Part shown: one piece after another, positions 1 to 64,000 of the stretch
Position numbering within the stretch: position 1 is the stretch's first letter
Layout of the letters: each line of letters starts with the position of its first letter
From: Candidatus Obscuribacterales bacterium
Lineage (GTDB): Bacteria > Cyanobacteriota > Vampirovibrionia > Obscuribacterales > Obscuribacteraceae
Direction: 5' to 3'
DNA length: 64,000 bases
Assembly (NCBI GenBank): GCA_965228855.1
Contig: CBDDIJ010000003.1
Span: forward strand, 224,001 to 288,000
Made by a program: the position numbers and the translations under genes
Notes under the pieces: generated by a model
What the model saw: only the letters and a program-made list of their open reading frames with translations
What the model was told of the DNA's origin: nothing
The model's database searches: none

Positions 1-186
1 ACTCTCCAGCGGTTGCAGCTTTGTCCTACGTTGTCCAAACTTGACCTAACGCAGTGTGATGAAATTTCCGCTCCCGTGTTGAAGAAAGCGCAACGTGACT
101 CGAAGGTGCGCATCACCTGTCCTATTCAAACTATGGAATCGCAAGGTTCGCTGAAGGACATTACCGAATTTATGGATAAACAATAG
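1..186 (+). CDS. 3' end of a leucine-rich-repeat protein (partial)
   Basis: Frame 1 is open from base 1 to TAG at 184-186 and reads TLQRLQLCPTLSKLDLTQCDEIS..., matching an LxxLDLxxCxxI LRR pattern. Confidence 0.55.
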   Translation, partial: TLQRLQLCPTLSKLDLTQCDEISAPVLKKAQRDSKVRITCPIQTMESQGSLKDITEFMDKQ

Positions 187-231
187 CGGCTGTGTCCACC
201 AGGTTAGTTACATGGTAGGTCAGGAGCGACG

Positions 232-1515
232 CTATTCTGGTGTGTGGAGCAATAACGTTAGAAACGCCGCCGCGAACATGGCGACGAATGAGAAACTAAC
301 TTTGAGTCCAAACCTTTGTGTGCCCGATGTGAAAGCTGTTGCGGTTTTAAATATAGCGTTCATCAACGTGGCTAATAGCATCGACGTAATTGCAAGACGA
401 TCGTCAACTTTCCCCCAGTGAAACAGATCGGCAACAGTAACTGCGATGGCGTCTACATCCATCATGCCGCCGATACAACTGGTCCATATCAAGCTGTGCG
501 TGCCGAATACAACGGTTGCTGCTTTGGTCAGAAAAATAATTACGGCCAACACCGCCCCGAATTTTAGCGCAGGCCCGAGCGTGAATGGGTTTCCTAATTC
601 GATTCTACCGGTGGAATCAAACTTCTTCTCCGATTTTGGTGGGCGAATCAATGCGGCGATTGCAAAACCGGTTCCTCCTGCTGCGATTAGCGGCCACGCC
701 GCCACCACAGCTAGTTTCGGTGCCACCACTGATAGAAATGCGAGAATTCTTGGAAATTGGACAGCGTTTGCCAGCACGGTAGCTTGCCAGTAAGCCGTTT
801 CTTGAGATGGATCGTCTTTTACGTCTCGCGAGAACGCCTGTGTGGTCGCGGTAGTTGATGCCAGACCGCCGAGAATTGCAGTCAGTTTTATTCCAATCGA
901 CTGTCCGAGAAATTTTTCGAAGAAGTAGCCGACGAATGATACGGAAGAAACCAGAATTACGAACATCCAGATTCTTTGAAAATTGAACGCATCGAACGGA
1001 CCCATATCTCCAGCGGGGAGCAATGGATAAATGATAAAAATCAGCGCGAGAAATCGCAGCGTGTCGCTGAATTCTACAGTTGTGATAGTCTCTCTGAAGA
1101 AGTGTTGTAGCTTGTCCTTTGCCTCCAGAAAGAGGGTCAGAATAATCGACAAGCCGATTGCGGTTGTTTGTCCGTGCTCGAAGTCGTCAGATGAGCCCGC
1201 GAATGATAAACAGAAAACGGCTAGAATCGCCAGATCCGTTGTGAAACCGGAGCCTTCCAGATTCTTTTCGCGGAAGCGAAACGTTGTCAGATAAACAAGA
1301 ATTGATACTACCGCTGATGCCGTCAGATAATTGTTTTCGAGCATGCCGCAAAGCGAGCCGATTATCGCAATAGTGACGAACTCGCGAACTCCTATGTGTC
1401 CCGACGGTTTTACAGCTTCACGCTGTGCGCCAACGAGAATTCCGATTAGGAGCGCCTCGATGATCGGTATCCAATGTAAGTGTACTGGGGGCATAGAGAA
1501 AACTATACCCCGCAC
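232..1515 (-). CDS. MgtC/SapB-family membrane protein with DUF4010 domain
   Basis: N-terminal ALLIGILVGAQRE...GVREF MgtC motif; GGLASTTATT and NPFTLGPALKFG motifs; many TM helices. Confidence 0.85.
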   Translation of the reverse strand: MRGIVFSMPPVHLHWIPIIEALLIGILVGAQREAVKPSGHIGVREFVTIAIIGSLCGMLENNYLTASAVVSILVYLTTFRFREKNLEGSGFTTDLAILAVFCLSFAGSSDDFEHGQTTAIGLSIILTLFLEAKDKLQHFFRETITTVEFSDTLRFLALIFIIYPLLPAGDMGPFDAFNFQRIWMFVILVSSVSFVGYFFEKFLGQSIGIKLTAILGGLASTTATTQAFSRDVKDDPSQETAYWQATVLANAVQFPRILAFLSVVAPKLAVVAAWPLIAAGGTGFAIAALIRPPKSEKKFDSTGRIELGNPFTLGPALKFGAVLAVIIFLTKAATVVFGTHSLIWTSCIGGMMDVDAIAVTVADLFHWGKVDDRLAITSMLLATLMNAIFKTATAFTSGTQRFGLKVSFSFVAMFAAAFLTLLLHTPE

Positions 1516-1562
1516 CAGTACATGGGAAACTGAGCGAGGTCGTCGTTGTGAGCAGCTTAGAT

Positions 1563-2450
1563 CTACTTCTTTGACTGCGAGCGGTTCTTCGCAGCCTTTT
1601 GCAAAATCAAAAGGCGTTGAACATATGCGTCCGTCGCTTTATCAGCATCATCATCGAGTGATAAACCGCGCGCGAGTTCTTCCAGATCTGCAGTCTTCGG
1701 AGTTACCTTGAACGGTCGCCCAACTACCGCATATGCTCCGTAGTTTTGTGTTCCGAAGTGATTGCGAAAGTACCTAAAACCGAGGCTCTGAATGAGCGAT
1801 TGAAAAATGGTTGACTGCGATTTGTCTTTCCGATAGTGCATGCCGATGGGAACGATCCAGATTGGTTCCTTGCGCTTCCGCGCAGCTAACTTCGCGATTG
1901 CCATTGTTCCTGACTTGAAGTCTTCTCTTCGTACTTCCTGGTCCGGCACCAACTGTCCCTGAGGGAAAATGACCATGCAGACGTTAGGACCACCGTTAGT
2001 CAACGCGGAAATCGCGGCTTTGAACGCTTTCGATCTGCCTTCCTGTGATTCCTCGTCGACTGCGATTGCGCCAGTGAGCGTGCCAAGCCAGCCACGCACG
2101 CCCTCGACTTCTGTAGTGCGAATCATGTAGTACATAGGTTTGACGCCCAGGAGAGCCGAAACGATCGATCCATCACCGGCATCGATGTGAAAAGGCGCAA
2201 TGATCGTAGGTCCCTTCCGCGGAAGTCTGTGTTTTCCGAGAATTTTGATTGGTCCCACTTCCAAAAAGCCAAGGATGATGCAGAGGAAACGCATGAAGAG
2301 CGCTGTCAAAAAATATGGTGCCGGAGGCACGTAGCCACCTTGTTGTACCTTCACCACATGCGGTGCCCAGTATTCGAAGCGCGACTTGATGAGCTGAACG
2401 GAAACCAAAATTAAGAACGCTAGCAGAATTGTCGCTGTAGTCGGATTCAC
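1563..2450 (-). CDS. PlsC-like lysophospholipid acyltransferase
   Basis: HxxxxD (HIDAGD), IFPQG and FKSG blocks; N-terminal TM anchor. Confidence 0.8.
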   Translation of the reverse strand: MNPTTATILLAFLILVSVQLIKSRFEYWAPHVVKVQQGGYVPPAPYFLTALFMRFLCIILGFLEVGPIKILGKHRLPRKGPTIIAPFHIDAGDGSIVSALLGVKPMYYMIRTTEVEGVRGWLGTLTGAIAVDEESQEGRSKAFKAAISALTNGGPNVCMVIFPQGQLVPDQEVRREDFKSGTMAIAKLAARKRKEPIWIVPIGMHYRKDKSQSTIFQSLIQSLGFRYFRNHFGTQNYGAYAVVGRPFKVTPKTADLEELARGLSLDDDADKATDAYVQRLLILQKAAKNRSQSKK

Positions 2451-3178
2451 GGTGTGACCCCTTCAATAACACAGGCTAAAGCGTCATGGTCAAGTGGGTT
2501 CGCAAGTGCTGTCTCGAATTTTCGGAGAAATTCTCTATCGTTTTCCTCTAGCCATTTGAAACTTGCTTTTGAGCCACAATACCACTTTCCCCGCAGCTCG
2601 AAATAATATTCGAGGGCGGAATGAAGTAGCCAGAGCGATCGATACCGACCTTCTAAATCGTTCTTGCGAACTCTGCCAAGGGTTTTCTTCATCCAGACCT
2701 GGCGTTTTTGTTTCTCCCAGTCGGGGAGCCGTGATGGTCCGCGAAGAAACAGTTTTTCTACGTTTTCTAAGCAGCGCTCGCCTAGATCTTCTTTCTGAAT
2801 CAAGATTCTGGAGTTTCGCAAGCGCAACAGCGATTCGTCCGGTTGTAACGCCAGGGAAACCGGATAAATCCAGGCGTCGAGCAGAGCACCGCCTGTCTTG
2901 TCAGTGACTGAAACTTCTGGAGCGCGGCTTGTCTTGTCGGTGATAGAGACTTCGCCGGCGCTATTGATTTCATTCGCGGTTAGAACTACGCAGTCGCAAA
3001 TCGCCGTTTCCTCATCACGAAAACCGCAGATATCGAAGTCGCTGTTAGGTTCAAAGTTGTCTGTAGCACGCGAGCCGTACAAAAAGACGGTGTGGCATCC
3101 GTGTTTTTCAACCATGCGCTTCACAATCGCGTTCAACAGTCTCTTAGTGTGGCTCTCGTTTGTAACCACTTGATTCAC
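2447..3178 (-). CDS. Pol-beta-superfamily nucleotidyltransferase domain protein
   Basis: LYGSRA...SDFDI motif; probable GTG start overlapping the panE stop (the ORF track extends to 3292). Confidence 0.8.
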   Translation of the reverse strand: MNQVVTNESHTKRLLNAIVKRMVEKHGCHTVFLYGSRATDNFEPNSDFDICGFRDEETAICDCVVLTANEINSAGEVSITDKTSRAPEVSVTDKTGGALLDAWIYPVSLALQPDESLLRLRNSRILIQKEDLGERCLENVEKLFLRGPSRLPDWEKQKRQVWMKKTLGRVRKNDLEGRYRSLWLLHSALEYYFELRGKWYCGSKASFKWLEENDREFLRKFETALANPLDHDALACVIEGVTP

Positions 3179-4110
3179 CGCCCGTTTTTGGCACCGTCGA
3201 TAAATGGCATCAGCAGATCTACGAGAACGCGATTTACCGGCGTCGGTACGTTGAGCTCTCTTCCAAGGTCGACAACCGTACCACTCAACCATGGCAACTC
3301 AAGCCTGTTTCCGTGTTGCAAGTCATGTTGCATGGAAGAGGTGACGTCTGGTGATAACCCGTCCCAATATGCGAGGCGCCTGTCTATAAGACCGTCGTCG
3401 AGGACGATGCCTCGCGCCTTCGCCACGGCGATTGCTTCAGTCATCACGTCCACTAGCAGACGTCGGGTGCTTTCATGAGAACGAACCGGTCCGATGGTTT
3501 GCCTGGTTGCCGCAGTGACTGCGCTCATTGCCACCAGAAACACAAACTTTTCCCAGATTGCCTTCTCGATATTATCTGGAATTTCGGCATCGACGCCACC
3601 CCTGATGCAAGCGTCTTGCAGTTCTTTTAAGCGGGGAGACTCGGGTTTGCTACCATATTCTCCAAATACCAGCTTTTGCACTACACCTTTCTGTGTCACC
3701 ACGCCCGGTGCCGATATGGTGGCTGCAACATAGCTTACGCCGCCAACAACCTTCTCATTTCCAAAATGTTTGCGAAGCACATCATCTTTGAGGATTCCGT
3801 TTTGCAAGGAAATGATCGCGGTCGATTCGCCTACTAGTGGCTCAATTTGCTTTGCCGCCGATTCGGTGTCCCAGAGTTTTACACAGAACAAAACAATATC
3901 TACAGGACCGATCTCTTTGGGGTCATCGCTGGCCTTACAAGGTTGAATTAGACTGTCTTTGACTTCTTCGCTGACGATCTTCAAACCGTTTTGTCGTATG
4001 GCGGCTAGATGCGCGCCTCTTGCAATGAAGCTCACGTCGCAACCGGCGTCAGCCAGCCGGGCACCGAATACGCCACCAACGCCACCTGTACCCATCACCG
4101 CAATCTTCAT
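3175..4110 (-). CDS. panE: 2-dehydropantoate 2-reductase
   Basis: MKIAVMGTGGVGG Rossmann fold; LQNG, WEKF and SSMQHDL...RLE motifs. Confidence 0.9.
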   Translation of the reverse strand: MKIAVMGTGGVGGVFGARLADAGCDVSFIARGAHLAAIRQNGLKIVSEEVKDSLIQPCKASDDPKEIGPVDIVLFCVKLWDTESAAKQIEPLVGESTAIISLQNGILKDDVLRKHFGNEKVVGGVSYVAATISAPGVVTQKGVVQKLVFGEYGSKPESPRLKELQDACIRGGVDAEIPDNIEKAIWEKFVFLVAMSAVTAATRQTIGPVRSHESTRRLLVDVMTEAIAVAKARGIVLDDGLIDRRLAYWDGLSPDVTSSMQHDLQHGNRLELPWLSGTVVDLGRELNVPTPVNRVLVDLLMPFIDGAKNGR

Positions 4111-4120
4111 AGTTGCTCCG

Positions 4121-5185
4121 TTAATTGAAATCGATAAAGCCTTTGACTTTGAGCCAAGCCAGCAGTCCGAACGAAACTCCGAACATCGACGTTAAGCAGG
4201 CGTAGTATCCGAGAGGAAGAGTTACTTCTGGAATCTGGAAGTTCATCCCGTAGATACCGGCTATGAGTGTTGGTGGCAAAAATAATGTTGCGATGATCGT
4301 CAGGATTTTTGTGGTTTCGTTCGTTCGCAAACCGATTCCGGAAACATACACATCCATGATGTCGTAAGACATATCTCGATAGGTCTCAAACAGCCGCAAT
4401 ACTGATGACGCTTCATCATGGCAGTAGGACATTTCGAGCTTTCCTTCGTCCGAGATACTCGGATTTTTGCAGCGCGAGAGTACGTGCGTGATTGTATCGA
4501 TCGGCCATACGGCCTTCAGGAAAATCCATACCATCTGTTGTGCGCGGTTAATTAGATCGAGTTCCACCTTCCCAGGTGATTTGATAATTCGCGTTTGCAG
4601 CTTTTCAAGCTTGGCACCGCCAATGGTGAGGACGTCGTAGTAGCTTCGAATTATGCTGGCCAGCAAATCGGCTGCAAGTCGATCCGCTCCAAAACCAACT
4701 ATCCGGTCTCCCTGAGCGAAAAGATTGTGAACCACATTGCCGAAACAATCGTCGTGACTGAATTGTCGAGTAATCAAAATTCCGGGACCGAGATAGAAGT
4801 TAACCGACTCCAGACCATCAAGCTGATCCGAGACAAATGGTTTTTGCACCGTCCAGAAGATTGCATCCTGCACCTCTTCAACGAATGACCGCGGGTGAGG
4901 ATTCTTCATGTACTTCATGTGCTCATCGGACATATCGGCAAGTGCAGAGATCTCTTTCCAGAATTCGTCACTATGCAGACCCGATAAGTGGATCCACACG
5001 CAAGTCTCGTCTTTCGTCATCGCCTTCAGCGTTTCAAAATCTTGAAATCCGAATTTGTTTAAACCGAATGAGCCGACGCTGTGAATCTGTACGCGAGGCT
5101 CAACCTGGTCCGGGAGGTTCGCTACCATCTCGAACGAGTCCATGCAGAATGTCATTCTTCCGTGGTTGAAGCTCAGTTGTTGCAT
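4121..5185 (-). CDS. corA: CorA-family Mg2+/Co2+ transporter
   Basis: C-terminal PPTLIAGIYGMNF (GMN motif) with two TM helices. Confidence 0.9.
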   Translation of the reverse strand: MQQLSFNHGRMTFCMDSFEMVANLPDQVEPRVQIHSVGSFGLNKFGFQDFETLKAMTKDETCVWIHLSGLHSDEFWKEISALADMSDEHMKYMKNPHPRSFVEEVQDAIFWTVQKPFVSDQLDGLESVNFYLGPGILITRQFSHDDCFGNVVHNLFAQGDRIVGFGADRLAADLLASIIRSYYDVLTIGGAKLEKLQTRIIKSPGKVELDLINRAQQMVWIFLKAVWPIDTITHVLSRCKNPSISDEGKLEMSYCHDEASSVLRLFETYRDMSYDIMDVYVSGIGLRTNETTKILTIIATLFLPPTLIAGIYGMNFQIPEVTLPLGYYACLTSMFGVSFGLLAWLKVKGFIDFN

Positions 5186-5254
5186 CAGGCGACTCCCATT
5201 GTTTATTCAGAAATGATGATAGCAAGCCGGACGCGACTGTCCCAGTATAAATGT

Positions 5255-6640
5255 TTAAGGCGTTTTAACCAGCACAGAATCTGTTGTGTTGCCAATCTCC
5301 ACGTCCGGCAGCTTTTCGAAGTTTCGAAGAATCGAGTAGACAATCAGGGTCGTGACCCAGGCTTGCAGGGATGATACGCCAAATTGCCACTGCTCGTTTA
5401 AAATCCCAGCCGTCACGATTCCGACGGCACCGCCGACGATGAAAGACACGAGCGCTGACCAGCGCACCGCAGGTAGTTCCGAAAATGATGGCACTCTGGA
5501 GAAAAATGGTGCCTTTTTGCTTCTTATTGCTGCAAACCATTCGACGCATGCGATGACCGTCGCGCACGGGAGGACGTTTGATGAGACCGCGCAAACGGTT
5601 TCCAGCGACTTGGGATCTTTTGCCAGCAGAGCCGCTGCCAATGCGCCAAGAGCAGTCAGGAATAGGGTGAGTTTCTTGCGCGAAAACTTCTTCAGGTTCG
5701 CTACGCCGTTGATAGATGCGTATAGATTGGCGTCGTTCAAACCCCAGTATGTGACTACTAGCACAACCGCCGCTAGAATCGCCACGCCTTCCATTCCACC
5801 AAATGCGTAGCGCGTCGCAAGCCCGCTTGCTGCCTCGAAATCCGTGACACCTGTCTCACGGGCGAGCATCCATCCGGTCACCGGAAAGATAATTTGCCCG
5901 ATGGCGACTGACACCACAAGCGGTGCGATTGTGTAGAGCAGTTTAGGTTTCGCATAACGCCAATAATCAGCTTCATTTCCCCAGGCGCAGTTGCCGATAA
6001 TCAGGATTGAAACAATTGATAGCGAGTGTGAGAAGCTGACGGTGTCAGGCACTGAGAAGACTGATGCCGGCGTGGCGGCAGCCGCTTTGAAAAATGTCAG
6101 ACCAATCCATCCAATCAAAACTGGTGCCGCGAGATAACCGGCAAAATTCGCTACGCCCGAGAAACCAAAGAGGTTGTTTACGGACATAACAATGGCGAGA
6201 ATAACTGAGAGCCACGCCGTATCTAGTGGAATTGCGAAGCAGCCTTTTAAGCCGTTGGCGAGTAAAACCGCTGCCAGCCCGTACCACGCGAGCGAGATCC
6301 ATGAGACATTGATCGAGACGAACAGAGAGCCCAGCCTACCGAAAAGCATTCGACTCATGAGCGCGTATGTTTGACCGCTGACGGTGCCGATGTGACAGGC
6401 GGGGATGCAATACGCCATTAAAATCACGAGGCTGATGACGGAGCAGAGAAGAACTTGTGAGAGCGTGAGTCCGTACTGATACCATGCGAAGCCTGCAAGC
6501 ACCGATGGAAATCCTGTAACCATCGTTATCCACAACAGCCCAAGAGTAATCGGCCCGCGGCGCTCCGACAGCGGTACCACCTCTGTTGTGTGGTCGTCCG
6601 TGTTGATTGCGTCGCTGAGTGCGTTGTGGTGTAAATCCAT
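5255..6640 (-). CDS. NCS1 cytosine/purine permease family protein
   Basis: VPLSERRG N-terminal motif, ADYWRYAK, NDANLY; about 12 TM helices (CodB-like). Confidence 0.8.
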   Translation of the reverse strand: MDLHHNALSDAINTDDHTTEVVPLSERRGPITLGLLWITMVTGFPSVLAGFAWYQYGLTLSQVLLCSVISLVILMAYCIPACHIGTVSGQTYALMSRMLFGRLGSLFVSINVSWISLAWYGLAAVLLANGLKGCFAIPLDTAWLSVILAIVMSVNNLFGFSGVANFAGYLAAPVLIGWIGLTFFKAAAATPASVFSVPDTVSFSHSLSIVSILIIGNCAWGNEADYWRYAKPKLLYTIAPLVVSVAIGQIIFPVTGWMLARETGVTDFEAASGLATRYAFGGMEGVAILAAVVLVVTYWGLNDANLYASINGVANLKKFSRKKLTLFLTALGALAAALLAKDPKSLETVCAVSSNVLPCATVIACVEWFAAIRSKKAPFFSRVPSFSELPAVRWSALVSFIVGGAVGIVTAGILNEQWQFGVSSLQAWVTTLIVYSILRNFEKLPDVEIGNTTDSVLVKTP

Positions 6641-7581
6641 TATTTTGACTCCGCTGCATCTTCCGGTGGGAATTTCCCGGTCTTTCCAGGTTCGACATCG
6701 ATGACTGCCACTTCAGGTGGTGTCAGGAATCGAACCGGCAATCCGGTCATTCCTATTCCGCTTGAAACATTCATATGTGTGGTGCCTACAACGTAGTGAC
6801 CGTATTCAAACTGTTTTCCAAGCGACGATGCCGTCACGAGAGCGCCATATAAAGGAAGGCGAATTTGTCCGCCATGCGTGTGACCGCAGAGAAAGAGATC
6901 CATGTGGTGCGCGGATGCGGCGCGGATACCATCCGGATAGTGGTAAAGGAAAATTTTGTACGCATCATCCGGTGCCTCCGACATGATGTCTGCAAGAAAA
7001 CCTTCACTGTCGATTGCCGCTCCGCCTAGCCAGATTTTGTTTCCCTTGATATCAAGCTGCGTAGAGGCGCTATCAAGGTTCGTGACTCCGGTGTTCTGAA
7101 AGGTCTCGATTTTTCTTTTGCTACGCGAATCATGGTTGCCATACACGCCGAAAGTTGGAGCGATTTCGGAAATCTCCGACATGCACGCCTGGAAATCCTT
7201 CTGGCCACGCAAGTTGTTTGCCGCGTCGCCGGTAAAGAGAATCAAGTCTGGGTGCAACTCGCGGACAACGCCAGGCAGTTTTTTCTCCGTGCGCACTGTG
7301 CCGTCGCAGTGCAAATCGGTGAGATGAACTATGCGAATTGGCGATTTGAGTTTCGCCGAAGAGATGGTAAGGGGAGTTGTGATTAGTTGAAGGGGCTCGA
7401 AAATACCGTAAATGACGCAGCCGATGCCAAACGCACCAATCAACAAGACCGTCACTTGAAGCGGCGTGGGCTTGAACGACCCGCGCTGTTTCCACATCAA
7501 AACAAGAGTGCGCACAAAGTACAAGAAGACTGTGCACACTACTCCGACGAACGCTAAAACAATGACAGGTTCCGAATCCAA
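6640..7581 (-). CDS. Membrane-anchored metallophosphoesterase (YkuE/YaeI-like)
   Basis: DLH, GD, GNHD and GHTHGGQI calcineurin-like motifs. Confidence 0.9.
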   Translation of the reverse strand: MDSEPVIVLAFVGVVCTVFLYFVRTLVLMWKQRGSFKPTPLQVTVLLIGAFGIGCVIYGIFEPLQLITTPLTISSAKLKSPIRIVHLTDLHCDGTVRTEKKLPGVVRELHPDLILFTGDAANNLRGQKDFQACMSEISEIAPTFGVYGNHDSRSKRKIETFQNTGVTNLDSASTQLDIKGNKIWLGGAAIDSEGFLADIMSEAPDDAYKIFLYHYPDGIRAASAHHMDLFLCGHTHGGQIRLPLYGALVTASSLGKQFEYGHYVVGTTHMNVSSGIGMTGLPVRFLTPPEVAVIDVEPGKTGKFPPEDAAESK

Positions 7582-7702
7582 AGGAACTCCGCTGATTTCT
7601 CTTCTACTCCCAGATGGAAGTCATATTTTAGCGCGGCTGTTTCGCCGCGGCTGTCTAAACCGTTAGCTAGCTCGCGAATTTTGGACGAACAAAATTCTGG
7701 AC

Positions 7703-7739
7703 AAACAAAAACGCATGGTTGGTTGCCCTTCCATGCGTT
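7703..7739 (-). terminator. Intrinsic terminator of the RRM gene
   Basis: AACGCATGG/CCATGCGTT stem followed on the minus strand by a T-rich tract. Confidence 0.65.
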
Positions 7740-7765
7740 CTCTCAAATCTAGCGCTGGCTACAGA

Positions 7766-8050
7766 TTAATATCTGCGACCGCCGCCACCGCCGCCGCCTT
7801 TCGCTTTTGGTTGCGAGATGCTTACAGCAAGTGCACGACCTTCAACTTCTTTACCGTTGAGGCCCTTGATTGCAGCTTCAGCTTCGGCCTGTGTCGACAT
7901 TTCGATAAACGCGAATCCGCGTTTTCTTCCTGTGTCCCGGTCTGTTGGAATCGAGCAGGAAACTACAGTTCCATGCTCCCCGAACAGTTCCTCAAGGTCC
8001 GTTTCATTGAGTTTAAAAGAGAGGTTTCCAACAAACAGTTTGTTATTCAT
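7766..8050 (-). CDS. rbp: RRM RNA-binding protein with Gly-rich tail (cyanobacterial Rbp type)
   Basis: RNP2 LFVGNL, RNP1 RGFAFIEM, GGGGGGGRRY tail. Confidence 0.92.
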   Translation of the reverse strand: MNNKLFVGNLSFKLNETDLEELFGEHGTVVSCSIPTDRDTGRKRGFAFIEMSTQAEAEAAIKGLNGKEVEGRALAVSISQPKAKGGGGGGGRRY

Positions 8051-8416
8051 TACCAGTTACCAAAAATAGGACAAATTACTGGGCGATCATCGCACATCGG
8101 AGGGACTTTTGGGTGATTTGGCCGGTGTATTTTTTGACTGTTTTCTAATCTTTCAGGCTTAAAGGTCCGGAAAGTGCCATTTAGTAAGGGTTTTTGACTA
8201 TTTGCCAGACATGAACTGTTTTACACACTTCTCAAAACTTGCACCTCTTGACAGCTTTAGCGAAAGAATACGAACGGTCGGTCTAGTGGCGCGAAAGTTA
8301 AAATGTGCTCGCGCTAATCATTCCTGCCATTAGCGTCCTTTCGATTGAGTATCATATAAACCGCAACTGAGTTCGGCGCTGAAACGCCCTTGATAGCCCA
8401 TTCGGCGGAAAAACAT

Positions 8417-9997
8417 ATGAATAGAACGCATATGCTCGAAAAGGTCTCCAGGCACGAGAAGCCCTGGGACATGCTCATTATCGGCGGCGGCGCCACCGGT
8501 GTCGGTATCGCGGTCGATGCTGCCTCCCGCGGCTACGATGTTTTGCTGCTTGAGCAGAGCGATTTCGGCAAGGGCACGTCGAGCCGCAGCACCAAGCTGG
8601 TGCACGGCGGTGTTCGATATTTAGAGCAAGGCAACATCTCGCTTGTGATGGAGGCGCTCAAAGAGCGCGGCTTGCTCCGGCAAAACGCACCGCATCTGGT
8701 TCACGACCTGGCATTCATCGTCCCGAACTATGACTGGTGGGAAGCTCCATTTTATGGAATGGGGCTCAAGGTCTACGATATGCTTGCCGGCAAGTTCGGT
8801 TTCGGCCAATCTAAGCTTTTAAACAGAAACGAGATTCTGGAAGAGATTCCAACTCTGAAGACTGATGGTCTGCGCGGTGGCGTGGTCTATTACGATGGTC
8901 AATTCGATGATTCTCGGCTGCTCATCAACCTCGCCGCCACTGCCGCCGAATACGGTGCGAAGTTGCTGAACTACGCGCAGGTGACCGCGCTGACCCGAGA
9001 CGGCGATGGATACGTGACCGGTGCTGTGGCGACCGACCTCGAAACGGGGCATGAACTCAAACTCTCCGCGAGAGTCGTCATCAACGCGACGGGCGCCTTC
9101 ACCGACAATGTCAGGCGCATGGCTGACCAGAACGTTCAGCCGATGATTTCGCCAAGTCAAGGTATCCATCTAGTTTTCGATAAGTCGATTATGCCTGGTG
9201 ACAGCGCAATCATGGTGCCGCATACGAGCGATGGGCGCGTGATGTTTGCGATTCCGTGGCACGACCATGTCGTGGTGGGAACGACCGATACGCCCATTGA
9301 AAGCGCGAGTTTGGACCCGGTGCCTTTCGAGCAAGAGATCGAATTCATATTGGAAACCGCCGGCGAGTACCTCAATAACCCGCCAAGCCGCGAGGATGTT
9401 TTGAGCGTTTTCGTTGGTATCAGACCACTGGTCAAAGGTGGTGCCGGCACTACCGCTGCGCTTTCGCGCGACCACGTGATCCATATCGACAACTCCGGGT
9501 TGCTCACCATAAGCGGTGGCAAATGGACAACATACAGGCACATGGCAGAGGATTGCGTCGACCATGCCGTCACGCTCGCCAGATTGGACGATAAACCGTG
9601 CATCACGCGAAACCTGAGAATTCATGGGTATCACGAGAATCCTGATTTGCTTGGAGACCTGGCGGTTTATGGCTCAGACGCGCTTGAGATTCAAGAAATA
9701 GCCCATGATGACAAGTCGCTTGCCGAAAGGTTGCACCCGGCGCTTCCATATATAGGTGCGGAGGTTGTTTATGCTGTTCGCCAGGAAATGGCGCGAACGG
9801 TCGACGATTTCCTGTCGCGCCGCGTGCGGGCGCTGTTTTTAAACGCCGAGGCGTCAGTTGCCATGGCGCCGACAGTGGCGAAACTCATGGCGGCGGAACT
9901 GAAGCGCGACGACGCCTGGGTGGATGATCAGGTCGCTGAGTTCAAACAGCTCGCCGCGAAGTATTCAATTACGAGCGCGTTGACCACCAAGATATAG
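8417..9997 (+). CDS. glpD: FAD-dependent glycerol-3-phosphate dehydrogenase/oxidase
   Basis: IIGGGATG, GTSSRSTKLVHGGVRYL and GGKWTTYR motifs. Confidence 0.93.
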   Translation: MNRTHMLEKVSRHEKPWDMLIIGGGATGVGIAVDAASRGYDVLLLEQSDFGKGTSSRSTKLVHGGVRYLEQGNISLVMEALKERGLLRQNAPHLVHDLAFIVPNYDWWEAPFYGMGLKVYDMLAGKFGFGQSKLLNRNEILEEIPTLKTDGLRGGVVYYDGQFDDSRLLINLAATAAEYGAKLLNYAQVTALTRDGDGYVTGAVATDLETGHELKLSARVVINATGAFTDNVRRMADQNVQPMISPSQGIHLVFDKSIMPGDSAIMVPHTSDGRVMFAIPWHDHVVVGTTDTPIESASLDPVPFEQEIEFILETAGEYLNNPPSREDVLSVFVGIRPLVKGGAGTTAALSRDHVIHIDNSGLLTISGGKWTTYRHMAEDCVDHAVTLARLDDKPCITRNLRIHGYHENPDLLGDLAVYGSDALEIQEIAHDDKSLAERLHPALPYIGAEVVYAVRQEMARTVDDFLSRRVRALFLNAEASVAMAPTVAKLMAAELKRDDAWVDDQVAEFKQLAAKYSITSALTTKI

Positions 9998-10073
9998 ACG
10001 TGGTTTTGGTTGGATCTCTTGGAATCAAGCTGCGCGGGCTCTGTAACTTTCCATTATCAAGCGGTTGACCGGG

Positions 10074-10102
10074 GTGCAATATCGCCCGAGATTCCATATA
10101 AT
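10074..10102 (+). promoter_or_regulatory. sigma70-like promoter of tRNA-Thr
   Basis: GTGCAA-N17-TATAAT ending 11 nt upstream of the tRNA. Confidence 0.55.
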
Positions 10103-10113
10103 AGGAAACCCTT

Positions 10114-10185
<72 letters not shown>

Positions 10186-10254
10186 TCTGTTTTTCAATTC
10201 ACCGATGTCTTTAGCTATTTAGAGGCGTTATGGTTTGCGCATAACGAAGTGCTC

Positions 10255-10510
10255 TTAGACATCGAGCGCTTCATCGAAACCGCACTGCTCATAGCGCTCG
10301 ATGATTTTGTATCCGGTCTTTCGTGAAATACCAAATTCACGACACAGCGAACTCATGTCCTCACCATCTTTGTGGCGAATAACGAAACGTATTCTCTCGT
10401 CCAAAACAGAACTCTCCTTCCACGGCATCCACCTCGGTCCTCGTTAAGAAAACGCAAAAGTGTAACCTATGTCTCCTGAACGATCTGTTACCTATGTCTC
10501 GGGCCACTCA
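10255..10510 (-). mobile_element. IS481-family remnant (one end plus truncated transposase)
   Basis: 10428..10255 (-) reads MPWKESSVLDERIRFV...CREFGISRKTGYKIIERY, a typical IS481 N-terminal HTH, then a stop; subterminal repeats TGT(A/T)ACCTATGTCTC at 10461-10475 and 10486-10500. Confidence 0.85.
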
Positions 10511-10836
10511 AGCATCGCACTTTCTTTGTGGGCCCCTTTTGGGCCCCTCTTGAGGAACGCGACGTGCTGATTAAATTTATTGTGGAAAGCGGGTCGGTAA
10601 TCAGGGGGACTGCGTTCGCTTCGACTTTGCTAAGCGACTATGAATGTTTTCCGACCGAATTAGTTTGCTCTACAAATGTTCCGCTGGTACCACCTGTGGT
10701 GTGGCTTGGTGCTCCGCTTGAAATTTGGTAACAGTCAAACAACAAGGTGGGACTTTGGTATCACTTTTATTGCTTGCATTTCGGTTCGAACAGGACAAAG
10801 AATGTCGGCACAAGACCGGAATGCTAGTTCCATTCA

Positions 10837-10885
<49 letters not shown>

Positions 10886-11052
10886 GACACTGAACGCAAC
10901 ACTGTCTGCAAAATCTTCGCGACACCAATAACGGTGGCATTGACTCGGATTAACTTATAAATTGGACGCGCGCTGATTGAAAATTTCAACGGTCTCAGCG
11001 CGCGTAATTGTAACTCAGGATACCTGTATCAGACTCAACGGATTTTGCTCCG

Positions 11053-11089
11053 GTAGTAGTGTAGTAGTAGTAGTAGTAGTAGTAGTAGT
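11053..11089. repeat. Microsatellite (GTA)2-GT-(GTA)9-GT
   Basis: Trinucleotide repeat read directly. Confidence 0.95.
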
Positions 11090-11195
11090 GTCGGTCATAG
11101 CTTCGGAACTGTCGTTCGGCGAGATGATGTACCCCTGGAATTATCCAGGTAAACTAGCCCAGATGGGTGAGGTATAAAATTCTCGCATGTGGTAA

Positions 11196-11912
11196 ATGGA
11201 TTGGAGTAGTCCCGATATACCTGCTATTGACACCATGAGTGAACAAATGGCTAAACCTTTAGACCTCCCAAGTAAGCACTTCCCGACGAAAACGGCCGCA
11301 ACAAAATTTTTTAGCGAAATGCTGAGCCGATATGACGATGGCGATGAGATATCGGATGAGGATGGGGAATTGCTGTTTGAATTACTACAAAGGCATCCTG
11401 AAGTTGAATCAAAATTAGGAGCATCGGGGGTGCGCCGATTTTATAAAGATAGAACGGAAATGGGTACAAGTGGTTTTTTTCTTGAGCGTTACGATGGCAG
11501 CGTGACGGACTTTTCACTTAAATCATGTATTGATGGAAGAGCTCCCTCACAAGAGCAGGAATTTTCACAAGCGTGCAGAGAGGCGGTGTCAAAAAAATTG
11601 ACCGCCCAAAAAAGTGAGTTGTTTAGCAAGTCGGGTGGGACATTGCGATGCGCTGTTACCGGTGAACTTGTAACAATTTCGAATTCGGAATATCAACACG
11701 ACATGCCCACCTTTAAAGAATTAGTCGAGTCATTTATCGAAGCAAACCAAATTGACGTTAGCAGCGTCGAGATTTCTAAAAGCAAAGATATGCAGTTCAT
11801 AGCGTCGTTCATTGACCCGAAGGTTTCTGAGTCTTTTAGGTCATTCCACGAGGCAAACGCAAAAATGATTGTGACGAAGAAGTTCTTTCGGAGAACAGCG
11901 AGTAAGGAATGA
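11196..11912 (+). CDS. hamC: DUF3223/DCL-family protein, Hachiman type II HamC-like
   Basis: LLQRHPEVESKLG..GV....F...R.DGS.TDFS...C DUF3223 signature; directly upstream of hamAB; true start may be 11235 or 11247. Confidence 0.75.
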   Translation: MDWSSPDIPAIDTMSEQMAKPLDLPSKHFPTKTAATKFFSEMLSRYDDGDEISDEDGELLFELLQRHPEVESKLGASGVRRFYKDRTEMGTSGFFLERYDGSVTDFSLKSCIDGRAPSQEQEFSQACREAVSKKLTAQKSELFSKSGGTLRCAVTGELVTISNSEYQHDMPTFKELVESFIEANQIDVSSVEISKSKDMQFIASFIDPKVSESFRSFHEANAKMIVTKKFFRRTASKE

Positions 11913-11937
11913 ACTAGCTAGCTTATCTGGAAGGAAA

Positions 11938-12732
11938 ATGACTGAAGACAATTTTCCAATTAAGAACGCAGAGGCAGTCACCGAGCCGTATTGGGATGCG
12001 TGGCTAAACATGCACGCTGATAAAAATGTGATTGTCTTCTCTGAGAAAATTGGAGCTCGAGACTCTCAGAGAAGAGCGATCATTAAGGCTGTTGCAGATC
12101 ATTTTACGAGCATTCATCGGCTGGAGGCCGCTATTTCCCGATTGGGATTCGCCCGCTCAGTTAGCGTACTGCGGAATTCAATACCGTCAGATATCAAAAT
12201 TCAGTCCGGTGATCTCGGGGAAATTCTCTGCACGGAATACATAATTCAAAAGACGAAGTTTCGAGTTCCTGTCAAGAAGCTTCGATGGAAGGATGATCGT
12301 AATTTAGCGATGAGAGGAAATGATGTTCTTGCTTTTGGTCTGAGGCAGACCCGAAAATTAGTTTTAAAAGTTGAGTCTAAAAGTCGTGCGAGCTTACATG
12401 CGAGTACGATTGTGGAAGCTGAAGAAGGGCTATTTAAAAATGATGGGCGGCCGAATCCAAGCTCGATCGCGTTTATTGTGAACAGGCTTGAAGAAGAGGG
12501 ACGATATGCTGAATCTGACTTCGTATCGTCACTCCTACAGAATGATTTTTCTCTGAAGAACATTGAGCATATGATTTTTGTTCTGTCGGGAACGCCACCT
12601 AAGAAGGTGTTTGATAAATGTCAAACAGAAAATCAGAAAGGCATCACACGATTTTTGGTGGGGGTGCACGTTGAAGGACATCAGGACTTTGTCGCGCAAA
12701 TATTCTCGGAGTGCGTAAATGGAGCGTTTTGA
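11938..12732 (+). CDS. hamA: Hachiman HamA (DUF1837) nuclease
   Basis: SGDLGEIL, KLRWKDDRNLAMRGND and ESK PD-(D/E)xK-like motifs; overlaps the helicase start. Confidence 0.85.
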   Translation: MTEDNFPIKNAEAVTEPYWDAWLNMHADKNVIVFSEKIGARDSQRRAIIKAVADHFTSIHRLEAAISRLGFARSVSVLRNSIPSDIKIQSGDLGEILCTEYIIQKTKFRVPVKKLRWKDDRNLAMRGNDVLAFGLRQTRKLVLKVESKSRASLHASTIVEAEEGLFKNDGRPNPSSIAFIVNRLEEEGRYAESDFVSSLLQNDFSLKNIEHMIFVLSGTPPKKVFDKCQTENQKGITRFLVGVHVEGHQDFVAQIFSECVNGAF

Positions 12733-15700
12733 ACAGCTTTCAGATTCTCTGCGACAACTCACGTCACAAAGTGCCCGCGATAACCTCTTGGCTAAAGGGC
12801 TTTCGAGGGGGCTAATTTGGAATCAAGGGATTTTGCCGGATGGAGCTCCCAATTACGGTCCTCTACTTACCGGAAATTTGTTGGATTATGGTTATTCAAT
12901 CCTGACGAAAGCAATTCACCTTTTAACTTCAGGCAAAGAGACGATCCTCGCTAAAGAATCAATGCGGTATGCTGCGGAATGTATTGAATCGGCGGTTCGG
13001 CGAGGTCCATCTGAAACTCTAAATGGATTCAACCTTTTAGTCTCCGCCAGCGCATTTCATATTGCGGGGTATGCTGCTCGTTCATATTGCCTCCTAGAGG
13101 GAGACATCGGAACGCAAAATCTGTCATCGATTGAGCGTTTTTTTAAATTGCTTCTTCGTAAGGAACTGGGCGAATTGCGAATTCGGTCGTATGAGTTTCT
13201 GCGCGTCGAAGCAAGTCAGGATGCCGGACTTTCCGAAGTCCTGTCAACGCCAGATTCGCAAAGGTCAATGGATATAGTTGACGTTTTGATTGTAGCCCTG
13301 TCTAGAAACTATGTAACTGCTGTTGCGGGCTTCGATTACGCACTGCGGTTTGGTGACAAGAGTGAGTTTACCAGCTCGCTAGCACTCCTTTCCTCGGGAC
13401 TAGAGAGCTGCAATCTGGCTGCGCATGTTCCGCAATGGTGGATTCACAAACTCACAATTCTGGTAATGGAGGATCTTTGGCAAAACACGCTGCATGAATG
13501 TCTTCCCGATCCACAGGGCGACCCTAACTGGTCAACAATTCGTCGGAAGTTTATCTCGGTTCAAGCTTCTCGAAACTTATCCGAAGTCGGTCTTTGGCCA
13601 TCGCAAATACAAGCGGCTCTTCGGACTTTTGATGAAACGGATGATTTGGTTGTATCCCTTCCAACAAGCGCGGGTAAAACTAAAATTGCAGAACTCTGTA
13701 TTCTCCGCTCGCTTTCCTTGGGAAAGCGAGCAATTTACGTTACACCACTTCGCGCCTTATCCGCACAAATTGAAAGGAGACTGGCGCGGTCATTTAGACC
13801 TCTAAATTTTAGCGTCTCATCACTCTACGGTGCGAGCGGAGTGGCGGGAATGGACATTAGCACTTTGAAAAAGGATCATGTTGTGGTGGCAACTCCGGAA
13901 AAGTTAGACTTCGCGCTCCGTCAGGACCCAAGCGTGTTGGATGACGTAGGGGTTGTTGTGCTCGACGAAGGTCATATGATCGGCTTAGGGAACCGCGAAA
14001 TACGTTACGAGGTGCTGGTCCAGCGACTACTAAGGCGGACGGACTCAGAGTACCGTCGAATTGTCTGCTTGTCTGCTATTTTCTCAAGCGGCGAATCTTT
14101 CCGTGACTTTACTGAATGGTTGCGATCTGACGCGGCCGGCACTGCGGTTCACTCTAGTTGGCAGCCGACTAGACGCAGAGTGGCTACTCTCCGATGGTTT
14201 GAACGAAGTGGCAAACTAGATTTTTACCAGGATGCTGATTTTGATGAGGCGTTCATCCCGCGATTTTTGACGCAGTCTACTCCGTCAAGAGGATTACGCA
14301 AATTGCCGTTTCCTCAGGATCAAGCTGAATTGACGATTAAGACAACATTTCGACTTGTTGAGTCCGGTCATAAGGTTTTGGTTTATTGCCCGCAAAAGAG
14401 ATACGTCGAATCGTTAGGGCGGCTAATCGTGAAGCTGTACAAGCAACACCTCATTCCCGATCTGCTGACCAATCGACAAGCAATTTCGAAAGCTGAAATT
14501 ATTGGACACGAATGGTTAGGAGAAAACCACATAGCTCTTCAATGTTTGCGACTCGGAATAGGAATTCATCATGGTTCTTTACCTAGACCATTTCTCGCTG
14601 AAGTGGAACAGTTGCTTGATATGAAAGCCTTACCGATAGTCATTGCGTCACCAACGATGGCGCAGGGTGTTGATCTAACTTGTAGCGCTATAGTTTTTCA
14701 TTCGATCTATTCCTTCGGAGATCGAGTAATGAGCAACGTGGATTACGCTAACGTGATCGGTCGCGTGGGTAGAGCATTCGTTGATATAGACGGTTTAGTT
14801 GTTTTTCCGCTTTTTAGACCAAAGATTACTAAGCTTAGACAATTAGATCGGCTGGTCACGAGCGTTGATAAACGTGATATGGAAAGCGGTTTAGTGCAGC
14901 TCATCGAGAGTCTGATTTTTAGATTACAAAGGCACTTCAATTTTGATAGCGCTGAATTCATCGACTACATACTCAATTCGCACCAGTTCTCCTGGCGCGT
15001 GGACGAAGAAACTGAAGAAGAAGAAACGCCGTTCTCAGAACTCTTGGATAGCTTCGACAATGCAATATTGTCCACGATAGAGGATTTGGATACAGACGTT
15101 CACAATTTAGCCGCATTACTTGATCAAGCGCTTCATCAGAGCCTTTGGGAGAGAAGAGCAGGACGCAAAGGTGATGAATTTTTATCGAGGCAGCGGGCAA
15201 TGTTGATTGCGCGTTCGAATTGGATTTGGACCAACTCTTCAGGATCGCAGAGAAGAGGTTTCTTTTCCGCGGGTATTGGATTCCAAGCCGGTCAGGTAAT
15301 TGACCAAAATCTCAATGCGCTGGTGTCATTACTGTTAGCGGCTGACAATGCGCTGGCAACCGGTGACATCGAATTGTACTCAACCTCGCTCCAAGCCTTC
15401 GCCGATATCGTCCTTGAACAATATCCTTTTTCTAGATCTAACAGAACAGCAAAATGGAAATCGGTTCTTCAGTTTTGGTTGACTGGAGCTTCGCTCGCTC
15501 CATTGAATGGAGAGACTGACTTGATTGCCTGCATACAAGAAGATTTCGTTTATCGTCTAGTCTGGGCACTGGAAGCCGTTCGAACTTATGCGCGCGAGCA
15601 AGGACTATTACAACTCGATTCGCTTTCTGGAAATCTACCATTGACGGTAATGTATGGAGTACCTTCGAAAGCTGCCGCTACTCTGCAGAAGGTGGGATTA

Positions 15701-16084
15701 CCATCAAGACTTACGGCGCAAAAACTTTTGCTTCTGTATCCAGCACCCCAGCTGGAAAGTTTTTTTGATGTACATCAATGGATATCACAGATTGAGGTAA
15801 ATCCGTTCGCCAGCGAGGACAGCGAATTTAGACTATTTGAGGACTTTGTTTCGGAGTTTCGCGATAAGGATTTTTTTGAGTCACGCGAGAAAACCTGGAG
15901 ACTAACTTTATCTGGTCTATCTGGTAGCAAAGTAAACTTTGTTCCAGATGGAGAGAATACGATTTTGGTTTCGAGCACCATGGATTTTCTTGGTCGGTTT
16001 AAGCTTGACGTCCGCAACTTAGCAATTTTTGAAGTTCAACAAAACATTGAAGACGAACTTATCGTGCGTTCCTTAAGAATATAG
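12719..16084 (+). CDS. hamB: Hachiman HamB Ski2-like SF2 helicase
   Basis: Walker A LPTSAGKT, TPEK, DEGH, LSA, HHGSLP, TMAQGVD and GRVGR motifs; 1121 aa, uninterrupted. Confidence 0.88.
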   Translation: MERFEQLSDSLRQLTSQSARDNLLAKGLSRGLIWNQGILPDGAPNYGPLLTGNLLDYGYSILTKAIHLLTSGKETILAKESMRYAAECIESAVRRGPSETLNGFNLLVSASAFHIAGYAARSYCLLEGDIGTQNLSSIERFFKLLLRKELGELRIRSYEFLRVEASQDAGLSEVLSTPDSQRSMDIVDVLIVALSRNYVTAVAGFDYALRFGDKSEFTSSLALLSSGLESCNLAAHVPQWWIHKLTILVMEDLWQNTLHECLPDPQGDPNWSTIRRKFISVQASRNLSEVGLWPSQIQAALRTFDETDDLVVSLPTSAGKTKIAELCILRSLSLGKRAIYVTPLRALSAQIERRLARSFRPLNFSVSSLYGASGVAGMDISTLKKDHVVVATPEKLDFALRQDPSVLDDVGVVVLDEGHMIGLGNREIRYEVLVQRLLRRTDSEYRRIVCLSAIFSSGESFRDFTEWLRSDAAGTAVHSSWQPTRRRVATLRWFERSGKLDFYQDADFDEAFIPRFLTQSTPSRGLRKLPFPQDQAELTIKTTFRLVESGHKVLVYCPQKRYVESLGRLIVKLYKQHLIPDLLTNRQAISKAEIIGHEWLGENHIALQCLRLGIGIHHGSLPRPFLAEVEQLLDMKALPIVIASPTMAQGVDLTCSAIVFHSIYSFGDRVMSNVDYANVIGRVGRAFVDIDGLVVFPLFRPKITKLRQLDRLVTSVDKRDMESGLVQLIESLIFRLQRHFNFDSAEFIDYILNSHQFSWRVDEETEEEETPFSELLDSFDNAILSTIEDLDTDVHNLAALLDQALHQSLWERRAGRKGDEFLSRQRAMLIARSNWIWTNSSGSQRRGFFSAGIGFQAGQVIDQNLNALVSLLLAADNALATGDIELYSTSLQAFADIVLEQYPFSRSNRTAKWKSVLQFWLTGASLAPLNGETDLIACIQEDFVYRLVWALEAVRTYAREQGLLQLDSLSGNLPLTVMYGVPSKAAATLQKVGLPSRLTAQKLLLLYPAPQLESFFDVHQWISQIEVNPFASEDSEFRLFEDFVSEFRDKDFFESREKTWRLTLSGLSGSKVNFVPDGENTILVSSTMDFLGRFKLDVRNLAIFEVQQNIEDELIVRSLRI

Positions 16085-16098
16085 AGGGAGGAGGCGTT

Positions 16099-16464
16099 AT
16101 GACAGAAGAACAGCCGCTGTTTGGAACTACGTCTAAGTTTTCTCAAGCATATCCGGAAATCAAAACGTTAAAAATTACTGTCGCTCAAGATGCAGCTGGC
16201 TACTACAGCCGCGGTAACCATCGACAGTCCAGTACGTTCAATGAATCAAATGTGAGAGGCAAGCTGCAATGCTGCAACTCTGCCTGCCAACGTGGCGGGA
16301 TCAACCTAGATAGTTTCATTCGACGAGCGACAAGGGATAGAGCCGCGGAGCTGTCAGATTCGGCTGTTTGCTGTGGAGACGAGGGCTCACCTAAAGGTAA
16401 AAGGGAAGGAAAACCCTGCATGAATTTCTTCGAAATCACGGCAGAGATCACTTATCGTGATTGA
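16099..16464 (+). CDS. Small Cys-rich hypothetical protein (possible Zn binding)
   Basis: Strong RBS GGGAGGAGG; starts 14 nt after the hamB stop; CCNSAC...CCGDEGSPKG...C. Confidence 0.75.
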   Translation: MTEEQPLFGTTSKFSQAYPEIKTLKITVAQDAAGYYSRGNHRQSSTFNESNVRGKLQCCNSACQRGGINLDSFIRRATRDRAAELSDSAVCCGDEGSPKGKREGKPCMNFFEITAEITYRD

Positions 16465-16640
16465 TTTAGCCGCTTCGAGTATCGGAAAACAAAATGAAAA
16501 GGACGATTCTTTGCCTGATGCTACTGCCGCCAATCAAGGACGGCAAGTTTGATCATTGATTACAGGCTGGACCACTGGGCAAGCGCGATGATTTACTGTA
16601 AATTCATGCTCGTAAATCAAACTCGCAGCGCGGGGGGGTA

Positions 16641-17492
16641 ATGTCTTCAGAATTCAACGATGAGGTCGAAAGCGTCACTTTTGATGAGTGTCAAGCGTTC
16701 TTCATCACGTGGCTGCAAAACAAACTTAACACCGGCAATTGGATGGGTGGTGGCGACTATGATTTTACGCTCAGCCAAGTCTTTGAATCGTTCCTGTCGA
16801 AACGAGGACTGCAGCCACAAAGTGATTGGCAGAAAAGTTTTGTTCAAGGACGCATTGGAAAAAGGTTTCAAGATGCCGCATGGTCATTGGCAATCAGAGG
16901 AGTAGTCAGACCAACCCGGTCTACACTTCTGCAAACCGTTGTACAGACCCACGTTTTTGAGGGGTACTCACTCACCAACGCCGGAATGAGCTGGCTAAAA
17001 AACGAGGGTACAAGCCTTGTCGCTCAAGGTCCTCAACAGATGATAGTCGTGTTTTCGCAGTTTGAAGAAATTTTTGGAAGCGAGTATTTCTTGAGAGCTC
17101 GTGAGGCCGTCAATTCGTTCAATGGACATTGCTACCTTGCGTGTTGCGTAATGTGTGGCGCAGCGGCCGAAGCCATACTACTTTCATTAGCCTCCGCATC
17201 ATACAGTAGCCGCGCTGAAGCCGAAAAAATTTATTTTGGAAAATCTGGGCGCGACAGAATATTCAGGAGGCTTACAGATCAAAAATCTAACTCTGTGCAG
17301 ACGGCGATCGGCAGTGCCTTTAGCATCTTGAAACACTGGCGCGACGAATCATCGCACGGCGCTACGACTGATTCCAGCCGAGACCAAGCAGAAGTGGCAC
17401 TTCGGACGCTCTTAGCTTTCGCTCAAACAGCAGAAAAAAATCGAGATTTTTTGATTAAACCACCCAGTAGCAGTTCACAAAATCAACAGTAA
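16641..17492 (+). CDS. Putative HEPN (DUF4145-like) domain protein with wHTH-like N-terminus
   Basis: EAVNSF...YLACCVMCGAAAE helix and Rx4H motif RDESSH. Confidence 0.65.
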   Translation: MSSEFNDEVESVTFDECQAFFITWLQNKLNTGNWMGGGDYDFTLSQVFESFLSKRGLQPQSDWQKSFVQGRIGKRFQDAAWSLAIRGVVRPTRSTLLQTVVQTHVFEGYSLTNAGMSWLKNEGTSLVAQGPQQMIVVFSQFEEIFGSEYFLRAREAVNSFNGHCYLACCVMCGAAAEAILLSLASASYSSRAEAEKIYFGKSGRDRIFRRLTDQKSNSVQTAIGSAFSILKHWRDESSHGATTDSSRDQAEVALRTLLAFAQTAEKNRDFLIKPPSSSSQNQQ

Positions 17493-17899
17493 GCCACGAC
17501 TAGCCTGCTAGGTTGGTCTTCAAGGCCACTCTGCAAACGCTCCTGATTTGCACTTCATACTGTTGTTGAAAATTTATGAGTTTCTTCAAGCTAAAACCAC
17601 CGACACTTTGCCCCAATTATTTGACCCTCAAAATGTTGCCATGCTTCGAAATCGTGATCTATCAAATTTGACATGGGACCCCTGGCGTCCGCTATTCGGC
17701 AGCCGCCGCAGCGAGCGTGCGCGCCAGTCTTGCTCGAATGCAAAATTTGTTCGGCGCGCTCGTGGCTGCGGGCAGTCCAGCTTAGCAGACGCCGAACCAT
17801 GTCAAATTTCTAGACCAGCATCGAGATCCGGTAGCACCGCAGTTAGTACTACCGTTCTTTATGTTTTTCTTGAGATTTACACTTGCGCAGAATCGATTG

Positions 17900-18839
17900 T
17901 CAATGAATATCTGTTTGTGCTTGTTCCATCGCATCACGAACTGGATCCGACATCAAGCGAGAATAGATTTGCGTCGCTGCAATTGTCTTGTGTCCGAGTG
18001 CCTCGCGATCACAGGCAAGCTTTGGTTTCCCGTCGCCATGTAACTCGCTAATGTGCGACGAAGATCATGCAATCGAAGGTCTTCGAATTGCGCATCCTCT
18101 AAAAGTTTGTTCCAGGGGCGTTTCGGTTCCACTAAGTGTTGACCCTGATTGTTTCCTTGAAACACCCAAGGTCCATCAGCTTTCTCCAGTCGCTCTCGAA
18201 GTATCTTCAAAGCATTCGATGTTAACGGCACTACCATCGTCTCTTTGTTTTTTGATAACCTCGGCGGAATTCTCCAAATCCGTAGATTCAGATCGATGTG
18301 GAGCGCTTTGAAAATCTGACCAGTTCATTCGGAGTGAGAAATCGTTCGCGCGGCTGGATGCGAATTGTTTTGACACCGCTCCACGGATTGTCTCCGGTAA
18401 TAATTTCGTTTCTCAGGTTCCAATTCATGATCGACTGCATAATATGATCATGTTATTTGCTGCGCCAAGACCGTTCACATCGAGCACTTCGCGAGCACCT
18501 TTGCCGAGCATATCCTTCCATATAATTATTGTAGAGATCTTCAATTGTTGGTTCCGCCGCGATCACTCGGGCCGCCTGCTGCGGGTGCTTGCCATCAGCG
18601 ATCTCCGCGAGAATCTTCGCCGCTTTCTTCCGTGCTTCTTCTACAGAAACGTCGGGAAATCTTCCGATATGAACTCGCGCGCTTTTTTCGTTGAATTTTC
18701 GGCGAACGTAGAAAACCTTATTGGCCGACGATACCCGCAGCATCAAATTATGTTGATACTCGTCGTAGTAGCAATCTCTTTCTTTTGTCGGCGCTTCGAT
18801 TTGTTCGATTGCGCGTTTTGTGAAATTGATTGTGGTCAT
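17900..18839 (-). pseudogene. P4-type tyrosine integrase pseudogene
   Basis: Arm-binding N-terminus (MTTINFTKRAIEQI...HIGRFPDVSVEEARKKA); RERFLTPNEL; LRLHDLRRT; frameshifted LGH...TQIY; box I (catalytic Arg) segment missing. Confidence 0.88.
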
Positions 18840-19039
18840 AGTTTTTGTCCTGTGATTTAGGTTGAAGCGACCCAAGGTCTATATCACCGTGGGTCAGGCT
18901 GGGCCCCTTAGTCAGAATTTTGAGAAACACTCAGTGCCATTGATGATACTCCGAAACCCGCATGAGAAGCCATCGTATAAGTGACTTCCTCAAGCGAATA
19001 AAGGTTCCCCGCAGACGCAATAAATACGGTCAGGACCGT

Positions 19040-19057
19040 TTTCGTAAACCGTAGGTC
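19040..19057 (+). repeat. attR-like copy of the tRNA-Thr anticodon region
   Basis: Exact 18-bp match to 10143-10160. Confidence 0.85.
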
Positions 19058-19177
19058 TCAGGGCTCTCAAGGTATCCAGCGGCTGCGTATGCTCCAGTAT
19101 TGCTAGCCGGAATCTGGGTCTTCGTCTGCGAGCGTTTACCGGAGTCCAGAGACCGGCCTTAAGGCGGCATAGTTAAA

Positions 19178-19735
19178 TCATTTCTGGGTCGCTAGGTATT
19201 TTTCCCGGAGAGAGACAAGAACTCCAAATACCAACAGGCAAAATATGGGTGCAACTAAAAAGTGGAATGCGATCCAGAGTAGGAAAAGTACGCGTTCGAA
19301 TCCGCAAAAGAGCTTGTACTCAAAGTTTGGTGGCACTTCGCTGTCGGTTTGACCTGCGAGCATGCCCCATGTGAACGAAACCAAAAACACAGATGCAATC
19401 GTAATGAACACACTTTTCGAGAAGCACCAGTAGAATATGCTTCGGTTTCCCATCTCATCCATTTTTGCAAGTATTAGCGCTATCGCCATGCACGTGAATA
19501 CTAAGACAAAACCATTATCAAAAAGGAAAAATCTTATCGCCTTGAGAAGATGGGCTTGGACGTGAAGTGGCATCATATCTGGTGTTGCATTGGCAAACCA
19601 AGGAATATTCCATACATCGGTAACGCTAGAATATTCCAGATTGACTAGAGAACCGACTAACAAGCCGAGGAGAGCCGCGATGAAATGTCTTGGTCTCACA
19701 GTCGCTACCTCCAAAGCAGAGCAGGCCTCATTCAT
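19178..19735 (-). CDS. Hypothetical membrane protein
   Basis: 185-aa ORF with about 4 hydrophobic segments. Confidence 0.6.
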   Translation of the reverse strand: MNEACSALEVATVRPRHFIAALLGLLVGSLVNLEYSSVTDVWNIPWFANATPDMMPLHVQAHLLKAIRFFLFDNGFVLVFTCMAIALILAKMDEMGNRSIFYWCFSKSVFITIASVFLVSFTWGMLAGQTDSEVPPNFEYKLFCGFERVLFLLWIAFHFLVAPIFCLLVFGVLVSLREKYLATQK

Positions 19736-19949
19736 TGCTTACGATTTCTGACGTAGCCAACGCAACACAATTCTAGCGTAACTCATTTTCGAACGAACGA
19801 AGCCCATCGTGATTCAACTCCGGGAGTTTGTGGAGAAAGGTTGACCTCCTCGACCAGAGGATTTTCAGTTTGCGACAATAAATCGACCGCCATGCGTCGG
19901 CGCAGAAGTCTGGTTAGAATATAAATGTCGCAGCCGCAGCAGGTGAAGC

Positions 19950-20951
19950 ATGAGTCGCAATCCATCAATGAGCGAGGAAGACTGGCGATGGTTTGAGCTG
20001 TGGCGGGTCGCCGATGGGCTCTCCGAGGCAGAAGTCGAAGCACTGGAACAACAGATTCGCGACGACCCACTCAACATGGATGCAAGAGTCCGGTTGTTTG
20101 GCTACTTCAGTCGTTATGAAGGAAACAAACTGAAGCGCAAAGACGCGGACCGAAAACTGTACGAGAGTGTTTTGTGGTTTATAGAGAATAAGCCTGCGGC
20201 GACTGGTTTTCTCGGGACTCGCCTGATGGGGAGCGGTCGCTCGCTTAAACCGAAAACCTTCGGCGCATTGCGTCAAGCTTGGCTTGAACAGGTCGAGGAG
20301 TTTTCGATGGACGGCACGGTTCTGGGTAATGCCGGAATGTTCATTGGGTGGAACGACTTCGAGACAGGTTCGGCACTCATTGAGCGCGCTTACCAACTGC
20401 AACCGGCGGAAAACTGGCTGGGATTCTTTATTAGCATAATTGCTCTGGAACTTTGGACGTCTCCTGAACTCTACAAAGACAGAATGCGGGAGTACATTAT
20501 CGATGTTGGACTGCGCTCTCTCCGAACAGAATCCGGAGGCGCGCCGTCGATGACGTGTCAGTACGTGTCGAATGCGGCTCTCTGTCTTGGGCGCCTGGAT
20601 GATGTTCGCACTTGCATCGATTATCTGCGTGAGGAAACCCATCCACAATGCGACCAGCTTGCGAACGTTTATGAGGGCTTGGTTGCGCTGAGAGAAAATA
20701 AAAGAGATCGTGCGATTGAATCGCTGCTGGTGATGAAGCCTGGTTACGAGGCGCAGGCGGTGGCCTTTTGTTTGGCGAGCGAATTGTTTGAGCTGGGGGA
20801 GCGCGAATCGATTACTCGTTTCATCGAAAATTTGGAGGGCAAAATCAAGGAGCCCGATCGGAATCTTTGGCTGGAGCAGGTGGCAAAAGATGAACGACCA
20901 GATTTTGCATCTGTGTTTCCACAGCTGAGGCGGGAAGTCCACAGTTTATAA
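19950..20951 (+). CDS. Hypothetical alpha-helical (TPR-like) protein
   Basis: 333-aa ORF with an AGGTG RBS and amphipathic helical repeats. Confidence 0.7.
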   Translation: MSRNPSMSEEDWRWFELWRVADGLSEAEVEALEQQIRDDPLNMDARVRLFGYFSRYEGNKLKRKDADRKLYESVLWFIENKPAATGFLGTRLMGSGRSLKPKTFGALRQAWLEQVEEFSMDGTVLGNAGMFIGWNDFETGSALIERAYQLQPAENWLGFFISIIALELWTSPELYKDRMREYIIDVGLRSLRTESGGAPSMTCQYVSNAALCLGRLDDVRTCIDYLREETHPQCDQLANVYEGLVALRENKRDRAIESLLVMKPGYEAQAVAFCLASELFELGERESITRFIENLEGKIKEPDRNLWLEQVAKDERPDFASVFPQLRREVHSL

Positions 20952-21144
20952 ACGTATGAGTTGATTTGTAATCTGAGATGGTACCGCTGGTAGTGTCGCA
21001 TTCGGTCAGACCTTTTTGACGCTGGCGGACTGACCTGATGTCGCAAGTATGTTAGCGTTATCCAAGCCGCATAGAAGTGGCACGGTATTGTCGTTAAGAT
21101 GGGCATATATATTAAATTAGAGGCAAGATTTCAGGTTCACATCG

Positions 21145-23151
21145 GTGGCTGACCAATCTGACAAGTCACATACAAAGAAAGTCTCGAGTGAATCGAGCGT
21201 TGAGAGGGACGCCTCCAGGACGGGCAGCGACCAGGCACAGGCGAACATGCCCGAACACTTGCAGCAAACCAGCATGGAAAAGAAGGCATTCGACAGAGCT
21301 GGGCTAAGTCCGACAGCTCGCAGCCATGTGAGCGAAACTTTTGGCCGTCCAGAAATTTCCGAAGAGAACGAAGGAACGAAAATTCTACATGTAGCAGAAG
21401 TCTCGGACAAGAAAGCCGTTAACAGAAGCGATTCGCATCTTTCATATACAAGAGGTCTTGAAGTCGCAAGAAATACTGCAGCGAATCCCGAAGAAGCAGC
21501 TCAGATGGAGGTTCAATTCACGAAGAAGTATATAGAGAGAAAGCTTCAGGAAGTCGCAACCACCGCTGGAAAGGATCCGGCAGAGCTTCGCAATCAGCAT
21601 AAGTATGATCCGGAAGATCCAAATCATGGTGGCACTTTTGAGATACCTCAGAATGTAGCCGACAAACACCCGGACGGTTCTGTGCTTCTCAAGATCAACG
21701 TCGCTGAGAATGTTCAGGCACGAGATGACACTCACTTGAGAAGTTCGCGGGATGGCTGGCTGGAAGCTGGTCGCAGAATAGCCGAACTTCCTCTCGATAA
21801 GCAGTTCGAGATTATTGGCTCCGGTCTTGCAGCCGGTATTAACCAGTATCAGCACGACGAGAACCAGCGAGCCTGGGGACGTGCTATCGGAACTGTTCAG
21901 GGTCTTGGCGCGGTATCTACTAATCTTGCCACAGTCGCCGACTTCAGTGCCGCGCTCATTATGAACGACGAGGATCGGGCCGGGAAAATGGGCGCGGAGT
22001 TCGGGCAAGCTCTGGGAGAGACCATCGTCGGTGGCGTGAGACTCTTCAGCGCCGCTGATCAGTACCTTTTCAGCATCGGATTCACAGGGGACTATGCCAA
22101 GCCGTTTCGCGACATCGTCGAACTTGGCAATTCCATGAATAGGAAGTGGGAGTCACTACCTCCGAAAGAACAGGAGCGCATAAAGTCTAAACTACTAACA
22201 GAGCTTGGAGCGGACACTCTTATCGGCGGAGCGGGGATTCACACTGCCACTAAAGCAGGAAAGTTCACTGAGTTCCTTGACGACTTTGCCGGGGAGATGG
22301 CGAAACAAGGAGCTAAGACTCTGGACGGAGCAAAAGATAGAGCGAAAGCTATCAAGGAAGGTGTTGAAGATCTGATGCTCCCGGAAGCGGTGACTCCTGA
22401 TGGACGGAAAATCAAGATAAGATCACATCGAGAGCCGCCTGATACCGCCGTTTACTCTCAGGCTCACGATCCTGGTGGTTCAGGAATACCTCATCCAGAG
22501 CGACCATCTGGCAGCGATTCCAGGCAACAAGGCGAACACATCAGGCACAGAGAGGCGGATGAGGATATCTTCAAGCCTAAAGATCTAGACCTTGAGATTA
22601 CCGAAGCACTAAAACTGCTGGAGCAACCACTGCTTGATTTTTTACGGGATAAAGACATCAAGGTCAAGGTCGTAGATATGGTATCGGATGTCTTTCCTGA
22701 TGATCCGACAAAAAAGAAAGCTTTAGGAGCATTCGATTGGGGGAGAAATACAATCTTCATTTCGAAAAGAGTCACGCATGGAGGAAATGTTATCGATAAC
22801 TTCGATATTGACTTTGTAGTTCGACATGAGATAGGTCACGCCGTTAACAGTAAATCCCTGGAAAAAGCTGGACTCTACTATTCGAAGCCGATTAAGTTGT
22901 CAGACAGAAATCAAGACTTTGTCGCAGCGTTTGATAAGGATCTTGAAAGCGTACCGGATGAAGTACTCAGAAAACTCAACTTTGATAAAACAACAGAAGA
23001 GGGCCTTCGGCATGCTCGAGATGAGGTCTTCGCCGATACCTTTGCTCATGCAACTGGTTTCTCGTCAAAGAACTCATGGTCTCAATTATTGAAGCAGTAT
23101 TTCAGAAATGCATTGAAACTTGCGGAGGAGGATGCGAATGACTCATTCTGA
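21145..23151 (+). CDS. Large protein with C-terminal zincin metallopeptidase (polymorphic-toxin-like)
   Basis: RHEIGH (HExxH) plus downstream DEVFADTF; Gly/Ala-rich central helices; low-complexity linker. Confidence 0.7.
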   Translation: MADQSDKSHTKKVSSESSVERDASRTGSDQAQANMPEHLQQTSMEKKAFDRAGLSPTARSHVSETFGRPEISEENEGTKILHVAEVSDKKAVNRSDSHLSYTRGLEVARNTAANPEEAAQMEVQFTKKYIERKLQEVATTAGKDPAELRNQHKYDPEDPNHGGTFEIPQNVADKHPDGSVLLKINVAENVQARDDTHLRSSRDGWLEAGRRIAELPLDKQFEIIGSGLAAGINQYQHDENQRAWGRAIGTVQGLGAVSTNLATVADFSAALIMNDEDRAGKMGAEFGQALGETIVGGVRLFSAADQYLFSIGFTGDYAKPFRDIVELGNSMNRKWESLPPKEQERIKSKLLTELGADTLIGGAGIHTATKAGKFTEFLDDFAGEMAKQGAKTLDGAKDRAKAIKEGVEDLMLPEAVTPDGRKIKIRSHREPPDTAVYSQAHDPGGSGIPHPERPSGSDSRQQGEHIRHREADEDIFKPKDLDLEITEALKLLEQPLLDFLRDKDIKVKVVDMVSDVFPDDPTKKKALGAFDWGRNTIFISKRVTHGGNVIDNFDIDFVVRHEIGHAVNSKSLEKAGLYYSKPIKLSDRNQDFVAAFDKDLESVPDEVLRKLNFDKTTEEGLRHARDEVFADTFAHATGFSSKNSWSQLLKQYFRNALKLAEEDANDSF

Positions 23152-23494
23152 CGAGAAACCCAAAAGTGCAGGTCAAAGAATGATTGATAGGTTGCTGCGC
23201 GGAGTTCCTGAAGAGGCTCGACTACCGGACAATGATACGACCGATCCACTCGAAGGAACTTGGAAGGAGTCCGCATATTTGGACGAAAACGGAATGTTGG
23301 TACTTAGATATTGGTCTCAAAAAGACTATGTTGTCGCGGATGGCTGGGATCAAGTGAAGCCAGATGAAGCTCATTATGCGGAACTCTGTGAAAAGTATGG
23401 TTTAAAAAAGAATGGAGATACCAGTCAGATTTTCAAAAGATTCATCGATGGAGACTGGGTCATTGTCGATGATAAGCCAAGTCCGGCAAGTTGA
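23138..23494 (+). CDS. Small acidic protein, candidate immunity partner
   Basis: GGAGGAGG RBS; ATG overlaps the upstream gene's last 14 nt. Confidence 0.65.
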   Translation: MTHSDEKPKSAGQRMIDRLLRGVPEEARLPDNDTTDPLEGTWKESAYLDENGMLVLRYWSQKDYVVADGWDQVKPDEAHYAELCEKYGLKKNGDTSQIFKRFIDGDWVIVDDKPSPAS

Positions 23495-23593
23495 AAGTTC
23501 GTTATCACCGAATCATTTGAGAGGCTCCGCTAGTGGATTAAGTCCCGCGGAGATCATGCCGTTTAAATCGCTAAATTTTAGTAAGTTGTGAAT

Positions 23594-24351
23594 TCAGATT
23601 TGTTTTGCGCGCATTGTAGTCTCTAGGTGGCCGACTGCTTTCTCACCAGCGGCGCCGACGAGTCGTTTCCGTGCTGCTTCACGATATTCTGGGTCCTCAT
23701 CCAGGAAGTGCTCCTTGAACAACTGGAAATCGACTACCAATCGATCGAGGACATTGCTTATCGCTTTGATGATGTTGTCTCTTTTCTCAGATGGTATTGA
23801 TGATTGGGGAATGTTTGCGCTGTGTGCTCGGGCAGCAGAAAGCTTAGATTGACCGTAATAATAAGTCTCCGGTTCGAGACCGTATCGGGGATAATCAGGC
23901 TCCAAGAACGGGTCTGTTAGGGACATTCCGAGCGCATGGTTTTCGTTGGAATAGGGCGGCCAAAACTGCGTCGGTCTCTTTCTATGAACGTCGTAATCAA
24001 AACTTCCCAAAAAATCTTTTCAAATTCGTATAGTGATATGTGATCGCTATTTTGTTTCTGTAATTTCCTGACACTCGGCGTTCTCAAAACGGACTTCCAA
24101 AGCTCTTCAAGTTGTTCTCGTTCTGAATCGCTTAAACCACTAACTCTGGTATCTGCGTATTTTATTTGATCTCTATTCGTCTTGCGGTTTCCCAGATCCC
24201 TGCCAGTGAAACTCCTCGATTTTGTGGTCCCGTTTGTTGATTCGGATGTATGGCCTGGCTCCGAGGAAGCAAGAAACATCACGGTTAACGTGATTGCACT
24301 AGTTGTTCGCGTTGAGATCCGGGTCTTCATTTGCACCGCTTTTGGTGTCAC
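23594..24351 (-). CDS. Hypothetical exported protein in two overlapping frames (possible frameshift)
   Basis: ORF 24351-23917 (signal-peptide-like start) and ORF 24010-23594 overlap at a T6 tract. Confidence 0.4.
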
Positions 24352-24441
24352 ATCAACACAGATTAACTTTCGTTGTGTTCAGGCCTGCTATTAATAGATT
24401 GCGGTCTATTCATGGACACGATCAATCTTACCAGCGACGGT

Positions 24442-25602
24442 CTAAATACCGCCGAGTTTTGGATTATATGGATGAAATTCGAATCTGTTAGAGCCTCCAG
24501 GACTGAAGTGGGTGCTCTGGTATTCCCGGTTGGACAGCACCTTTCCTGTTCCGACATTGATAGTTACCGTGCACGAATCTTTCGGAAGCGCTGCCTCTCC
24601 AAAAGGCGCTGCATCAAGTAGGAGGCTCCTAATCTTGGAAAGACAAGCTTTGTCGCAATAGCTGTCTCCCGATGTTTGTATCAGCTCTACGGAGGAAACT
24701 GTTTCACTTTTCTCGACCGTGAAACGAATAATTGGTGGACTGTAGCTGAAGCCCTCCGTCATCCACCATCTCCAAATTTTTTCTTTCAGTGGAAGCAAGA
24801 ATGGCTTAGCTTGAGTGAAGTTAAATGAATGCTCAAGAAACACATGTCGGAAAAATGAGCGCTGCCGCACACCTTGATTCATTGAAACGAAAACTGGCAA
24901 TGGTTTCGTTTCGCTGCTTCTTGCGCAGGCCGGCAGTGGTCCAAACTGTAATTTGCTGATGGCTTCGGCACACGCGATTGTCACCGAGAGATCGGGGTTA
25001 AAGAGGTCTGAGCTTCTGATTTTGTGAACGGTGCCGTCGTTTTCAATTTCGATAATAAAACAAGGCGCTCGCTTTGAATCTGTCTCTTGCCGCCAGCAAT
25101 TGTTGAGTTGTCTCTTAATGTTCGACAAGTAATTTGTTTCACCACATAGCGCATTGTATCTGTCGGCTTCTTCATGCTCATTCAGGGTTCTACCAATTTC
25201 CAAGAATCTTTGTTCAATCAGGAAAGTTCGCACCTTCGATTCGTATCTTGTCTTTGCGGGTTGAGCGAGAGCGACTATCGAACTTAGCTCGCGCAAAACT
25301 TTCGTTTCATTTGACATGTACTGAGTCGGTTTCTTGTCGTTTGCAAACTGGTCGCGCCACGGCAATAAGGTTGTTGCGCGATGTTTGGTCTGCTGGTTTC
25401 TCAAACTTATTCTGCTGCTGTACACACCCTGCGTGTCTTCTTCATTGAGGCGCCGAACGAACTCCAGCAACTGTAAGTGCGGTCGTTGCTGATTGATGGA
25501 GAAACTGGAAAACTCAAAAGATGCAACTACTGACGCTTCGGTGCGGATGAGCAAAAGCAGTGCTGCGATGCCGGAGACAAATATTTTGATCCCGTCAGTC
25601 AT
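24442..25602 (-). CDS. Protein with two TonB/TolA C-terminal-like domains
   Basis: IEIENDGTV...AEAISKLQFGPLP and FTVEKSETVSSVELIQTSGDSYCDKAC...APF; signal-like N-terminus. Confidence 0.6.
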   Translation of the reverse strand: MTDGIKIFVSGIAALLLLIRTEASVVASFEFSSFSINQQRPHLQLLEFVRRLNEEDTQGVYSSRISLRNQQTKHRATTLLPWRDQFANDKKPTQYMSNETKVLRELSSIVALAQPAKTRYESKVRTFLIEQRFLEIGRTLNEHEEADRYNALCGETNYLSNIKRQLNNCWRQETDSKRAPCFIIEIENDGTVHKIRSSDLFNPDLSVTIACAEAISKLQFGPLPACARSSETKPLPVFVSMNQGVRQRSFFRHVFLEHSFNFTQAKPFLLPLKEKIWRWWMTEGFSYSPPIIRFTVEKSETVSSVELIQTSGDSYCDKACLSKIRSLLLDAAPFGEAALPKDSCTVTINVGTGKVLSNREYQSTHFSPGGSNRFEFHPYNPKLGGI

Positions 25603-26032
25603 GAGTTCTTATCAAACGAAACAACGAAATTTTCATTACATCACGTTTTGGGGGGCAATGCCATTTTGATTCTAGAGCTGCCGCTTAGCGCTCATGCCGG
25701 AACTTAGCTCGGAATTGTATTGATTCTGTCCTGGATGGAGCCAGAGCGACTTTCCCTTTCTTCAGGGCGAGAAGAGGTCAGAATCTCTCTCTCAAGCATC
25801 TTCTGAAGATGTCCGAAAACCATATCGACTTTTCGCCGATTATAGCCGTTCCGTACTCCGAGTGTGCTTTTCAAACTCGAGCTGTCACTCGGTAAAATGT
25901 TGCGCTCGTTTCCGTGGATATCAGCATTCAAGCGCACGGGTCATATCAGTGTCGCTAGGATTGAAATGTCTGACCCCATCTGCGTAAAATCTCAAGTTCA
26001 CTCATGGATAGGAAGCACTACGAGGAGCGCAA

Positions 26033-26515
26033 ATGAATAAGCTTACAACGTGTCTTTGGTTCGATCATGGAAAGGCTCGTGAGGCCGCGGAATTTTACGC
26101 GAGCGTTTTTCCGGACAGTCATGTGGGCAAATCGCACGCTTCCGCCAACGACAACCCTTCTACTAAAGAGGGCGAAGAACTGACAGTTGAGTTTACCGTT
26201 CTAGGTCAGTCTTTCGTCGGTTTAAACGGCGGTCCGCTCTTCAAACCGAACATGGCTGTCAGCTTTATGGTCGTAACAGAGAACCAGGAAGAAACCGATC
26301 GCTATTGGAATGCAATCATCGACAACGGTGGTGAAGAAAGTAACTGTGGCTGGTGCACGGACCGCTGGGGTTTTGCGTGGCAGATTACTCCTCGCGCTTT
26401 ACTCGACGCGACCACCGACCCCGACCGCGCCGCCGCGAAGCGAGCGATGGATGCAATGATGACGATGCGGAGAATTGATATCGCGGCGATTGAGAAGGCT
26501 CGCAGAGGTGAGTGA
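26033..26515 (+). CDS. VOC-family (PhnB / 3-demethylubiquinone-9 3-methyltransferase-like) protein
   Basis: TCLWFD, LNGGP.F and CGWCTDRWGFAWQI motifs. Confidence 0.9.
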   Translation: MNKLTTCLWFDHGKAREAAEFYASVFPDSHVGKSHASANDNPSTKEGEELTVEFTVLGQSFVGLNGGPLFKPNMAVSFMVVTENQEETDRYWNAIIDNGGEESNCGWCTDRWGFAWQITPRALLDATTDPDRAAAKRAMDAMMTMRRIDIAAIEKARRGE

Positions 26516-26703
26516 TAGCGCACCACGGGTGATATCAGTTTAACCAATTGTGTTGTCCAGTCTAGTCAACCCATTGGAACGAGGACCGAAGTCCATTCTT
26601 TGTTATGGATTTGAAGTTCCGCAACGTGATTGTGTGAGCGCTTAAGCTGGGGACCTCAGCGGCCATGTTGCGGTCCTTAGGTTGTGCGAATATGTCAAAT
26701 AGT

Positions 26704-26725
26704 ATATAATTATCGATAAATATAT
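26704..26725 (+). promoter_or_regulatory. Palindromic operator overlapping the -10 box of hipBA
   Basis: ATATAATTATC|GATAAATATAT (10 of 11 positions pair) containing TATAAT at 26705-26710. Confidence 0.55.
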
Positions 26726-26744
26726 GCTATTGGATATAAAGGCG

Positions 26745-27035
26745 ATGAGTCAGCTAATTGAGGCATTGATACAGGCCCGTAAAGCTAAAGGTCTCAGTCA
26801 GATGGAACTCGGGCGCCGGCTCGGTGTGCCGCAAAGCTACATCTCAAAGTTAGAAAGCGGACGAGTAGACATTCGACTGAGTAATCTGGTTGACATCGGA
26901 CGGTTTCTCGAACTCGAACTTATGTTCGTGCCTACTTCGATTGCACCGAGTATCCAAGCTCTTTCAACCGTAGATTCGGCGGTTACGCCCCTTTATACTT
27001 TAGACTCGCTGGACGCAGACGATGATGGCAAATGA
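26745..27035 (+). CDS. hipB: HipB-like XRE HTH antitoxin
   Basis: ARKAKGLSQMELGRRLGVPQSYISKLESG; overlaps hipA; alternative start 26724. Confidence 0.85.
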   Translation: MSQLIEALIQARKAKGLSQMELGRRLGVPQSYISKLESGRVDIRLSNLVDIGRFLELELMFVPTSIAPSIQALSTVDSAVTPLYTLDSLDADDDGK

Positions 27036-28245
27036 TGGCGATGCGATTCAGATAAGTCTTAATGGTGTCAGAGTCGGCATGTTAAGCCGTTTGGTGAATG
27101 ACACCGTCATATTTGCTTTCGATCCTGATTATGAAGCTGATGTGCATCGACCAATTCTGAGTCTTTGCTACAAAGGTGCTCACAATGTTCTGGTGCCGGA
27201 CAAGATTCGATCTGCCGGTAAGCTACCTCCGTTTTTCAGCAACTTGTTACCGGAGGGGCACCTGCGAGATTACTTGTGCCTCAAGCATGGCATCAAGCCG
27301 CACAGAGAATTTCAGTTGCTAGGTTTACTGGGACGGGATCTACCGGGTGCCGTGACGGCGGAGCCCGTCGGAAGGCTCTCGGACGTTGTGGACGACGTTG
27401 CTGAAGCTCCTTCGGAAAGAGCGACTCTACGCTTTTCGCTTGCCGGAATTCAACTTAAGTTTTCCGCAATCACGGAAGCAACTGGAACGTTCACCATTCC
27501 CGCTAATGGCGAGGGCGGTTCATGGATCGTCAAGCTGCCCAGCGAAAGGCACCAAGAAATTCCTGAAACTGAATTCGCAATGCTCAAGTTTGCCGACCTC
27601 GTAGGAATAAAAGTTCCTGAATTCAGGCTGGTACCGACAAATTCCATTGATGGATTGCCTCGGGAATTTGGCAAGATCTCTTCGAACAGTCTTGCTGTGA
27701 AGCGATTTGATCGCACTGCATCCGGTGGCAGAATTCACATGGAAGATTTTGCTCAGGTTTATGGCTTGTACCCAGCAGATAAGTATGAACGCGCCGGCTA
27801 TGGCCATATAGCCAGAGTTATGTGGGCGGAAGCTGGACAAGAAAGTTATTCGGAATTCTTGCGTCGGTTGGTTTTTACGGTATGTATCGGCAACGGTGAT
27901 ATGTATCTGAAAAACTGGAGCCTGCTTTATAGAAATCCGACTCGCCCCGCGATATCTCCGGCCTACGATTTTGTTCCGACGATTGCTTTTATCGAGGATG
28001 ATAGGCTTGGCCTGAGTCTTGGTGGCAGTAAGGATTTTCAATCCGTGACGGTAGAAAAATTCAAAAAAATTGCCGCACAAGCAATGGCACCCGAGAAGCT
28101 AACTCTCAAAGTTGTCGGCGAAACGGTAGCTCGAATTAGCGATGTGTGGTCAAATCGACGCGATGAGTTACCGCTTAGAGACGAAACTAAAGCCATTCTC
28201 GATGGGCACATGTCAAAGCTACCTTTGTTAAACACTCGGCGTTAG
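27022..28245 (+). CDS. hipA: HipA-family kinase toxin
   Basis: PPFFSNLLPEG, FSLAGIQLK, RFDR, HMEDFAQ, GNGDMYLKNWS and SPAYD motifs. Confidence 0.92.
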   Translation: MMANDGDAIQISLNGVRVGMLSRLVNDTVIFAFDPDYEADVHRPILSLCYKGAHNVLVPDKIRSAGKLPPFFSNLLPEGHLRDYLCLKHGIKPHREFQLLGLLGRDLPGAVTAEPVGRLSDVVDDVAEAPSERATLRFSLAGIQLKFSAITEATGTFTIPANGEGGSWIVKLPSERHQEIPETEFAMLKFADLVGIKVPEFRLVPTNSIDGLPREFGKISSNSLAVKRFDRTASGGRIHMEDFAQVYGLYPADKYERAGYGHIARVMWAEAGQESYSEFLRRLVFTVCIGNGDMYLKNWSLLYRNPTRPAISPAYDFVPTIAFIEDDRLGLSLGGSKDFQSVTVEKFKKIAAQAMAPEKLTLKVVGETVARISDVWSNRRDELPLRDETKAILDGHMSKLPLLNTRR

Positions 28246-28359
28246 TATCTGGGAGCTGGTGATATCGTCATCTCGGCCGGAGCCGATGTGAGTGCATCCA
28301 AATAGCTGGATATACTTCTAACGAACTCCAGACTTCTAACCTTAACCCAAAGTTGAAAT

Positions 28360-28758
28360 TTACTTTGATGCTTTCTGCGGTGGTGGCACCCGGTGTTTAA
28401 CGGCTTGTTCCAATAGCTTCCGCAGCGCCGGTCGGTTTATGTCGTCGACTGATTTTATTTTGACGTGACGAAAGAGTTTACCCGTGCCTTCGAGCAGACC
28501 ATCGGGGTCTTGCAACTCGGCACCATAGTTGAAGCCGAGATTAACGTGAGCTTTGCAGGGCTGAATCCAGGCAAAATGTTCTGTCATTTTTTTAGGACCC
28601 GTGCCCAGACCAGCAATTTTCTGTTGCTCCCAGATCACTTCGACTGTTTCCGGCAATACATCGAAAACCAGCGTGCGAGTTGCTGTCGCCAGTTCACCGA
28701 TCTTTGGACTGAAGTCTCCGAGAATCCCTTTGAAATCGCTGCTCATACTCAACCTCAC
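28360..28758 (-). CDS. DUF1801 (YdhG-like) protein
   Basis: HVNLGF..GA.L.DP.GLLEGTGK..RHVKI signature. Confidence 0.85.
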   Translation of the reverse strand: MRLSMSSDFKGILGDFSPKIGELATATRTLVFDVLPETVEVIWEQQKIAGLGTGPKKMTEHFAWIQPCKAHVNLGFNYGAELQDPDGLLEGTGKLFRHVKIKSVDDINRPALRKLLEQAVKHRVPPPQKASK

Positions 28759-28837
28759 TTGAATCGCTAAGGCGTGAGTTCAGGGTATCAAGACAAACGA
28801 CCGGAGGCAATGCGATGTTTAGATAAGAATCATGAAT

Positions 28838-29884
28838 TTACAACGTCTGACGCTTCCTGAAAAGATAGTGGCAAACCATCCATTCTTTGCCGTCCTTGTA
28901 TCCCCAGAGTTCTGCGCAGGCGAGAAAGAAAAGTTTCCAGTAAACCCACCACTTTCTGACTTCGCCCTCGCCATAAGTTTTTGCAAGGATCGGTTCGATG
29001 TTTCCGCGATTGTCTTTCATGTTCATGAGCCAGTGTTCTGCAGTCTTTTGATAATGGACACCGGAAACTTCCCATTTCTCCTCGCACATCAAATCGTCCT
29101 GGAAGTGCATCGGCAAATTATTGGATGGCATCATGCCACCCTCGAAGAAGTGCTCTGTGAGCCAATCATTGCCATCCAGGTTTTCATAATGATATGGATA
29201 AAACCGATGCGTGAATATGTGCATGAAAAACAATCCACCAGGTTTGAGCCAAGTATCGATTCGCTTGAACATCTCCGCATAATTTTTTAAATGCTCGAAC
29301 ATTTCAACGGATACAACTCGATCGACTTTTCCATCGAAATGGAAATCGATCATGTTGGCGGTCACCACGGTGAGGTTTGAGAGAGAGCGTTTCTGCGCCT
29401 CATTATCGATATACTGCTTTTGGGTTGCGGAATTCGATACTGCTGTTATCTTTGACTGCGGGTAGTTTTCCGCCATCCAGAGAGAGAGTGAGCCCCAACC
29501 GCAACCAAGTTCCAGTATCGAGTCGCCATTCTTTATGCGCGCTCGTTCGCAAGTCAATTTGAGCATGCGTTCTTCCGCGACTTTCAGACTGTCGTCGCCA
29601 TCTTCCCATAACGCGCAGCTGTACTTCATGTTAGGACCGAGAACGAATCGGAAGAACTCAGTAGGCACCTCATAGTGTTGCTCGTTGGCGGCGTCTGTTT
29701 TAATCGCAACTGACCGAGTTCTCAAATCCTGGCAAAACTCGTCTTCTCTTCGTTGACGCTCTACCGGATCTTCAACGTGAAGCTCGCTCAATTTGTCGGA
29801 AAGCATCTTTTGAATACCAACTCTGATGAGCGTTTCCGGCACGTAATCTGTTTCGAGAATCTTGTAAATTGTTTGCATATTCAT
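28838..29884 (-). CDS. SAM-dependent methyltransferase (CFA-synthase / coclaurine NMT-like)
   Basis: ANEQHYEVP, KYSC, LELGCGWGS and SVEMFEH motifs. Confidence 0.88.
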   Translation of the reverse strand: MNMQTIYKILETDYVPETLIRVGIQKMLSDKLSELHVEDPVERQRREDEFCQDLRTRSVAIKTDAANEQHYEVPTEFFRFVLGPNMKYSCALWEDGDDSLKVAEERMLKLTCERARIKNGDSILELGCGWGSLSLWMAENYPQSKITAVSNSATQKQYIDNEAQKRSLSNLTVVTANMIDFHFDGKVDRVVSVEMFEHLKNYAEMFKRIDTWLKPGGLFFMHIFTHRFYPYHYENLDGNDWLTEHFFEGGMMPSNNLPMHFQDDLMCEEKWEVSGVHYQKTAEHWLMNMKDNRGNIEPILAKTYGEGEVRKWWVYWKLFFLACAELWGYKDGKEWMVCHYLFRKRQTL

Positions 29885-30670
29885 TTAAACGTTTTCTTTG
29901 GGAAACCACGGGAAAAACTCGCTGGTAGTTTTTTGATACCGCGCGAAAGCCGCTCCTCTATGTTCAAGCGAAAGTTTTTCCGCTTGTGGAACTCCGGTCA
30001 CTCTGGTGAGAAGCACATACATAATGACCGGGGCGTAGACCATGAAAACGCCCATATTGCTCGGGATGCAGAGGATAAACAATGCGCACCAGATCAACCA
30101 CTCGAAAAAATAATTCGGGTGGCGGCTGTACTTCCAGAGCCCGGTTTTACAGACGCAATCTGTTTTTCTCTTCTTAAACCTTTCCAGCTGTGCGTCAGCA
30201 ATCGACTCACCGATCAGGGCAATCGCGAAGAGCACCACAGCTGATATCGTATATGGCATTGAAATAGCGCGTTCATCCGCTGAAAAGCACAACACTGGTC
30301 CCATCAGTATCAAAACAGAAACACCTTGAAGCAGGTACATCAGGAAAATCTTGAGGTCGAAGTCTTTTTTCCATGCGGCTCTGAGTTGCTCGTAGCGAGG
30401 ATCGTCTTTCTTTGATTTAAAGAATCTAGCTGCTAAATGTAACGTGAGTCGTAGACTCCAGATGCCAACCATCGCGAGAATGATTACTGAGCGTTCCAGA
30501 CTCGGTTTCAAAATAACGACCGCCGCAATAGTTTGAATGAAAAAACTCAAAGACCAGAATATGTCGATGACGCCGATCATTTTTGTTTTCTGGAATAGCC
30601 CAAATGCAATCACCATCACAATTAATTCGATGACCGGTGCAGCAATCAGATAATCCAGAAGTGGTCTCAT
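29885..30670 (-). CDS. DUF1295 membrane protein (steroid 5-alpha-reductase-like)
   Basis: DPRY, ESIADAQL and GLWKYSRHPNYFFEW motifs. Confidence 0.9.
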   Translation of the reverse strand: MRPLLDYLIAAPVIELIVMVIAFGLFQKTKMIGVIDIFWSLSFFIQTIAAVVILKPSLERSVIILAMVGIWSLRLTLHLAARFFKSKKDDPRYEQLRAAWKKDFDLKIFLMYLLQGVSVLILMGPVLCFSADERAISMPYTISAVVLFAIALIGESIADAQLERFKKRKTDCVCKTGLWKYSRHPNYFFEWLIWCALFILCIPSNMGVFMVYAPVIMYVLLTRVTGVPQAEKLSLEHRGAAFARYQKTTSEFFPWFPKENV

Positions 30671-30999
30671 GCCTTACTCCTCAAAAGTAAGTCGCGCACG
30701 GTGTCGCCCGATTTAAGCGAGAGGAGCTGCTTTAAAACATAAATCGACATCGCAATATTTCCGAGCAGCATAATGAGGACGAACCACAGAATTCGCGCAA
30801 TTACGCTCGACTCTTTGTAGTACACCCAACAATAGAATGTGATGAAACCGCAATACGCATCCGCGAGCGTCGCAGTGAACCAGGGATGACCTGTCACCTC
30901 TGGCGGTATCGCAAAGATGTTGCATTGAGATTGGGCGAAGATGGTGAAAGTCAACATCGCCAGTAGTATCAGAGCAAAGGTAACTTTGAGTATCAACAT
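30667..30999 (-). CDS. DUF1475-like small membrane protein
   Basis: PWFTATLADAYCGF...WVYYKE...LLGN signature. Confidence 0.75.
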   Translation of the reverse strand: MLILKVTFALILLAMLTFTIFAQSQCNIFAIPPEVTGHPWFTATLADAYCGFITFYCWVYYKESSVIARILWFVLIMLLGNIAMSIYVLKQLLSLKSGDTVRDLLLRSKA

Positions 31000-31000
31000 A

Positions 31001-32281
31001 TCAGAGCTTCCCTGCGAGGACCTCGTTGTTTGGTCTGGCGAATACAACCTGGACAACGCTTATCTGTCTGGTTGCGAATGCAGCCTCGCAGTAGCAGAAG
31101 TAATAGATCCATTTGCGAATGAATCTGTCGTCGAAACCAAGACCTCTTATAGCATCAAGGTTGGCTAAGAAGTTATTTCTCCACGAGCTCAGTGTCCACG
31201 CGTATGAGGCGGCGAAGTCGTGCAGGTCAACGAGGTGAAGAGTTGAGCATTTGTTTAGAGCCTTTAAAACGCGCTCTACTGATAGCAGCTGCGAACCAGG
31301 AAAGATATGCTTTTGTATGAAATCAACTCCGTTCTTCAGAACGTCGTATCGGCAATCCGGCGTGGTGATCATTTGAATTGCCAGGATTCCGTTCGGTTCT
31401 AGCAGTTGATTGCAGCAGTCAAAGAAGATGTCTACTTTTGAGTCTCCAAGCGCCTCTACCATTTCGATGGAAACAATCTTGGAGTATTTCCCTTTTACAT
31501 TCCTGAAGTCGCAAATCTCGACTGTAATTAAATGTTCGAGTTTCTCTCGACGTACCAGATCTGTAACAAAGGCGAACTGCTGATCCGATAGCGTCACGCA
31601 TCGCATTTTGCAACCATAGTTCTTCGCTGCATGAACTGCGAAGAAACCCCACCCGCAGCCGATTTCGAGCACTTCATCATCGGCGATCAATTGGAGCTTC
31701 TGGCACAGGCGCTCCACTTTTCGTCTCTGGGCTTCAGCAAGCGTTTCTTGTCGATTTTCAAAAATTGCACTGGAGTAAGTCATCGTCTCGTCCAGAATTA
31801 GATTGAAAAAGTCATTACCGAGATCGTAGTGTTCTTCTATATTCTTTTTGCTCATCTTGAGCGTGTTGTCTCGGAGAATGTGCCCGACGCGATTCAGCAT
31901 GAGGAGCGGGTTAATGAAAAGCGATTTGTTTTTTGATTCCTCGAGAACGGTAGAGTTCGTATTGTTGTCGATAAACCACTCAATCACATTGGTGAGATTA
32001 TCTGTTGTCCACTCGCCATCGATATAGGATTCAGCAAATCCAATTGCGCCGTAGAGAACACTTCGTTCGTAAAATTTCGGGTCAAGCACGGTTATATGTG
32101 CGTGAGCCGATTGCTTTCGTGTATCTCCGAAGCTCATCGTGTTTCCGTCTTCGAGGGTCATCCGAAGCTGGCTCTCCGACATCTTCTTGAACTGACCGAG
32201 CAAAATCGTTCTGCAGATCTGTTGAATTCCTGTCTGTTTCCGTTTTTCAAGCTGGGAATACTCGGGTGCGTAATTTGTCAT
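31001..32281 (-). CDS. cfa: Cyclopropane-fatty-acyl-phospholipid synthase family methyltransferase (Cfa/UfaM-like)
   Basis: GFAESYIDGEW, NIEEHYDLGNDFF, MTYSSA, LEIGCGWG, FIQKHIFPG and YFCYCEAAF motifs. Confidence 0.88.
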   Translation of the reverse strand: MTNYAPEYSQLEKRKQTGIQQICRTILLGQFKKMSESQLRMTLEDGNTMSFGDTRKQSAHAHITVLDPKFYERSVLYGAIGFAESYIDGEWTTDNLTNVIEWFIDNNTNSTVLEESKNKSLFINPLLMLNRVGHILRDNTLKMSKKNIEEHYDLGNDFFNLILDETMTYSSAIFENRQETLAEAQRRKVERLCQKLQLIADDEVLEIGCGWGFFAVHAAKNYGCKMRCVTLSDQQFAFVTDLVRREKLEHLITVEICDFRNVKGKYSKIVSIEMVEALGDSKVDIFFDCCNQLLEPNGILAIQMITTPDCRYDVLKNGVDFIQKHIFPGSQLLSVERVLKALNKCSTLHLVDLHDFAASYAWTLSSWRNNFLANLDAIRGLGFDDRFIRKWIYYFCYCEAAFATRQISVVQVVFARPNNEVLAGKL

Positions 32282-32283
32282 GT

Positions 32284-33063
32284 TTAGCTGCTTTTGGTTT
32301 TGATGTAGTGCGGTTTTTGTAGATATTGATCTTCGTGTTTTTCGTGATGTGGAAAGCGTTTGATAAACAAAATCAGCGCATGGAGGTGTATTCCGAGCCA
32401 TGCGACTAGGCTGCTGCATGGGTGTCGTAAGGTTCTTGTTGCCAGGGATTTGCTGGTGAGCTCGACACGTTTTGCGCGCATTCCGGCTTCAAAAGTGACG
32501 GCTTCGCGTTCTCGATGGTTCACGGAAACTTCTAGCGAGTCATTCGGTTCGTTGAGCGCAAATTCAAATTGTCCATCGACCGAACTGTAGGGTGAAACAT
32601 AAAATTCTTTGTCGAACGCTTGTTTGAAACCCTCTTCTCCGCCTAGGAGATAGAGCTTGCGTTCGCGAAAGGTGTTTTCAACTTCAACGACTGCGGCTAT
32701 CATTCTTTCGTGCCGGTCGTAGCAGTAATAAACTGAAATCGGATTGAAAACGAAGTTCAGAAATCGCAGGTGCGTCAGAAGTTTTATACCAACAATCCGC
32801 GAGGATAGGTCCGGTGAAGCTGCGGCGATGAAGGTCAAAAGCTTCTCTCGCAGGTCGCGAGGCGATGAGTCGATATGATCTTCGTTGCGTAATGAGTAGA
32901 GTCGTGCCAACGGCGAGTCGACTGTCTTGTTGAATGGAGATCCTCCATTTATTTCATTTAGATCGACCAGAAACATAAATGTTGAAACATCAAAGCTGTT
33001 TCGCCTCGGTTCGCGACGAAGGTGCCATATGCTGCAGTCGTAGAGGCAGGAGGAAAGCTTCAT
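32284..33063 (-). CDS. DUF1365 protein (UfaO-like)
   Basis: H.R..P....F, FNPISVYYC, EVENTFRER and KEFYVSPY motifs. Confidence 0.88.
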   Translation of the reverse strand: MKLSSCLYDCSIWHLRREPRRNSFDVSTFMFLVDLNEINGGSPFNKTVDSPLARLYSLRNEDHIDSSPRDLREKLLTFIAAASPDLSSRIVGIKLLTHLRFLNFVFNPISVYYCYDRHERMIAAVVEVENTFRERKLYLLGGEEGFKQAFDKEFYVSPYSSVDGQFEFALNEPNDSLEVSVNHREREAVTFEAGMRAKRVELTSKSLATRTLRHPCSSLVAWLGIHLHALILFIKRFPHHEKHEDQYLQKPHYIKTKSS

Positions 33064-34382
33064 CGCGCAACGTCCCTCAAGGTGGTATCTGCTGTGGTGA
33101 GGCGCGAATGTTTTTCGAAATGCGATGGTTGGCTCAATATATCCGCGACCGAATATGCAGACCTCAAAGCGTCTTCGTGAAAGCCGAAACCGAAATAGCT
33201 GCCGCAGAGAAAAACGTGTTGTGATGACAGATTGCTTAGCTCGAGCTGCCGCCTCGCTCTGTTTGTTGCAACGGTGAAGAGCGGATGATGATAGACCAGT
33301 TTTTGCTTGATAGTCGTTGGCTCGATTTCGTCGTCAGAGTTCAGTGAGATGAAGTAATTGGTTTTGGTATCCAGTGGCTGCAAGTTGTTCATCCAATAAT
33401 GCACGGATGACGATCCCGCAGATTCGCTCAGTCTGTAGTTCCACGACGCCCAGTTGCCGCGTGTAGTCGGCATGACGGAACCATCTGTATGGAGGCTAAC
33501 AAAATTCTTCTGGTATCTAAAGTTTTGAAGTTGCAGTTTGAAATCCGAGGAAGTTTCGTCCAGCATCGCGGCGGCCTGGTCTGCGTGCGCTGCGATTATG
33601 CACTTGTCAAATTTATGTGTTTCACCTGTGGAGGTCCGCACCAGAACCATGTTGTCTCGGATGGAAACCTGTTCTGCTGCGGTCCGAAGTTGTAGGTCTG
33701 GGACTATCTTTTGTTTGAGTTCTCTTACGTATGTTGATGCTCCTCCTGCGATTGTTTTCCACTGATACTGCCCGTACGTGTGCAATAATCCGTGTGTCTG
33801 CATGAACTTGAGTAACATGCGAATGGGAAACTTTCGCATATCATCCGTGGTGGCAGACCATAGTGATGACATCATCGGCAATATATAATCTTCAAGCGCC
33901 TTTGCATGTATTTCATTCGAGCGAACGTATTCCTCGACGCTCACATCTTCGAACATTTCATTGTCTACATCGCGAAGACCAATTTTGTTGAACTTGGCGA
34001 TGTTGAGTAGCATTTTAAAGAAGTCAGGTTTAAGTAGATTCTCGGTTCGTGCGAAGAAACGTTTGAAGCCCGTTCCCGACCATTCCACGTTGCTCTTGCG
34101 GTTTTGAACGCTGAACGACATATCCGTATCAGCGGTTCGCACTTGAAGGTGTTTCAGCAAATCAGTCAATAGTGGATAGGTGGTCTCATTGAAAACCATG
34201 AAGCCAGAGTCTATCGGGATGCACTTTCCATCCTCTTCTACATTCAAAGTGTTTGTATGACCACCGCAATAACTGTCACGCTCTAAAACCGTGATCTCGT
34301 ATAGACCGCTCAGTCGATACAGAGCTCCCAGTCCGGCGATGCCGGAGCCGATTATTGCCAGTCGTTTCTTCTCTTTGCTCAT
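33060..34382 (-). CDS. FAD-dependent oxidoreductase (amine oxidase family, UfaD-like)
   Basis: IIGSGIAGL, GGHTNT, DSGFMVFN..TYP, WASWNY and GFGFHEDAL motifs. Confidence 0.88.
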   Translation of the reverse strand: MSKEKKRLAIIGSGIAGLGALYRLSGLYEITVLERDSYCGGHTNTLNVEEDGKCIPIDSGFMVFNETTYPLLTDLLKHLQVRTADTDMSFSVQNRKSNVEWSGTGFKRFFARTENLLKPDFFKMLLNIAKFNKIGLRDVDNEMFEDVSVEEYVRSNEIHAKALEDYILPMMSSLWSATTDDMRKFPIRMLLKFMQTHGLLHTYGQYQWKTIAGGASTYVRELKQKIVPDLQLRTAAEQVSIRDNMVLVRTSTGETHKFDKCIIAAHADQAAAMLDETSSDFKLQLQNFRYQKNFVSLHTDGSVMPTTRGNWASWNYRLSESAGSSSVHYWMNNLQPLDTKTNYFISLNSDDEIEPTTIKQKLVYHHPLFTVATNRARRQLELSNLSSQHVFLCGSYFGFGFHEDALRSAYSVADILSQPSHFEKHSRLTTADTTLRDVAR

Positions 34383-35305
34383 TGTTCGTGTTGAAGAGCC
34401 AATTGTCTTTCTCTGGTTACCGGAGCCTTTCGCAAATCCCAGATGATGCCCAGCTTTTCCATTAGCAGGAGGATGTAATAAGTGGTATCAATCTGCCACC
34501 ACTTAAGCCCCTGGCGAACAAGGTTCGGAAAGCGGTGGTGATTGTTGTGCCAGCCCTCCCCCATAGTTACGATCGCGAGGACGAAGTTGTTTTTGCTGTT
34601 GTCTGGTAGCTCGAATTCTCTATAGCCGAAGATGTGCGCAAGTGAGTTTATCGCAGCTGTCGCGTGAAAAAGGACGATAGTACTGAGGAGCCCCCAGCTC
34701 ACACATTGCCAACCTGATGTGTGGGTCGAGGGATAGAGACTGCCTACGATTTCGCCTAGAGCGTAGACTAGAAAACCCATGAGAATTGGACAAAGCCAGT
34801 CGAATCGATTCAAGAATCTGAGTTCGGCGAATTTGTTCAGATCCGAAACGCGGCTGTAGTCGGTCGGCATATTGTTGTCACTTAGAATCCAGCCGATGTG
34901 AGACCAGAAGAAACCTTCTTGAACCGGCGAATGGACATCGTTTTCCTCGTCCGAATACTTATGGTGTCTTCTGTGGTGCGCGGCCCACCACAAGGGACCT
35001 CGCTGCACGGACGTCGTGGCAAGTGCTCCGAAGATAAACTGCATGACCCGGGAGGTTTTAAATGTTCTGTGTGAAAAATATCGATGATAGAAGGCAGTCA
35101 CGAAGAACATTCGTGAGACATACAGAAAGACGGCAAGCCAGACTGAGAATGCGCTTGCGCCAGTCCACAGTACGGATAAGCTCGCGAGATGTAGGAGTAC
35201 AAAAGGCACTGCGCGACTTGGATTGACCGCGGCCTCTTTCTCAAGCACATTTTGTGCTCCTTCAGAAAAATAGTCAGCGTCAAGAAATTTCAGTGCGTTG
35301 TGCAT
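34379..35305 (-). CDS. Delta-9-type acyl-lipid/acyl-CoA desaturase
   Basis: His boxes HRYFSH, HRRHH and GEGWHNNHH. Confidence 0.92.
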   Translation of the reverse strand: MHNALKFLDADYFSEGAQNVLEKEAAVNPSRAVPFVLLHLASLSVLWTGASAFSVWLAVFLYVSRMFFVTAFYHRYFSHRTFKTSRVMQFIFGALATTSVQRGPLWWAAHHRRHHKYSDEENDVHSPVQEGFFWSHIGWILSDNNMPTDYSRVSDLNKFAELRFLNRFDWLCPILMGFLVYALGEIVGSLYPSTHTSGWQCVSWGLLSTIVLFHATAAINSLAHIFGYREFELPDNSKNNFVLAIVTMGEGWHNNHHRFPNLVRQGLKWWQIDTTYYILLLMEKLGIIWDLRKAPVTRERQLALQHEQ

Positions 35306-35396
35306 ATCGTTAGATCTTCCGTTGAAGATAATCCTAACGAAGCAAGGTGAACATCAGGTAAATGCGCCGAAACCGTTCAGGTTGTTAGCGACCAGA

Positions 35397-35990
35397 TCAG
35401 TCCAGAAGAGTGAGCGAGGATATGAAGCGATCTGCCTCGCTCGATTTTACGAAGTCGGGTTTTCCGGTGACGACAAGAGCGTAAGAGGTTTTCCCGGAAG
35501 TGGTTCCGATTAAGTAGGTACGCAACCTAAAGACCGATTGATCGTTGCCTATGGTGCCTTCGACTTCGTTGCCGATTCGTGTTGTCGCTCGGTCGCTGGA
35601 GCCGTAGTATTCGATGGGTTTGGTGGTCGAAACCTTTCCGTCGATTGATTTGACTATGCTCGCCGTGATTTCATCCAAACCGGTTTTGCTCTGTTCGGGC
35701 GTCATGAGCGTGCCGTGAGCGAGTCCGAAGATCAACTCGTACGTTCCGCTCTCGTGTCTATATAGGTACTTGCGTTTCATTATGTCATCGGTTGCGACCT
35801 CGTCTCGCGGTCCGGGCATGTTGACTTGAAACCCTGCGTGTTTGGGCTTGAATGTCTCCATTTGAGGCGTTCCACCTGCCGGAGCCTGCATGCCGAGTAC
35901 GTTGCGAAACGCTCTTGTGCAGCCGGAAGTGCAAAGCACTGTCGCTACGGAGAGCGTAACCAGAAGAGTCGAGCGCAAATGTTTCATCAA
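35397..35990 (-). CDS. Hypothetical lipoprotein
   Basis: Signal peptide with lipobox-like TSGC. Confidence 0.6.
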   Translation of the reverse strand: MMKHLRSTLLVTLSVATVLCTSGCTRAFRNVLGMQAPAGGTPQMETFKPKHAGFQVNMPGPRDEVATDDIMKRKYLYRHESGTYELIFGLAHGTLMTPEQSKTGLDEITASIVKSIDGKVSTTKPIEYYGSSDRATTRIGNEVEGTIGNDQSVFRLRTYLIGTTSGKTSYALVVTGKPDFVKSSEADRFISSLTLLD

Positions 35991-36110
35991 ACACCTACAG
36001 TTTTGTGTGAACGTCTGAAAGTTTATGGGGCACTTTAGAGGTCTGGCGTGCGGTCTCCGAACTATTCAGCTAACATGACTCTGGTTCATAAAAGTAACGG
36101 CTCAAACTGG

Positions 36111-36383
36111 TTAGCCAAAGACTTCATTGAACCCGGCAACCCATCGCATGATTTGATCGACGCCAATCAAGGCAACGAACAGAAAAATCATTCCTGCCAA
36201 CATCACTAGAAGACCGGCGATGGATCCAATTAACCAGTGGTTGCCATCAGGGACGACACCATGTGAAAGCGAGTACGAAGCTTCCTGCACGGAGTCGGCC
36301 GACACGCGCGAGTAGCAGAACCAGCCGCCCGCAAGACCGCTGGCTAAAAGGATGGCGCCGATCAACAGTAATGTGGAATTCAT
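36111..36383 (-). CDS. Small membrane protein
   Basis: Two TM segments; GGAGG RBS. Confidence 0.6.
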   Translation of the reverse strand: MNSTLLLIGAILLASGLAGGWFCYSRVSADSVQEASYSLSHGVVPDGNHWLIGSIAGLLVMLAGMIFLFVALIGVDQIMRWVAGFNEVFG

Positions 36384-36405
36384 GGGACCTCCATGATACG
36401 AGTTT

Positions 36406-37140
36406 CTAATATTTTACGGCGCGTCTGCCACCATAAGGTTGAAGGTCTTCTTCTGTCGGTTTCGTTACCCACTGATGGAAGAACAAACCACCGGCTGCCG
36501 CGATTGCTATGATGATTGACCAGATGCCTGATTGTCTCATGCATTCGTAGCCCTTGATCATGTCCTTTTCTGTGACGGCGTCTTCAACGTCGCCGGCGCG
36601 ATATTTGACCATCACGCGCGGTCTTACGATGTCCATTTGCTCTTCGCTGGGCGTCGCATTTTTGATCATGGTGCCAAGGCTTTTGAATTTGACCTTGTTG
36701 TCTTCACCATAATAGATGTGCTTTGTGATATCGTCCGGCGTTTTTTGCGGTGATTTGCGCTGCAACTCGATGCTCTCCTTCATCATTGTGTCGAAGGAAA
36801 CTTCTTCTTCTTCGTTAATCGCGTTGGGATCGTAGTCGCCTCGAGTTGCGAGACGCACGAACATGAGACAAAGCGGCAGTTTATCCTGCTTGACGTAGCG
36901 CTTGCCGTTGACGGTGTACGAGAATGTGATCGAAGGATCGCATAGCAAAATTTTTGGATAAGAAAACGGATTCAATACTTGGAAGTCGACGCCCTCATCG
37001 CGCTTAACGATGCGACCTTCGACTGTGTTCCAGTCCTTAGCCTTTTCGAATTTCTCGTTGTATGATCCGGCTGCAAGGATGAGCCAGACCCCGTACACGA
37101 GAAGGCAGAACATCAAGGGAAGAAATATTGATTTCAGCAC
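36406..37140 (-). CDS. DUF3592-like membrane protein
   Basis: W.TVEGRI...P.ITFSYTVNGKRY between N- and C-terminal TM helices. Confidence 0.65.
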   Translation of the reverse strand: MLKSIFLPLMFCLLVYGVWLILAAGSYNEKFEKAKDWNTVEGRIVKRDEGVDFQVLNPFSYPKILLCDPSITFSYTVNGKRYVKQDKLPLCLMFVRLATRGDYDPNAINEEEEVSFDTMMKESIELQRKSPQKTPDDITKHIYYGEDNKVKFKSLGTMIKNATPSEEQMDIVRPRVMVKYRAGDVEDAVTEKDMIKGYECMRQSGIWSIIIAIAAAGGLFFHQWVTKPTEEDLQPYGGRRAVKY

Positions 37141-37465
37141 GATAGACTCTCAACTTTCAGGATTTACCTGCTGCAAAAAAAGCGCCCTCGGCGATGAGGC
37201 GTTCGCTCTTTCGAATTTTGTATAAACTCAAGCACAGTGCAATTTCAACTATGATACCTTAACGCTTCTTGACAACATTCCCGTTTTAAACTTCCCTTAG
37301 CGTTTTGAGGTCGCTGAAGTAGCCTGAAATTGCTATTGTTTTTGCCCGAAACTTCTGAGACACACAGCTTCCCGGTTTTTCTGCTTTTCTTTGAAACTTG
37401 CAAGGAGCGTGGCACAAACTTTTGATATTGTTGGAGGCGGGGGCGCAGGTTTATTGGAGGGCTTA

Positions 37466-38388
37466 ATGTCCGGCGAACATTCTCATAGCCATGGCGACTT
37501 CAATGAGTTGCGCAAGAAAAGCAAGTCGTCACTAGTGATGGTGCTTATACTCACCACCGCCTATATGGTGGTAGAAGTGGTGGCAGGATTCTTTACGGGA
37601 AGCCTGGCGTTGATTGCAGACGCCGGTCATATGCTCGGCGATATCGCTGCTCTGTTATTGGCTTTGATTGCTGTGTGGTTCGCTGGAAAAACTCCCAGCG
37701 TGCAGAAGACCTACGGCTACTACAGAACTGAAATTCTTGCTGCTCTATTGAACGGCGTGGTACTCGTGGGGCTCTCCTTCTACATTCTGTTTGAGGCGTA
37801 TGAGCGTTTGTCGCAGCCGCCGGAGGTTCTTGGTGGACCAATGCTTGCCGTCGCTGTCGGTGGCCTTGTGGTCAATTTGATAGCGGTTAAAGTTCTGACA
37901 GGTTCATCCGAGAATTCTTTGAACGCGAAAGCGGCTTATCTTGAAGTCCTTGGCGATCTGCTCGGCTCGGTCGCTGTGATTATCGCCAGTTTGATCATAA
38001 TGTTTACTGATTGGAAACTTGCAGATCCGATAGTTTCCGGACTGATTGGCATAATGATTTTGCCTCGGACCTGGACCTTGATTCGAGAGTGCATTCACAT
38101 ATTAATGGAAGGCACTCCGGCTCACGTCGATTTGGAAAAACTGCGAAATAAATTGAGTTCGGTGAGCGGCGTGAAAAATGTTCATGACCTTCACGTGTGG
38201 ACAATCACATCTGGTCGCGATGCAATTTCTGCTCATGTTCTGATTGATGAAACACGACTACCGGACGATGTCTTGCGTGAGGTTACTTCGATCGCTCTTT
38301 CGGAATTCAATCTGCCGCATTCGACTTTGCAGGTCGAACAGAATGAGTGCAAATCGGAGCCCTGGGATCGCGAGCACGAGACTCACTC

Positions 38389-38392
<4 letters not shown>
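37466..38392 (+). CDS. czcD: Cation diffusion facilitator (CzcD/ZitB-like)
   Basis: His-rich N-terminus; SLALIADAGHMLGD, TYGYYRTEILAA and HDLHVWTI motifs; GGAGG RBS before ATG 37466. Confidence 0.9.
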
Positions 38393-40077
<1,685 letters not shown>

Positions 40078-40162
40078 TTATTATGATTCCTGGTCGAGTG
40101 GGCGAGCGAAAGCGACGCCTATTAGGCGCGGTCTTTCAAAGATGTTTACTCAGGTCTTGGGG

Positions 40163-40804
40163 CTACTTTCTCTTAGAGCCTCGAAGTCCGTTCAAAATTA
40201 GATGCAAAAATGTTTCAACCTCAGTGTCGAATACCTTTCGGTCTGGTCGCCCTTCCTGAGGCACTGCTAAGGTTCGATCGTACGGTGGCAGATAGGCTCC
40301 GAGCATCGTTGCAATCACTTCCGTTTGAAGAGTGGTATCGGTGTCCTTTGAAATTTCGCCTTCGCCAAGTGCTGCGTCAAGGAACGACTGAATTACATTT
40401 TTCATTTCGGCGAACTTGTGATGGGCGCGGCTTCGAATTCGTGCGCTTACATAGACCAGTGTGTCAGGTGTGCGCACGCTGCTGGACTCTTCGTACACCG
40501 AGCCGACGAACTTCTTCAATGTGGTTTGTAGCGCTGGAAGGAAATCTGAATCTGTTTTTTCCAAAATGCTACGCATCATTTTAACCATGCTTGCGCAGTG
40601 ACTTTCGCATATCGTGAGAAGGATATCTTCTTTGTTGGGAAACACCGTATATAGTGTCGCCTTGCTCATTGGTACGGCACGAGCGATCTCTTCCATTGTG
40701 GTTTTCTCGAAACCATTTTCGTGAAACAGTTTGCGTGCTGCATCGACAATCTTTTCGATTTTTGCGTCGGCTTTGGAATCGGCCTTTGTTTCGGCTGGGA
40801 CCAT
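40163..40804 (-). CDS. TetR/AcrR-family regulator
   Basis: IVDAARKLFHENGFEKTTMEEIARAVPMSKATLYTVFPNKEDIL; GGAGG RBS before ATG 40804. Confidence 0.92.
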   Translation of the reverse strand: MVPAETKADSKADAKIEKIVDAARKLFHENGFEKTTMEEIARAVPMSKATLYTVFPNKEDILLTICESHCASMVKMMRSILEKTDSDFLPALQTTLKKFVGSVYEESSSVRTPDTLVYVSARIRSRAHHKFAEMKNVIQSFLDAALGEGEISKDTDTTLQTEVIATMLGAYLPPYDRTLAVPQEGRPDRKVFDTEVETFLHLILNGLRGSKRK

Positions 40805-41019
40805 TGTTACCTCCGGAGGCAAACGCGCTGCGCTGGGAGCTGGAGTGCGACTCGTCGAGGGACGATGACTCGCGTGGAGCCTCCAGGCAGTTTTCTGACT
40901 TTTACTATAGTAAACGATTGAACGATTTTTGTTTAGTCGTTCAATGTTAAATCGACATAAGTCGCCCAACTTCTCCGCTCTCGTCCGCGCCGACCGCCCG
41001 CTGCCCCCTTGCTCCCCTG

Positions 41020-41051
41020 CTCCGCTACTCCGCTACTCCGCTACTCCGCTA
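41020..41051. repeat. (CTCCGCTA)4 tandem repeat
   Basis: Read directly. Confidence 0.9.
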
Positions 41052-41182
41052 CTGCGCCTATTCTCCTCTCGGTATGTTTAGAAGGGATTTCGTATGCCGC
41101 CTGCGGAATGGGTTCCAGAGGTATTCCTCCCGAAGTATCAAATTCGCCTCGGTCTAATACTGCCAGCGGAATAGTGGAGAGC

Positions 41183-41264
41183 GGAGAAGGAGTTGCTGGT
41201 GAGCGGAGAAGGAGTGGTGGAGAGGGAGAAGGAGTTGCTGGTGAGTGGAGAAGGAGTGGTGGAG
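41183..41264. repeat. Purine-rich 42-bp-period duplication
   Basis: GGAGAAGGAGTTGCTGGTGAG(C/T)GGAGAAGGAGTGGTGGAG at 41183 and 41225. Confidence 0.9.
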
Positions 41265-41469
41265 TCCGCGGAGGTAGGGGAGGAAGGGGAGGTACGCGCT
41301 TTTGTCGTTGTGATCGGCGCGTGTCGAAACTGCCAATAAAGAGGATTAGGCAAACAGTTGTCGAGTGATTTCCGCTTTTGGGAATTTGCACGGCGTTTGG
41401 AGTTGAATTCGCTGACTGGCACGGCGCTTTCGGTGTTTTGTAGTTTGGGCGACCAAACCTCGAAAGAAC

Positions 41470-41498
41470 TGGACGCCCATCGAAAACTTGGATATGAT
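41470..41498 (+). promoter_or_regulatory. Putative promoter of RNA B1
   Basis: TGGACG-N17-TATGAT; the same geometry recurs at B2. Confidence 0.5.
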
Positions 41499-41501
41499 TG
41501 A

Positions 41502-41697
41502 TATTGATACCAATAACAGATGCACAGGACTACCTGCGGTGGTCCACAACAATTGTCTGGCACGAGGCATTTAGACCCTCGTTAATAGGTAGAAATTGAG
41601 CGGAGATTGCACGGCAACCTCCGTTGATGGTGGCGCATTTAGTACCACTACAACGGGTTGTCGGCTTTGCGTTGAGTGGCTGTCCATGCGAATCTTC
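41502..41697 (+). ncRNA. Unassigned structured RNA 'B', copy 1
   Basis: ~195-nt homolog of 42171-42367 with compensatory or G-U-tolerated changes in several stems. Confidence 0.6.
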
Positions 41698-41830
41698 GTG
41701 AAATCGCTGATAAAAATGCTGTAACTGTTCCAGTGCAGAATTGGCTTGTGGTTCCGGGTTTTTGATGTTTGTCTGGCTGGTCTTCTCTCCGATGGATAGC
41801 GGCTTTCGTCGGACGCTAAAAAATTTTCTT

Positions 41831-41877
41831 AAAACAAAAATGGGGGACTTCCGCGCGGGGAATTCTGTTGGTATATT
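41831..41877 (+). promoter_or_regulatory. Putative promoter of RNA A1
   Basis: A-tract UP-like element, TTCCGC-N17-TATATT with extended -10 TG. Confidence 0.55.
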
Positions 41878-41880
41878 AGT

Positions 41881-42092
41881 AAATGAAGACGGTGAGTGAC
41901 TTGAAACGAAGCCACTTTGAGCCGAGGGGCAATGCGGAAACGGCAGGTTGGCGCCCAACCGGATACGACAGCAAGCAGCCCGCTAAGCGTGAAGGACTAG
42001 CTGAAGCGCTTTGAAATACTGAGCCTGTGCAACAGGCAGCTAGACGGTAGCTTGAGCACCACTGCAACGTAAGTTGGGTGGTGTTTTTGTTT
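41881..42092 (+). ncRNA. Unassigned structured RNA 'A', copy 1 (includes terminator)
   Basis: 212 nt, ~95% identical without indels to copies 2 and 3; covarying hairpin; GNRA-capped terminator followed by a T tract. Confidence 0.7.
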
Positions 42093-42138
42093 GCGGATCT
42101 TTCTCAAAAAAATATGGTGCCAAGATGTGCAAAAGTCG

Positions 42139-42167
42139 TTTACCAGCGGCATGTTGTTGGGTATGAT
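42139..42167 (+). promoter_or_regulatory. Putative promoter of RNA B2
   Basis: TTTACC-N17-TATGAT. Confidence 0.5.
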
Positions 42168-42170
42168 AGT

Positions 42171-42367
42171 TATTGATACCAATAACAGATGCACCGGACT
42201 GCCTGCGGCGGTCCAAAATAATTGTCTGGAACGGGCATTCTAAATCCCGTTGAAATAGGTAGAAATTGAGCGGAGTTTGCACGGCAATCTCTGTTGATAG
42301 TGGCGCATTTAGTACCACTAAGACAGGTTGTCGGCTTTGCGTTGTCTGGCTATTCATGCGACTCTCG
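42171..42367 (+). ncRNA. Unassigned structured RNA 'B', copy 2
   Basis: Homolog of B1 with compensatory stem changes. Confidence 0.6.
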
Positions 42368-42499
42368 AAGATCTGTGGTGTCGAATGTGGTGCGTATTTC
42401 TCCTGCCGGTGCAGTGCTGTTGTTCAAGCGTTCGCTGGCGGTTTGAAAAATATAGAAGCGCATGGATACTCATACTTGGCTTGCTCAAAAAAGTTTTTC

Positions 42500-42547
42500 A
42501 AAAACAAAAAAGGGGGTCTTCCCATGTGCATGATTCGTTGATATAGT
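42500..42547 (+). promoter_or_regulatory. Putative promoter of RNA A2
   Basis: A-tract, TTCCCA-N17-TATAGT with extended TG. Confidence 0.55.
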
Positions 42548-42550
42548 TAT

Positions 42551-42762
42551 AAATGAAGACGGTGAGTGACCTGAAACGAGGTCACGTTGAGCCGAGGGGC
42601 AATGCGGAAACGGCAGGTTGGCGCCCAACCGGATACGACAGCAAGCAGCCCGCTAAACGTGAAGGACTAGCTGAAGCGTTTTGAAATACTGAGCCTGTGC
42701 AACAGGCAGCTAGACAGTAGCTAAAGCACCGCTGCAACGCAAGTTGGGTGGTGTTTTTGTTT
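42551..42762 (+). ncRNA. Unassigned structured RNA 'A', copy 2
   Basis: Exactly 670 nt downstream of A1; 11 substitutions, no indels. Confidence 0.7.
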
Positions 42763-42978
42763 TGGAAAGTTTTTCTGAGTCACCGCTGACGGTGCGCGCC
42801 GCCAGGCGTCGCTGCTCCCGTCTCCTGGCTTGCTGAGCGCTTCTTGGCAGGCGAGACTGGATTCACGTGAGAAGGTTCGAGCAGCAATACTGGTCTGTTG
42901 TTCAATGGATGCGAGAACAACTGCGTTTCCGAAACCCTTATGGATAGCTCTTATACATGGTTCCAGAAAGATTTTCTG

Positions 42979-43025
42979 AAAACAAAAAAGGGGGTCTTCC
43001 CACACGCATGATTCGTTGATATAGT
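42979..43025 (+). promoter_or_regulatory. Putative promoter of RNA A3
   Basis: A-tract, TTCCCA-N17-TATAGT with extended TG. Confidence 0.55.
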
Positions 43026-43028
43026 TAT

Positions 43029-43240
43029 AAATGAAGACGGTGAGCGACTTGAAATGAGGTCGCTTTGAGCCGAGGGGCAATGCGGAAACGGCAGGTTGGC
43101 GCCCAACCGGATACGACAGCAAGCAGCCCGCTTAGCGTGAAGGACTAGCTGAAGCGCTTCGAAATACTGAGCCTGTGCAACAGGCAGCTAGACGGTAGCT
43201 TAAGCACCACGGCAACGCAAGTTGAGTGGTGTTTTTGTTT
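43029..43240 (+). ncRNA. Unassigned structured RNA 'A', copy 3
   Basis: 478 nt downstream of A2; 11 substitutions versus A1, no indels. Confidence 0.7.
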
Positions 43241-43529
43241 TGGCAGAGTTTTTTGTTCTGTGGAGTTTTCGTGTCAGCGACATTATTTGTGTCGGCGGAG
43301 TTTTCGTATCCGCGCGGACCATGTTTTGCAGAGTACTTCGTTTCTCAGTACTTATATATAGGAAGACCTTCAATCGCGTTTTTCCTCTAGACGGCCATCT
43401 ACAAGCTCATAAAATTCACTTCGATTTCCATCGCTTGGAGGGTGCTAAGATCCGCGCAGTAAGCCGGTTTTTGCCTCTAATCAGTGGCAACTTTGTATAT
43501 CTGTTTTCTATATTTTTGAGGGTAAATGA

Positions 43530-44000
43530 ATGACGGACAAGCTTCAAGTGAAAGTCGAGCGACTCGCGCACTGCAAAGAACTCCCTCGCTACGCCACCCC
43601 TGGCTCTGCCGGCATGGACCTGACCTTTGCTTCGGAAGAGCCGATCACGGTAGCGCCCGGCAAGCGCGCCAAACTCGCTACCGGTATCAAGCTTGAAATC
43701 CCGTTCGGATACGAAGCGCAGATTCGTCCCCGCTCGGGTCTGGCCGCAAAGGCGGGCATCAGCCTCACGAATTGCGTCGGCACAATCGATAGCGACTACC
43801 GCGGCGAAGTGATGGTTTTGATAATCAATCATGGCGACGAACCTTATACATTCAGTCCAGGTGAGCGTATTGCCCAGATGGTGATCGTGCCGGTTCCGGT
43901 CATCGAACTTGTTCAGGTCGAACAAGTCGCAGACACTGAGCGGGGTGAAGGCGGTTTCGGTTCGACCGGCAAAACTGCTCTTGCCGCCAACGGCGCTTAA
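43530..44000 (+). CDS. dut: dUTP diphosphatase
   Basis: SAGMDL, RPRSGLA, GTIDSDYRGE, RIAQ and RGEGGFGSTG motifs. Confidence 0.97.
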   Translation: MTDKLQVKVERLAHCKELPRYATPGSAGMDLTFASEEPITVAPGKRAKLATGIKLEIPFGYEAQIRPRSGLAAKAGISLTNCVGTIDSDYRGEVMVLIINHGDEPYTFSPGERIAQMVIVPVPVIELVQVEQVADTERGEGGFGSTGKTALAANGA

Positions 44001-44096
44001 CCACGAGCGATACAAAACGTTGAACTAGTCGCGGTTTGAGTATAGGATCGTTGTTTAACGCCATTTCGGGCGAAAATCAACGAGAGGAATCCAGTC

Positions 44097-44912
44097 TTGG
44101 CAGACAGGGTGAAGGTCGCAATCGCCGGTATTAACGGCAAAATGGGGCGCGCGAGTGCCAACGCCATACTTGGCGACCCCGGTCTTGAGCTGGTCGGGGC
44201 TTTCGGTCGACCGGGCTCGTCTTACGCCGGCAAAAGCATGGTCGCCGGTTTTTCAACCGAAAACAGCGTGGCGGTTATGGTATGCGACAGTATCGAAGCC
44301 TGTTTCGAGGCGTCGAAGCCGGATGTCCTTCTTGATTTTTCCATCGCCGAACCTGCGGTCAAACACGCGACCTACGCGATCGAAAATGGAGTTCGTCCTG
44401 TCATCGGCGTTTCAGGTGTCGATCCAGCTGATGTGGAAAAACTGCGCGCGCTGGCCGTGGGAAAGAATCTGGGCGCCATGATTGTTCCAAACTTCTCCAT
44501 CGGAGCCGTGCTCATGATGGAGTTTGCCAAGACTGCCGGAAAGCACTTCGGCAATGTTGAAATTGTCGAGATGCACGGTACTAAGAAGCTGGACGCGCCC
44601 TCCGGAACGGCGATGTACACCACGCGGAAGCTCGCGGAAAACGACAGGCAGTTTAATCCTAAGGAAGTTGCGGACAGAGAATTGTTGAAAGGCGCGCGTG
44701 GCGCGGTTACCGATGCCGGCGTTCGCATTCACTCGGTGCGTCTGCCTGGTTTGATTTCTCATCAAGATGTCATCTTTGGTGCCGATGGAGAGCTTCTTTC
44801 CATAAGACATGAGAGTTTCAACACGAATTGCTTCGTCAAGGGAATCATTTTGAGCATCAAGTCAGTGATGGAAATGGATGCTCTTGTTGTCGGTTTAGAA
44901 ACTTTGTTGTGA
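44097..44912 (+). CDS. dapB: 4-hydroxy-tetrahydrodipicolinate reductase
   Basis: GINGKMG, PNFSIG, EMHGTKKLDAPSGTA and HSVRLPG motifs. Confidence 0.95.
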   Translation: MADRVKVAIAGINGKMGRASANAILGDPGLELVGAFGRPGSSYAGKSMVAGFSTENSVAVMVCDSIEACFEASKPDVLLDFSIAEPAVKHATYAIENGVRPVIGVSGVDPADVEKLRALAVGKNLGAMIVPNFSIGAVLMMEFAKTAGKHFGNVEIVEMHGTKKLDAPSGTAMYTTRKLAENDRQFNPKEVADRELLKGARGAVTDAGVRIHSVRLPGLISHQDVIFGADGELLSIRHESFNTNCFVKGIILSIKSVMEMDALVVGLETLL

Positions 44913-45023
44913 GTTCGATAGTTGGCTGTAAGAATCTGAATTCATCAGTATTTGCAGAGAGTTTTTATAGTACAAATCTAGTACGAATTTGATTGGTGAA
45001 GGGGTTATCCCGGAGGAACGGAA

Positions 45024-46064
45024 ATGAAAGGCAGAGCGATGCGTGTTGCGATACTCGGAGCGACCGGTCAAGTCGGACGCGAGTTTCTTCGCATTCTCGA
45101 ACAGCGCAACGAAATGGAAATCGGCGAACTACGACTGCTGGCGAGCGCTCGCTCTGCGGGTTCGACAATGGAGTTTCGCGGCAAGAAAGTCGAAGTCGTC
45201 GAAGTGAGTGAGAAAGCATTTGAAGGCGTCGACATAGTTCTCGCCTCTGCCGGTGGTGCAATCAGCAAGCAGTGGGCGCCGGTTGCGGTAAAAGCCGGCT
45301 GCGTGTTTATCGATAATTCGAGCGCCTTCAGAATGGAAGAGGGCGTGCCGCTCGTGGTGCCGGAAGTTAATGGTCATGCGTTGAAAGACCACAAAGGTCT
45401 AATCGCGAATCCTAACTGCTCCACAGCGCAACTTGTGGTCGTTCTTAAAATATTGCACGAACTCGGCGGACTAAAGCGCGTCATAGTTTCGACCTACCAG
45501 TCCGTCAGTGGCGCCGGCAAAGAAGGAATGGATGAGCTCGATCTGCAGACCAAGGCTCTTTGCAAAGACGAACAACATGCTCCCAAAAAGTTTCAAAAAC
45601 AAATTGCCTTCAATCTCATTCCTCATATCGATTCATTTGCCGATGATGGTTACACCAAGGAAGAGCTGAAGGTCGTTAACGAGAGCAGAAAAATTCTTGA
45701 GATTCCAAATCTGCCGGTCGTATGCACTGCAGTCAGAGTGCCTGTTCGCGTAGGTCACAGCGAGTCTGTCCTCGTCGACCTGGAGAAGAAGGTGAGCGTT
45801 GCGCAAGTCCGCGAATCGCTTTCCAATTCGCCGATTGTCGAAGTTTGGGACCAACCGGAAGAAAACATCTATCCTACGCCGCTTGATTGCGCAGGCGAAG
45901 ATCCGGTTTACGTCGGCAGAATCAGACCTGACACTTCGTCGGAAAACGGAATCAATCTCTGGGTCGTCGCTGACAACTTGCGAATCGGTGCGGCACTGAA
46001 TGCGGTGCGTATTGCCGAGTACATGGTTAAGCACGATCTCGTCGGTCAAAAGGTCGCCAATTAG
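45024..46064 (+). CDS. asd: Aspartate-semialdehyde dehydrogenase
   Basis: GATGQVG, DNSSAFRM, ANPNCST, YQSVSGAG and DNLRIGAALNA motifs. Confidence 0.97.
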   Translation: MKGRAMRVAILGATGQVGREFLRILEQRNEMEIGELRLLASARSAGSTMEFRGKKVEVVEVSEKAFEGVDIVLASAGGAISKQWAPVAVKAGCVFIDNSSAFRMEEGVPLVVPEVNGHALKDHKGLIANPNCSTAQLVVVLKILHELGGLKRVIVSTYQSVSGAGKEGMDELDLQTKALCKDEQHAPKKFQKQIAFNLIPHIDSFADDGYTKEELKVVNESRKILEIPNLPVVCTAVRVPVRVGHSESVLVDLEKKVSVAQVRESLSNSPIVEVWDQPEENIYPTPLDCAGEDPVYVGRIRPDTSSENGINLWVVADNLRIGAALNAVRIAEYMVKHDLVGQKVAN

Positions 46065-46151
46065 CTTCATCTGGCAACGGCTCGCCACGAGCCGTTCCTG
46101 CTATGGAGCGTCGGAATCAAACTTGTCTGAATGACTTAAGGGGTAAAAATA

Positions 46152-47069
46152 GTGATTGGAACAGATGGATCGTTATACGGTCGTTTGATTACGGCGATGG
46201 TGACGCCATTCGGAGACGATGGCAAAATTGACTATAAAGCGACGGAAGCTATCGCTAACCATCTGTTTAAAACTGGATCCAGCGCGATTCTCGTCTGTGG
46301 AACTACAGGCGAGTCGCCGACCTTGAGCGACGAAGAGAAGATCGACCTGCTGAAGTGCGTGAAGTCCGTCGCCAAAGGGCGTGGAAAAGTTATCTTTGGC
46401 GCCGGAAGCAACGACACTGAAAAGTCAGCGAAGTTTGCTGCACTTGCACAGAAAGAAGGTGCAGAAGGACTGCTGATTGTCGCGCCCTATTACAACAAAC
46501 CGAATCAAGCCGGGATAGAAGCACACATAAAGAAGATTGCACAAGCATCCACACTGCCTCTGATCATCTATAACATTCCCGGGCGAACTGGCATCAACAT
46601 TTTGCCGGAAACAATCGTCCGAATCGCGGAGCAATGTTCGACCGTTCACGCTCTGAAGGATTCAACCGGAAGCACGGATCAATCTGCGGAAATCGCAGGT
46701 CGAGCGCCTGGCAACTTCCGTATCTACTCCGGCGATGACTATTTGACTTTGCCGTTTCTCTCCATTGGCGCATGTGGTGTAATTAGCGTTGCCAGCCATG
46801 TTGCGGGCGAAGCGATCTCCGGAATGATGGCGAAGTTTTTCTCGGGCGATGTCGACGGACCGCGCACCATTCAATACAAATATTTGCCTTTGTTTAAAGG
46901 TCTGTTTGCAGCACCGAATCCGGTGCCGGTTAAATACGCTTTGAGCAAGCTCAATTTGTGCAAGGAAAATGTGCGCCTTCCTCTGGTTCCGATGTCGGAG
47001 GAAGAGAAAAACGTTCTCAAACAAATCCTCAAGGACACCGGAGTTCTCGAGAATTTATCCTATGTTTAG
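46152..47069 (+). CDS. dapA: 4-hydroxy-tetrahydrodipicolinate synthase
   Basis: GTTGESPTL, PYYNKP, YNIPGRTG, LKDS and YSGDD motifs. Confidence 0.96.
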   Translation: MIGTDGSLYGRLITAMVTPFGDDGKIDYKATEAIANHLFKTGSSAILVCGTTGESPTLSDEEKIDLLKCVKSVAKGRGKVIFGAGSNDTEKSAKFAALAQKEGAEGLLIVAPYYNKPNQAGIEAHIKKIAQASTLPLIIYNIPGRTGINILPETIVRIAEQCSTVHALKDSTGSTDQSAEIAGRAPGNFRIYSGDDYLTLPFLSIGACGVISVASHVAGEAISGMMAKFFSGDVDGPRTIQYKYLPLFKGLFAAPNPVPVKYALSKLNLCKENVRLPLVPMSEEEKNVLKQILKDTGVLENLSYV

Positions 47070-47078
47070 TTATTAGAA

Positions 47079-48818
47079 GTGACCATCATGACAGCACTAA
47101 AAGTAATACCACTCGGCGGACTTGGTGAAATTGGAAAAAACACCATGGTCATCGCATATGGTGACGACATGATGTTGGTCGACGCCGGTTTAGCATTTCC
47201 TTCTGAAGACATGCTCGGTGTTGATATCGTATTGCCCGACATCAACTTTCTTCTCGAAAACCGAGATAAGCTCAAGGGTCTGGCCATTACCCACGGTCAC
47301 GAAGACCACATCGGCGGCATTCCATACATTCTAAAGGAAATGCCGATTCCGGTAATCTATGGTCCGGCGCTGGCCCTTGGATTACTGGAAGGAAAGTTCA
47401 AAGAAGCCGGCTTACAAGATCGCACCACACTGCGTAGTGTCAAACCTCGTCAGCGAGTAAAAATTGGCTGCTTCGAAGTCGAGTTTGTCCGCTGCACACA
47501 CTCGATCGCCGATTCATTCAGTCTTATTATCAGGACTCCTGTTGGTGTCATTATTCACACAGGCGACTTCAAATTTGATTTCACGCCTGTTGATGGCGAA
47601 CAGTTCGATATTGCCAGTTTGGCGAACGCTGCAGAAGAAGGCGTTCTCCTGCTTATGAGCGACAGCACGAATACCGAGCGACCTGGTTTTACTCCATCCG
47701 AAAAAACTGTCTGGAATAAACTGAACGAGGTATTCGCAAACGCGCGGCAGCGCATCATCGTCACGACGTTCGCCAGCAATGTTCATCGGGTGCGGCAGGT
47801 TTTGACTGCGGCGATGAAATACAATCGCAAAGTTGCAATTCTTGGTAGGTCTATGCTCAACTTCGCTAACATTTCGCGAGAGCTAGGCTACATGAGTTTC
47901 CCGGATGGGTTGCTCATATCCGTAGACCAGGTTAATGACTATCCACCCGACTGGGTCGTAATTCTCACCACGGGCAGCCAGGGCGAACCCATGTCTGCAC
48001 TCACGCGAATAGCGAATGATGAACACAAGCGCATAAAAATAGTGCCTGGCGACACTGTCGTTATTTCGGCTACTCCGATTCCTGGTAACGAACGTTCAGT
48101 TGCAAACACCATCAACGCTCTATTCTTGAGAGGCGCCAATGTTGTTTACGGCAGAGAGTCAGGTGTTCACGTTTCCGGACACGCTTGTCGCGAAGAACAA
48201 AAGCTTATGTTGAACATTTGCAAGCCGAAGTACTTCATGCCGATTCACGGTGAATACAGAATGCTTGTAAGGCATGCCGAGCTTGGTGTCGAATGCGGTA
48301 TCGAACCCGACAATGTTTTTGTCATGGAGAACGGCGATGTCCTCGAGGTTACGAAGGATAAGGCGACTCAAACTGAGCGCATCAAAGCGGGCGTAATTCT
48401 CATCGATCAAAACAGAGAATGGCACCTGGACGAAGATATCATCGAGCAGCGAAGGCACATCGCTGACGATGGTTTGATAACAGTAGTGGTACTTCTCGAC
48501 GATGCTCACAAGATTGTTGCGGGACCTGACGTGTATATGCGGGGCGTTATTTTGCCTCGAGGTTTGCCGGCCGAGGAGTTCATCATAAAAGTGCAAGAAG
48601 AAGCGAAGCGCATTCTTTCGAATACCAAGGTGATTGAGAAGATGAACGGTCAGGACTTGACCGACTTCCTGCACGGCGCGTTGTCATGCTACTTCGAGAA
48701 TGAAATGAACAGCGAGCCGCTCGTGCTGATTCACTGCAATTTTGTTGGAGATGATGAGGGCGCTGGTAAGTCACCACTCGGTCAGACGCGACCGCTTGGA
48801 ACCGAGAAGCGTGATTAG
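47079..48818 (+). CDS. rnj: Ribonuclease J
   Basis: PLGGLGEIGKN, THGHEDHIG, HTGDFK, TGSQGEP and HVSGH motifs. Confidence 0.96.
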   Translation: MTIMTALKVIPLGGLGEIGKNTMVIAYGDDMMLVDAGLAFPSEDMLGVDIVLPDINFLLENRDKLKGLAITHGHEDHIGGIPYILKEMPIPVIYGPALALGLLEGKFKEAGLQDRTTLRSVKPRQRVKIGCFEVEFVRCTHSIADSFSLIIRTPVGVIIHTGDFKFDFTPVDGEQFDIASLANAAEEGVLLLMSDSTNTERPGFTPSEKTVWNKLNEVFANARQRIIVTTFASNVHRVRQVLTAAMKYNRKVAILGRSMLNFANISRELGYMSFPDGLLISVDQVNDYPPDWVVILTTGSQGEPMSALTRIANDEHKRIKIVPGDTVVISATPIPGNERSVANTINALFLRGANVVYGRESGVHVSGHACREEQKLMLNICKPKYFMPIHGEYRMLVRHAELGVECGIEPDNVFVMENGDVLEVTKDKATQTERIKAGVILIDQNREWHLDEDIIEQRRHIADDGLITVVVLLDDAHKIVAGPDVYMRGVILPRGLPAEEFIIKVQEEAKRILSNTKVIEKMNGQDLTDFLHGALSCYFENEMNSEPLVLIHCNFVGDDEGAGKSPLGQTRPLGTEKRD

Positions 48819-48990
48819 CGAACAAACCAACTAGATAAAGATGCGATTGAGACGCCTATTATAAAGCGGCTCTAAGCTGCGGGGCGTCCGTCGGTTGCTC
48901 GCATGGCTTTTGGAGTGGTCCTGGATATCTTTTGCTTGAAAAATTAGCGCGTGCTCATTTGTGCGCTTGTCACGGTCTAATCAAAGCCCC

Positions 48991-49027
48991 AAAGTAAAAC
49001 TTCCCCCCTGCAGATGCAAGGAGGAAG
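48991..49027 (-). terminator. Intrinsic terminator (minus strand) with no adjacent CDS
   Basis: CTTCCTCCTTGCA/TGCAGGGGGGAAG stem (two G-U pairs on the minus strand) followed by TTTTACTTT. Confidence 0.65.
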
Positions 49028-49240
49028 AATTATTTGTGGTGGATTAGGTAATGAGGAAACACGGCAACTGGCGGGAGATACCGCCTGCTGCCATTCAGTA
49101 ATCAAATAATAGCAGCGCTGACATCCCTCTGCCGTTAAAAAACTTGAAGAGGTGGTGACTCGAACGCCAACTACCGTCAACTAAGACTTGATTAATATTG
49201 GTGGCGGATTTGATCTGGGTGATGAGCGCTAGCTCATAAA
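48991..49240 (-). ncRNA. Candidate rod-shaped small RNA (6S-like?) between rnj and sepF
   Basis: Nested stems across 49081-49207 with G-U pairs favouring the minus strand, followed by its own terminator; 5' end uncertain. Confidence 0.35.
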
Positions 49241-49393
49241 ATGTCTCTATTAACCAGGCTGTTACCCGCGGATTCGCTTTTAGCGCAGACCGAAGTTTTT
49301 GCTGGGACCGACGCAGGTCAAGGATGCTTCTTCAAAACCTGGCAATTCCTATTGCGGCTTCCGCGCTCTTCAGCGCCTGAAGCTAACTATGAT

Positions 49394-49420
49394 AAAAGCC
49401 CGCTCTTTCGAACGGGCTTT
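49394..49420 (-). terminator. Terminator downstream of sepF
   Basis: AAAGCCCG-N10-CGGGCTTT inverted repeat about 30 nt after the sepF stop. Confidence 0.65.
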
Positions 49421-49451
49421 GAACTTTGAATGTTCGTTGAACCACCAGACC

Positions 49452-50003
49452 TTAGTGGGTTGTCGGACTCTTTGTCCAAACTGACGAACCTGCTTTATTG
49501 TCGAGAAGCGAACCGCCCGGATAGAGGAAATCGAGCGCTCCGAAATCCGCTGTGGTATCACCACTGAAACCAACTTCCGCGTGAAGCGCGGTGTCGCCTT
49601 TTTCCGCAGTGATTTTGATGTTGCTCGGGCAGAAGATATAGACTTGTTCGCTCAACTTGTGGAAATCGCCGTCCAGAGCCGCTGAGGCTCCAGCGACAAA
49701 ATCAACCAAGCGACTTGCGTCAATCTTTTTCATATTCTCCAGTGAGATAGTGGTGGCAGCGCGTCCGCGCAGGCACTCTACTATGTCAATTGCCTCTTCG
49801 AAAGAGTGTGGAGAGAAAATTGAAATTTGTGTTCCGATTCTTCCTGGCGTCTGTTGCGGTTGACGCATTGACGACATTTGCATCATTCGCCGATCGGCGA
49901 GTGCTGGGAACAAATCAACAACAGGCTGCACAGACTTTGCTCTGTTGGCAATTATCGTCTTTTCGGCTACTTCTTTATGTTCGTCCATTTTTGCCCCTGC
50001 CAA
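49452..50003 (-). CDS. sepF: Cell division protein SepF
   Basis: PHSFEEAIDIVECLR...RLVDFVAGASAALDG...YIFCPSNIKI. Confidence 0.88.
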   Translation of the reverse strand: MAGAKMDEHKEVAEKTIIANRAKSVQPVVDLFPALADRRMMQMSSMRQPQQTPGRIGTQISIFSPHSFEEAIDIVECLRGRAATTISLENMKKIDASRLVDFVAGASAALDGDFHKLSEQVYIFCPSNIKITAEKGDTALHAEVGFSGDTTADFGALDFLYPGGSLLDNKAGSSVWTKSPTTH

Positions 50004-50237
50004 TCAACAACGCATAGCGTATTCACTATACGATCCGCTCGACTCGTTTTAAATTTTTGAAGGTGCCATTCCAGATGGTGCACGGCAATAAACCAATTCT
50101 AGACAATTCGTACCATTCTGCAAGTACTGCAACAGATGTCCATGATATTCAGTGTTTCGATCAATCACCGTAGACGGTGCCTTTCGAGACTTTGTACTGA
50201 ACTAATTTCCCACGAATTTAACATTGCTTGTCTGGAT

Positions 50238-50999
50238 TTACGCATCCATTATCTGACTAACAAACATATTTGAGATAGCTTCGCAAATAAGCATGTCTTC
50301 GGGCACGGTGACTTTGATGTTATATCGATCGCTATCAACAATCCTCACGCGATGCTTGGCCTGCTCAAGAATGAAGGCATCATCCGTGGCGGCAATACCA
50401 TTGCGGGCGGCTTCCTCATGTGCGCTTAGCAGCCAGTCGAACCGTCCTGCCTGAGGGGTATGCACGGCTACCAGGTTGGCTCTGTCAATGGTCTCCGCGA
50501 CTTCGCTGCTATCTACCCGTTTAATCGTATCTGAGACTGGCAGTGCCACCGTACAGGCACCGTATTTGATGACAGCCTCGATGGTGGCATCGATTATTTT
50601 GGCGCTGATAAACGGACGTGCCGCGTCGTGAATCAGCACGTAGTCAGGAGAAGGCGTTTGTTCCTTCAAATGCTTCAAACCGCAAAATACGGATTCTTGG
50701 CGAGTTGCACCGCCGGATATTACTTCAATGCTGGCAACGAGTCTGTTAACGCCCGCGATGTTTTCCGGACGAATGTATTTTTTGATTTCGCCACGAATGT
50801 CGTCGAGCACATCCTTGTGAGAAACCACAATAATTCTGGAAACACGCTCGTTTTTGAGAAACGACAAAATGCTCCACATATATAAAGGACGGCCATTGAG
50901 AAACAAGCATTGCTTATGCTTGATACTTCCGCCTGTAGCAAAACGGCTTCCGATGCCGCCAGCTGCAATAACAACCGCGATATTTGGTTCGCTAGTCAA
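50238..50999 (-). CDS. ispD: 2-C-methyl-D-erythritol 4-phosphate cytidylyltransferase
   Basis: AAGGIGSRF, GGATRQESV, IHDAARP, DTIK, TDD and NIKVT motifs. Confidence 0.95.
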   Translation of the reverse strand: MTSEPNIAVVIAAGGIGSRFATGGSIKHKQCLFLNGRPLYMWSILSFLKNERVSRIIVVSHKDVLDDIRGEIKKYIRPENIAGVNRLVASIEVISGGATRQESVFCGLKHLKEQTPSPDYVLIHDAARPFISAKIIDATIEAVIKYGACTVALPVSDTIKRVDSSEVAETIDRANLVAVHTPQAGRFDWLLSAHEEAARNGIAATDDAFILEQAKHRVRIVDSDRYNIKVTVPEDMLICEAISNMFVSQIMDA

Positions 51000-51014
51000 A
51001 ACTTCGACCTGTGA

Positions 51015-51890
51015 TTAGCTGGTACTGGTCTCGGTGGCTGAGTTTGTTTGGGATGCAATGACATCATCGGTGGTATTGACATCGGATTTGGTGCCCGTCG
51101 ACTCTTCCGCTTCCGGCTTGCTTATTGCGGGGGTCTGTTCTACAGTTTCGCCGAGTTTGCTGATTGCTTCCGTATCAGTGTCTTCCAGAATAACTTTATT
51201 CAAATCCAAGTCTTCATCGTCTGTGGTGCTCTCAACAGCCATTCCAATCGGAGGTGTGGATGGGTCGGGTGACGCATCGAAGGTATTTGCAGCCTCGACT
51301 TTCGAGTTGGACGAATCAGCTGCTGCATCTGCAATGGCGGACTCAGAAGCGCTGTTTGCATCCCCGGCATCCCCTGCGGACAGATTGACCTCTTTTGCTA
51401 ACCCGGACATTTGCTGACGAAAGGTCTTTCCATCCTTCGAAAGTCTGAAATACTCTTGAAACTTCTTAGTTGTTGTAAGAACCGGCGAGCGACCACCATC
51501 TTCGCGTTTCATGATCAGCTCACGCTCGACGAGTTCCTTTATATGATCGTAGGCACCAGCGCCTCGGATTTTGATCACTTCCGATTGCATCACGGGTTGC
51601 TTGATGGCTATTGCCGAGAGAGTCCTGATCAAAGCGGTGGGCATGTCGATTGGAACGAACTCGTCGACCAGATTTGTATATTCGTCTTTGACTTGAATGA
51701 TATACCCGTCGTCGTCAGCAACTTCCAGCCCGCCATTGCGAGCCTCGTAGTCATTTATCAACTCGAGAATCGTCTGTCTTACGAGATTTACTTCAGCATT
51801 AACGATAACAGCGACAGCCTGGGCTTTCAGAGGTTTCTCCGTCAAGAACAAAGCTGCTTCGACTTGTGCTTTTAGCAATTCGTTGGTCAT
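51015..51890 (-). CDS. scpB: SMC-Scp complex subunit ScpB (acidic C-terminal tail)
   Basis: VEAALF, TLSAIAIKQPV.QSEVIKIRG and TTKKFQEYF motifs. Confidence 0.93.
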   Translation of the reverse strand: MTNELLKAQVEAALFLTEKPLKAQAVAVIVNAEVNLVRQTILELINDYEARNGGLEVADDDGYIIQVKDEYTNLVDEFVPIDMPTALIRTLSAIAIKQPVMQSEVIKIRGAGAYDHIKELVERELIMKREDGGRSPVLTTTKKFQEYFRLSKDGKTFRQQMSGLAKEVNLSAGDAGDANSASESAIADAAADSSNSKVEAANTFDASPDPSTPPIGMAVESTTDDEDLDLNKVILEDTDTEAISKLGETVEQTPAISKPEAEESTGTKSDVNTTDDVIASQTNSATETSTS

Positions 51891-53752
51891 TGTGCTACCA
51901 CCGTATCTGACACCACCGACGAGCCTCCCAAACCAATGAACAGAGGTCCATAAAACTCATCTTGATATAGATCTATTTTACCGGCATTCGAAAGAAATAG
52001 CGATGCAAGGAAGGCGTCAACCCAGTCATTGTGATCGTCCAGCAACACAACCATTTGCAGGAGTTCAATTTTCTCTCCAAGCTTCAAAATCTTCGCAAGG
52101 AGGAGTTCCACTTTCTCAATGGTTGATTCGACGTCTTCATCGTGAGCCAGGTCCAGCAGGTCATCTACGCCGTCTACTTCATGCTGACCGGCCAGTTCGA
52201 TGACTGCCCGAGCCGGTTTTTTCTCTGCCCGAGTTTTCTCGATTCGCTCTGCTTCTCGCAGAGCATCGATCAGTTCTTCGAGTGTTACTTGGCGTTTTCT
52301 AACCTGTCTTCTTTGTGATCTTCGAACGATCGCCTTCTCGAGATCCTTCAAAGTGATTTGTCTGACATATGAATCGGAGTCGATGATGTCTCCGTTTTCA
52401 TCGAAATCCAGGAAATCATCTCCTGACGGATCTTCGTCGGCAGACTGGTTAAGCAGCGCCTCAGCTTTCATCCGGAGAAGAACGCAGGCGTGGAACAGAA
52501 TTTTTCCGCTCTGACGCAAGTTCTCTTTCGGAGCCGCTGCTATGAGTTTTAAAAATTTGTCGGTAACATCAATGATGTCGACGTTCTTTGGATCAATCTC
52601 GCCCTTCAACGCGAGTTGAACAAGAATTTCAATACCATCGGATGGTGCGACTTCGCGACCGCTGGCATTCTCAATCAACTGCTCAGCGTTGACCGACAGA
52701 GTAATGTCCTCGTCCGGACTTGTGCCCTCAAGCGCCTCGTCAGTGCCGACATCGCCGGAAAGGTCTTCGGTGGTCTCGCCGACAACAATTTCGTTTGATA
52801 CCGTCGATGGTTCTTTCAACGCTTCAATCGCCATCGTCGTAGATCTCTGCGTCATGCTTACGATTTTTGCGATCACAGCAGGCGTAGGATCGACAAAAGG
52901 CGGTTTCTCAACTGCAGCCTCACAGATAATAATTGGTTCTTCTGTGACGGGCTCGATCGCAATGCCTTTTGGCGACTTCTTGGTTTTACGCTTAGCGGCG
53001 CCCGCTTGCCGGTCTTCAGGAGCGCCTTTCGGAAGCGGAAGCGGCAAGGGCAGCGGCAGAACTTGTTGAATCGGAACTTCAATCGTCGGCTCTTCCGTTT
53101 GGAAAACCGTTCCGACCTGAGGAGCTTCGATAATTGGAACTTCTACGATGGGCGTGCCAACGACCGGAGTTTCAATGCCTGGAACTTCTACGATGGGCGT
53201 GTCAACGACTGAAGTTCCAATGCCTGGAACTTCTACGATGGGCGTGTCAACGACTGAAGTTTCAATGCCTGGAACTTCGACGATGGGCGTGCCAACGACC
53301 GGAGTTTCGATGATTGGAACTTCGACGATGGGCGTGCCAACTACTGAAGTTTCAATGCCTGGAACCTCGACGATTGGAAGTTCAACGATTGGCGTTGCCA
53401 CGAGAGGAACTTCCACGCTTTGTTCTGCCGACGGAATTTCTACTACTGAGTCGTTCGCGATCTGCGTTCCGACCGGCGGCGTTATCTCCGCGATGTTGTT
53501 TGATGTCAGAGTTGTTGAGTCGTCTGGCGGCGTTACATCTATAACTCCGTCAAGGTCGATTTCGCTTGCAGTCTGAGCGTCAATTTTGGCAGCCGCGTCC
53601 TCAGACACCGCCGGCGGTTGCTCACTGCCACCGCTGGACGGCTCTACCTTCTTCGCATCAGAAAGTGCCTCACCTTCCGTCACCACCACAGGTGGCACCG
53701 ACCCGCCGACATCCGGCATGTTATTCATTAGAGGTACATCTGGAAGATCCAC
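51887..53752 (-). CDS. scpA: Kleisin ScpA with long repetitive N-terminal extension
   Basis: C-terminal IEILVQLA..GEIDP..VDIIDVTDKFL...LLRMKAE...FLASLFL...KIDLYQDEFYGPL; lies between smc and scpB. Confidence 0.88.
   Translation of the reverse strand: MDLPDVPLMNNMPDVGGSVPPVVVTEGEALSDAKKVEPSSGGSEQPPAVSEDAAAKIDAQTASEIDLDGVIDVTPPDDSTTLTSNNIAEITPPVGTQIANDSVVEIPSAEQSVEVPLVATPIVELPIVEVPGIETSVVGTPIVEVPIIETPVVGTPIVEVPGIETSVVDTPIVEVPGIGTSVVDTPIVEVPGIETPVVGTPIVEVPIIEAPQVGTVFQTEEPTIEVPIQQVLPLPLPLPLPKGAPEDRQAGAAKRKTKKSPKGIAIEPVTEEPIIICEAAVEKPPFVDPTPAVIAKIVSMTQRSTTMAIEALKEPSTVSNEIVVGETTEDLSGDVGTDEALEGTSPDEDITLSVNAEQLIENASGREVAPSDGIEILVQLALKGEIDPKNVDIIDVTDKFLKLIAAAPKENLRQSGKILFHACVLLRMKAEALLNQSADEDPSGDDFLDFDENGDIIDSDSYVRQITLKDLEKAIVRRSQRRQVRKRQVTLEELIDALREAERIEKTRAEKKPARAVIELAGQHEVDGVDDLLDLAHDEDVESTIEKVELLLAKILKLGEKIELLQMVVLLDDHNDWVDAFLASLFLSNAGKIDLYQDEFYGPLFIGLGGSSVVSDTVVAQ
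53136..53390 (-). repeat. 45-bp coding tandem repeat (~6 units) in scpA
   Basis: Units start at 53136, 53181, 53226, 53271, 53316 and 53361; encode ET(P/S)VV(G/D)TPIVEVP(G/I)I. Confidence 0.92.
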
Positions 53753-53757
53753 GGCAC

Positions 53758-56700
53758 TTATGCCCCCACAGCGTGGGCCGGTTCAGGCGTCTCAGGAATC
53801 TTGATCTCTTGCATTCCAACAACACGAGAGTAACCATCGGCTCTAAGCGAAACACCAATCGCATGGTCGGAGTTCTCGATCATCGGACGACGCAGGGACA
53901 CTGCTACGAATTGTGCCTCTGCGGATTGTCTCTTGATCATGCGCGCAAGACGATCAGCGTTTGCACCGTCGAGCATCATGTCGACTTCGTCGAATGCGTA
54001 GAACGGCGCCGGAGCGTAGCGTTGGAAGGCGAATACGAATGAGAGTGCCGTAAGCGACTTCTCTCCGCCGGAGAGCGCCTCGATGCGTTGCATCTTCTTG
54101 TCGCGTGGTTGAGCGCGAATAACCAGTCCGCCCTCGAACGGTCTGTCCGGATGTTCGAGTTCGAGCTTTCCATGACCGTGACTGAGTTCGGCAAAAATCG
54201 CCTGGAAGTTAGCGTTGATGGCGTCATAGGCTTCCATGAACGTTCTCTTCTTCAACTCACCGTATCCTTCGATACGCTGAATGATTTCTTCCTTCTCTTG
54301 TTCGAGTGTGGCGAGATTCTCGTCGAGTTCTTGCTGACGCTGCTCTGTCGTATTGTAGTCTTCCAGCGCTTTCATGTTGACCGGCTCGAGCGAGCGCATG
54401 CGTTTTTCCAAACGGTCCACTTCACGCTTGAGTTCTTCCACCGTCTTCGTATTTGGTGGCTCGTAGTTCGGATTCTCCTGTAGGAGAACCTCGATGTCTT
54501 GTTTAACCGTCGCAAGTTCTCTCGTCACATCAAAGTGAGCCATTTGATGGCTCTTGCGTTGTTCGATAATCCGAATAACTTCCTGGTCGAGTTTCGTTTT
54601 TGAAACTTCCTGCGCGGTGACCTGATCGTGAATTTTGTCTTTGGTCTCACGCAATGACTCCAGCTCTGCCGAAATTGCGCGTGTTTTACGCTCCATCTCG
54701 GCAATCGCTTCATTCATTGCCTGGATATTTTCTTTGAAAACAGGCTCCTGGACTATAACTTCCTGAATCTCTTGCGTGACCGAATCGAGTTGCTTGACTA
54801 AACTTTCACGATTGTTGTTTTCAACAGTTTCTTCAGTTTCGATTCGATCGACAAGTCTCTGAATCTCGTTGAATTCGCTTTCAACTGCATTCAAGTCCGA
54901 GCGCACTTCTTCCGACTCTGTAATCAGTTTTTCGAGCGCGGATTGTTTGCCCTTATCTCTGATTCCGTCAAGGGATTGTTCTAGAACGCTGATGCGTCCA
55001 GCCAGCTCTTTGACTGACTCTTCAACGTTCGCCATCTCTTGATCGATTTCATCAATTTCGTCGCCCTTAGAGCGCAGCTGCGGCTTGATGTTTTCGATGG
55101 CTTCGTCCAGATCAATTGTTTGTTGGCGCTGGTTATCGATTTCAACTTTGCGTTTAGCCAGATCAGCCTTTGATTCGCTCTGTTTCTTGCGCTCTTCGGC
55201 TAAGCTCTGGGTCAATTCTTTGATTGAGTCCTTGAGCCACTTAACCTGGTCGGCGATATTTTTCGCTGACTGTTTGAGAACGCCAAGATCGGTTTCACCT
55301 TTATTGGAAAAGTGGAACCGCGATTTGTTGTCCTTACCACCTGTGATACTGCCTGATTTTTCGAATAGTTCGCCTTCGGACGTAACCATTCTTGCCTGGT
55401 TGATCATCTTCCTGGCGTTATCGATGTGATCGACGACGATTGTTCCGCCGCAGGCGTATTGAAACGCTTTGGTGAAGCGCTGATCGAAATCGACCAGGTT
55501 GTACGCGAAGTCGATTACGCCAGGTCTGTTTGGAAGCAGACCTGGTGGTTGAGAAACGATTTTATTGAGAGGAACGAATGTCGCGCGACCAGCATTGTTA
55601 TCTTTCAGATATTGAATGCATTCGCGAGCAACATGATCGTCTTCAACGACGATGTGTGTCAAACGAGGACCAATACAAGTTTCAAGTGCGACTTGATAGT
55701 CCTCATCGACTGAGCCGAGCTGTCCGATTGTGCCGTGAACACCTTTTATGCCGCTGCCGAGAATGACTTCAACAGCTTTGCCGTAACCGGTCTCGCCGGA
55801 AATATCTTTCTGCGTTTCCAACTCGATGACTCTGCGATTGACCATCTGCAGGGCGTGAGTCTTCGACTCGATTTCTTCGTTGGTCGAATCGAGTTCGGCC
55901 TCTAGCTGCTGGATCGATCTGTCAATGCCGAGAACGAGCGCTTCTTGATCGACGTACTTTCTCTCGACAAAACCTAGAGAATTCTTCAAAGCAGCCGATT
56001 TCGTAATCTTTTCGGTGGCCTGACCGCGCAAACCCTCGAGTTCTTTCTCCAAGCCGCGACGTCTGGTTTCCAGTTCTGTCTTCTTCAACGACAGAAGGTG
56101 GTTCTGTTCCCTCAGCTTCTGCAGGTCTGTATGCAGACCCGAAACCTTTTCAGATGACTTATCCTTTTCCTGGCGGTGAATTTCAATCTCCGCCATGACG
56201 GCACTGTAGGCGCCCTGTCTTTCCATCAAAACCAGCTCGACTGCCTTGCGGTCTTCGATATGCTGCTTCTTCTGTTTTGCTAGCTTATTGAGGTGTTTTT
56301 CGATAGTTTTGACCTGCTCCTGAATATTTTTCAGCAGCTTCTCTTTTTCGCCGACGACACCCTGTAAGTTGGAAAGTTTGTTTTCTTCACGTGTTAATTC
56401 GCCTCGTTTGTTGTCGAGTTCCTGGCGAATGAGAAGTTGTTCGTTGCCGCCTTTGTCTTTGATTTCCTCGTCGATCCGTCCCATCTCGGCTCGCAATTCG
56501 AGGAGATTGATTTCGGTCGTGTGAAGTTTGTCGGCTAGCTCGGACTCTTTTCCTTCAAGCCTTTCAATCTCGGCAAGCTCTTTCCTCGCCCGCTCTTCAA
56601 GCTCGATCGCGCGAACGAAAATCAAATCCTTTTCGATTGCTTCCTTCTTGGTCTTCAAATCGAGATATTTGAGCGCCTGGTCACGGTCTGCCCGAAGCAC

Positions 56701-57291
56701 TTCGAGACGCGCGATGATTTCGCTCAAAACAATGCGCTGATGATCAATCTTCTCGCCGACCGAACCCAGTTCGGTCTGAGCCTGATCGATTCTGCGATCG
56801 AAATCAGCGACACCGGCGAGCTCGTCGATAATCTTGCGGCGCTCAGTTGCGCTCATAGTTACGATTCCGGTCACGTCGCCCTGCATGATGACGTTGAATC
56901 CCGTCGGACTAACGTTATATTTCATCAGGCGATCATGGATCTCACTCAGCGTAGCGCCTTTGCCGTTGAGCAGATATGAACTGGTGTATGAATTGTCGTC
57001 TTTTACTCGGATACGCCGAGTCACTTCGATCTCGACGTTATCAGGGCTGACGAATTTGACGCGGACCTTCGCTTCCTTCCGCCCACTTAAATTATTTAGA
57101 AGATCGGGCAATCTTTCCGCCCGCATCGATCGAGTTGACGACAAACCGAGTGCAAAAAGCAGACTGTCGATGATGTTTGACTTACCGGATCCATTCGGAC
57201 CTGAGATCGTCGTAAACCCGTCCAGGAGAGGCACGAGCGTCGACTTGCCGAATGACTTGAAGTTGTCTAACTCGATTTCCTTGATTCGCAA
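53758..57291 (-). CDS. smc: Chromosome segregation protein SMC
   Basis: FKSF, GPNGSGKSN, hinge GRATFVPL, LSGGEKSL and FDEVD motifs. Confidence 0.97.
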   Translation of the reverse strand: MRIKEIELDNFKSFGKSTLVPLLDGFTTISGPNGSGKSNIIDSLLFALGLSSTRSMRAERLPDLLNNLSGRKEAKVRVKFVSPDNVEIEVTRRIRVKDDNSYTSSYLLNGKGATLSEIHDRLMKYNVSPTGFNVIMQGDVTGIVTMSATERRKIIDELAGVADFDRRIDQAQTELGSVGEKIDHQRIVLSEIIARLEVLRADRDQALKYLDLKTKKEAIEKDLIFVRAIELEERARKELAEIERLEGKESELADKLHTTEINLLELRAEMGRIDEEIKDKGGNEQLLIRQELDNKRGELTREENKLSNLQGVVGEKEKLLKNIQEQVKTIEKHLNKLAKQKKQHIEDRKAVELVLMERQGAYSAVMAEIEIHRQEKDKSSEKVSGLHTDLQKLREQNHLLSLKKTELETRRRGLEKELEGLRGQATEKITKSAALKNSLGFVERKYVDQEALVLGIDRSIQQLEAELDSTNEEIESKTHALQMVNRRVIELETQKDISGETGYGKAVEVILGSGIKGVHGTIGQLGSVDEDYQVALETCIGPRLTHIVVEDDHVARECIQYLKDNNAGRATFVPLNKIVSQPPGLLPNRPGVIDFAYNLVDFDQRFTKAFQYACGGTIVVDHIDNARKMINQARMVTSEGELFEKSGSITGGKDNKSRFHFSNKGETDLGVLKQSAKNIADQVKWLKDSIKELTQSLAEERKKQSESKADLAKRKVEIDNQRQQTIDLDEAIENIKPQLRSKGDEIDEIDQEMANVEESVKELAGRISVLEQSLDGIRDKGKQSALEKLITESEEVRSDLNAVESEFNEIQRLVDRIETEETVENNNRESLVKQLDSVTQEIQEVIVQEPVFKENIQAMNEAIAEMERKTRAISAELESLRETKDKIHDQVTAQEVSKTKLDQEVIRIIEQRKSHQMAHFDVTRELATVKQDIEVLLQENPNYEPPNTKTVEELKREVDRLEKRMRSLEPVNMKALEDYNTTEQRQQELDENLATLEQEKEEIIQRIEGYGELKKRTFMEAYDAINANFQAIFAELSHGHGKLELEHPDRPFEGGLVIRAQPRDKKMQRIEALSGGEKSLTALSFVFAFQRYAPAPFYAFDEVDMMLDGANADRLARMIKRQSAEAQFVAVSLRRPMIENSDHAIGVSLRADGYSRVVGMQEIKIPETPEPAHAVGA

Positions 57292-57676
57292 GAGTCTTTC
57301 TCGCTCCAGTTTCCCAGCCGCATTACACTATACACTTGCAGTAGTGTCAAGCCTTAGTGGTTTCACGTTTGGTGCCTAAGTTGTTCGTCCCAACTTTGAG
57401 TATATACACGGAATGTCCATAATATGCGCTTTTCACAACGACATCGAAACAAATTTTACTGGCACCACTGGTGGTTTGTCACCACATTTGGTTCGTCTGA
57501 TAGCAGTTTGTTTTGACTGGATATAACCCAATTTTGTTGACGATCGGCTATCGATCGATCGCTGTGATCGGATCCCTTCCTCCCTCTGGAATTGATATAA
57601 AAGACATGCTACGCTAGCTTTCTGGAAATCCGATCTTTTTGTCAAAATCACTGAATTTTTACCAGCGGGTGGCGTT

Positions 57677-58906
57677 TTGCAAACACCTCGGAAAGAGAAG
57701 CAGGCTTTGATTGGCGACCTTCTGGTCCGAGCGGAGCTCATCAGCCGTCATGATCTGACTAACGCTTTGACTATCGCTAGACAGATGTCGCTACCTATCG
57801 GGCATATACTAACGGTTAATGGTTTCGTCACGGATGAGGAGCTCAATGCTGCGCTCCGAGTCCAGGCACTGGTCCGGGATAAGCTCCTTGCCGAGCAACA
57901 AGGAATTGATGCACTGACCGTGGTGCGAGAGCAGAAGAAGTCGATTGAGGACGCTCTCGATGAGCAGAACTGGCGCTCCGAATACCTGACTTTCACGAAA
58001 AATCTCGGGCAACTCTTAATTGATGCAAACGCCGTAACTCCGGATAAGCTCAAAAGCGCTCTGGCGGCCTGTCATTCATCCGGTCTTCCGCTCGGTCGCG
58101 TGCTTGTCTTGCAGGGAGCGATTTCGGAATTCGTCGCATACGCCGCCCTCACGGCTCAGGCACTCTTGCGCGACAAGAAAATTGCCAGGGACCAGGCTGT
58201 GGGTAGCTTGCGGCTCACGTCCATGCACGGCGATACAATCGAGGATTACCTCGAGTTTGGCGGTTTGCGCAAGATTCGACCCGATCATGTCTTGCGTCTT
58301 GGTGAGATGTTCGTCTTGTCCGGACTGGTTTCAGAACTCGATCTTCTCTCAGCGGTCGAAACAGGATTGATGGAAGCGCAGCCGATCGGACATATCCTCG
58401 TTCAACATAATCTTATCCGGCAAGAGGCTATTGATGCGGCTCTTCGCCTTCAAGATCTCATTAGAGAACAAAAGATAGAGCCGCTTAAGGCGGTTGACGT
58501 TTTAAAAGAATACGCTTCCCGCCAGGCTGGCAGCGGCAATTTCGAGCAGATTGTCGAACGCATCGCCAAGAAGAAAATTAAACCACCTACGTCCGGACTC
58601 GCGCAGAACGACGCTCGTTTGCTTGAAACTGTTCACGGTCTCGGTTTCGTGTCCGAAACCGAGTTGGCTGAGATTTGCAAGGAGGTCATCGGCGGAAATG
58701 TATCGGTGGTGGACTATCTGACCAGGTGTACGCGCGTCGATGATTCTAAAATCAAGACGGCAATGCGCTGTCGCGAATTGGTCGACAACGGTGCTCTGAC
58801 TATCGAGCAGGCGATTTTCGCGGTCCATATCTGGCTCTGGAGCGGTGGCGCCTTCGATGACGTACTAATGAATGTTGGGTGGCTGCCGGCGAATCAACGG
58901 TCATGA
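57677..58906 (+). CDS. Protein built of tandem MshEN/T2SSE_N-like repeats
   Basis: Repeated (R/P/N)(L/I)GxxLxxxGxxxxxxLxxALxxQ-like units. Confidence 0.7.
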   Translation: MQTPRKEKQALIGDLLVRAELISRHDLTNALTIARQMSLPIGHILTVNGFVTDEELNAALRVQALVRDKLLAEQQGIDALTVVREQKKSIEDALDEQNWRSEYLTFTKNLGQLLIDANAVTPDKLKSALAACHSSGLPLGRVLVLQGAISEFVAYAALTAQALLRDKKIARDQAVGSLRLTSMHGDTIEDYLEFGGLRKIRPDHVLRLGEMFVLSGLVSELDLLSAVETGLMEAQPIGHILVQHNLIRQEAIDAALRLQDLIREQKIEPLKAVDVLKEYASRQAGSGNFEQIVERIAKKKIKPPTSGLAQNDARLLETVHGLGFVSETELAEICKEVIGGNVSVVDYLTRCTRVDDSKIKTAMRCRELVDNGALTIEQAIFAVHIWLWSGGAFDDVLMNVGWLPANQRS

Positions 58907-58928
58907 GCGCTCAGAAAGGTCTATAAAC

Positions 58929-60809
58929 TTATCCGTTAGGCTCCAGCTTTTTGATCAATTCTTGAGCCGACGCACAATCACTGTCGTTGGGTGCGGCCGA
59001 AACGAAGGTTTTTAGCTCCTGAAGAGCTTCTTGATTCTTGCCGGCTTTCAGCAAAATCAAGGCAAGGTTGTAGTGAACTGAAATGAGATCGGGTTGTTGC
59101 TCTAGCGCCTTTCGATACTCGTCGATGCACTCTTGCGCGTGATCGCCCTCCAGCTGGGAGAGTATCCATGCTCGATTGTAGTGACACTCCGAGTCATCGG
59201 CATACTGCTTGACCCATTTCTTAGATGCGTCATCGGCAAGCGGCAATTTCTGCTGTGCGATGAGGAGGCGAAGAATGGCTCCCATCGCAGACTTTCGGAT
59301 GCTGCGGTTCGGCTTCAAATCCATTGTGCGTTCAAACTGCAAGCGCGCGCCATTTGCATCGCGGTTTGCGTCCAAATATTTTCCAAGCGTCATGTGTGTC
59401 GCTGGTTCGTTGGGAGCTAGTTGGGTAGCCTTTTTCGCTTGTTTAATCGCTTCATCCAGGTCTCCGATTTTTTCATTTGCGTGCGCGAGTTTCAGCGCAA
59501 GGTTGGCATTGCCTGGACTCAAAACAGACAAGCGCGCCAGTGTGCTCTTCGACTCCTTGTACTCCTTGTTTTCGAGCAATGCGTCAGCAAGCAGCAACAT
59601 CGACTGCCACTCCGCCGGAGCATCTTGCTTTAGATTCTGTGCAACTTTGAGCGCTTCTTCGGGTTGTTTGGCTTCCATGAGGGCTCGACCGTAAGCAACG
59701 CGCGCCGGTATAAGAGTGGGTTCCAACGTGACCGCTTTGGTCGCATCTGCTAACGCCTTATCCGGTTTTCCAAGTGCGATAAACAAAAATGCGCGATTCA
59801 CATATGCCGCAGTGTAAGCATTATTCTCTCTTATCGCTCGGTCAAAAAATGCGGAAGCCGCCTCATAATCGCCTTTTCCAGCTAGAACTGCGCCGAGATT
59901 GTTGTTGAGCTTCGGATTGATCGGAGCGATCTTGACAGCTTCAGAAAAATATTTTTCTGCCGCATTCATGTCGTTAGTTCCAACTTTGTCGAAACCAAGA
60001 ACGCCATTCCAAGCGGCTTTGTCGTAGTTCTTCTCTGTCGGCTCGGTGGCGTAGAGTGGTAATACAAAGCCAAGTTCGTCTACCGCAACGGAAATTTTTC
60101 CGGAGGTGACTTGTTGGGGCGCGGGCGCGTCTTTCATCTTGAGCGGCACCAGTACTGGCACTTTGAAGACGGAGACAGCGCTTATTCCAAGTCCGACTCC
60201 GCCTTTTTTGTCAGGCGACAAATTGGGACCTTGCTCTTCTCTGGTGTTGAACCACCCCAGTGAGATCATGTAAGGAAGCGGTTGTTCCGACAGATACGCG
60301 TATATATGAACGCGTTTTTGACCTTTATATTTCTCCTCTGACAATCTAACGCGGTGATCTTTATCTATACGGATGCGAACAGACGGACAGATTGCCACCC
60401 TCGTTTTCAAATCCAGTTGCTTCTTTGTTGCCGAATCGCGCTGACCTTCGGCTTCTGTTTTTGCCGCAGCAGATTCAGACTGCGCGGCCGCCGCATCGGT
60501 TTTGTTTGAAGCAGATTCCGACTGCGCGGCTGCCGCATCGGTTTTGTTTGAAGCAGTTTCCGACTGCGAGGCCGCCGCATCGGTTTTGCTTGCACCAGAT
60601 TCAGACTGCGCGGCTGCCGAATCGGTTTTGTTTGAAGCAGATTCAGGTTGTGTGGAACCTGAGTCCGTCTTGCCTTTAGCAGTATCAGGTTGTGCTGAGC
60701 CGGCTTCGGCTGCGACCGGATAAATTGACCCGCTCGATAGCATCACCAGCGCCAGAACGACAACGGCAAACGAACAATTCATTCTCAAATTTTGATTGTT
60801 ACGCATCAC
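58929..60809 (-). CDS. Exported TPR-repeat protein
   Basis: Signal peptide, Ala/Ser-rich repeats and many TPR motifs (NNLGAVLA...A...F.RAI). Confidence 0.85.
   Translation of the reverse strand: MMRNNQNLRMNCSFAVVVLALVMLSSGSIYPVAAEAGSAQPDTAKGKTDSGSTQPESASNKTDSAAAQSESGASKTDAAASQSETASNKTDAAAAQSESASNKTDAAAAQSESAAAKTEAEGQRDSATKKQLDLKTRVAICPSVRIRIDKDHRVRLSEEKYKGQKRVHIYAYLSEQPLPYMISLGWFNTREEQGPNLSPDKKGGVGLGISAVSVFKVPVLVPLKMKDAPAPQQVTSGKISVAVDELGFVLPLYATEPTEKNYDKAAWNGVLGFDKVGTNDMNAAEKYFSEAVKIAPINPKLNNNLGAVLAGKGDYEAASAFFDRAIRENNAYTAAYVNRAFLFIALGKPDKALADATKAVTLEPTLIPARVAYGRALMEAKQPEEALKVAQNLKQDAPAEWQSMLLLADALLENKEYKESKSTLARLSVLSPGNANLALKLAHANEKIGDLDEAIKQAKKATQLAPNEPATHMTLGKYLDANRDANGARLQFERTMDLKPNRSIRKSAMGAILRLLIAQQKLPLADDASKKWVKQYADDSECHYNRAWILSQLEGDHAQECIDEYRKALEQQPDLISVHYNLALILLKAGKNQEALQELKTFVSAAPNDSDCASAQELIKKLEPNG
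60450..60660 (-). repeat. 42-bp coding tandem repeat (~4-5 units)
   Basis: ESASNKTDAAAAQS-type units. Confidence 0.85.
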
Positions 60810-61034
60810 AACCGATTCTAACGCGCTGGAAGCCGAAGAGCCTGAAATCCGAAAATTCCCATTGAGATTTCAGTTACTTAAGAGAAAGTGAGAAGAGTAC
60901 TATCAAACAACGACTCCCTTCATCTGTCGTGAGTTCCGCTCAATCAGGTTGGTTGTCCGGAGATTAACAGAATCTTTTAGCGATTAGCATTTGAACCTTG
61001 GACATCTCTATATAAATAAGGTACGTTTGCATAA

Positions 61035-62276
<1,242 letters not shown>

Positions 62277-62288
62277 CGAAGCCTGTTG

Positions 62289-63029
62289 TTATCGGATTTC
62301 TTCGTCTTCTTTGATTTCGAGAAGAACAGCGTCGTGCTCGTCCTTGCGCTCCTGGGTGATCAGCTTTGCCCCGCCGTCTTTGCCCATGTTGCCCTTCAGA
62401 GCGAGTAATTCCATCTCGATGTCAGCCTGACCCTCGAAGCTCTTGAATTTCTTTTCCAGGGAGTCTGTGCCGAGCTCTGCCAGCGCAGCAGCGCGTGCTT
62501 CCTTCTCCGCGACCTTTGTTTCCATTCTTTCAAAAGTTGATAGTGCGCCTGACGCGGATGATTTTGAGAGAATCTCGTTTGCTTTCGATGTCGCTTGAGC
62601 GGCTTTATCTCTTGCGATAAGGACTTGCTTCTTCGTGTAAGCCTTCTGAACTTCGTTCTCCAGTTCGGTGAGACGTTGACGCAGATTGGATGTTGCCTCT
62701 TTCTGCGACTTGAGCTGAACTTCTAAATCCGCCGCAGCCTGTGCATACTGCGTCTTTCGCTGCAATGCCTGGCGAGCCAGGTCGTCATTATTTTGTTGAA
62801 CAGCCATTGCTGCTCGGTTTTGCCAGGTAGCTGCCTGGTCTTTGTTCTTCTGAAGCTGCTGTTCGAGCTGTTTTTCAGTGGCAATAGCCTGAGCGACTGC
62901 TTGTCGGACCTGAATCAGGTTAGACTGCAGCTCCTGATAAGTCTGTTCAAGCATCATCTGGGGGTCTTCGACCTTGCCCAGTAAGGCATTTACCATTGCC
63001 TTGAAAACCATCGCGATGCGATCGAACAT
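62289..63029 (-). CDS. pspA: PspA/Vipp1 (IM30) family protein
   Basis: MFDRI...N....K.EDP..MLEQ, W..RA..A.....DDLAR.AL, FERME.KV; short C-terminal extension. Confidence 0.92.
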   Translation of the reverse strand: MFDRIAMVFKAMVNALLGKVEDPQMMLEQTYQELQSNLIQVRQAVAQAIATEKQLEQQLQKNKDQAATWQNRAAMAVQQNNDDLARQALQRKTQYAQAAADLEVQLKSQKEATSNLRQRLTELENEVQKAYTKKQVLIARDKAAQATSKANEILSKSSASGALSTFERMETKVAEKEARAAALAELGTDSLEKKFKSFEGQADIEMELLALKGNMGKDGGAKLITQERKDEHDAVLLEIKEDEEIR

Positions 63030-63270
63030 TCTAGAACAACTCCTTTTGGCTCGGGCTCAGAGTCCTTGGCCGCAACTTTTCACTACCAGATAATTAAGTG
63101 TATCAAATACTCAAAATTGTTATTCCCAAACTTTAATTGGTCAAGCGCATAGATAAGGTCATAAGTGAAGGTACATTAAATGTAGAGGATGCTATGAAGT
63201 GTCTGAGAACCTAATGAAACGCTTGACGAGCACACTTCAAAGTATCTTGAATGGACAGGGTTAAAAGAAG

Positions 63271-63576
63271 ATGAAAGATCTAGCGGAGGTGAAAGTGACT
63301 CAAAGTGGTGGACCTCCGATGTGGGCGGTGGCGGCGCAGTGGGGAATGGCACTGGTGGCCTACACCTGCATCTTCGGTTTCGGCGGTTATTATATCGGCG
63401 ATCACTTCATGAACAGCCGTCTCTGGGCGTTGGGGTTGATGATGTTTGGACTCGTAGGTGGCTTTAGTGCAGCTATCTTTCAAATCTTTCGTCAATCTAT
63501 GGCGATCGATCGCTCGACGCCAAATCGTGGAAAGCCTTTACCAGACGAGCCCAAGGAAGATCCCTGGGCGAAGTAA
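63271..63576 (+). CDS. AtpZ/AtpI-family membrane protein
   Basis: Two TM helices with a GYYIGDHF loop; directly upstream of atpB. Confidence 0.65.
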   Translation: MKDLAEVKVTQSGGPPMWAVAAQWGMALVAYTCIFGFGGYYIGDHFMNSRLWALGLMMFGLVGGFSAAIFQIFRQSMAIDRSTPNRGKPLPDEPKEDPWAK

Positions 63577-63762
63577 AACCGTTTTCGCTTTTCGGTTGCA
63601 TCTTGGGAACGCTCGTTTAATGCCGATTCTCAAGATTCATTACCGTTCGGTTTCGCGGCCCAAAGGCGCTGCAACGCATTAATTGTTGTCTGATATCATT
63701 TCATGTCGTGTTCTATAAGCAGCTCTTAGCGCTTTAGAACCTCGAGTCGCTGTGGGGGCAAA

Positions 63763-64000
63763 ATGTTAGACAAGCACTTAAATCCGGGGCAGTTTGAGGC
63801 GCTCAAGCCGATAGGGGAGATTAACATCCCGGCACTTGGCGGGCTAGGAAATTTCTCGACTCTCCACGTTGATACCCTCGCGAGCAGCTGGCTCTGCATG
63901 GGCATCATTCTTGTCGCAGCAGCAGCAATACGCCCCACCTTGAAAAGTGACGGACCTGGTGGCGCTGGACAGGCTATCGCAGAGGGTCTCTACAACTTTA
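63763..64000 (+). CDS. atpB: ATP synthase F0 subunit a (5' partial)
   Basis: Translated by hand: MLDKH...LHVDTLASSWLCMGIILV...PGGAGQAIAEGLYNF; open to the window end. Confidence 0.8.
   Translation, partial: MLDKHLNPGQFEALKPIGEINIPALGGLGNFSTLHVDTLASSWLCMGIILVAAAAIRPTLKSDGPGGAGQAIAEGLYNF

Follow-up and report, generated by a model that had tools for sequence, protein, structure and literature searches.

A tandem array of poplar-1 RNA genes, two of them behind a lineage-restricted small RNA candidate, in a member of the Obscuribacterales

The interval between tetR and dut in the genome of a Candidatus Obscuribacterales bacterium contains three tandem genes for poplar-1, an RNA already catalogued in Rfam, and two of these genes stand behind a separate, RNA-like element that was likely co-duplicated with them. 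Poplar-1 likely acts in trans, as an abundant RNA that binds a protein and whose dose increases with the number of its genes; we assign this reading as a whole a probability of about 0.6. A first-pass annotation had described the same interval as an array of two unrecognised structured RNAs, A and B, and thus as a candidate new RNA system. Our analyses revealed that the array is instead a known RNA (A) that has been amplified, together with a new small RNA (sRNA) candidate (B) of narrow distribution.

Organization of the Array and Its Neighborhood

The window is the 64,000-nt stretch of DNA that was analyzed; the genome of this bacterium is referred to as G000 and that of a near relative as G007. 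Between positions 41470 and 43240 of the window, on the forward strand, the elements follow the order B-A-B-A-x-A (Table 1). The three A copies are in register with spacings of 670 and 478 nt and are identical to each other at 200, 200, and 197 of 211 positions, and the two B copies lie 669–670 nt apart and are 87% identical. Repeat alignment thereby confirmed the copy numbers and the 670-nt period first noted, as well as the observation that the two B-to-A spacers have equal length yet do not align (38–40 of 116 positions identical without gaps).

Mechanically called open reading frames (ORFs) of 91–142 aa cover the array, and on sequence comparison they are judged not credible as genes. In the near relative G007, the three of at least 100 aa are either interrupted or matched over part of their length (the limit of 100 aa excluded the 91-aa frame), and no ORF on either strand is common to the 11 B copies described below, in agreement with the earlier statement that no credible coding sequence lies between tetR and dut. 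A promoter scan found seven sigma70-like sites over the array compared with 2.1 ± 1.5 in 50 shuffles. Four of these sites precede B1, B2, A2, and A3; the homologous site of A1 is below the scan threshold. The terminator assigned to each A copy was missing from the terminator-scan output, but a 3' hairpin followed by a U-tract is visible in the fold of A and its pairs covary across 61 copies.

The TetR gene is absent from the corresponding place in five relatives (G001, G003, G004, G005, and G021), whereas dut, identified by profile scan, is a conserved neighbor; the genes that follow it are presumably dapB-asd-dapA-rnj. The tRNA-Thr(CGT) gene lies 31 kb from the array in this window, a separation likely due to rearrangement. 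It is followed by an island-like stretch (10114 to about 28300) with a helicase-like ORF of 1,121 aa, so labeled from motifs (12719–16084), an integrase arm-binding fragment (18453–18875), and a HipA-like gene (27022–28245). Upstream of tetR, positions 40990–41264 carry short 8-nt and 40-nt C-rich/G-rich repeats that are partly complementary.

Table 1. Positions in the window of the array elements and their neighbors
Feature	Position	Strand	Evidence and remarks
tRNA-Thr(CGT)	10114–10185	+	Normally the divergent left neighbor of the locus in relatives
TetR-family regulator	40163–40804	-	Left neighbor
Predicted promoter of B1	41470–41498	+	-35 TGGACG, 17 nt, -10 TATGAT; promoter scan
B1, folded RNA candidate	41502–41675	+	No Rfam match; fold z; 3' end predicted
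Predicted regulatory region and promoter upstream of A1	41628–41875	+	Fixed-distance motifs, A-tract, -10
A1, poplar-1 RNA gene	41882–42092	+	Rfam match 41916–42054, 129.3 bits; start site predicted
Predicted promoter of B2	42139–42167	+	Promoter scan
B2, second B copy	42171–42345	+	87% identity to B1; fold z -2.9
Predicted regulatory region and promoter upstream of A2	42346–42547	+	Promoter scan, motif layout
A2, poplar-1 RNA gene	42553–42762	+	Rfam match 42586–42724, 133.5 bits
A2 kink-turn	42560–42594	+	3-nt bulge 42586–42588
A2 terminator	42727–42753	+	Hairpin, followed by U-tract; fold, covariation
"x," predicted regulatory region and promoter upstream of A3, lacking B	42770–43025	+	Fold z -0.7
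A3, poplar-1 RNA gene	43031–43240	+	Rfam match 43064–43202, 129.5 bits
dut (dUTPase)	43530–44000	+	Conserved right neighbor; profile scan

Element A Is Poplar-1, an RNA Likely Typical of the Obscuribacterales

Element A is the already catalogued RNA poplar-1 (RF03041), whose function is unknown. All three copies match the whole model (positions 1–141) above the gathering cut-off of 110.5 bits (Table 1). A strong Rfam hit had been named beforehand as the result that would speak against a new system; it was obtained for A, and B remains the one unrecognised element of the two. The motif presumably stems from the motif set of Weinberg 2017.

The genome G000 encodes six copies, namely the three of the array, a tandem pair (C3:2278454-2278996), and a single copy (C3:433459-433599); the three copies outside the array (loci L016 and L017) have a changed pseudoknot sequence. 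Among 100 relatives searched, we identified poplar-1 in 55 of 60 genomes of the family, with 1–12 copies each, in all three genomes of the same order, and in none of the remaining 37; it was also found in none of 140 other genomes of the phylum. The host lineage is therefore likely the Obscuribacterales, in which poplar-1 would be near-universal and multicopy. Among the matches listed (80 of 147), records that match sequence patterns for B and A are mostly labeled Obscuribacter, Obscuribacterales, or Melainabacteria. Four differently labeled genomes were checked, of which one had no model match and the others had 1, 4, and 6 matches (their kinship was not given), and hosts outside the Obscuribacterales are possible. 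The poplar-1 pattern also occurs on one contig of a viral collection (L193, 2,581 nt), and a full match lies on a 2,364-nt contig (L342) of G277, a genome labeled Alphaproteobacteria; both may reflect mis-binning. The family genomes with no match are G024, G026, G050, G037, and G041, three of which are 86–97% complete, and these five are useful for profiling a partner protein.

To see how poplar-1 relates to its neighbors, we recorded the gene next downstream of 90 copies, using crude ORF calls in related and hence not independent genomes: 41 are co-directional, 36 are convergent, 12 are another poplar-1, and one copy has none. Because there is no orientation bias toward downstream genes, poplar-1 is likely a stand-alone RNA, unlike a riboswitch, and a riboswitch or attenuator role for A was rejected on these counts.

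There is a hint that poplar-1 is transcribed. Contigs from all seven metatranscriptome runs considered (7 of 24 listed, chosen by sequence words present in triplicate in A, and available as contigs only) cover poplar-1; run X1 behaved as DNA. These contigs are identical or near-identical to parts of 41885–42066 in A1, and one begins at 41885, beside the predicted A1 start. In print we found one passing mention of poplar-1 and nothing on its host lineage, copy number, tandem arrays, or upstream layout. A drinking-water metatranscriptome preprint lists it among RNAs enriched in intracellular RNA (10.1101/2025.10.18.683149), and the main text of PMC5737381, as far as accessible, does not name it; the supplement of that paper may describe the pseudoknot, the hosts, or the copy number.

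Poplar-1 Extends beyond the Rfam Model

RF03041 is typed in Rfam as "Gene; sRNA." The gene defined here is longer than its 141 positions, at about 205–210 nt, since a 5' kink-turn hairpin and the terminator lie outside the model. In an alignment of 61 nonredundant copies, the strongest covarying pairs include the 5' hairpin and the 3' terminator. In a standard kink-turn (PMC5061560), two stems flank a 3-nt bulge and the G.A and A.G pairs that come after it. As a sequence pattern this arrangement is present in A, where the tandem pairs are found in 60 and 61 of 61 copies, respectively, and the flanking stems are 87–100% paired. In addition, a 7-bp pseudoknot joins 42667–42673 with 42707–42713 in A2; it is paired in 95–100% of the 61 copies with exchanges between G-C and A-U. 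The pseudoknot does not appear in the structure line of cmscan, a program that omits pseudoknots, and the source of the model may contain it.

The poplar-1 hairpin presents two facing, conserved, purine-rich strands, each with RG..A and then an invariant C. These strands recall the paired T-loops of the double T-loop module that docks tRNA, a likeness that we regard as a lead. The core of that module is AG..A plus UG..A (PMC3664808), whereas in poplar-1 both strands read RG..A and neither reads UG..A, and the module was rejected as an identification.

A Dedicated Upstream Layout

Analysis of 73 nonredundant sequences from 90 poplar-1 upstream regions revealed a layout common to the family that comprises a GGGGTACTTC box, a -10 element, an AT-rich tract, and a motif ~91 nt further up; the motifs were defined after the data had been viewed. 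The promoter pattern derived from poplar-1 copies occurs seven times in the genome, six times at poplar-1. Upstream of A1, motifs lie at about -214, -156, and -91 relative to the GGGG-CTT box at 41842, and the first of them overlaps the 3' hairpin of B. At dut-side poplar-1 genes, the most distal motif is found at -211 to -214 in six of seven genera examined and the second at about -156, in both cases including genera without B. In the B-less region before A3, the -91 motif is retained along with a degenerate form of the -156 motif.

This layout accounts for the constant length of the B-to-A spacers, because the spacer is the upstream region of A with its sites at fixed distances. It also bears on where B ends. 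The tail that had been counted as part of B (20–30 nt, about 41676–41700) keeps a constant distance to the poplar-1 promoter, and a degenerate match to it precedes the B-less A3; therefore, B probably ends near 41675, and the length of ~195 nt given in the first-pass annotation is probably too long although its location and copy number hold. Since the 3' hairpin of B overlaps a fixed-distance motif, the overlapped site may act as DNA.

Element B Is a Candidate sRNA Restricted to Few Genera

Neither B copy of the array matches any Rfam 15 family at E values up to 10, and B is unlike A (local alignment z at most 2.9). The genome G000 contains two copies. BLAST searches found B in five of the seven other genomes of the genus; in G002 and G006 it was not found but may have been missed, since the contigs of these genomes stop 399 and 344 nt short of dut. 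A covariance-model search of 104 family genomes identified 11 copies in seven of them, which added one genome of another genus (G021), and nothing outside these two genera. When the model was run unfiltered on 12 slot loci (see below), G021 alone was significant and G029 reached an E value of 0.83; however, a profile search placed a 3' piece of B at a contig end in G029 (E value 7.5e-6), tentatively a third genus carrying B. The exact B pattern was found in eight stretches of six genome records and in three stretches of two metagenome contigs. All 11 copies lie just upstream of a dut-side poplar-1, co-directional with it and ~130 nt before its promoter. Across the two genera the -10 of the B promoter is kept in all 11 copies and the -35 in nine, the -35 being missing from two B2-type copies.

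Comparison of orthologous units in G000 and G007 showed that B is 96% and A 99–100% identical, whereas the spacer is 66–69% identical, which supports the earlier proposal of an amplification in tandem, with purifying selection acting on each of two elements that have their own promoters. B1 folds with z -3.3, with 0 of 200 shuffles as good, and B copies range from -2.9 to -3.7 compared with +0.4 to -1.4 for the spacers. The predicted shape of B1 comprises a 5' nested hairpin, a second hairpin, and a 3' helix around a hairpin, followed by a weak U-tract; no strong terminator was found for B. In the model, the 3' helices possibly form an H-type pseudoknot. Across nine copies, 92% of the cells of the 38-pair structure are paired, and 5 of the 38 pairs show a compensatory change. 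Covariation is modest: its five measures were reached by 26, 38, 7, 490, and 8 of 500 shuffles, and in the 3' domain alone (12 copies) covariation was not above shuffles (139–477 of 500). Hairpin loops vary in length, the G021 copy has an insertion of 40–55 nt, and the copies differ by indels of 1–5 nt; overall length is about 170–230 nt, with about 175 nt in the array. A small-protein gene or type I toxin was rejected, given these indels and the lack of a conserved frame. No contig of the seven metatranscriptome runs lies on B, which carries no weight on its transcription because the runs were picked through words of A, were available as contigs, and came from samples in which this organism may be absent. 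Overall, B likely has an RNA structure, and it is likely an undescribed, lineage-restricted sRNA candidate of about 170–180 nt for which transcription is predicted.

Two other readings of B have to be weighed. First, B could be a cis-acting leader or attenuator, its promoter firing toward poplar-1. Alternative 3' helices would then determine whether transcription terminates or instead reads through into, or interferes with, the promoter of poplar-1. The invariable position of B ahead of that promoter in 11 of 11 copies, the overlap of helices 5 and 6, which have one strand in common, and the weak U-tract after the 3' helix are all compatible with this. Poplar-1 has a full promoter of its own, however, and A3 and most copies in the family have no B; helices 5 and 6 are compatible with each other as a pseudoknot, and B matches no riboswitch family to an E value of 10. 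An attenuator thus appears doubtful. Second, B might be no RNA gene at all but conserved regulatory DNA of the dut-side poplar-1, consisting of palindromic protein sites and an upstream promoter. Its 3' third carries the two distal fixed-distance motifs, the first of them conserved in 6 of 7 genera, covariation in the 3' domain is not above shuffles, and 21 of the 38 helix pairs never vary; on sequence grounds, the conservation of the 3' hairpin may partly be at the DNA level. As an account of B as a whole, regulatory DNA is unlikely, because the helices are nested and contain G-U pairs and compensatory changes, the loops vary in length and tolerate the G021 insertion, conservation begins a few bases past the conserved -10 box, and the fold z is about -3. 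We therefore continue to treat B as an sRNA candidate.

The Slot beside Poplar-1 and the History of the Locus

Across genera, the locus recurs as a divergent tRNA-Thr(CGT) gene followed by poplar-1, in many cases an M16 peptidase gene, and then dut. Thirteen of 42 stretches contained both tRNA-Thr and poplar-1, and the slot between them is a short gap in six, a protein gene in four, and a folded noncoding element in three. The elements of other genera are 254–386 nt long, follow a -10-like box, and fold with z -2.2 to -6.1. Together with B they form at least five groups without mutual alignment (60 shuffles): B scores z at most 4.6 against other slot elements, whereas B copies score 7–65 among themselves. 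An Rfam scan of 11 slot loci returned poplar-1 and tRNA only. Elements between tRNA-Thr(CGT) and poplar-1 were recorded at L077, L081-L087, L092, L094, L095, L154, L162, and L163, the last three of which lie outside the Rfam scan; those of G042/G057, G058/G043, and G010 have a 5' hairpin in common.

Phylogenetic trees revealed that copies cluster by genome in G005, G021, and G012, whereas the copies of G000 pair with those of G007. Judged from these sequences, at least four duplications probably took place, three of which involved a B+A unit (in the G000/G007, G005, and G021 lineages), although concerted evolution would look alike. A second tandem poplar-1 locus, that of the pair in G000, lies between fumarase and response-regulator genes, has up to six copies, and varies within the genus. 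Nine copies each were seen in L049 (G054:C10:25355-41477) and L050 (G038:C8:163896-182582); most of these alternate with opposite-strand genes, often at ~2.2-kb spacing, and share a terminator region. The alternating genes, amplified jointly with poplar-1, are presumably kinase-like, a label based on motifs.

The duplication of B+A as a unit in three lineages, and the retention of a folded slot element in other genera, could suggest that A and B are functional partners, as had been raised at the outset, by base-pairing or in a two-RNA complex, co-amplified to hold their ratio. However, most genomes have poplar-1 without B (poplar-1 in 55 of 60 family genomes, B in 7 of 104), this genome holds six A but two B, the gap is too short to hold a slot element at 6 or more of the 13 tRNA-Thr and poplar-1 loci, and slot elements fall into the nonaligning groups described above. 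The suggested check for an A-B interaction gave complementarity at chance: the longest perfect complement is 7–8 nt compared with 7.1–7.2 nt in shuffles, and shuffles equaled the duplex energies in 5, 11, 29, and 1 of 100 cases. A partnership is thus very unlikely. That the repeats are a MITE or another nonautonomous mobile element is hardly credible: copies number up to 12 and are partly dispersed, and the copy at C3:433459 lies between genes that are not neighbors in four of five relatives searched (so that no empty site can be read), but there is no terminal inverted repeat other than A/T tracts, the tRNA-Thr/dut locus is common to many genera with tandem growth at fixed loci, and A has strong RNA covariation, a promoter, and a terminator. 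Unsystematic inspection brought up neither target-site duplications nor precise empty sites.

Discussion

We propose that each poplar-1 copy would be transcribed from its own promoter, with a regulator binding the upstream sites at fixed distances, and that the RNA would fold into a compact, pseudoknotted shape and stop at its own terminator. It would then act in trans by binding a protein target, and unequal recombination between copies would alter its dose; the duplications could also be neutral rather than selected for dosage. B would be an sRNA gene of its own, 170–180 nt long, that selection maintains although poplar-1 can do without it, and it would occupy the variable slot separating poplar-1 from tRNA-Thr(CGT).

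Protein binding by poplar-1 is likely, judging by exclusion and by the invariant loops. CsrB/C and RsmX/Y/Z are multicopy sRNAs that act as protein sponges and have many conserved ANGGA loop motifs. Poplar-1 resembles them in its stand-alone copies, own terminators, and fixed-distance upstream sites, and differs in its pseudoknotted tertiary fold and in a host without a CsrA match. It has only three GGA-like sites, one of which is ANGGA whereas the other two vary to AGA and lack the A. The genome (95% complete) has no match to the CsrA family (PF02599) and none to the L7Ae family; therefore, two obvious binders of poplar-1 are missing. With no PF02599 and a single ANGGA site, an identity of A as a CsrB/Rsm sRNA was rejected.

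Neither A nor B is 6S, tmRNA, RNase P, or SRP RNA, as the copies of these in the genome are located elsewhere. RNase P, SRP, and tmRNA were found above cut-off, and SmpB was also found; ARAGORN and a two-piece tmRNA model gave no tmRNA in the genome, the tmRNA having come from another search. A weak 6S-like match (G000:C2:813651-813889, 28.8 bits) is below cut-off; 37 of the 60 family genomes have one weak match of this kind, which suggests a diverged 6S RNA. Elsewhere in the genome, G000:C3:724518-727973 carries an array of 21 tRNA genes that all have the same orientation, several being atypical.

A more far-reaching scenario, to which we give low credence, is that poplar-1 is an order-wide, highly expressed housekeeping RNA machine with its kink-turn, its pseudoknot, and a two-fold symmetric docking module that maybe grips tRNA or a core protein. 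The slot would then be an exchangeable cassette of genus-specific, ornate RNAs, B included, that tune or partner poplar-1.

Under our preferred reading, an amplified trans-acting poplar-1 and a separate B, the orphan Rfam motif poplar-1 gains a likely host lineage and complete gene limits, along with two tertiary features and a promoter layout of its own upstream. With these in hand, the function of poplar-1 becomes testable. B adds one narrowly spread sRNA candidate, and the presence of at least five unrelated folded elements in one slot would, if they are transcribed, be an uncommon instance of rapid RNA-gene turnover.

Follow-up and report, generated by a model that had tools for sequence, protein, structure and literature searches.

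An undescribed, narrowly distributed structured element beside the orphan RNA poplar-1 in Obscuribacterales

Results

A conserved element directly upstream of poplar-1

We describe a structured element, B, that lies beside the known orphan RNA poplar-1 (A) in an Obscuribacterales bacterium; it is real, undescribed, and narrowly distributed. In the window (the whole stretch of DNA analyzed, 64,000 nucleotides), B and poplar-1 fill the 2.6-kb gap from a TetR-family gene to a dUTPase gene (43530-44000, + strand) in the order B1-A1-B2-A2-A3, with every element on the + strand. The dUTPase gene is the constant downstream neighbor of the cluster and is followed by dapB, asd, and dapA homologs. The range that a first-pass annotation assigned to B (41502-42367) comprises B1, the poplar-1 copy A1, and B2, each B being shorter than 200 nt. 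The genome has exactly two copies of B and six of poplar-1.

B1 and B2 share 87% identity; the 120-nt spacers that follow them share 52%, as expected from the shuffled baseline (52 +/- 3%). Since the spacers are at the shuffle level, the likeness of the two copies points to selection and not to a fresh duplication. Within the genus, B copies are 75-95% identical and the spacers 48-64% (shuffled 52 +/- 3%). The assembled contigs of one sequencing run, probably of DNA, show a related strain in which B1 is kept and the spacer has the same length but a diverged sequence. Neither B1 nor B2 has a match at or above the gathering cut-off among the 4227 families of Rfam 15; at E-values up to 10 there is nothing on B, and three matches other than poplar-1 lie far below the cut-off. 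Leaving aside the supplement of PMC5737381 and the motif catalogues outside Rfam, the literature searched holds no description of B. B has no conserved reading frame: short leaderless frames occur in the same-genus copies, but indels break them between species and they are absent from the copy scanned in a second genus (g15).

By BLAST, B is present in five of seven same-genus genomes and in none of 53 others. Two same-genus genomes lack a match; one has its dUTPase gene at a contig start, and the other has neither B nor poplar-1 before the dUTPase gene. A covariance model of the whole element (R1) matches seven of the 107 genomes of the order and adds two diverged copies in genus g15, where an insertion separates the two halves of B. 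A second model, built on the 3' half (R2), adds one more copy (genus g23, 58 bits), which is cut by a contig end. The score gap is clean, with B copies at 58 bits or more and everything else, apart from a reverse-strand echo, at 24 bits or less. This gives 12 copies in eight of the 107 genomes, from three uncultured genera related to cyanobacteria. In all 12 cases the next element downstream is a poplar-1 in the same orientation, and all are part of the cluster that precedes the dUTPase gene. B is always found with A, but the reverse fails: most poplar-1 copies overall, and four of the six in this genome, are without B. In a tree of 11 B copies, the tandem pairs group as three separate events, or as homogenized pairs.

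We also searched more widely with strict sequence patterns, which would miss diverged forms of B. They find seven loci in 185,579 species genomes, all of them in Obscuribacterales, and none in 150 other genomes of the phylum or in viral contigs, phages, and plasmids. Four metagenome loci match, of which three repeat copies already counted and one is a chance match. There are no terminal inverted repeats or flanking repeats around B and no dispersed copies (two copies, one locus), and nothing marks it as the end of an insertion sequence (IS).

The neighbor, poplar-1

The first-pass annotation proposed two unrelated RNAs, A and B. They are indeed unrelated, with no shared sequence or model match; A, however, is a known family, poplar-1 (Rfam RF03041), while B is without a match. 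The three A copies of the cluster score 129.3, 133.5, and 129.5 bits over model positions 1-141 (cut-off 110.5). A1 (41916-42054, + strand; 129.3 bits) has a hairpin and a U-run behind it, reaching about 42092, and is preceded by a promoter region with a GGGG-ACTTC box and a -10 (41842-41877, + strand). A2 (42586-42724, + strand) and A3 (43064-43202, + strand; no B upstream) have promoters at 42519-42547 and 42997-43025, respectively. Because each poplar-1 copy has its own promoter and terminator and poplar-1 also occurs without B, it does not depend on B. Poplar-1 is found in 37 of 39 other genomes of the order and in none of 21 outside it.

Poplar-1 is said to come from one earlier published study. 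The word "poplar" is absent from the main text of PMC5737381. A preprint reports that poplar-1 is enriched in the intracellular RNA of a drinking-water metatranscriptome (10.1101/2025.10.18.683149). The present work ties this orphan RNA to a host order and a fixed promoter layout, and both RNAs are open to test in enrichment cultures and metatranscriptomes. Three further copies without B lie elsewhere in the genome (C3:2278454-2278996 and C3:433459-433599), and other genomes have up to 12 poplar-1 matches each, often in tandem.

Pairing changes in four helices of B

B had been read as a multi-hairpin element under selection on pairing, and the B1/B2 sequences and changes quoted for it are all present at the stated place. 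Across the homologs, pairing changes support four of its helices, i-iv. The 5' domain (41517-41559, + strand) is predicted to contain a CAGAU/GUCUG helix, an internal loop, and a hairpin, GGACURCC-KGC-GGYRGYCC (41527-41545). This hairpin, helix i (42196-42214 in B2), shows an A-U to G-C change from B1 to B2; over 11 copies it is 98.9% paired and two of its eight pairs change on both sides. Helix ii (41562-41582, + strand; 42230-42251 in B2) is a hairpin of variable sequence whose stem is rebuilt between B1 and B2. It is 78% paired with 3/7 two-sided changes, counted over nine copies in a poorly alignable region. The linkers, described earlier as invariant, are identical in B1 and B2, yet they are partly paired rather than plain linkers: besides CAGAU/GUCUG, a UACC/GGUA pairing is present in the nine same-genus copies. 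Since both pairings are invariant, they are uninformative on covariation. In the 5' domain the sequence at unpaired sites is kept and the stems drift, and the same is true of the cap loop of the long rod described below.

Over the nine same-genus copies, 92.7% of the cells for 46 pairs are formed and nine of the 46 pairs change on both sides. None of 500 shuffles reaches nine, and slid controls give one or two. The covariation as a whole draws on 12 related copies in a sequence-only alignment, the shuffle ignores relatedness, and the structures were derived from these same sequences; we therefore take the result as support for the structure and not as proof.

Two mutually exclusive folds in the 3' half

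The 3' half of B is predicted to adopt two mutually exclusive folds, and both are conserved. They share one arm, segment Y (41612-41625), which pairs either upstream with X (41600-41610) or downstream with Z (41652-41663). The short hairpin X:Y is helix iii (41600-41625, + strand; 42270-42295 in B2) and is 85% paired, with 5/11 two-sided changes across the 11-12 homologs. The long rod Y:Z (41612-41663, + strand) pairs a GTTGTCG segment with CGGCAAYC; it is 86% paired with 7/21 two-sided changes and is capped by helix iv (41628-41650, + strand; 42298-42320 in B2), which is also 86% paired (2/8 two-sided changes across the 11-12 homologs). Helix iii thus stands as a pairing, but it competes with a more stable rod that excludes it. 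A fifth helix (v), proposed to close the conserved segment of B, was rejected: 68% of its cells are paired, and the ensembles give it 0.0 expected pairs in every one of the 12 copies. That segment pairs in the rod instead.

In transcripts cut before Z, X:Y has 7.1-10.8 expected pairs, and shuffling X reaches the native X:Y pairing in at most 4 of 100 trials in 10 of the 12 copies (7 and 13 in the other two). With Z present, Y:Z is the more stable by 2.8-7.6 kcal/mol in 11 of the 12 copies, the exception being copy G005a, which prefers X:Y in the full 3' domain. Barriers for refolding from X:Y to Y:Z are estimated at 6-17 kcal/mol.

Promoters and ends of B

Each B begins 6-7 nt after a TATGAT hexamer with a spaced -35. 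Upstream of B1 is a sigma70-like promoter (41470-41498, + strand; TGGACG, 17 nt, TATGAT), from which transcription would start near 41504-41505. The site before B2 (42139-42167, + strand) keeps the -10 TATGAT and has a diverged -35. Every complete B copy has its own promoter-like site. In the 10 complete copies printed, the -10 is always kept (TATGAT in nine, TATTAT in one), and the -35 is TGGACG or TAGACG in eight. The promoter scan scored no opposite-strand promoter at B. In 4 of 10 copies, folding is about as good on the minus strand, so the strand call rests on the promoter and on G-U pairs.

From this start the RNA body of B1 would run from 41504 to 41675 (+ strand, about 170 nt) and that of B2 from 42173 to 42345 (+ strand). 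The B1 body is marked out by its conservation relative to the spacer, by a minimum-free-energy (MFE) z-score of -3.9 without the tail, and by the models R1 and R2. We infer that B ends at a U-rich tract after the rod (41664-41675, + strand in B1), which may act as a weak terminator tail or as a partner of X; pairing between the tract and X amounts to 0-6.4 expected pairs. A length of about 170 nt replaces the roughly 200 nt estimated in the first-pass annotation, because the conserved 3' end counted there probably belongs, as a DNA element, to the promoter region of poplar-1. The nine nucleotides after the rod hold 4-6 U in all 11 copies scored (4/9 in both B1 and B2), compared with 8/9 at the poplar-1 terminator. 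The terminator scan scored no canonical intrinsic terminator after B, in line with what had been noticed by eye, and no Rho was found above the cut-off in this 95%-complete genome. Given the weak U-tract and no Rho above the cut-off, some read-through to about 585 nt is expected. Partial read-through of B into A is therefore plausible; A has a promoter and a terminator of its own. Taken together, B is probably a transcript of about 170 nt with a leaky end.

Assembled contigs from three RNA runs cover poplar-1 (pieces 99-100% alike) and none falls on B, but such contigs cannot show ends, strand, or absence. A contig starts at 41900 in two runs from different studies; this is at best a weak hint and could reflect a branch at a repeat.

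A candidate DNA site at the conserved tail

The last 20 conserved bases of B behave differently from the body. They end 143-146 nt before the GGGG-ACTTC box in 11 of 11 units, while the sequence of the intervening spacer is near the shuffle level (48-64%); one g15 unit was missed by the first script and shows the same offset in later motif scoring. The tail (GGCTnnyCATGCGnnTCT; 41678-41695 in B1, 42348-42365 in B2) is likely a DNA site held at a fixed distance from the poplar-1 promoter box, and we consider it probably part of the upstream region of poplar-1. A final hairpin drawn over the tail was rejected (77% paired, 0/7 two-sided changes).

Traces of the motif occur without B. In 30 dUTPase-linked poplar-1 units that lack B, the mean tail-motif score rises to -1.3 at the position of the tail and +1.2 at a second position about 50 nt before the box, compared with -3.5 to -5.9 elsewhere, whereas 29 other poplar-1 units score -5.9 and -3.7 at those two positions. 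An inverted second copy of a tail-like motif lies about 50 nt before the poplar-1 box (41792-41799; also 42462-42469 and 42940-42947). Before A3, where there is no body of B, a weak copy of the tail (42827-42844) stands at the same distance as elsewhere; alternatively, it could be a leftover of duplication. The GGGG-ACTTC box itself is common to 70 poplar-1 upstream regions aligned on it. In 59 upstream regions without B (counterparts of, e.g., 41750-41852), conserved positions fall at about -92/-89, -59, -26, -18, and -14 to -10 from the box. Such spacing suggests a promoter with several phased sites, or else duplication of a unit made up of about 110 bp and the RNA.

Possible roles of B

Tentatively, we favor B as a separate RNA that probably binds a protein and whose 3' half changes its fold while being made, giving a leaky end. 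The predicted sigma70-type promoter of B, shortly upstream of poplar-1, would give a transcript of about 170 nt. Its 3' half is predicted to fold first as the short hairpin X:Y and then to refold into the long rod Y:Z, which likely sets the leaky 3' end, so that a minority of transcripts would run on to the poplar-1 terminator (about 585 nt). B would then act in trans, most likely by binding a protein, because the unpaired positions of the 5' domain and the cap loop of the rod are kept while the stems drift. The strict site upstream of poplar-1 and the three separate tandem B-A pairs would fit a role in cis equally well. In most copies a B-A duplex does not surpass shuffles, and copies differ in their best site.

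The main rival, possible if on balance unlikely, is that B is a cis-acting attenuator, in which the 5' domain senses a ligand or protein, X:Y is the antiterminator, and Y:Z with the U-tract is the terminator. It would set read-through into the poplar-1 promoter region, giving either a B-A cotranscript or interference with poplar-1's own promoter. The two-sided changes in both exclusive helices argue for such a device, as do the U-rich tract, with 4-6 U in nine nucleotides in each of the 11 copies scored, and the constant position of B upstream of poplar-1 in the same orientation and at a fixed spacing. Also consistent with it are the missing Rho (none above the cut-off) and the modular behavior of the two halves, between which the g15 insertion falls. 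However, a rod of about 50 nt whose cap loop is conserved would be atypical as a terminator, and the low barriers mean that Y:Z would usually win unaided. With the g15 copies taken into account, no pairing of the 5' domain with X, Y, or Z is conserved. Rfam gives no riboswitch match, and poplar-1 has its own promoter in every copy. Should read-through into poplar-1 be under the control of B, the target of this attenuator would be another non-coding RNA.

A third reading, which we regard as distinctly improbable, takes B to be the front portion of a B-A precursor; read-through would be obligatory, nucleases would then cut the product, and the rod would protect the 3' end of the B piece set free. 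It would explain why there is no canonical terminator, only a weak U-tract in B1 and B2 (4/9), and it agrees with the lack of a detected Rho. A separate poplar-1 promoter nevertheless lies between B and A in all units, and the spacer that such a precursor would contain is unconserved in sequence.

The behavior of the last 20 nt as a DNA site raises the question of whether all of B is conserved DNA (protein-binding sites), or else the remnant of a mobile or selfish repeat, and not a functional RNA. The slot beside a tRNA-Thr gene, with about 31 kb between the tRNA and B1 in this genome, could be read in the same way. Against this stand the two-sided pairing changes in four helices, the single locus with neither dispersed copies nor terminal repeats around B, and the lack of a match in viral contigs, phages, and plasmids; we hold it to be very unlikely. 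Least likely, and very improbable, is that B is an antitoxin or antisense RNA, or else an mRNA for a small peptide in a toxin-antitoxin module. Type I toxin mRNAs do have metastable early hairpins that later refold, and short leaderless frames exist in the same-genus copies of B, but these frames are broken by indels between species and absent from the g15 copy scanned, the cluster has no toxin-like ORF and no scored opposite-strand promoter, and the B-A duplex is mostly no better than shuffles, with no constant best site.

Other elements in the slot of B

We fetched 60 regions upstream of the dUTPase gene; poplar-1 is within reach in 34, often after an opposite-strand tRNA-Thr gene. In several lineages the position of B is taken by another stretch, 250-330 nt long and promoter-led, that has some two-sided pairing changes; genera with such slot elements include g3, g4/g54, g6, g16, and g50. 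Five such structured stretches, lineage-specific and mutually unalignable, lie between tRNA-Thr and poplar-1 (loci L059-L061, L063-L069, L083, L105, L073, L088, L095, L103, L104), and each may be a new RNA family. In the loci scanned, none of the slot elements has a match in Rfam. Four of them were tested and are found in 11, 1, 3, and 6 of the 107 genomes; each is confined to its own lineage with one match per genome, and none occurs in a B-bearing genome. In genus g6, two slot stretches each precede a poplar-1, the same layout as the B-A units here. In genus g16 the slot element has a hairpin and a U6 run at its end, as would suit a slot that yields discrete transcripts.

The B models R1 and R2 detect no homology in the slot elements of other genera. 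Local alignment of B with them is borderline in g3 only, where 1 and 12 of 200 shuffles reach the score, and null for eight others. B could be one lineage form of a variable-RNA cassette, with poplar-1 as the constant part and a fast-changing partner before the dUTPase-linked copy; in the case of B, the partner would be a two-state switch controlling a second non-coding RNA and not a protein gene. We think this rather unlikely on present data. If the slot elements are orthologs of B, they would represent very fast turnover of RNA sequence beside a conserved partner.

Comparison with known RNAs

B is most readily placed among the orphan structured RNA motifs of bacteria found by comparative genomics, the class of poplar-1 (Rfam type Gene; sRNA). 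Like these, it is intergenic, promoter-led, multi-hairpin, and covarying, with no ORF and no assigned function. As judged on 12 related copies only, it is conserved above its flanks and has compensatory pairing changes and no conserved frame. Unlike the orphan motifs of Rfam, B falls outside the 4227 families, is narrow in range, has two exclusive folds, and occupies a slot shared with unalignable elements. B and poplar-1 are both orphan structured elements in one cluster and on one strand, each with its own promoter or promoter-like site, but poplar-1 is order-wide and multi-copy, whereas B is at one locus in three genera, and the two share no sequence or model match. B would be an undescribed family of structured RNA whose two-fold design can be tested; its narrow range limits its present interest.

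In transcription attenuators and riboswitch expression platforms, which work by antiterminator/terminator pairs, two segments, one upstream and one downstream, vie for a common arm, and behind them lies a U-rich tract. B resembles them in the competition of X and Z for Y and in the U-rich tract downstream. The differences are that B precedes a non-coding RNA gene driven by a promoter of its own, that the would-be terminator is a 50-nt rod followed by a weak U-tract, and that there is no match to a known aptamer. 6S RNA, tmRNA, RNase P RNA, and SRP RNA are stand-alone structured RNAs of a similar size class, but none matches at B. We rejected B as a 6S RNA (no end-to-end long stem with a central bubble, no RF00013 match) and as a missing tmRNA piece (an Rfam tmRNA lies elsewhere, at C2:2199557-2199945 with 137.7 bits, though ARAGORN missed it). 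Also rejected were a type I/III toxin-antitoxin (no adjacent or overlapping conserved toxin ORF), an IS end or MITE (two copies at one locus, no flanking repeats), and a CsrB/RsmZ-type sponge: CsrA (PF02599) was not found in the genome, which is 95% complete, and the predicted hairpin loops of B are without GGA. RNase P RNA and SRP RNA, like tmRNA, are present elsewhere in the genome above the cut-off. A weak 6S RNA candidate lies on another contig (C2:813651-813889; 28.8 bits, below the cut-off of 46.4).

Further features of the locus and genome

In this genome, tRNA-Thr(CGT) at 10114-10185 is about 31 kb from the B1 promoter at 41470, while the tRNA-Thr to B gap is only about 300 nt in two other genomes (G005 and G021). 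An insertion or rearrangement at the tRNA is a possible origin of the separation. Upstream of B1, positions 41014-41053, 41183-41264, and 39928-39977 include short tandem repeats (an 8-mer and a 42-mer) and a poly-glutamine codon run in an MFS transporter gene. An A-rich stretch (42488-42510) and a T-rich stretch (42754-42774) flank poplar-1 copies as imperfect inverted repeats; they are probably an A-tract and the U-run of a terminator and not element ends. Elsewhere, the genome has a 21-gene tRNA array (C3:724518-727973) and a smaller one of five genes (C3:1529761-1530653), with some odd anticodons.

Follow-up and report, generated by a model that had tools for sequence, protein, structure and literature searches.

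The window analysed here is a 64,000-nt stretch of DNA from a Candidatus Obscuribacterales bacterium, and all positions refer to it. Between a TetR-family gene and the dut-dapB-asd-dapA genes lies an intergenic stretch made of two repeats in the order B1-A1-B2-A2-A3 (Table 1). The three A copies are 209 nt each, lie on the + strand and align without gaps in blocks that begin at 41881, 42551 and 43029, and adding 670 or 1148 to an A1 coordinate gives the corresponding position in A2 or A3, respectively. The flanking TetR-family gene and the dUTPase/dapB/asd/dapA/RNase J genes are not part of the RNA system described below. The intergenic DNA 5' of B1 carries short tandem repeats (40998-41053 and 41183-41264), comprising 8-nt CCGCTACT units and a GGAGAAGGAG repeat spaced 42 nt, and a long (TTG)n repeat (39928-39977) lies within an MFS transporter ORF (38389-40077, - strand).

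Table 1 Features of the locus, in window coordinates
Feature	Position	Strand	Remarks
TetR-family regulator ORF	40163..40969	-	left flank, divergent; true start probably near 40804
Element B1	41470..41695	+	promoter-like site 41470-41498, then ~190 nt structured non-coding
A1 promoter	41829..41877	+	box TTAAA-N8-GGGGGACTT 41829-41850; -10 TATATT 41872-41877
RNA copy A1	41884..42092	+	predicted start ~41884, 6 nt past -10 hexamer; end in U-tract; Rfam poplar-1 portion 41916-42054
5' kink-turn hairpin of A1	41890..41924	+	mostly outside Rfam model; NC stem CGG/CCG
Kink-turn core pairs	U41893.G41921 (3n.3b), G41894.A41920, A41895.G41919	+	bulge 41916-41918
Kink-turn C stem	41896-41902/41909-41915	+	variable loop
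P2 domain	41927..41981	+	stems 41927-41930/41978-41981 and 41933-41935/41971-41973
Symmetric internal loop RGAAAC-NN-YA, two-fold	41936-41945 and 41961-41970	+	inside P2
Self-complementary hexamer GGCGCC	41950..41955	+	on hairpin 41946-41960; predicted intermolecular kissing loop
P3 hairpin	41983..42013	+	loop 41997-42002 (CUAGCU) pairs with 42038-42043 (AGCUAG), a 6-bp pseudoknot
P4 and P5	42017..42049	+	P4 UACUG/CRGUA, nearly invariant; GCAA loop 42029-42032
Terminator-like hairpin and U-tract	42055..42092	+	covarying; missed by simple terminator scan
Element B2	42139..42365	+	87% identity to B1
A2 promoter	42499..42547	+	degenerate box, below matrix threshold; TG-extended -10 TATAGT 42542-42547
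RNA copy A2	42554..42762	+	Rfam match 42586-42724
A3 promoter	42977..43025	+	degenerate box; TG-extended -10 TATAGT 43020-43025
RNA copy A3	43032..43240	+	Rfam match 43064-43202
dUTPase	43530..44000	+	right flank; then dapB, asd, dapA, RNase J

Element B gave no match in an Rfam search. Double changes were observed in 11 of its 64 predicted pairs across nine sequences, and no obvious terminator was seen. Its full-length matches came from 7 of the order's 101 genomes, belonging to only two genera, with one further weak partial match; in every case a poplar-1 copy follows on the same strand, 150-230 nt downstream. Predicted pairing of A1 with B was close to chance (-27.1 and -24.8 kcal/mol, against -26.2 and -25.5 for shuffles).

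All three A copies matched the Rfam family poplar-1 (RF03041) at 129.3-133.5 bits, above the gathering cut-off of 110.5, over model positions 1-141, and the whole source genome contains six poplar-1 copies. Poplar-1 is a catalogued family, classed in Rfam as 'Gene; sRNA', so the RNA is not uncharted, and its function is unassigned. The family was reportedly first described by Weinberg et al. in 2017. The word 'poplar' is absent from the main text of PMC5737381, and the 2017 supplement may already show or comment on the pseudoknot and the taxonomy. In the literature searched, the name poplar-1 appeared in a drinking-water preprint only and 'RF03041' nowhere, no noncoding or structured RNA of Obscuribacterales or Melainabacteria was found, and we found no earlier description of the self-complementary loop, the dimer contact, the promoter box or the host order. 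Compared with the Rfam model, the RNA has the same nested stems in all three copies, but extends ~30 nt further 5' to include a kink-turn hairpin and ~38 nt further 3' to include a terminator. The Rfam structure line contains no pseudoknot, but the cmscan output would not display one anyway. The Rfam models of OLE, ROOL, GOLLD and raiA gave no match up to E 10 in 40900-43550.

The fold was examined in an alignment of 109 homologues with a mean identity of 67%, obtained by taking 115 of the 116 listed matches (one partial match was omitted) and dropping six cut by contig ends. Manual selection then reduced these to 77 by removing near-duplicate sequences and the four copies whose loop carries a long insertion. 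In the 77 homologues, a 56-pair structure was paired in 95.1% of 4280 cells, a value reached by none of 500 shuffles, with slid controls at 33-40%, and the P2, P2b, P2c, P3, P4 and P5 stems were 92-100% paired. Changes on both sides were found in 50 of the 56 pairs, a count favoured by the structure being partly derived from the same sequences. We also ran a tree-based covariation test of our own on the 109 sequences, confined to pairs at least 4 columns apart and so without those of the predicted kissing loop. At under one false hit expected it returned 17 pairs, of which 16 belong to proposed helices. The pseudoknot pairs and the best pair of the NC stem did not pass, with expected false counts of ~4.7 and 2.7, respectively. 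All six pseudoknot pairs change on both sides among the 77 homologues, as in CUGACU/AGUCAG, UUGGCU/AGCCAA and others. Single-sequence folding was weak, with z of -1.3 to -2.2 on the + strand and -0.8 to -1.3 on the - strand. At the 3' end of each copy lies a covarying hairpin followed by a U-tract, and a T-box reading of GGGUGGU was rejected because this word is the 3' arm of the terminator, covaries as a stem and has C for U in ~20%. The 3' tail GGUGUUUUUGUUU (42084-42092 and homologues) is conserved beyond the need of a terminator, with G at 42089 in 91%, and may mark a second recognition site. In all four copies of one genome (G017; L023, L056, L058 and L065), the P3 loop carries an insertion of ~14 nt and the pseudoknot strand is kept.

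A sequence-only reading of the three copies had proposed a functional folded RNA on the + strand, with base pairing preserved by the differences between copies. The wide covariation among homologues supports a functional folded RNA, so the refuting outcome named with that reading, homologues lacking significant covariation, did not arise, and the strand of the Rfam match, the orientation of promoter and U-tract and the G-U excess (278 G-U against 51 A-C cells for the proposed pairs in the 77 homologues) all point to the + strand. The letters given for the arms of the first hairpin are correct (GTGACTT/AAGCCAC in A1, GTGACCT/AGGTCAC in A2 and GCGACTT/AGGTCGC in A3), and the alignment reproduces the change of pair 2 from U-A to C-G, the U-A / C-G / U-G variation of pair 6, the absence of indels and the A-U to G-U change in the terminator stem of A2, located at 42061/42079. 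Preservation of pairing is true of 8 of the 18 variable sites in 41881-42092 (41897/41914, 41901/41910, 41987/42009, 42046 and 42061), including a compensatory G-C to A-U change at 41987/42009 in A2 that had been overlooked. Of the remainder, five are unpaired, 42012 is a mismatch whichever base is present, and four break pairing, with A.C at 41899/41912 in A1 and, in A3, A-U to U.U at 41985/42011 and U.G to G.A at 42063/42077. The terminator loop does change from GUAA to GCAA among the copies, but it is a GNRA loop in only 63 of 112 homologues.

The same reading had described an invariant core and assigned it to a protein, ligand or catalytic site. The 68 nt at 41917-41984 are indeed identical in the three copies, with a chance of ~0.012 for such a run given 18 variable sites in 212 nt, but the segment varies across homologues: 27 of its 68 positions are at least 95% conserved, compared with 25 of 139 outside, so it is enriched in conserved positions yet not invariant. 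Its invariance among the copies partly reflects recent duplication. The hairpin drawn there as TGCG-GAAA-CGGCA is contradicted by the homologues, in which 41934 pairs with 41972 in 109 of 109 (G-C in 103 and A-U in 6); the partner assigned earlier, 41944, would form A.C with 41934 in those six, and 41936-41941, as drawn in that hairpin, are paired in only 84 of 109. A P2 stem reaching 41971-41973 together with the symmetric internal loop replaces it. For GGTTGG-CGC-CCAACC, in which the GGCGCC hexamer lies, the hairpin at 41946-41960 is retained, but the pair 41951-41955 that would close its CGC triloop reads A.C in 7 of the 109 homologues. The constrained site is better explained by the symmetric internal loop and a palindromic loop predicted to pair between molecules, and the more likely place for a putative protein site is the 5' kink-turn, mostly outside this core.

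The 5' hairpin follows the standard kink-turn pattern NGG-UGA-G[hairpin]C-NNN-GAG-CCN in 106 of 109 homologues and in 67 of 73 held-out sequences. A standard kink-turn, as defined in PMC4382518, has a C stem and an NC stem, and between them a 3-nt bulge and then the pairs G.A and A.G. The capping loop varies freely, indicating that the kink itself is what is kept. At 3b.3n all 109 homologues have G.U, a pair that PMC4382518 lists as folding poorly when only Mg2+ is present and as typical of the protein-bound U4 kink-turn; -1b:-1n is C:G in 100 of 109 (see PMC8191799). We lean slightly towards a kink-turn that depends on protein, as predicted from these bases; tertiary contacts could fold it instead. 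L7Ae is the usual kink-turn binder. No free L7Ae was found in any carrier, and PF01248 matched weakly in 2 of 41 genomes, neither with poplar-1, so a protein partner is hypothetical. The PF01248 match that was inspected, ORF L247:217-2280 (+), looks by eye like an RlmB-type methyltransferase with an N-terminal extension of ~400 residues of Gly/Arg/Asp repeat, in a genome without a poplar-1 match.

Kink-turns and pseudoknots together are common in riboswitches. Several bases of the junction formed by A41925, G41926, G41982, ARAUACU and AGUAG are 98-100% conserved without covarying partners, and this invariant junction and the pseudoknot could form the pocket of an RNA-only machine, dimeric or monomeric, that binds a small molecule or acts as a ribozyme. 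The commonness of kink-turns in riboswitches, noted in PMC4382518, and the failure to find L7Ae would fit such a machine. We nevertheless consider it unlikely, because no gene is placed for control, the G.U at 3b.3n differs from the 3n=G that PMC4382518 gives for riboswitch kink-turns, and no riboswitch or ribozyme family of Rfam matched up to E 10 in 40900-43550. The sequence analysis turned up no sign of catalysis or ligand binding.

The symmetric internal loop of P2 raises a different alternative, namely that the RNA uses a variant of the double T-loop to bind the tRNA elbow. The two strands, related by two-fold symmetry, share the sequence R-G-N-R-A, and G2 and A5 are 97-100% conserved. 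According to PMC3664808, the double T-loop module has the form AGNNA...UGNNA and one loop is argued to need U.A, whereas U is found at position 1 of either strand in 0 of 109 homologues (GG 52, GA 31, AG 12, AA 11 and other 3). Moreover, no unpaired UGG or specifier codon is evident, which makes tRNA binding quite improbable.

The hairpin enclosed by this loop carries the GGCGCC hexamer. Its central tetramer is self-complementary in 220 of 222 distinct cores (GCGC 188, ACGU 15, GCGU 13 and GUAC 4) and non-complementary in 2; one divergent copy has GAGG. Parsimony on a tree built with the loop masked placed 18 changes, 16 of which keep self-complementarity, although only 2 of 12 single changes would do so. 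The inferred switches include six from GCGC to ACGU and three from GCGC to GUAC; with GUAC in only 4 sequences and a quick FastTree tree, the three independent origins are an estimate. In a held-out metagenome set, 73 of 73 were self-complementary, 24 of them not GCGC, with a chance of 0.38 under the picking rule, and when the centre of the loop was derived from the fold, self-complementarity was found in 90 of 98. The other three hairpin loops were self-complementary at chance level (27/109, 32/92 and 28/109). Neighbouring bases cannot pair within one strand, hence we infer a symmetric kissing-loop dimer; adjacent-base covariation is also the criterion for the intermolecular loops L9.3 of OLE and L21a of GOLLD in 10.1101/2024.12.08.627333. 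Judged from this pattern of base changes, poplar-1 probably dimerises through its palindromic GGCGCC loop. The outer loop pair could instead close a two-base loop within one molecule. A monomer in which the palindrome serves DNA-level palindrome correction or a loop-reading protein would account for the dominance of GCGC (188 of 222) and for a whole hairpin that is nearly palindromic, but the chance-level self-complementarity of the other three hairpin loops and the use of four different self-complementary tetramers, hardly acceptable to a sequence-specific protein, make it decidedly improbable.

Poplar-1 is a feature of one order. With the Rfam model, poplar-1 was found in 26 of the 27 other genomes examined within the order and in none of 13 belonging to the remaining orders of the class. 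Our extended model of 220 positions gave matches in 31 of 32 genomes within the order, as against 0 of 118 elsewhere in the class and 0 of 150 in a phylum-wide draw. In genomes outside model training, matches span all 220 positions, so the longer 5' end is a general property. A pattern scan of named genomes gave at least 149 loci, ~98 of which (counted by hand) are labelled Obscuribacter(ales/aceae) or Melainabacteria; among the loci listed, many others are labelled 'Cyanobacteria' or 'bacterium'. From these labels we take Obscuribacterales to be the host order. A few true matches, several of them from short contigs, are filed under different phyla. Pattern matches titled Planctomycetota, Bathyarchaeota, Clostridia and Planctomycetaceae were rejected as not being poplar-1 RNA. 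Two draws each included a single well-assembled member of the family that gave no match, so the RNA may be dispensable. One array (L279 and L280, G136:C8:161500-186000) holds nine poplar-1 copies mostly ~2.2 kb apart, several of which are oriented convergently to Ser/Thr kinase genes duplicated in tandem.

A selfish or hitch-hiking repeat spread by duplication would explain the 1-11 matches per genome, the tandem clusters and the co-duplication of one array with kinase genes. We regard it as very unlikely, as the RNA is carried by 31 of 32 genomes of the order and its promoter is duplicated along with it. In addition, the 70 neighbours scanned with Pfam belong to unrelated families and include no transposase or reverse transcriptase, and a search of viral contigs, phages and plasmids gave no poplar-1 match.

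Upstream of the copies, a G-rich box lies 20-21 nt before a TANNNT hexamer in 106 of 111 regions; the 68 promoters with a 20-nt spacer share the box TTAAA-N8-GGGGTACTT, and the -10 is often TG-extended. The box pattern gave 93 matches in 41 genomes, 90 of them directly upstream of a copy and one further match near a contig end, while the reversed control gave 2. Since poplar-1 promoters themselves served to construct the pattern, the informative part is its near-absence elsewhere, from which the regulon appears to be poplar-1 alone. NtcA-activated promoters have the form GTA-N8-TAC-N22-TAN3T. The spacing fits an NtcA box in 68 of 106 cases, but the left half is mostly GTC, conservation is highest at GGGG and AAA, and the NtcA assignment was rejected. 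No NtcA exceeded the cut-off in the source genome, where one CRP-family gene scored 104.5 against 245 bits.

Genes adjoining poplar-1 show no common partner. The next gene is opposite in 44 and same-strand in 37 of the 81 cases with an ORF, and no partner gene emerged among 199 neighbouring ORFs (146 clusters, the largest of 8). The mixed downstream orientation and unrelated neighbours suggest that the RNA acts in trans. The RNA libraries of four metatranscriptome studies yielded 10 contig pieces, 9 of which fall within the A copies, 8 of these at 99-100% identity; these contigs come from 4 of the 24 runs listed, all chosen for holding the stretch, and record presence in the libraries and neither strand, ends nor level. 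The missing cover over B and the flanking genes was given no weight. In the drinking-water preprint, poplar-1 is listed with the small RNAs that are enriched intracellularly.

The three GGA words in A1, the multiple copies and the dedicated box would agree with an RNA that acts as a CsrB/RsmZ-type sponge or by base pairing, as Hfq-type small RNAs do. This assignment is largely refuted and now extremely unlikely: neither CsrA nor Hfq was found over cut-off in the 95%-complete source genome, GGA is replaced by AGA in ~20% and 35% of the two loop strands, and no exact match longer than 15 nt occurs elsewhere in the genome. TROVE/Ro60 was likewise not found over cut-off there, and a Y RNA, the partner of Ro60, was rejected on that ground. 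Rfam 6S RNA had no match at E 0.001 in the same genome, and a divergent 6S RNA may be present but unannotated in the lineage. YlxR is present and, being widespread, uninformative. A cis-acting riboswitch or attenuator for dut-dapB-asd-dapA, suggested by A3 lying 290 nt before dut on the same strand, has next to no probability given the gene orientations and unrelated neighbours above and tandem copies that each have a promoter and terminator, and a lysine-pathway riboswitch was rejected since the gene context is not conserved.

We weigh, at roughly even chances, a mechanism in which stand-alone poplar-1 RNA genes produce an RNA that would dimerise through the GGCGCC loop, bind a predicted protein at the kink-turn and serve in trans as scaffold or decoy. 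A signal would switch on the box promoter via a dedicated activator, and several gene copies would supply the folded RNA, extra copies raising the dose. Two molecules would join tip to tip via the palindromic loop and present two kink-turns to a protein, which the dimer would organise as a scaffold or hold as a decoy. In this the RNA would operate as OLE RNA does, with a palindromic loop for dimerisation and a kink-turn for the protein, while its genes would follow the logic of regulated multi-copy RNAs such as RsmX/Y/Z or Qrr. Each copy appears to have its own promoter-like and terminator-like ends, and its product would act in trans. A bolder and rather doubtful proposal is that poplar-1 is the smallest natural self-assembling ornate RNA: lineage-wide, multi-copy and separately regulated, forming symmetric dimers with two protein-dependent kink-turns for a non-L7Ae binder, as the output of its own signalling pathway. 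It would include mixed dimers or larger assemblies of paralogues if the pseudoknot is also intermolecular. Natural RNA homo-multimers are rare, as stated in 10.1101/2024.12.08.627333. The predicted dimer contact, the protein-type kink-turn in hosts with no free L7Ae found, the box and the host order make poplar-1 a testable 209-nt target, and a partner search might uncover a novel protein that binds kink-turns among the non-photosynthetic relatives of cyanobacteria. Should the RNA turn out to be a monomer, the outcome would be limited to a corrected annotation for a family already known.

Among known systems, RsmX/Y/Z and Qrr1-5 are also multi-copy, stand-alone RNAs with a shared upstream box. 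They differ in that no CsrA or Hfq was found here and the fold of poplar-1 is far more elaborate. The raiA motif RNA is of a similar size class and pseudoknotted, and like poplar-1 it has no assigned function. In contrast, raiA was resolved as a monomer and is tied to particular genes. With the double T-loop module, poplar-1 shares two symmetric xGNRA strands, but it lacks U at position 1 of either strand. OLE and GOLLD are 600 nt or more in length. Poplar-1 differs from them and from ROOL in having several copies per genome, no adjoining partner gene and no sequence match. Membership of that group also calls for a multimer seen by cryo-EM or mass photometry with several inter-chain contacts, and the poplar-1 dimer is a prediction. 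It is also smaller, at ~209 nt against 659 nt for ROOL, and has one predicted intermolecular contact against five or more (10.1101/2024.12.08.627333). Nonetheless, poplar-1 resembles OLE, ROOL and GOLLD as a stand-alone structured RNA with a palindromic loop and adjacent-base covariation, and in OLE, too, a kink-turn has been put forward as the place where a protein binds. Poplar-1 thus looks like a known orphan family that resembles a new, small self-pairing ornate RNA.
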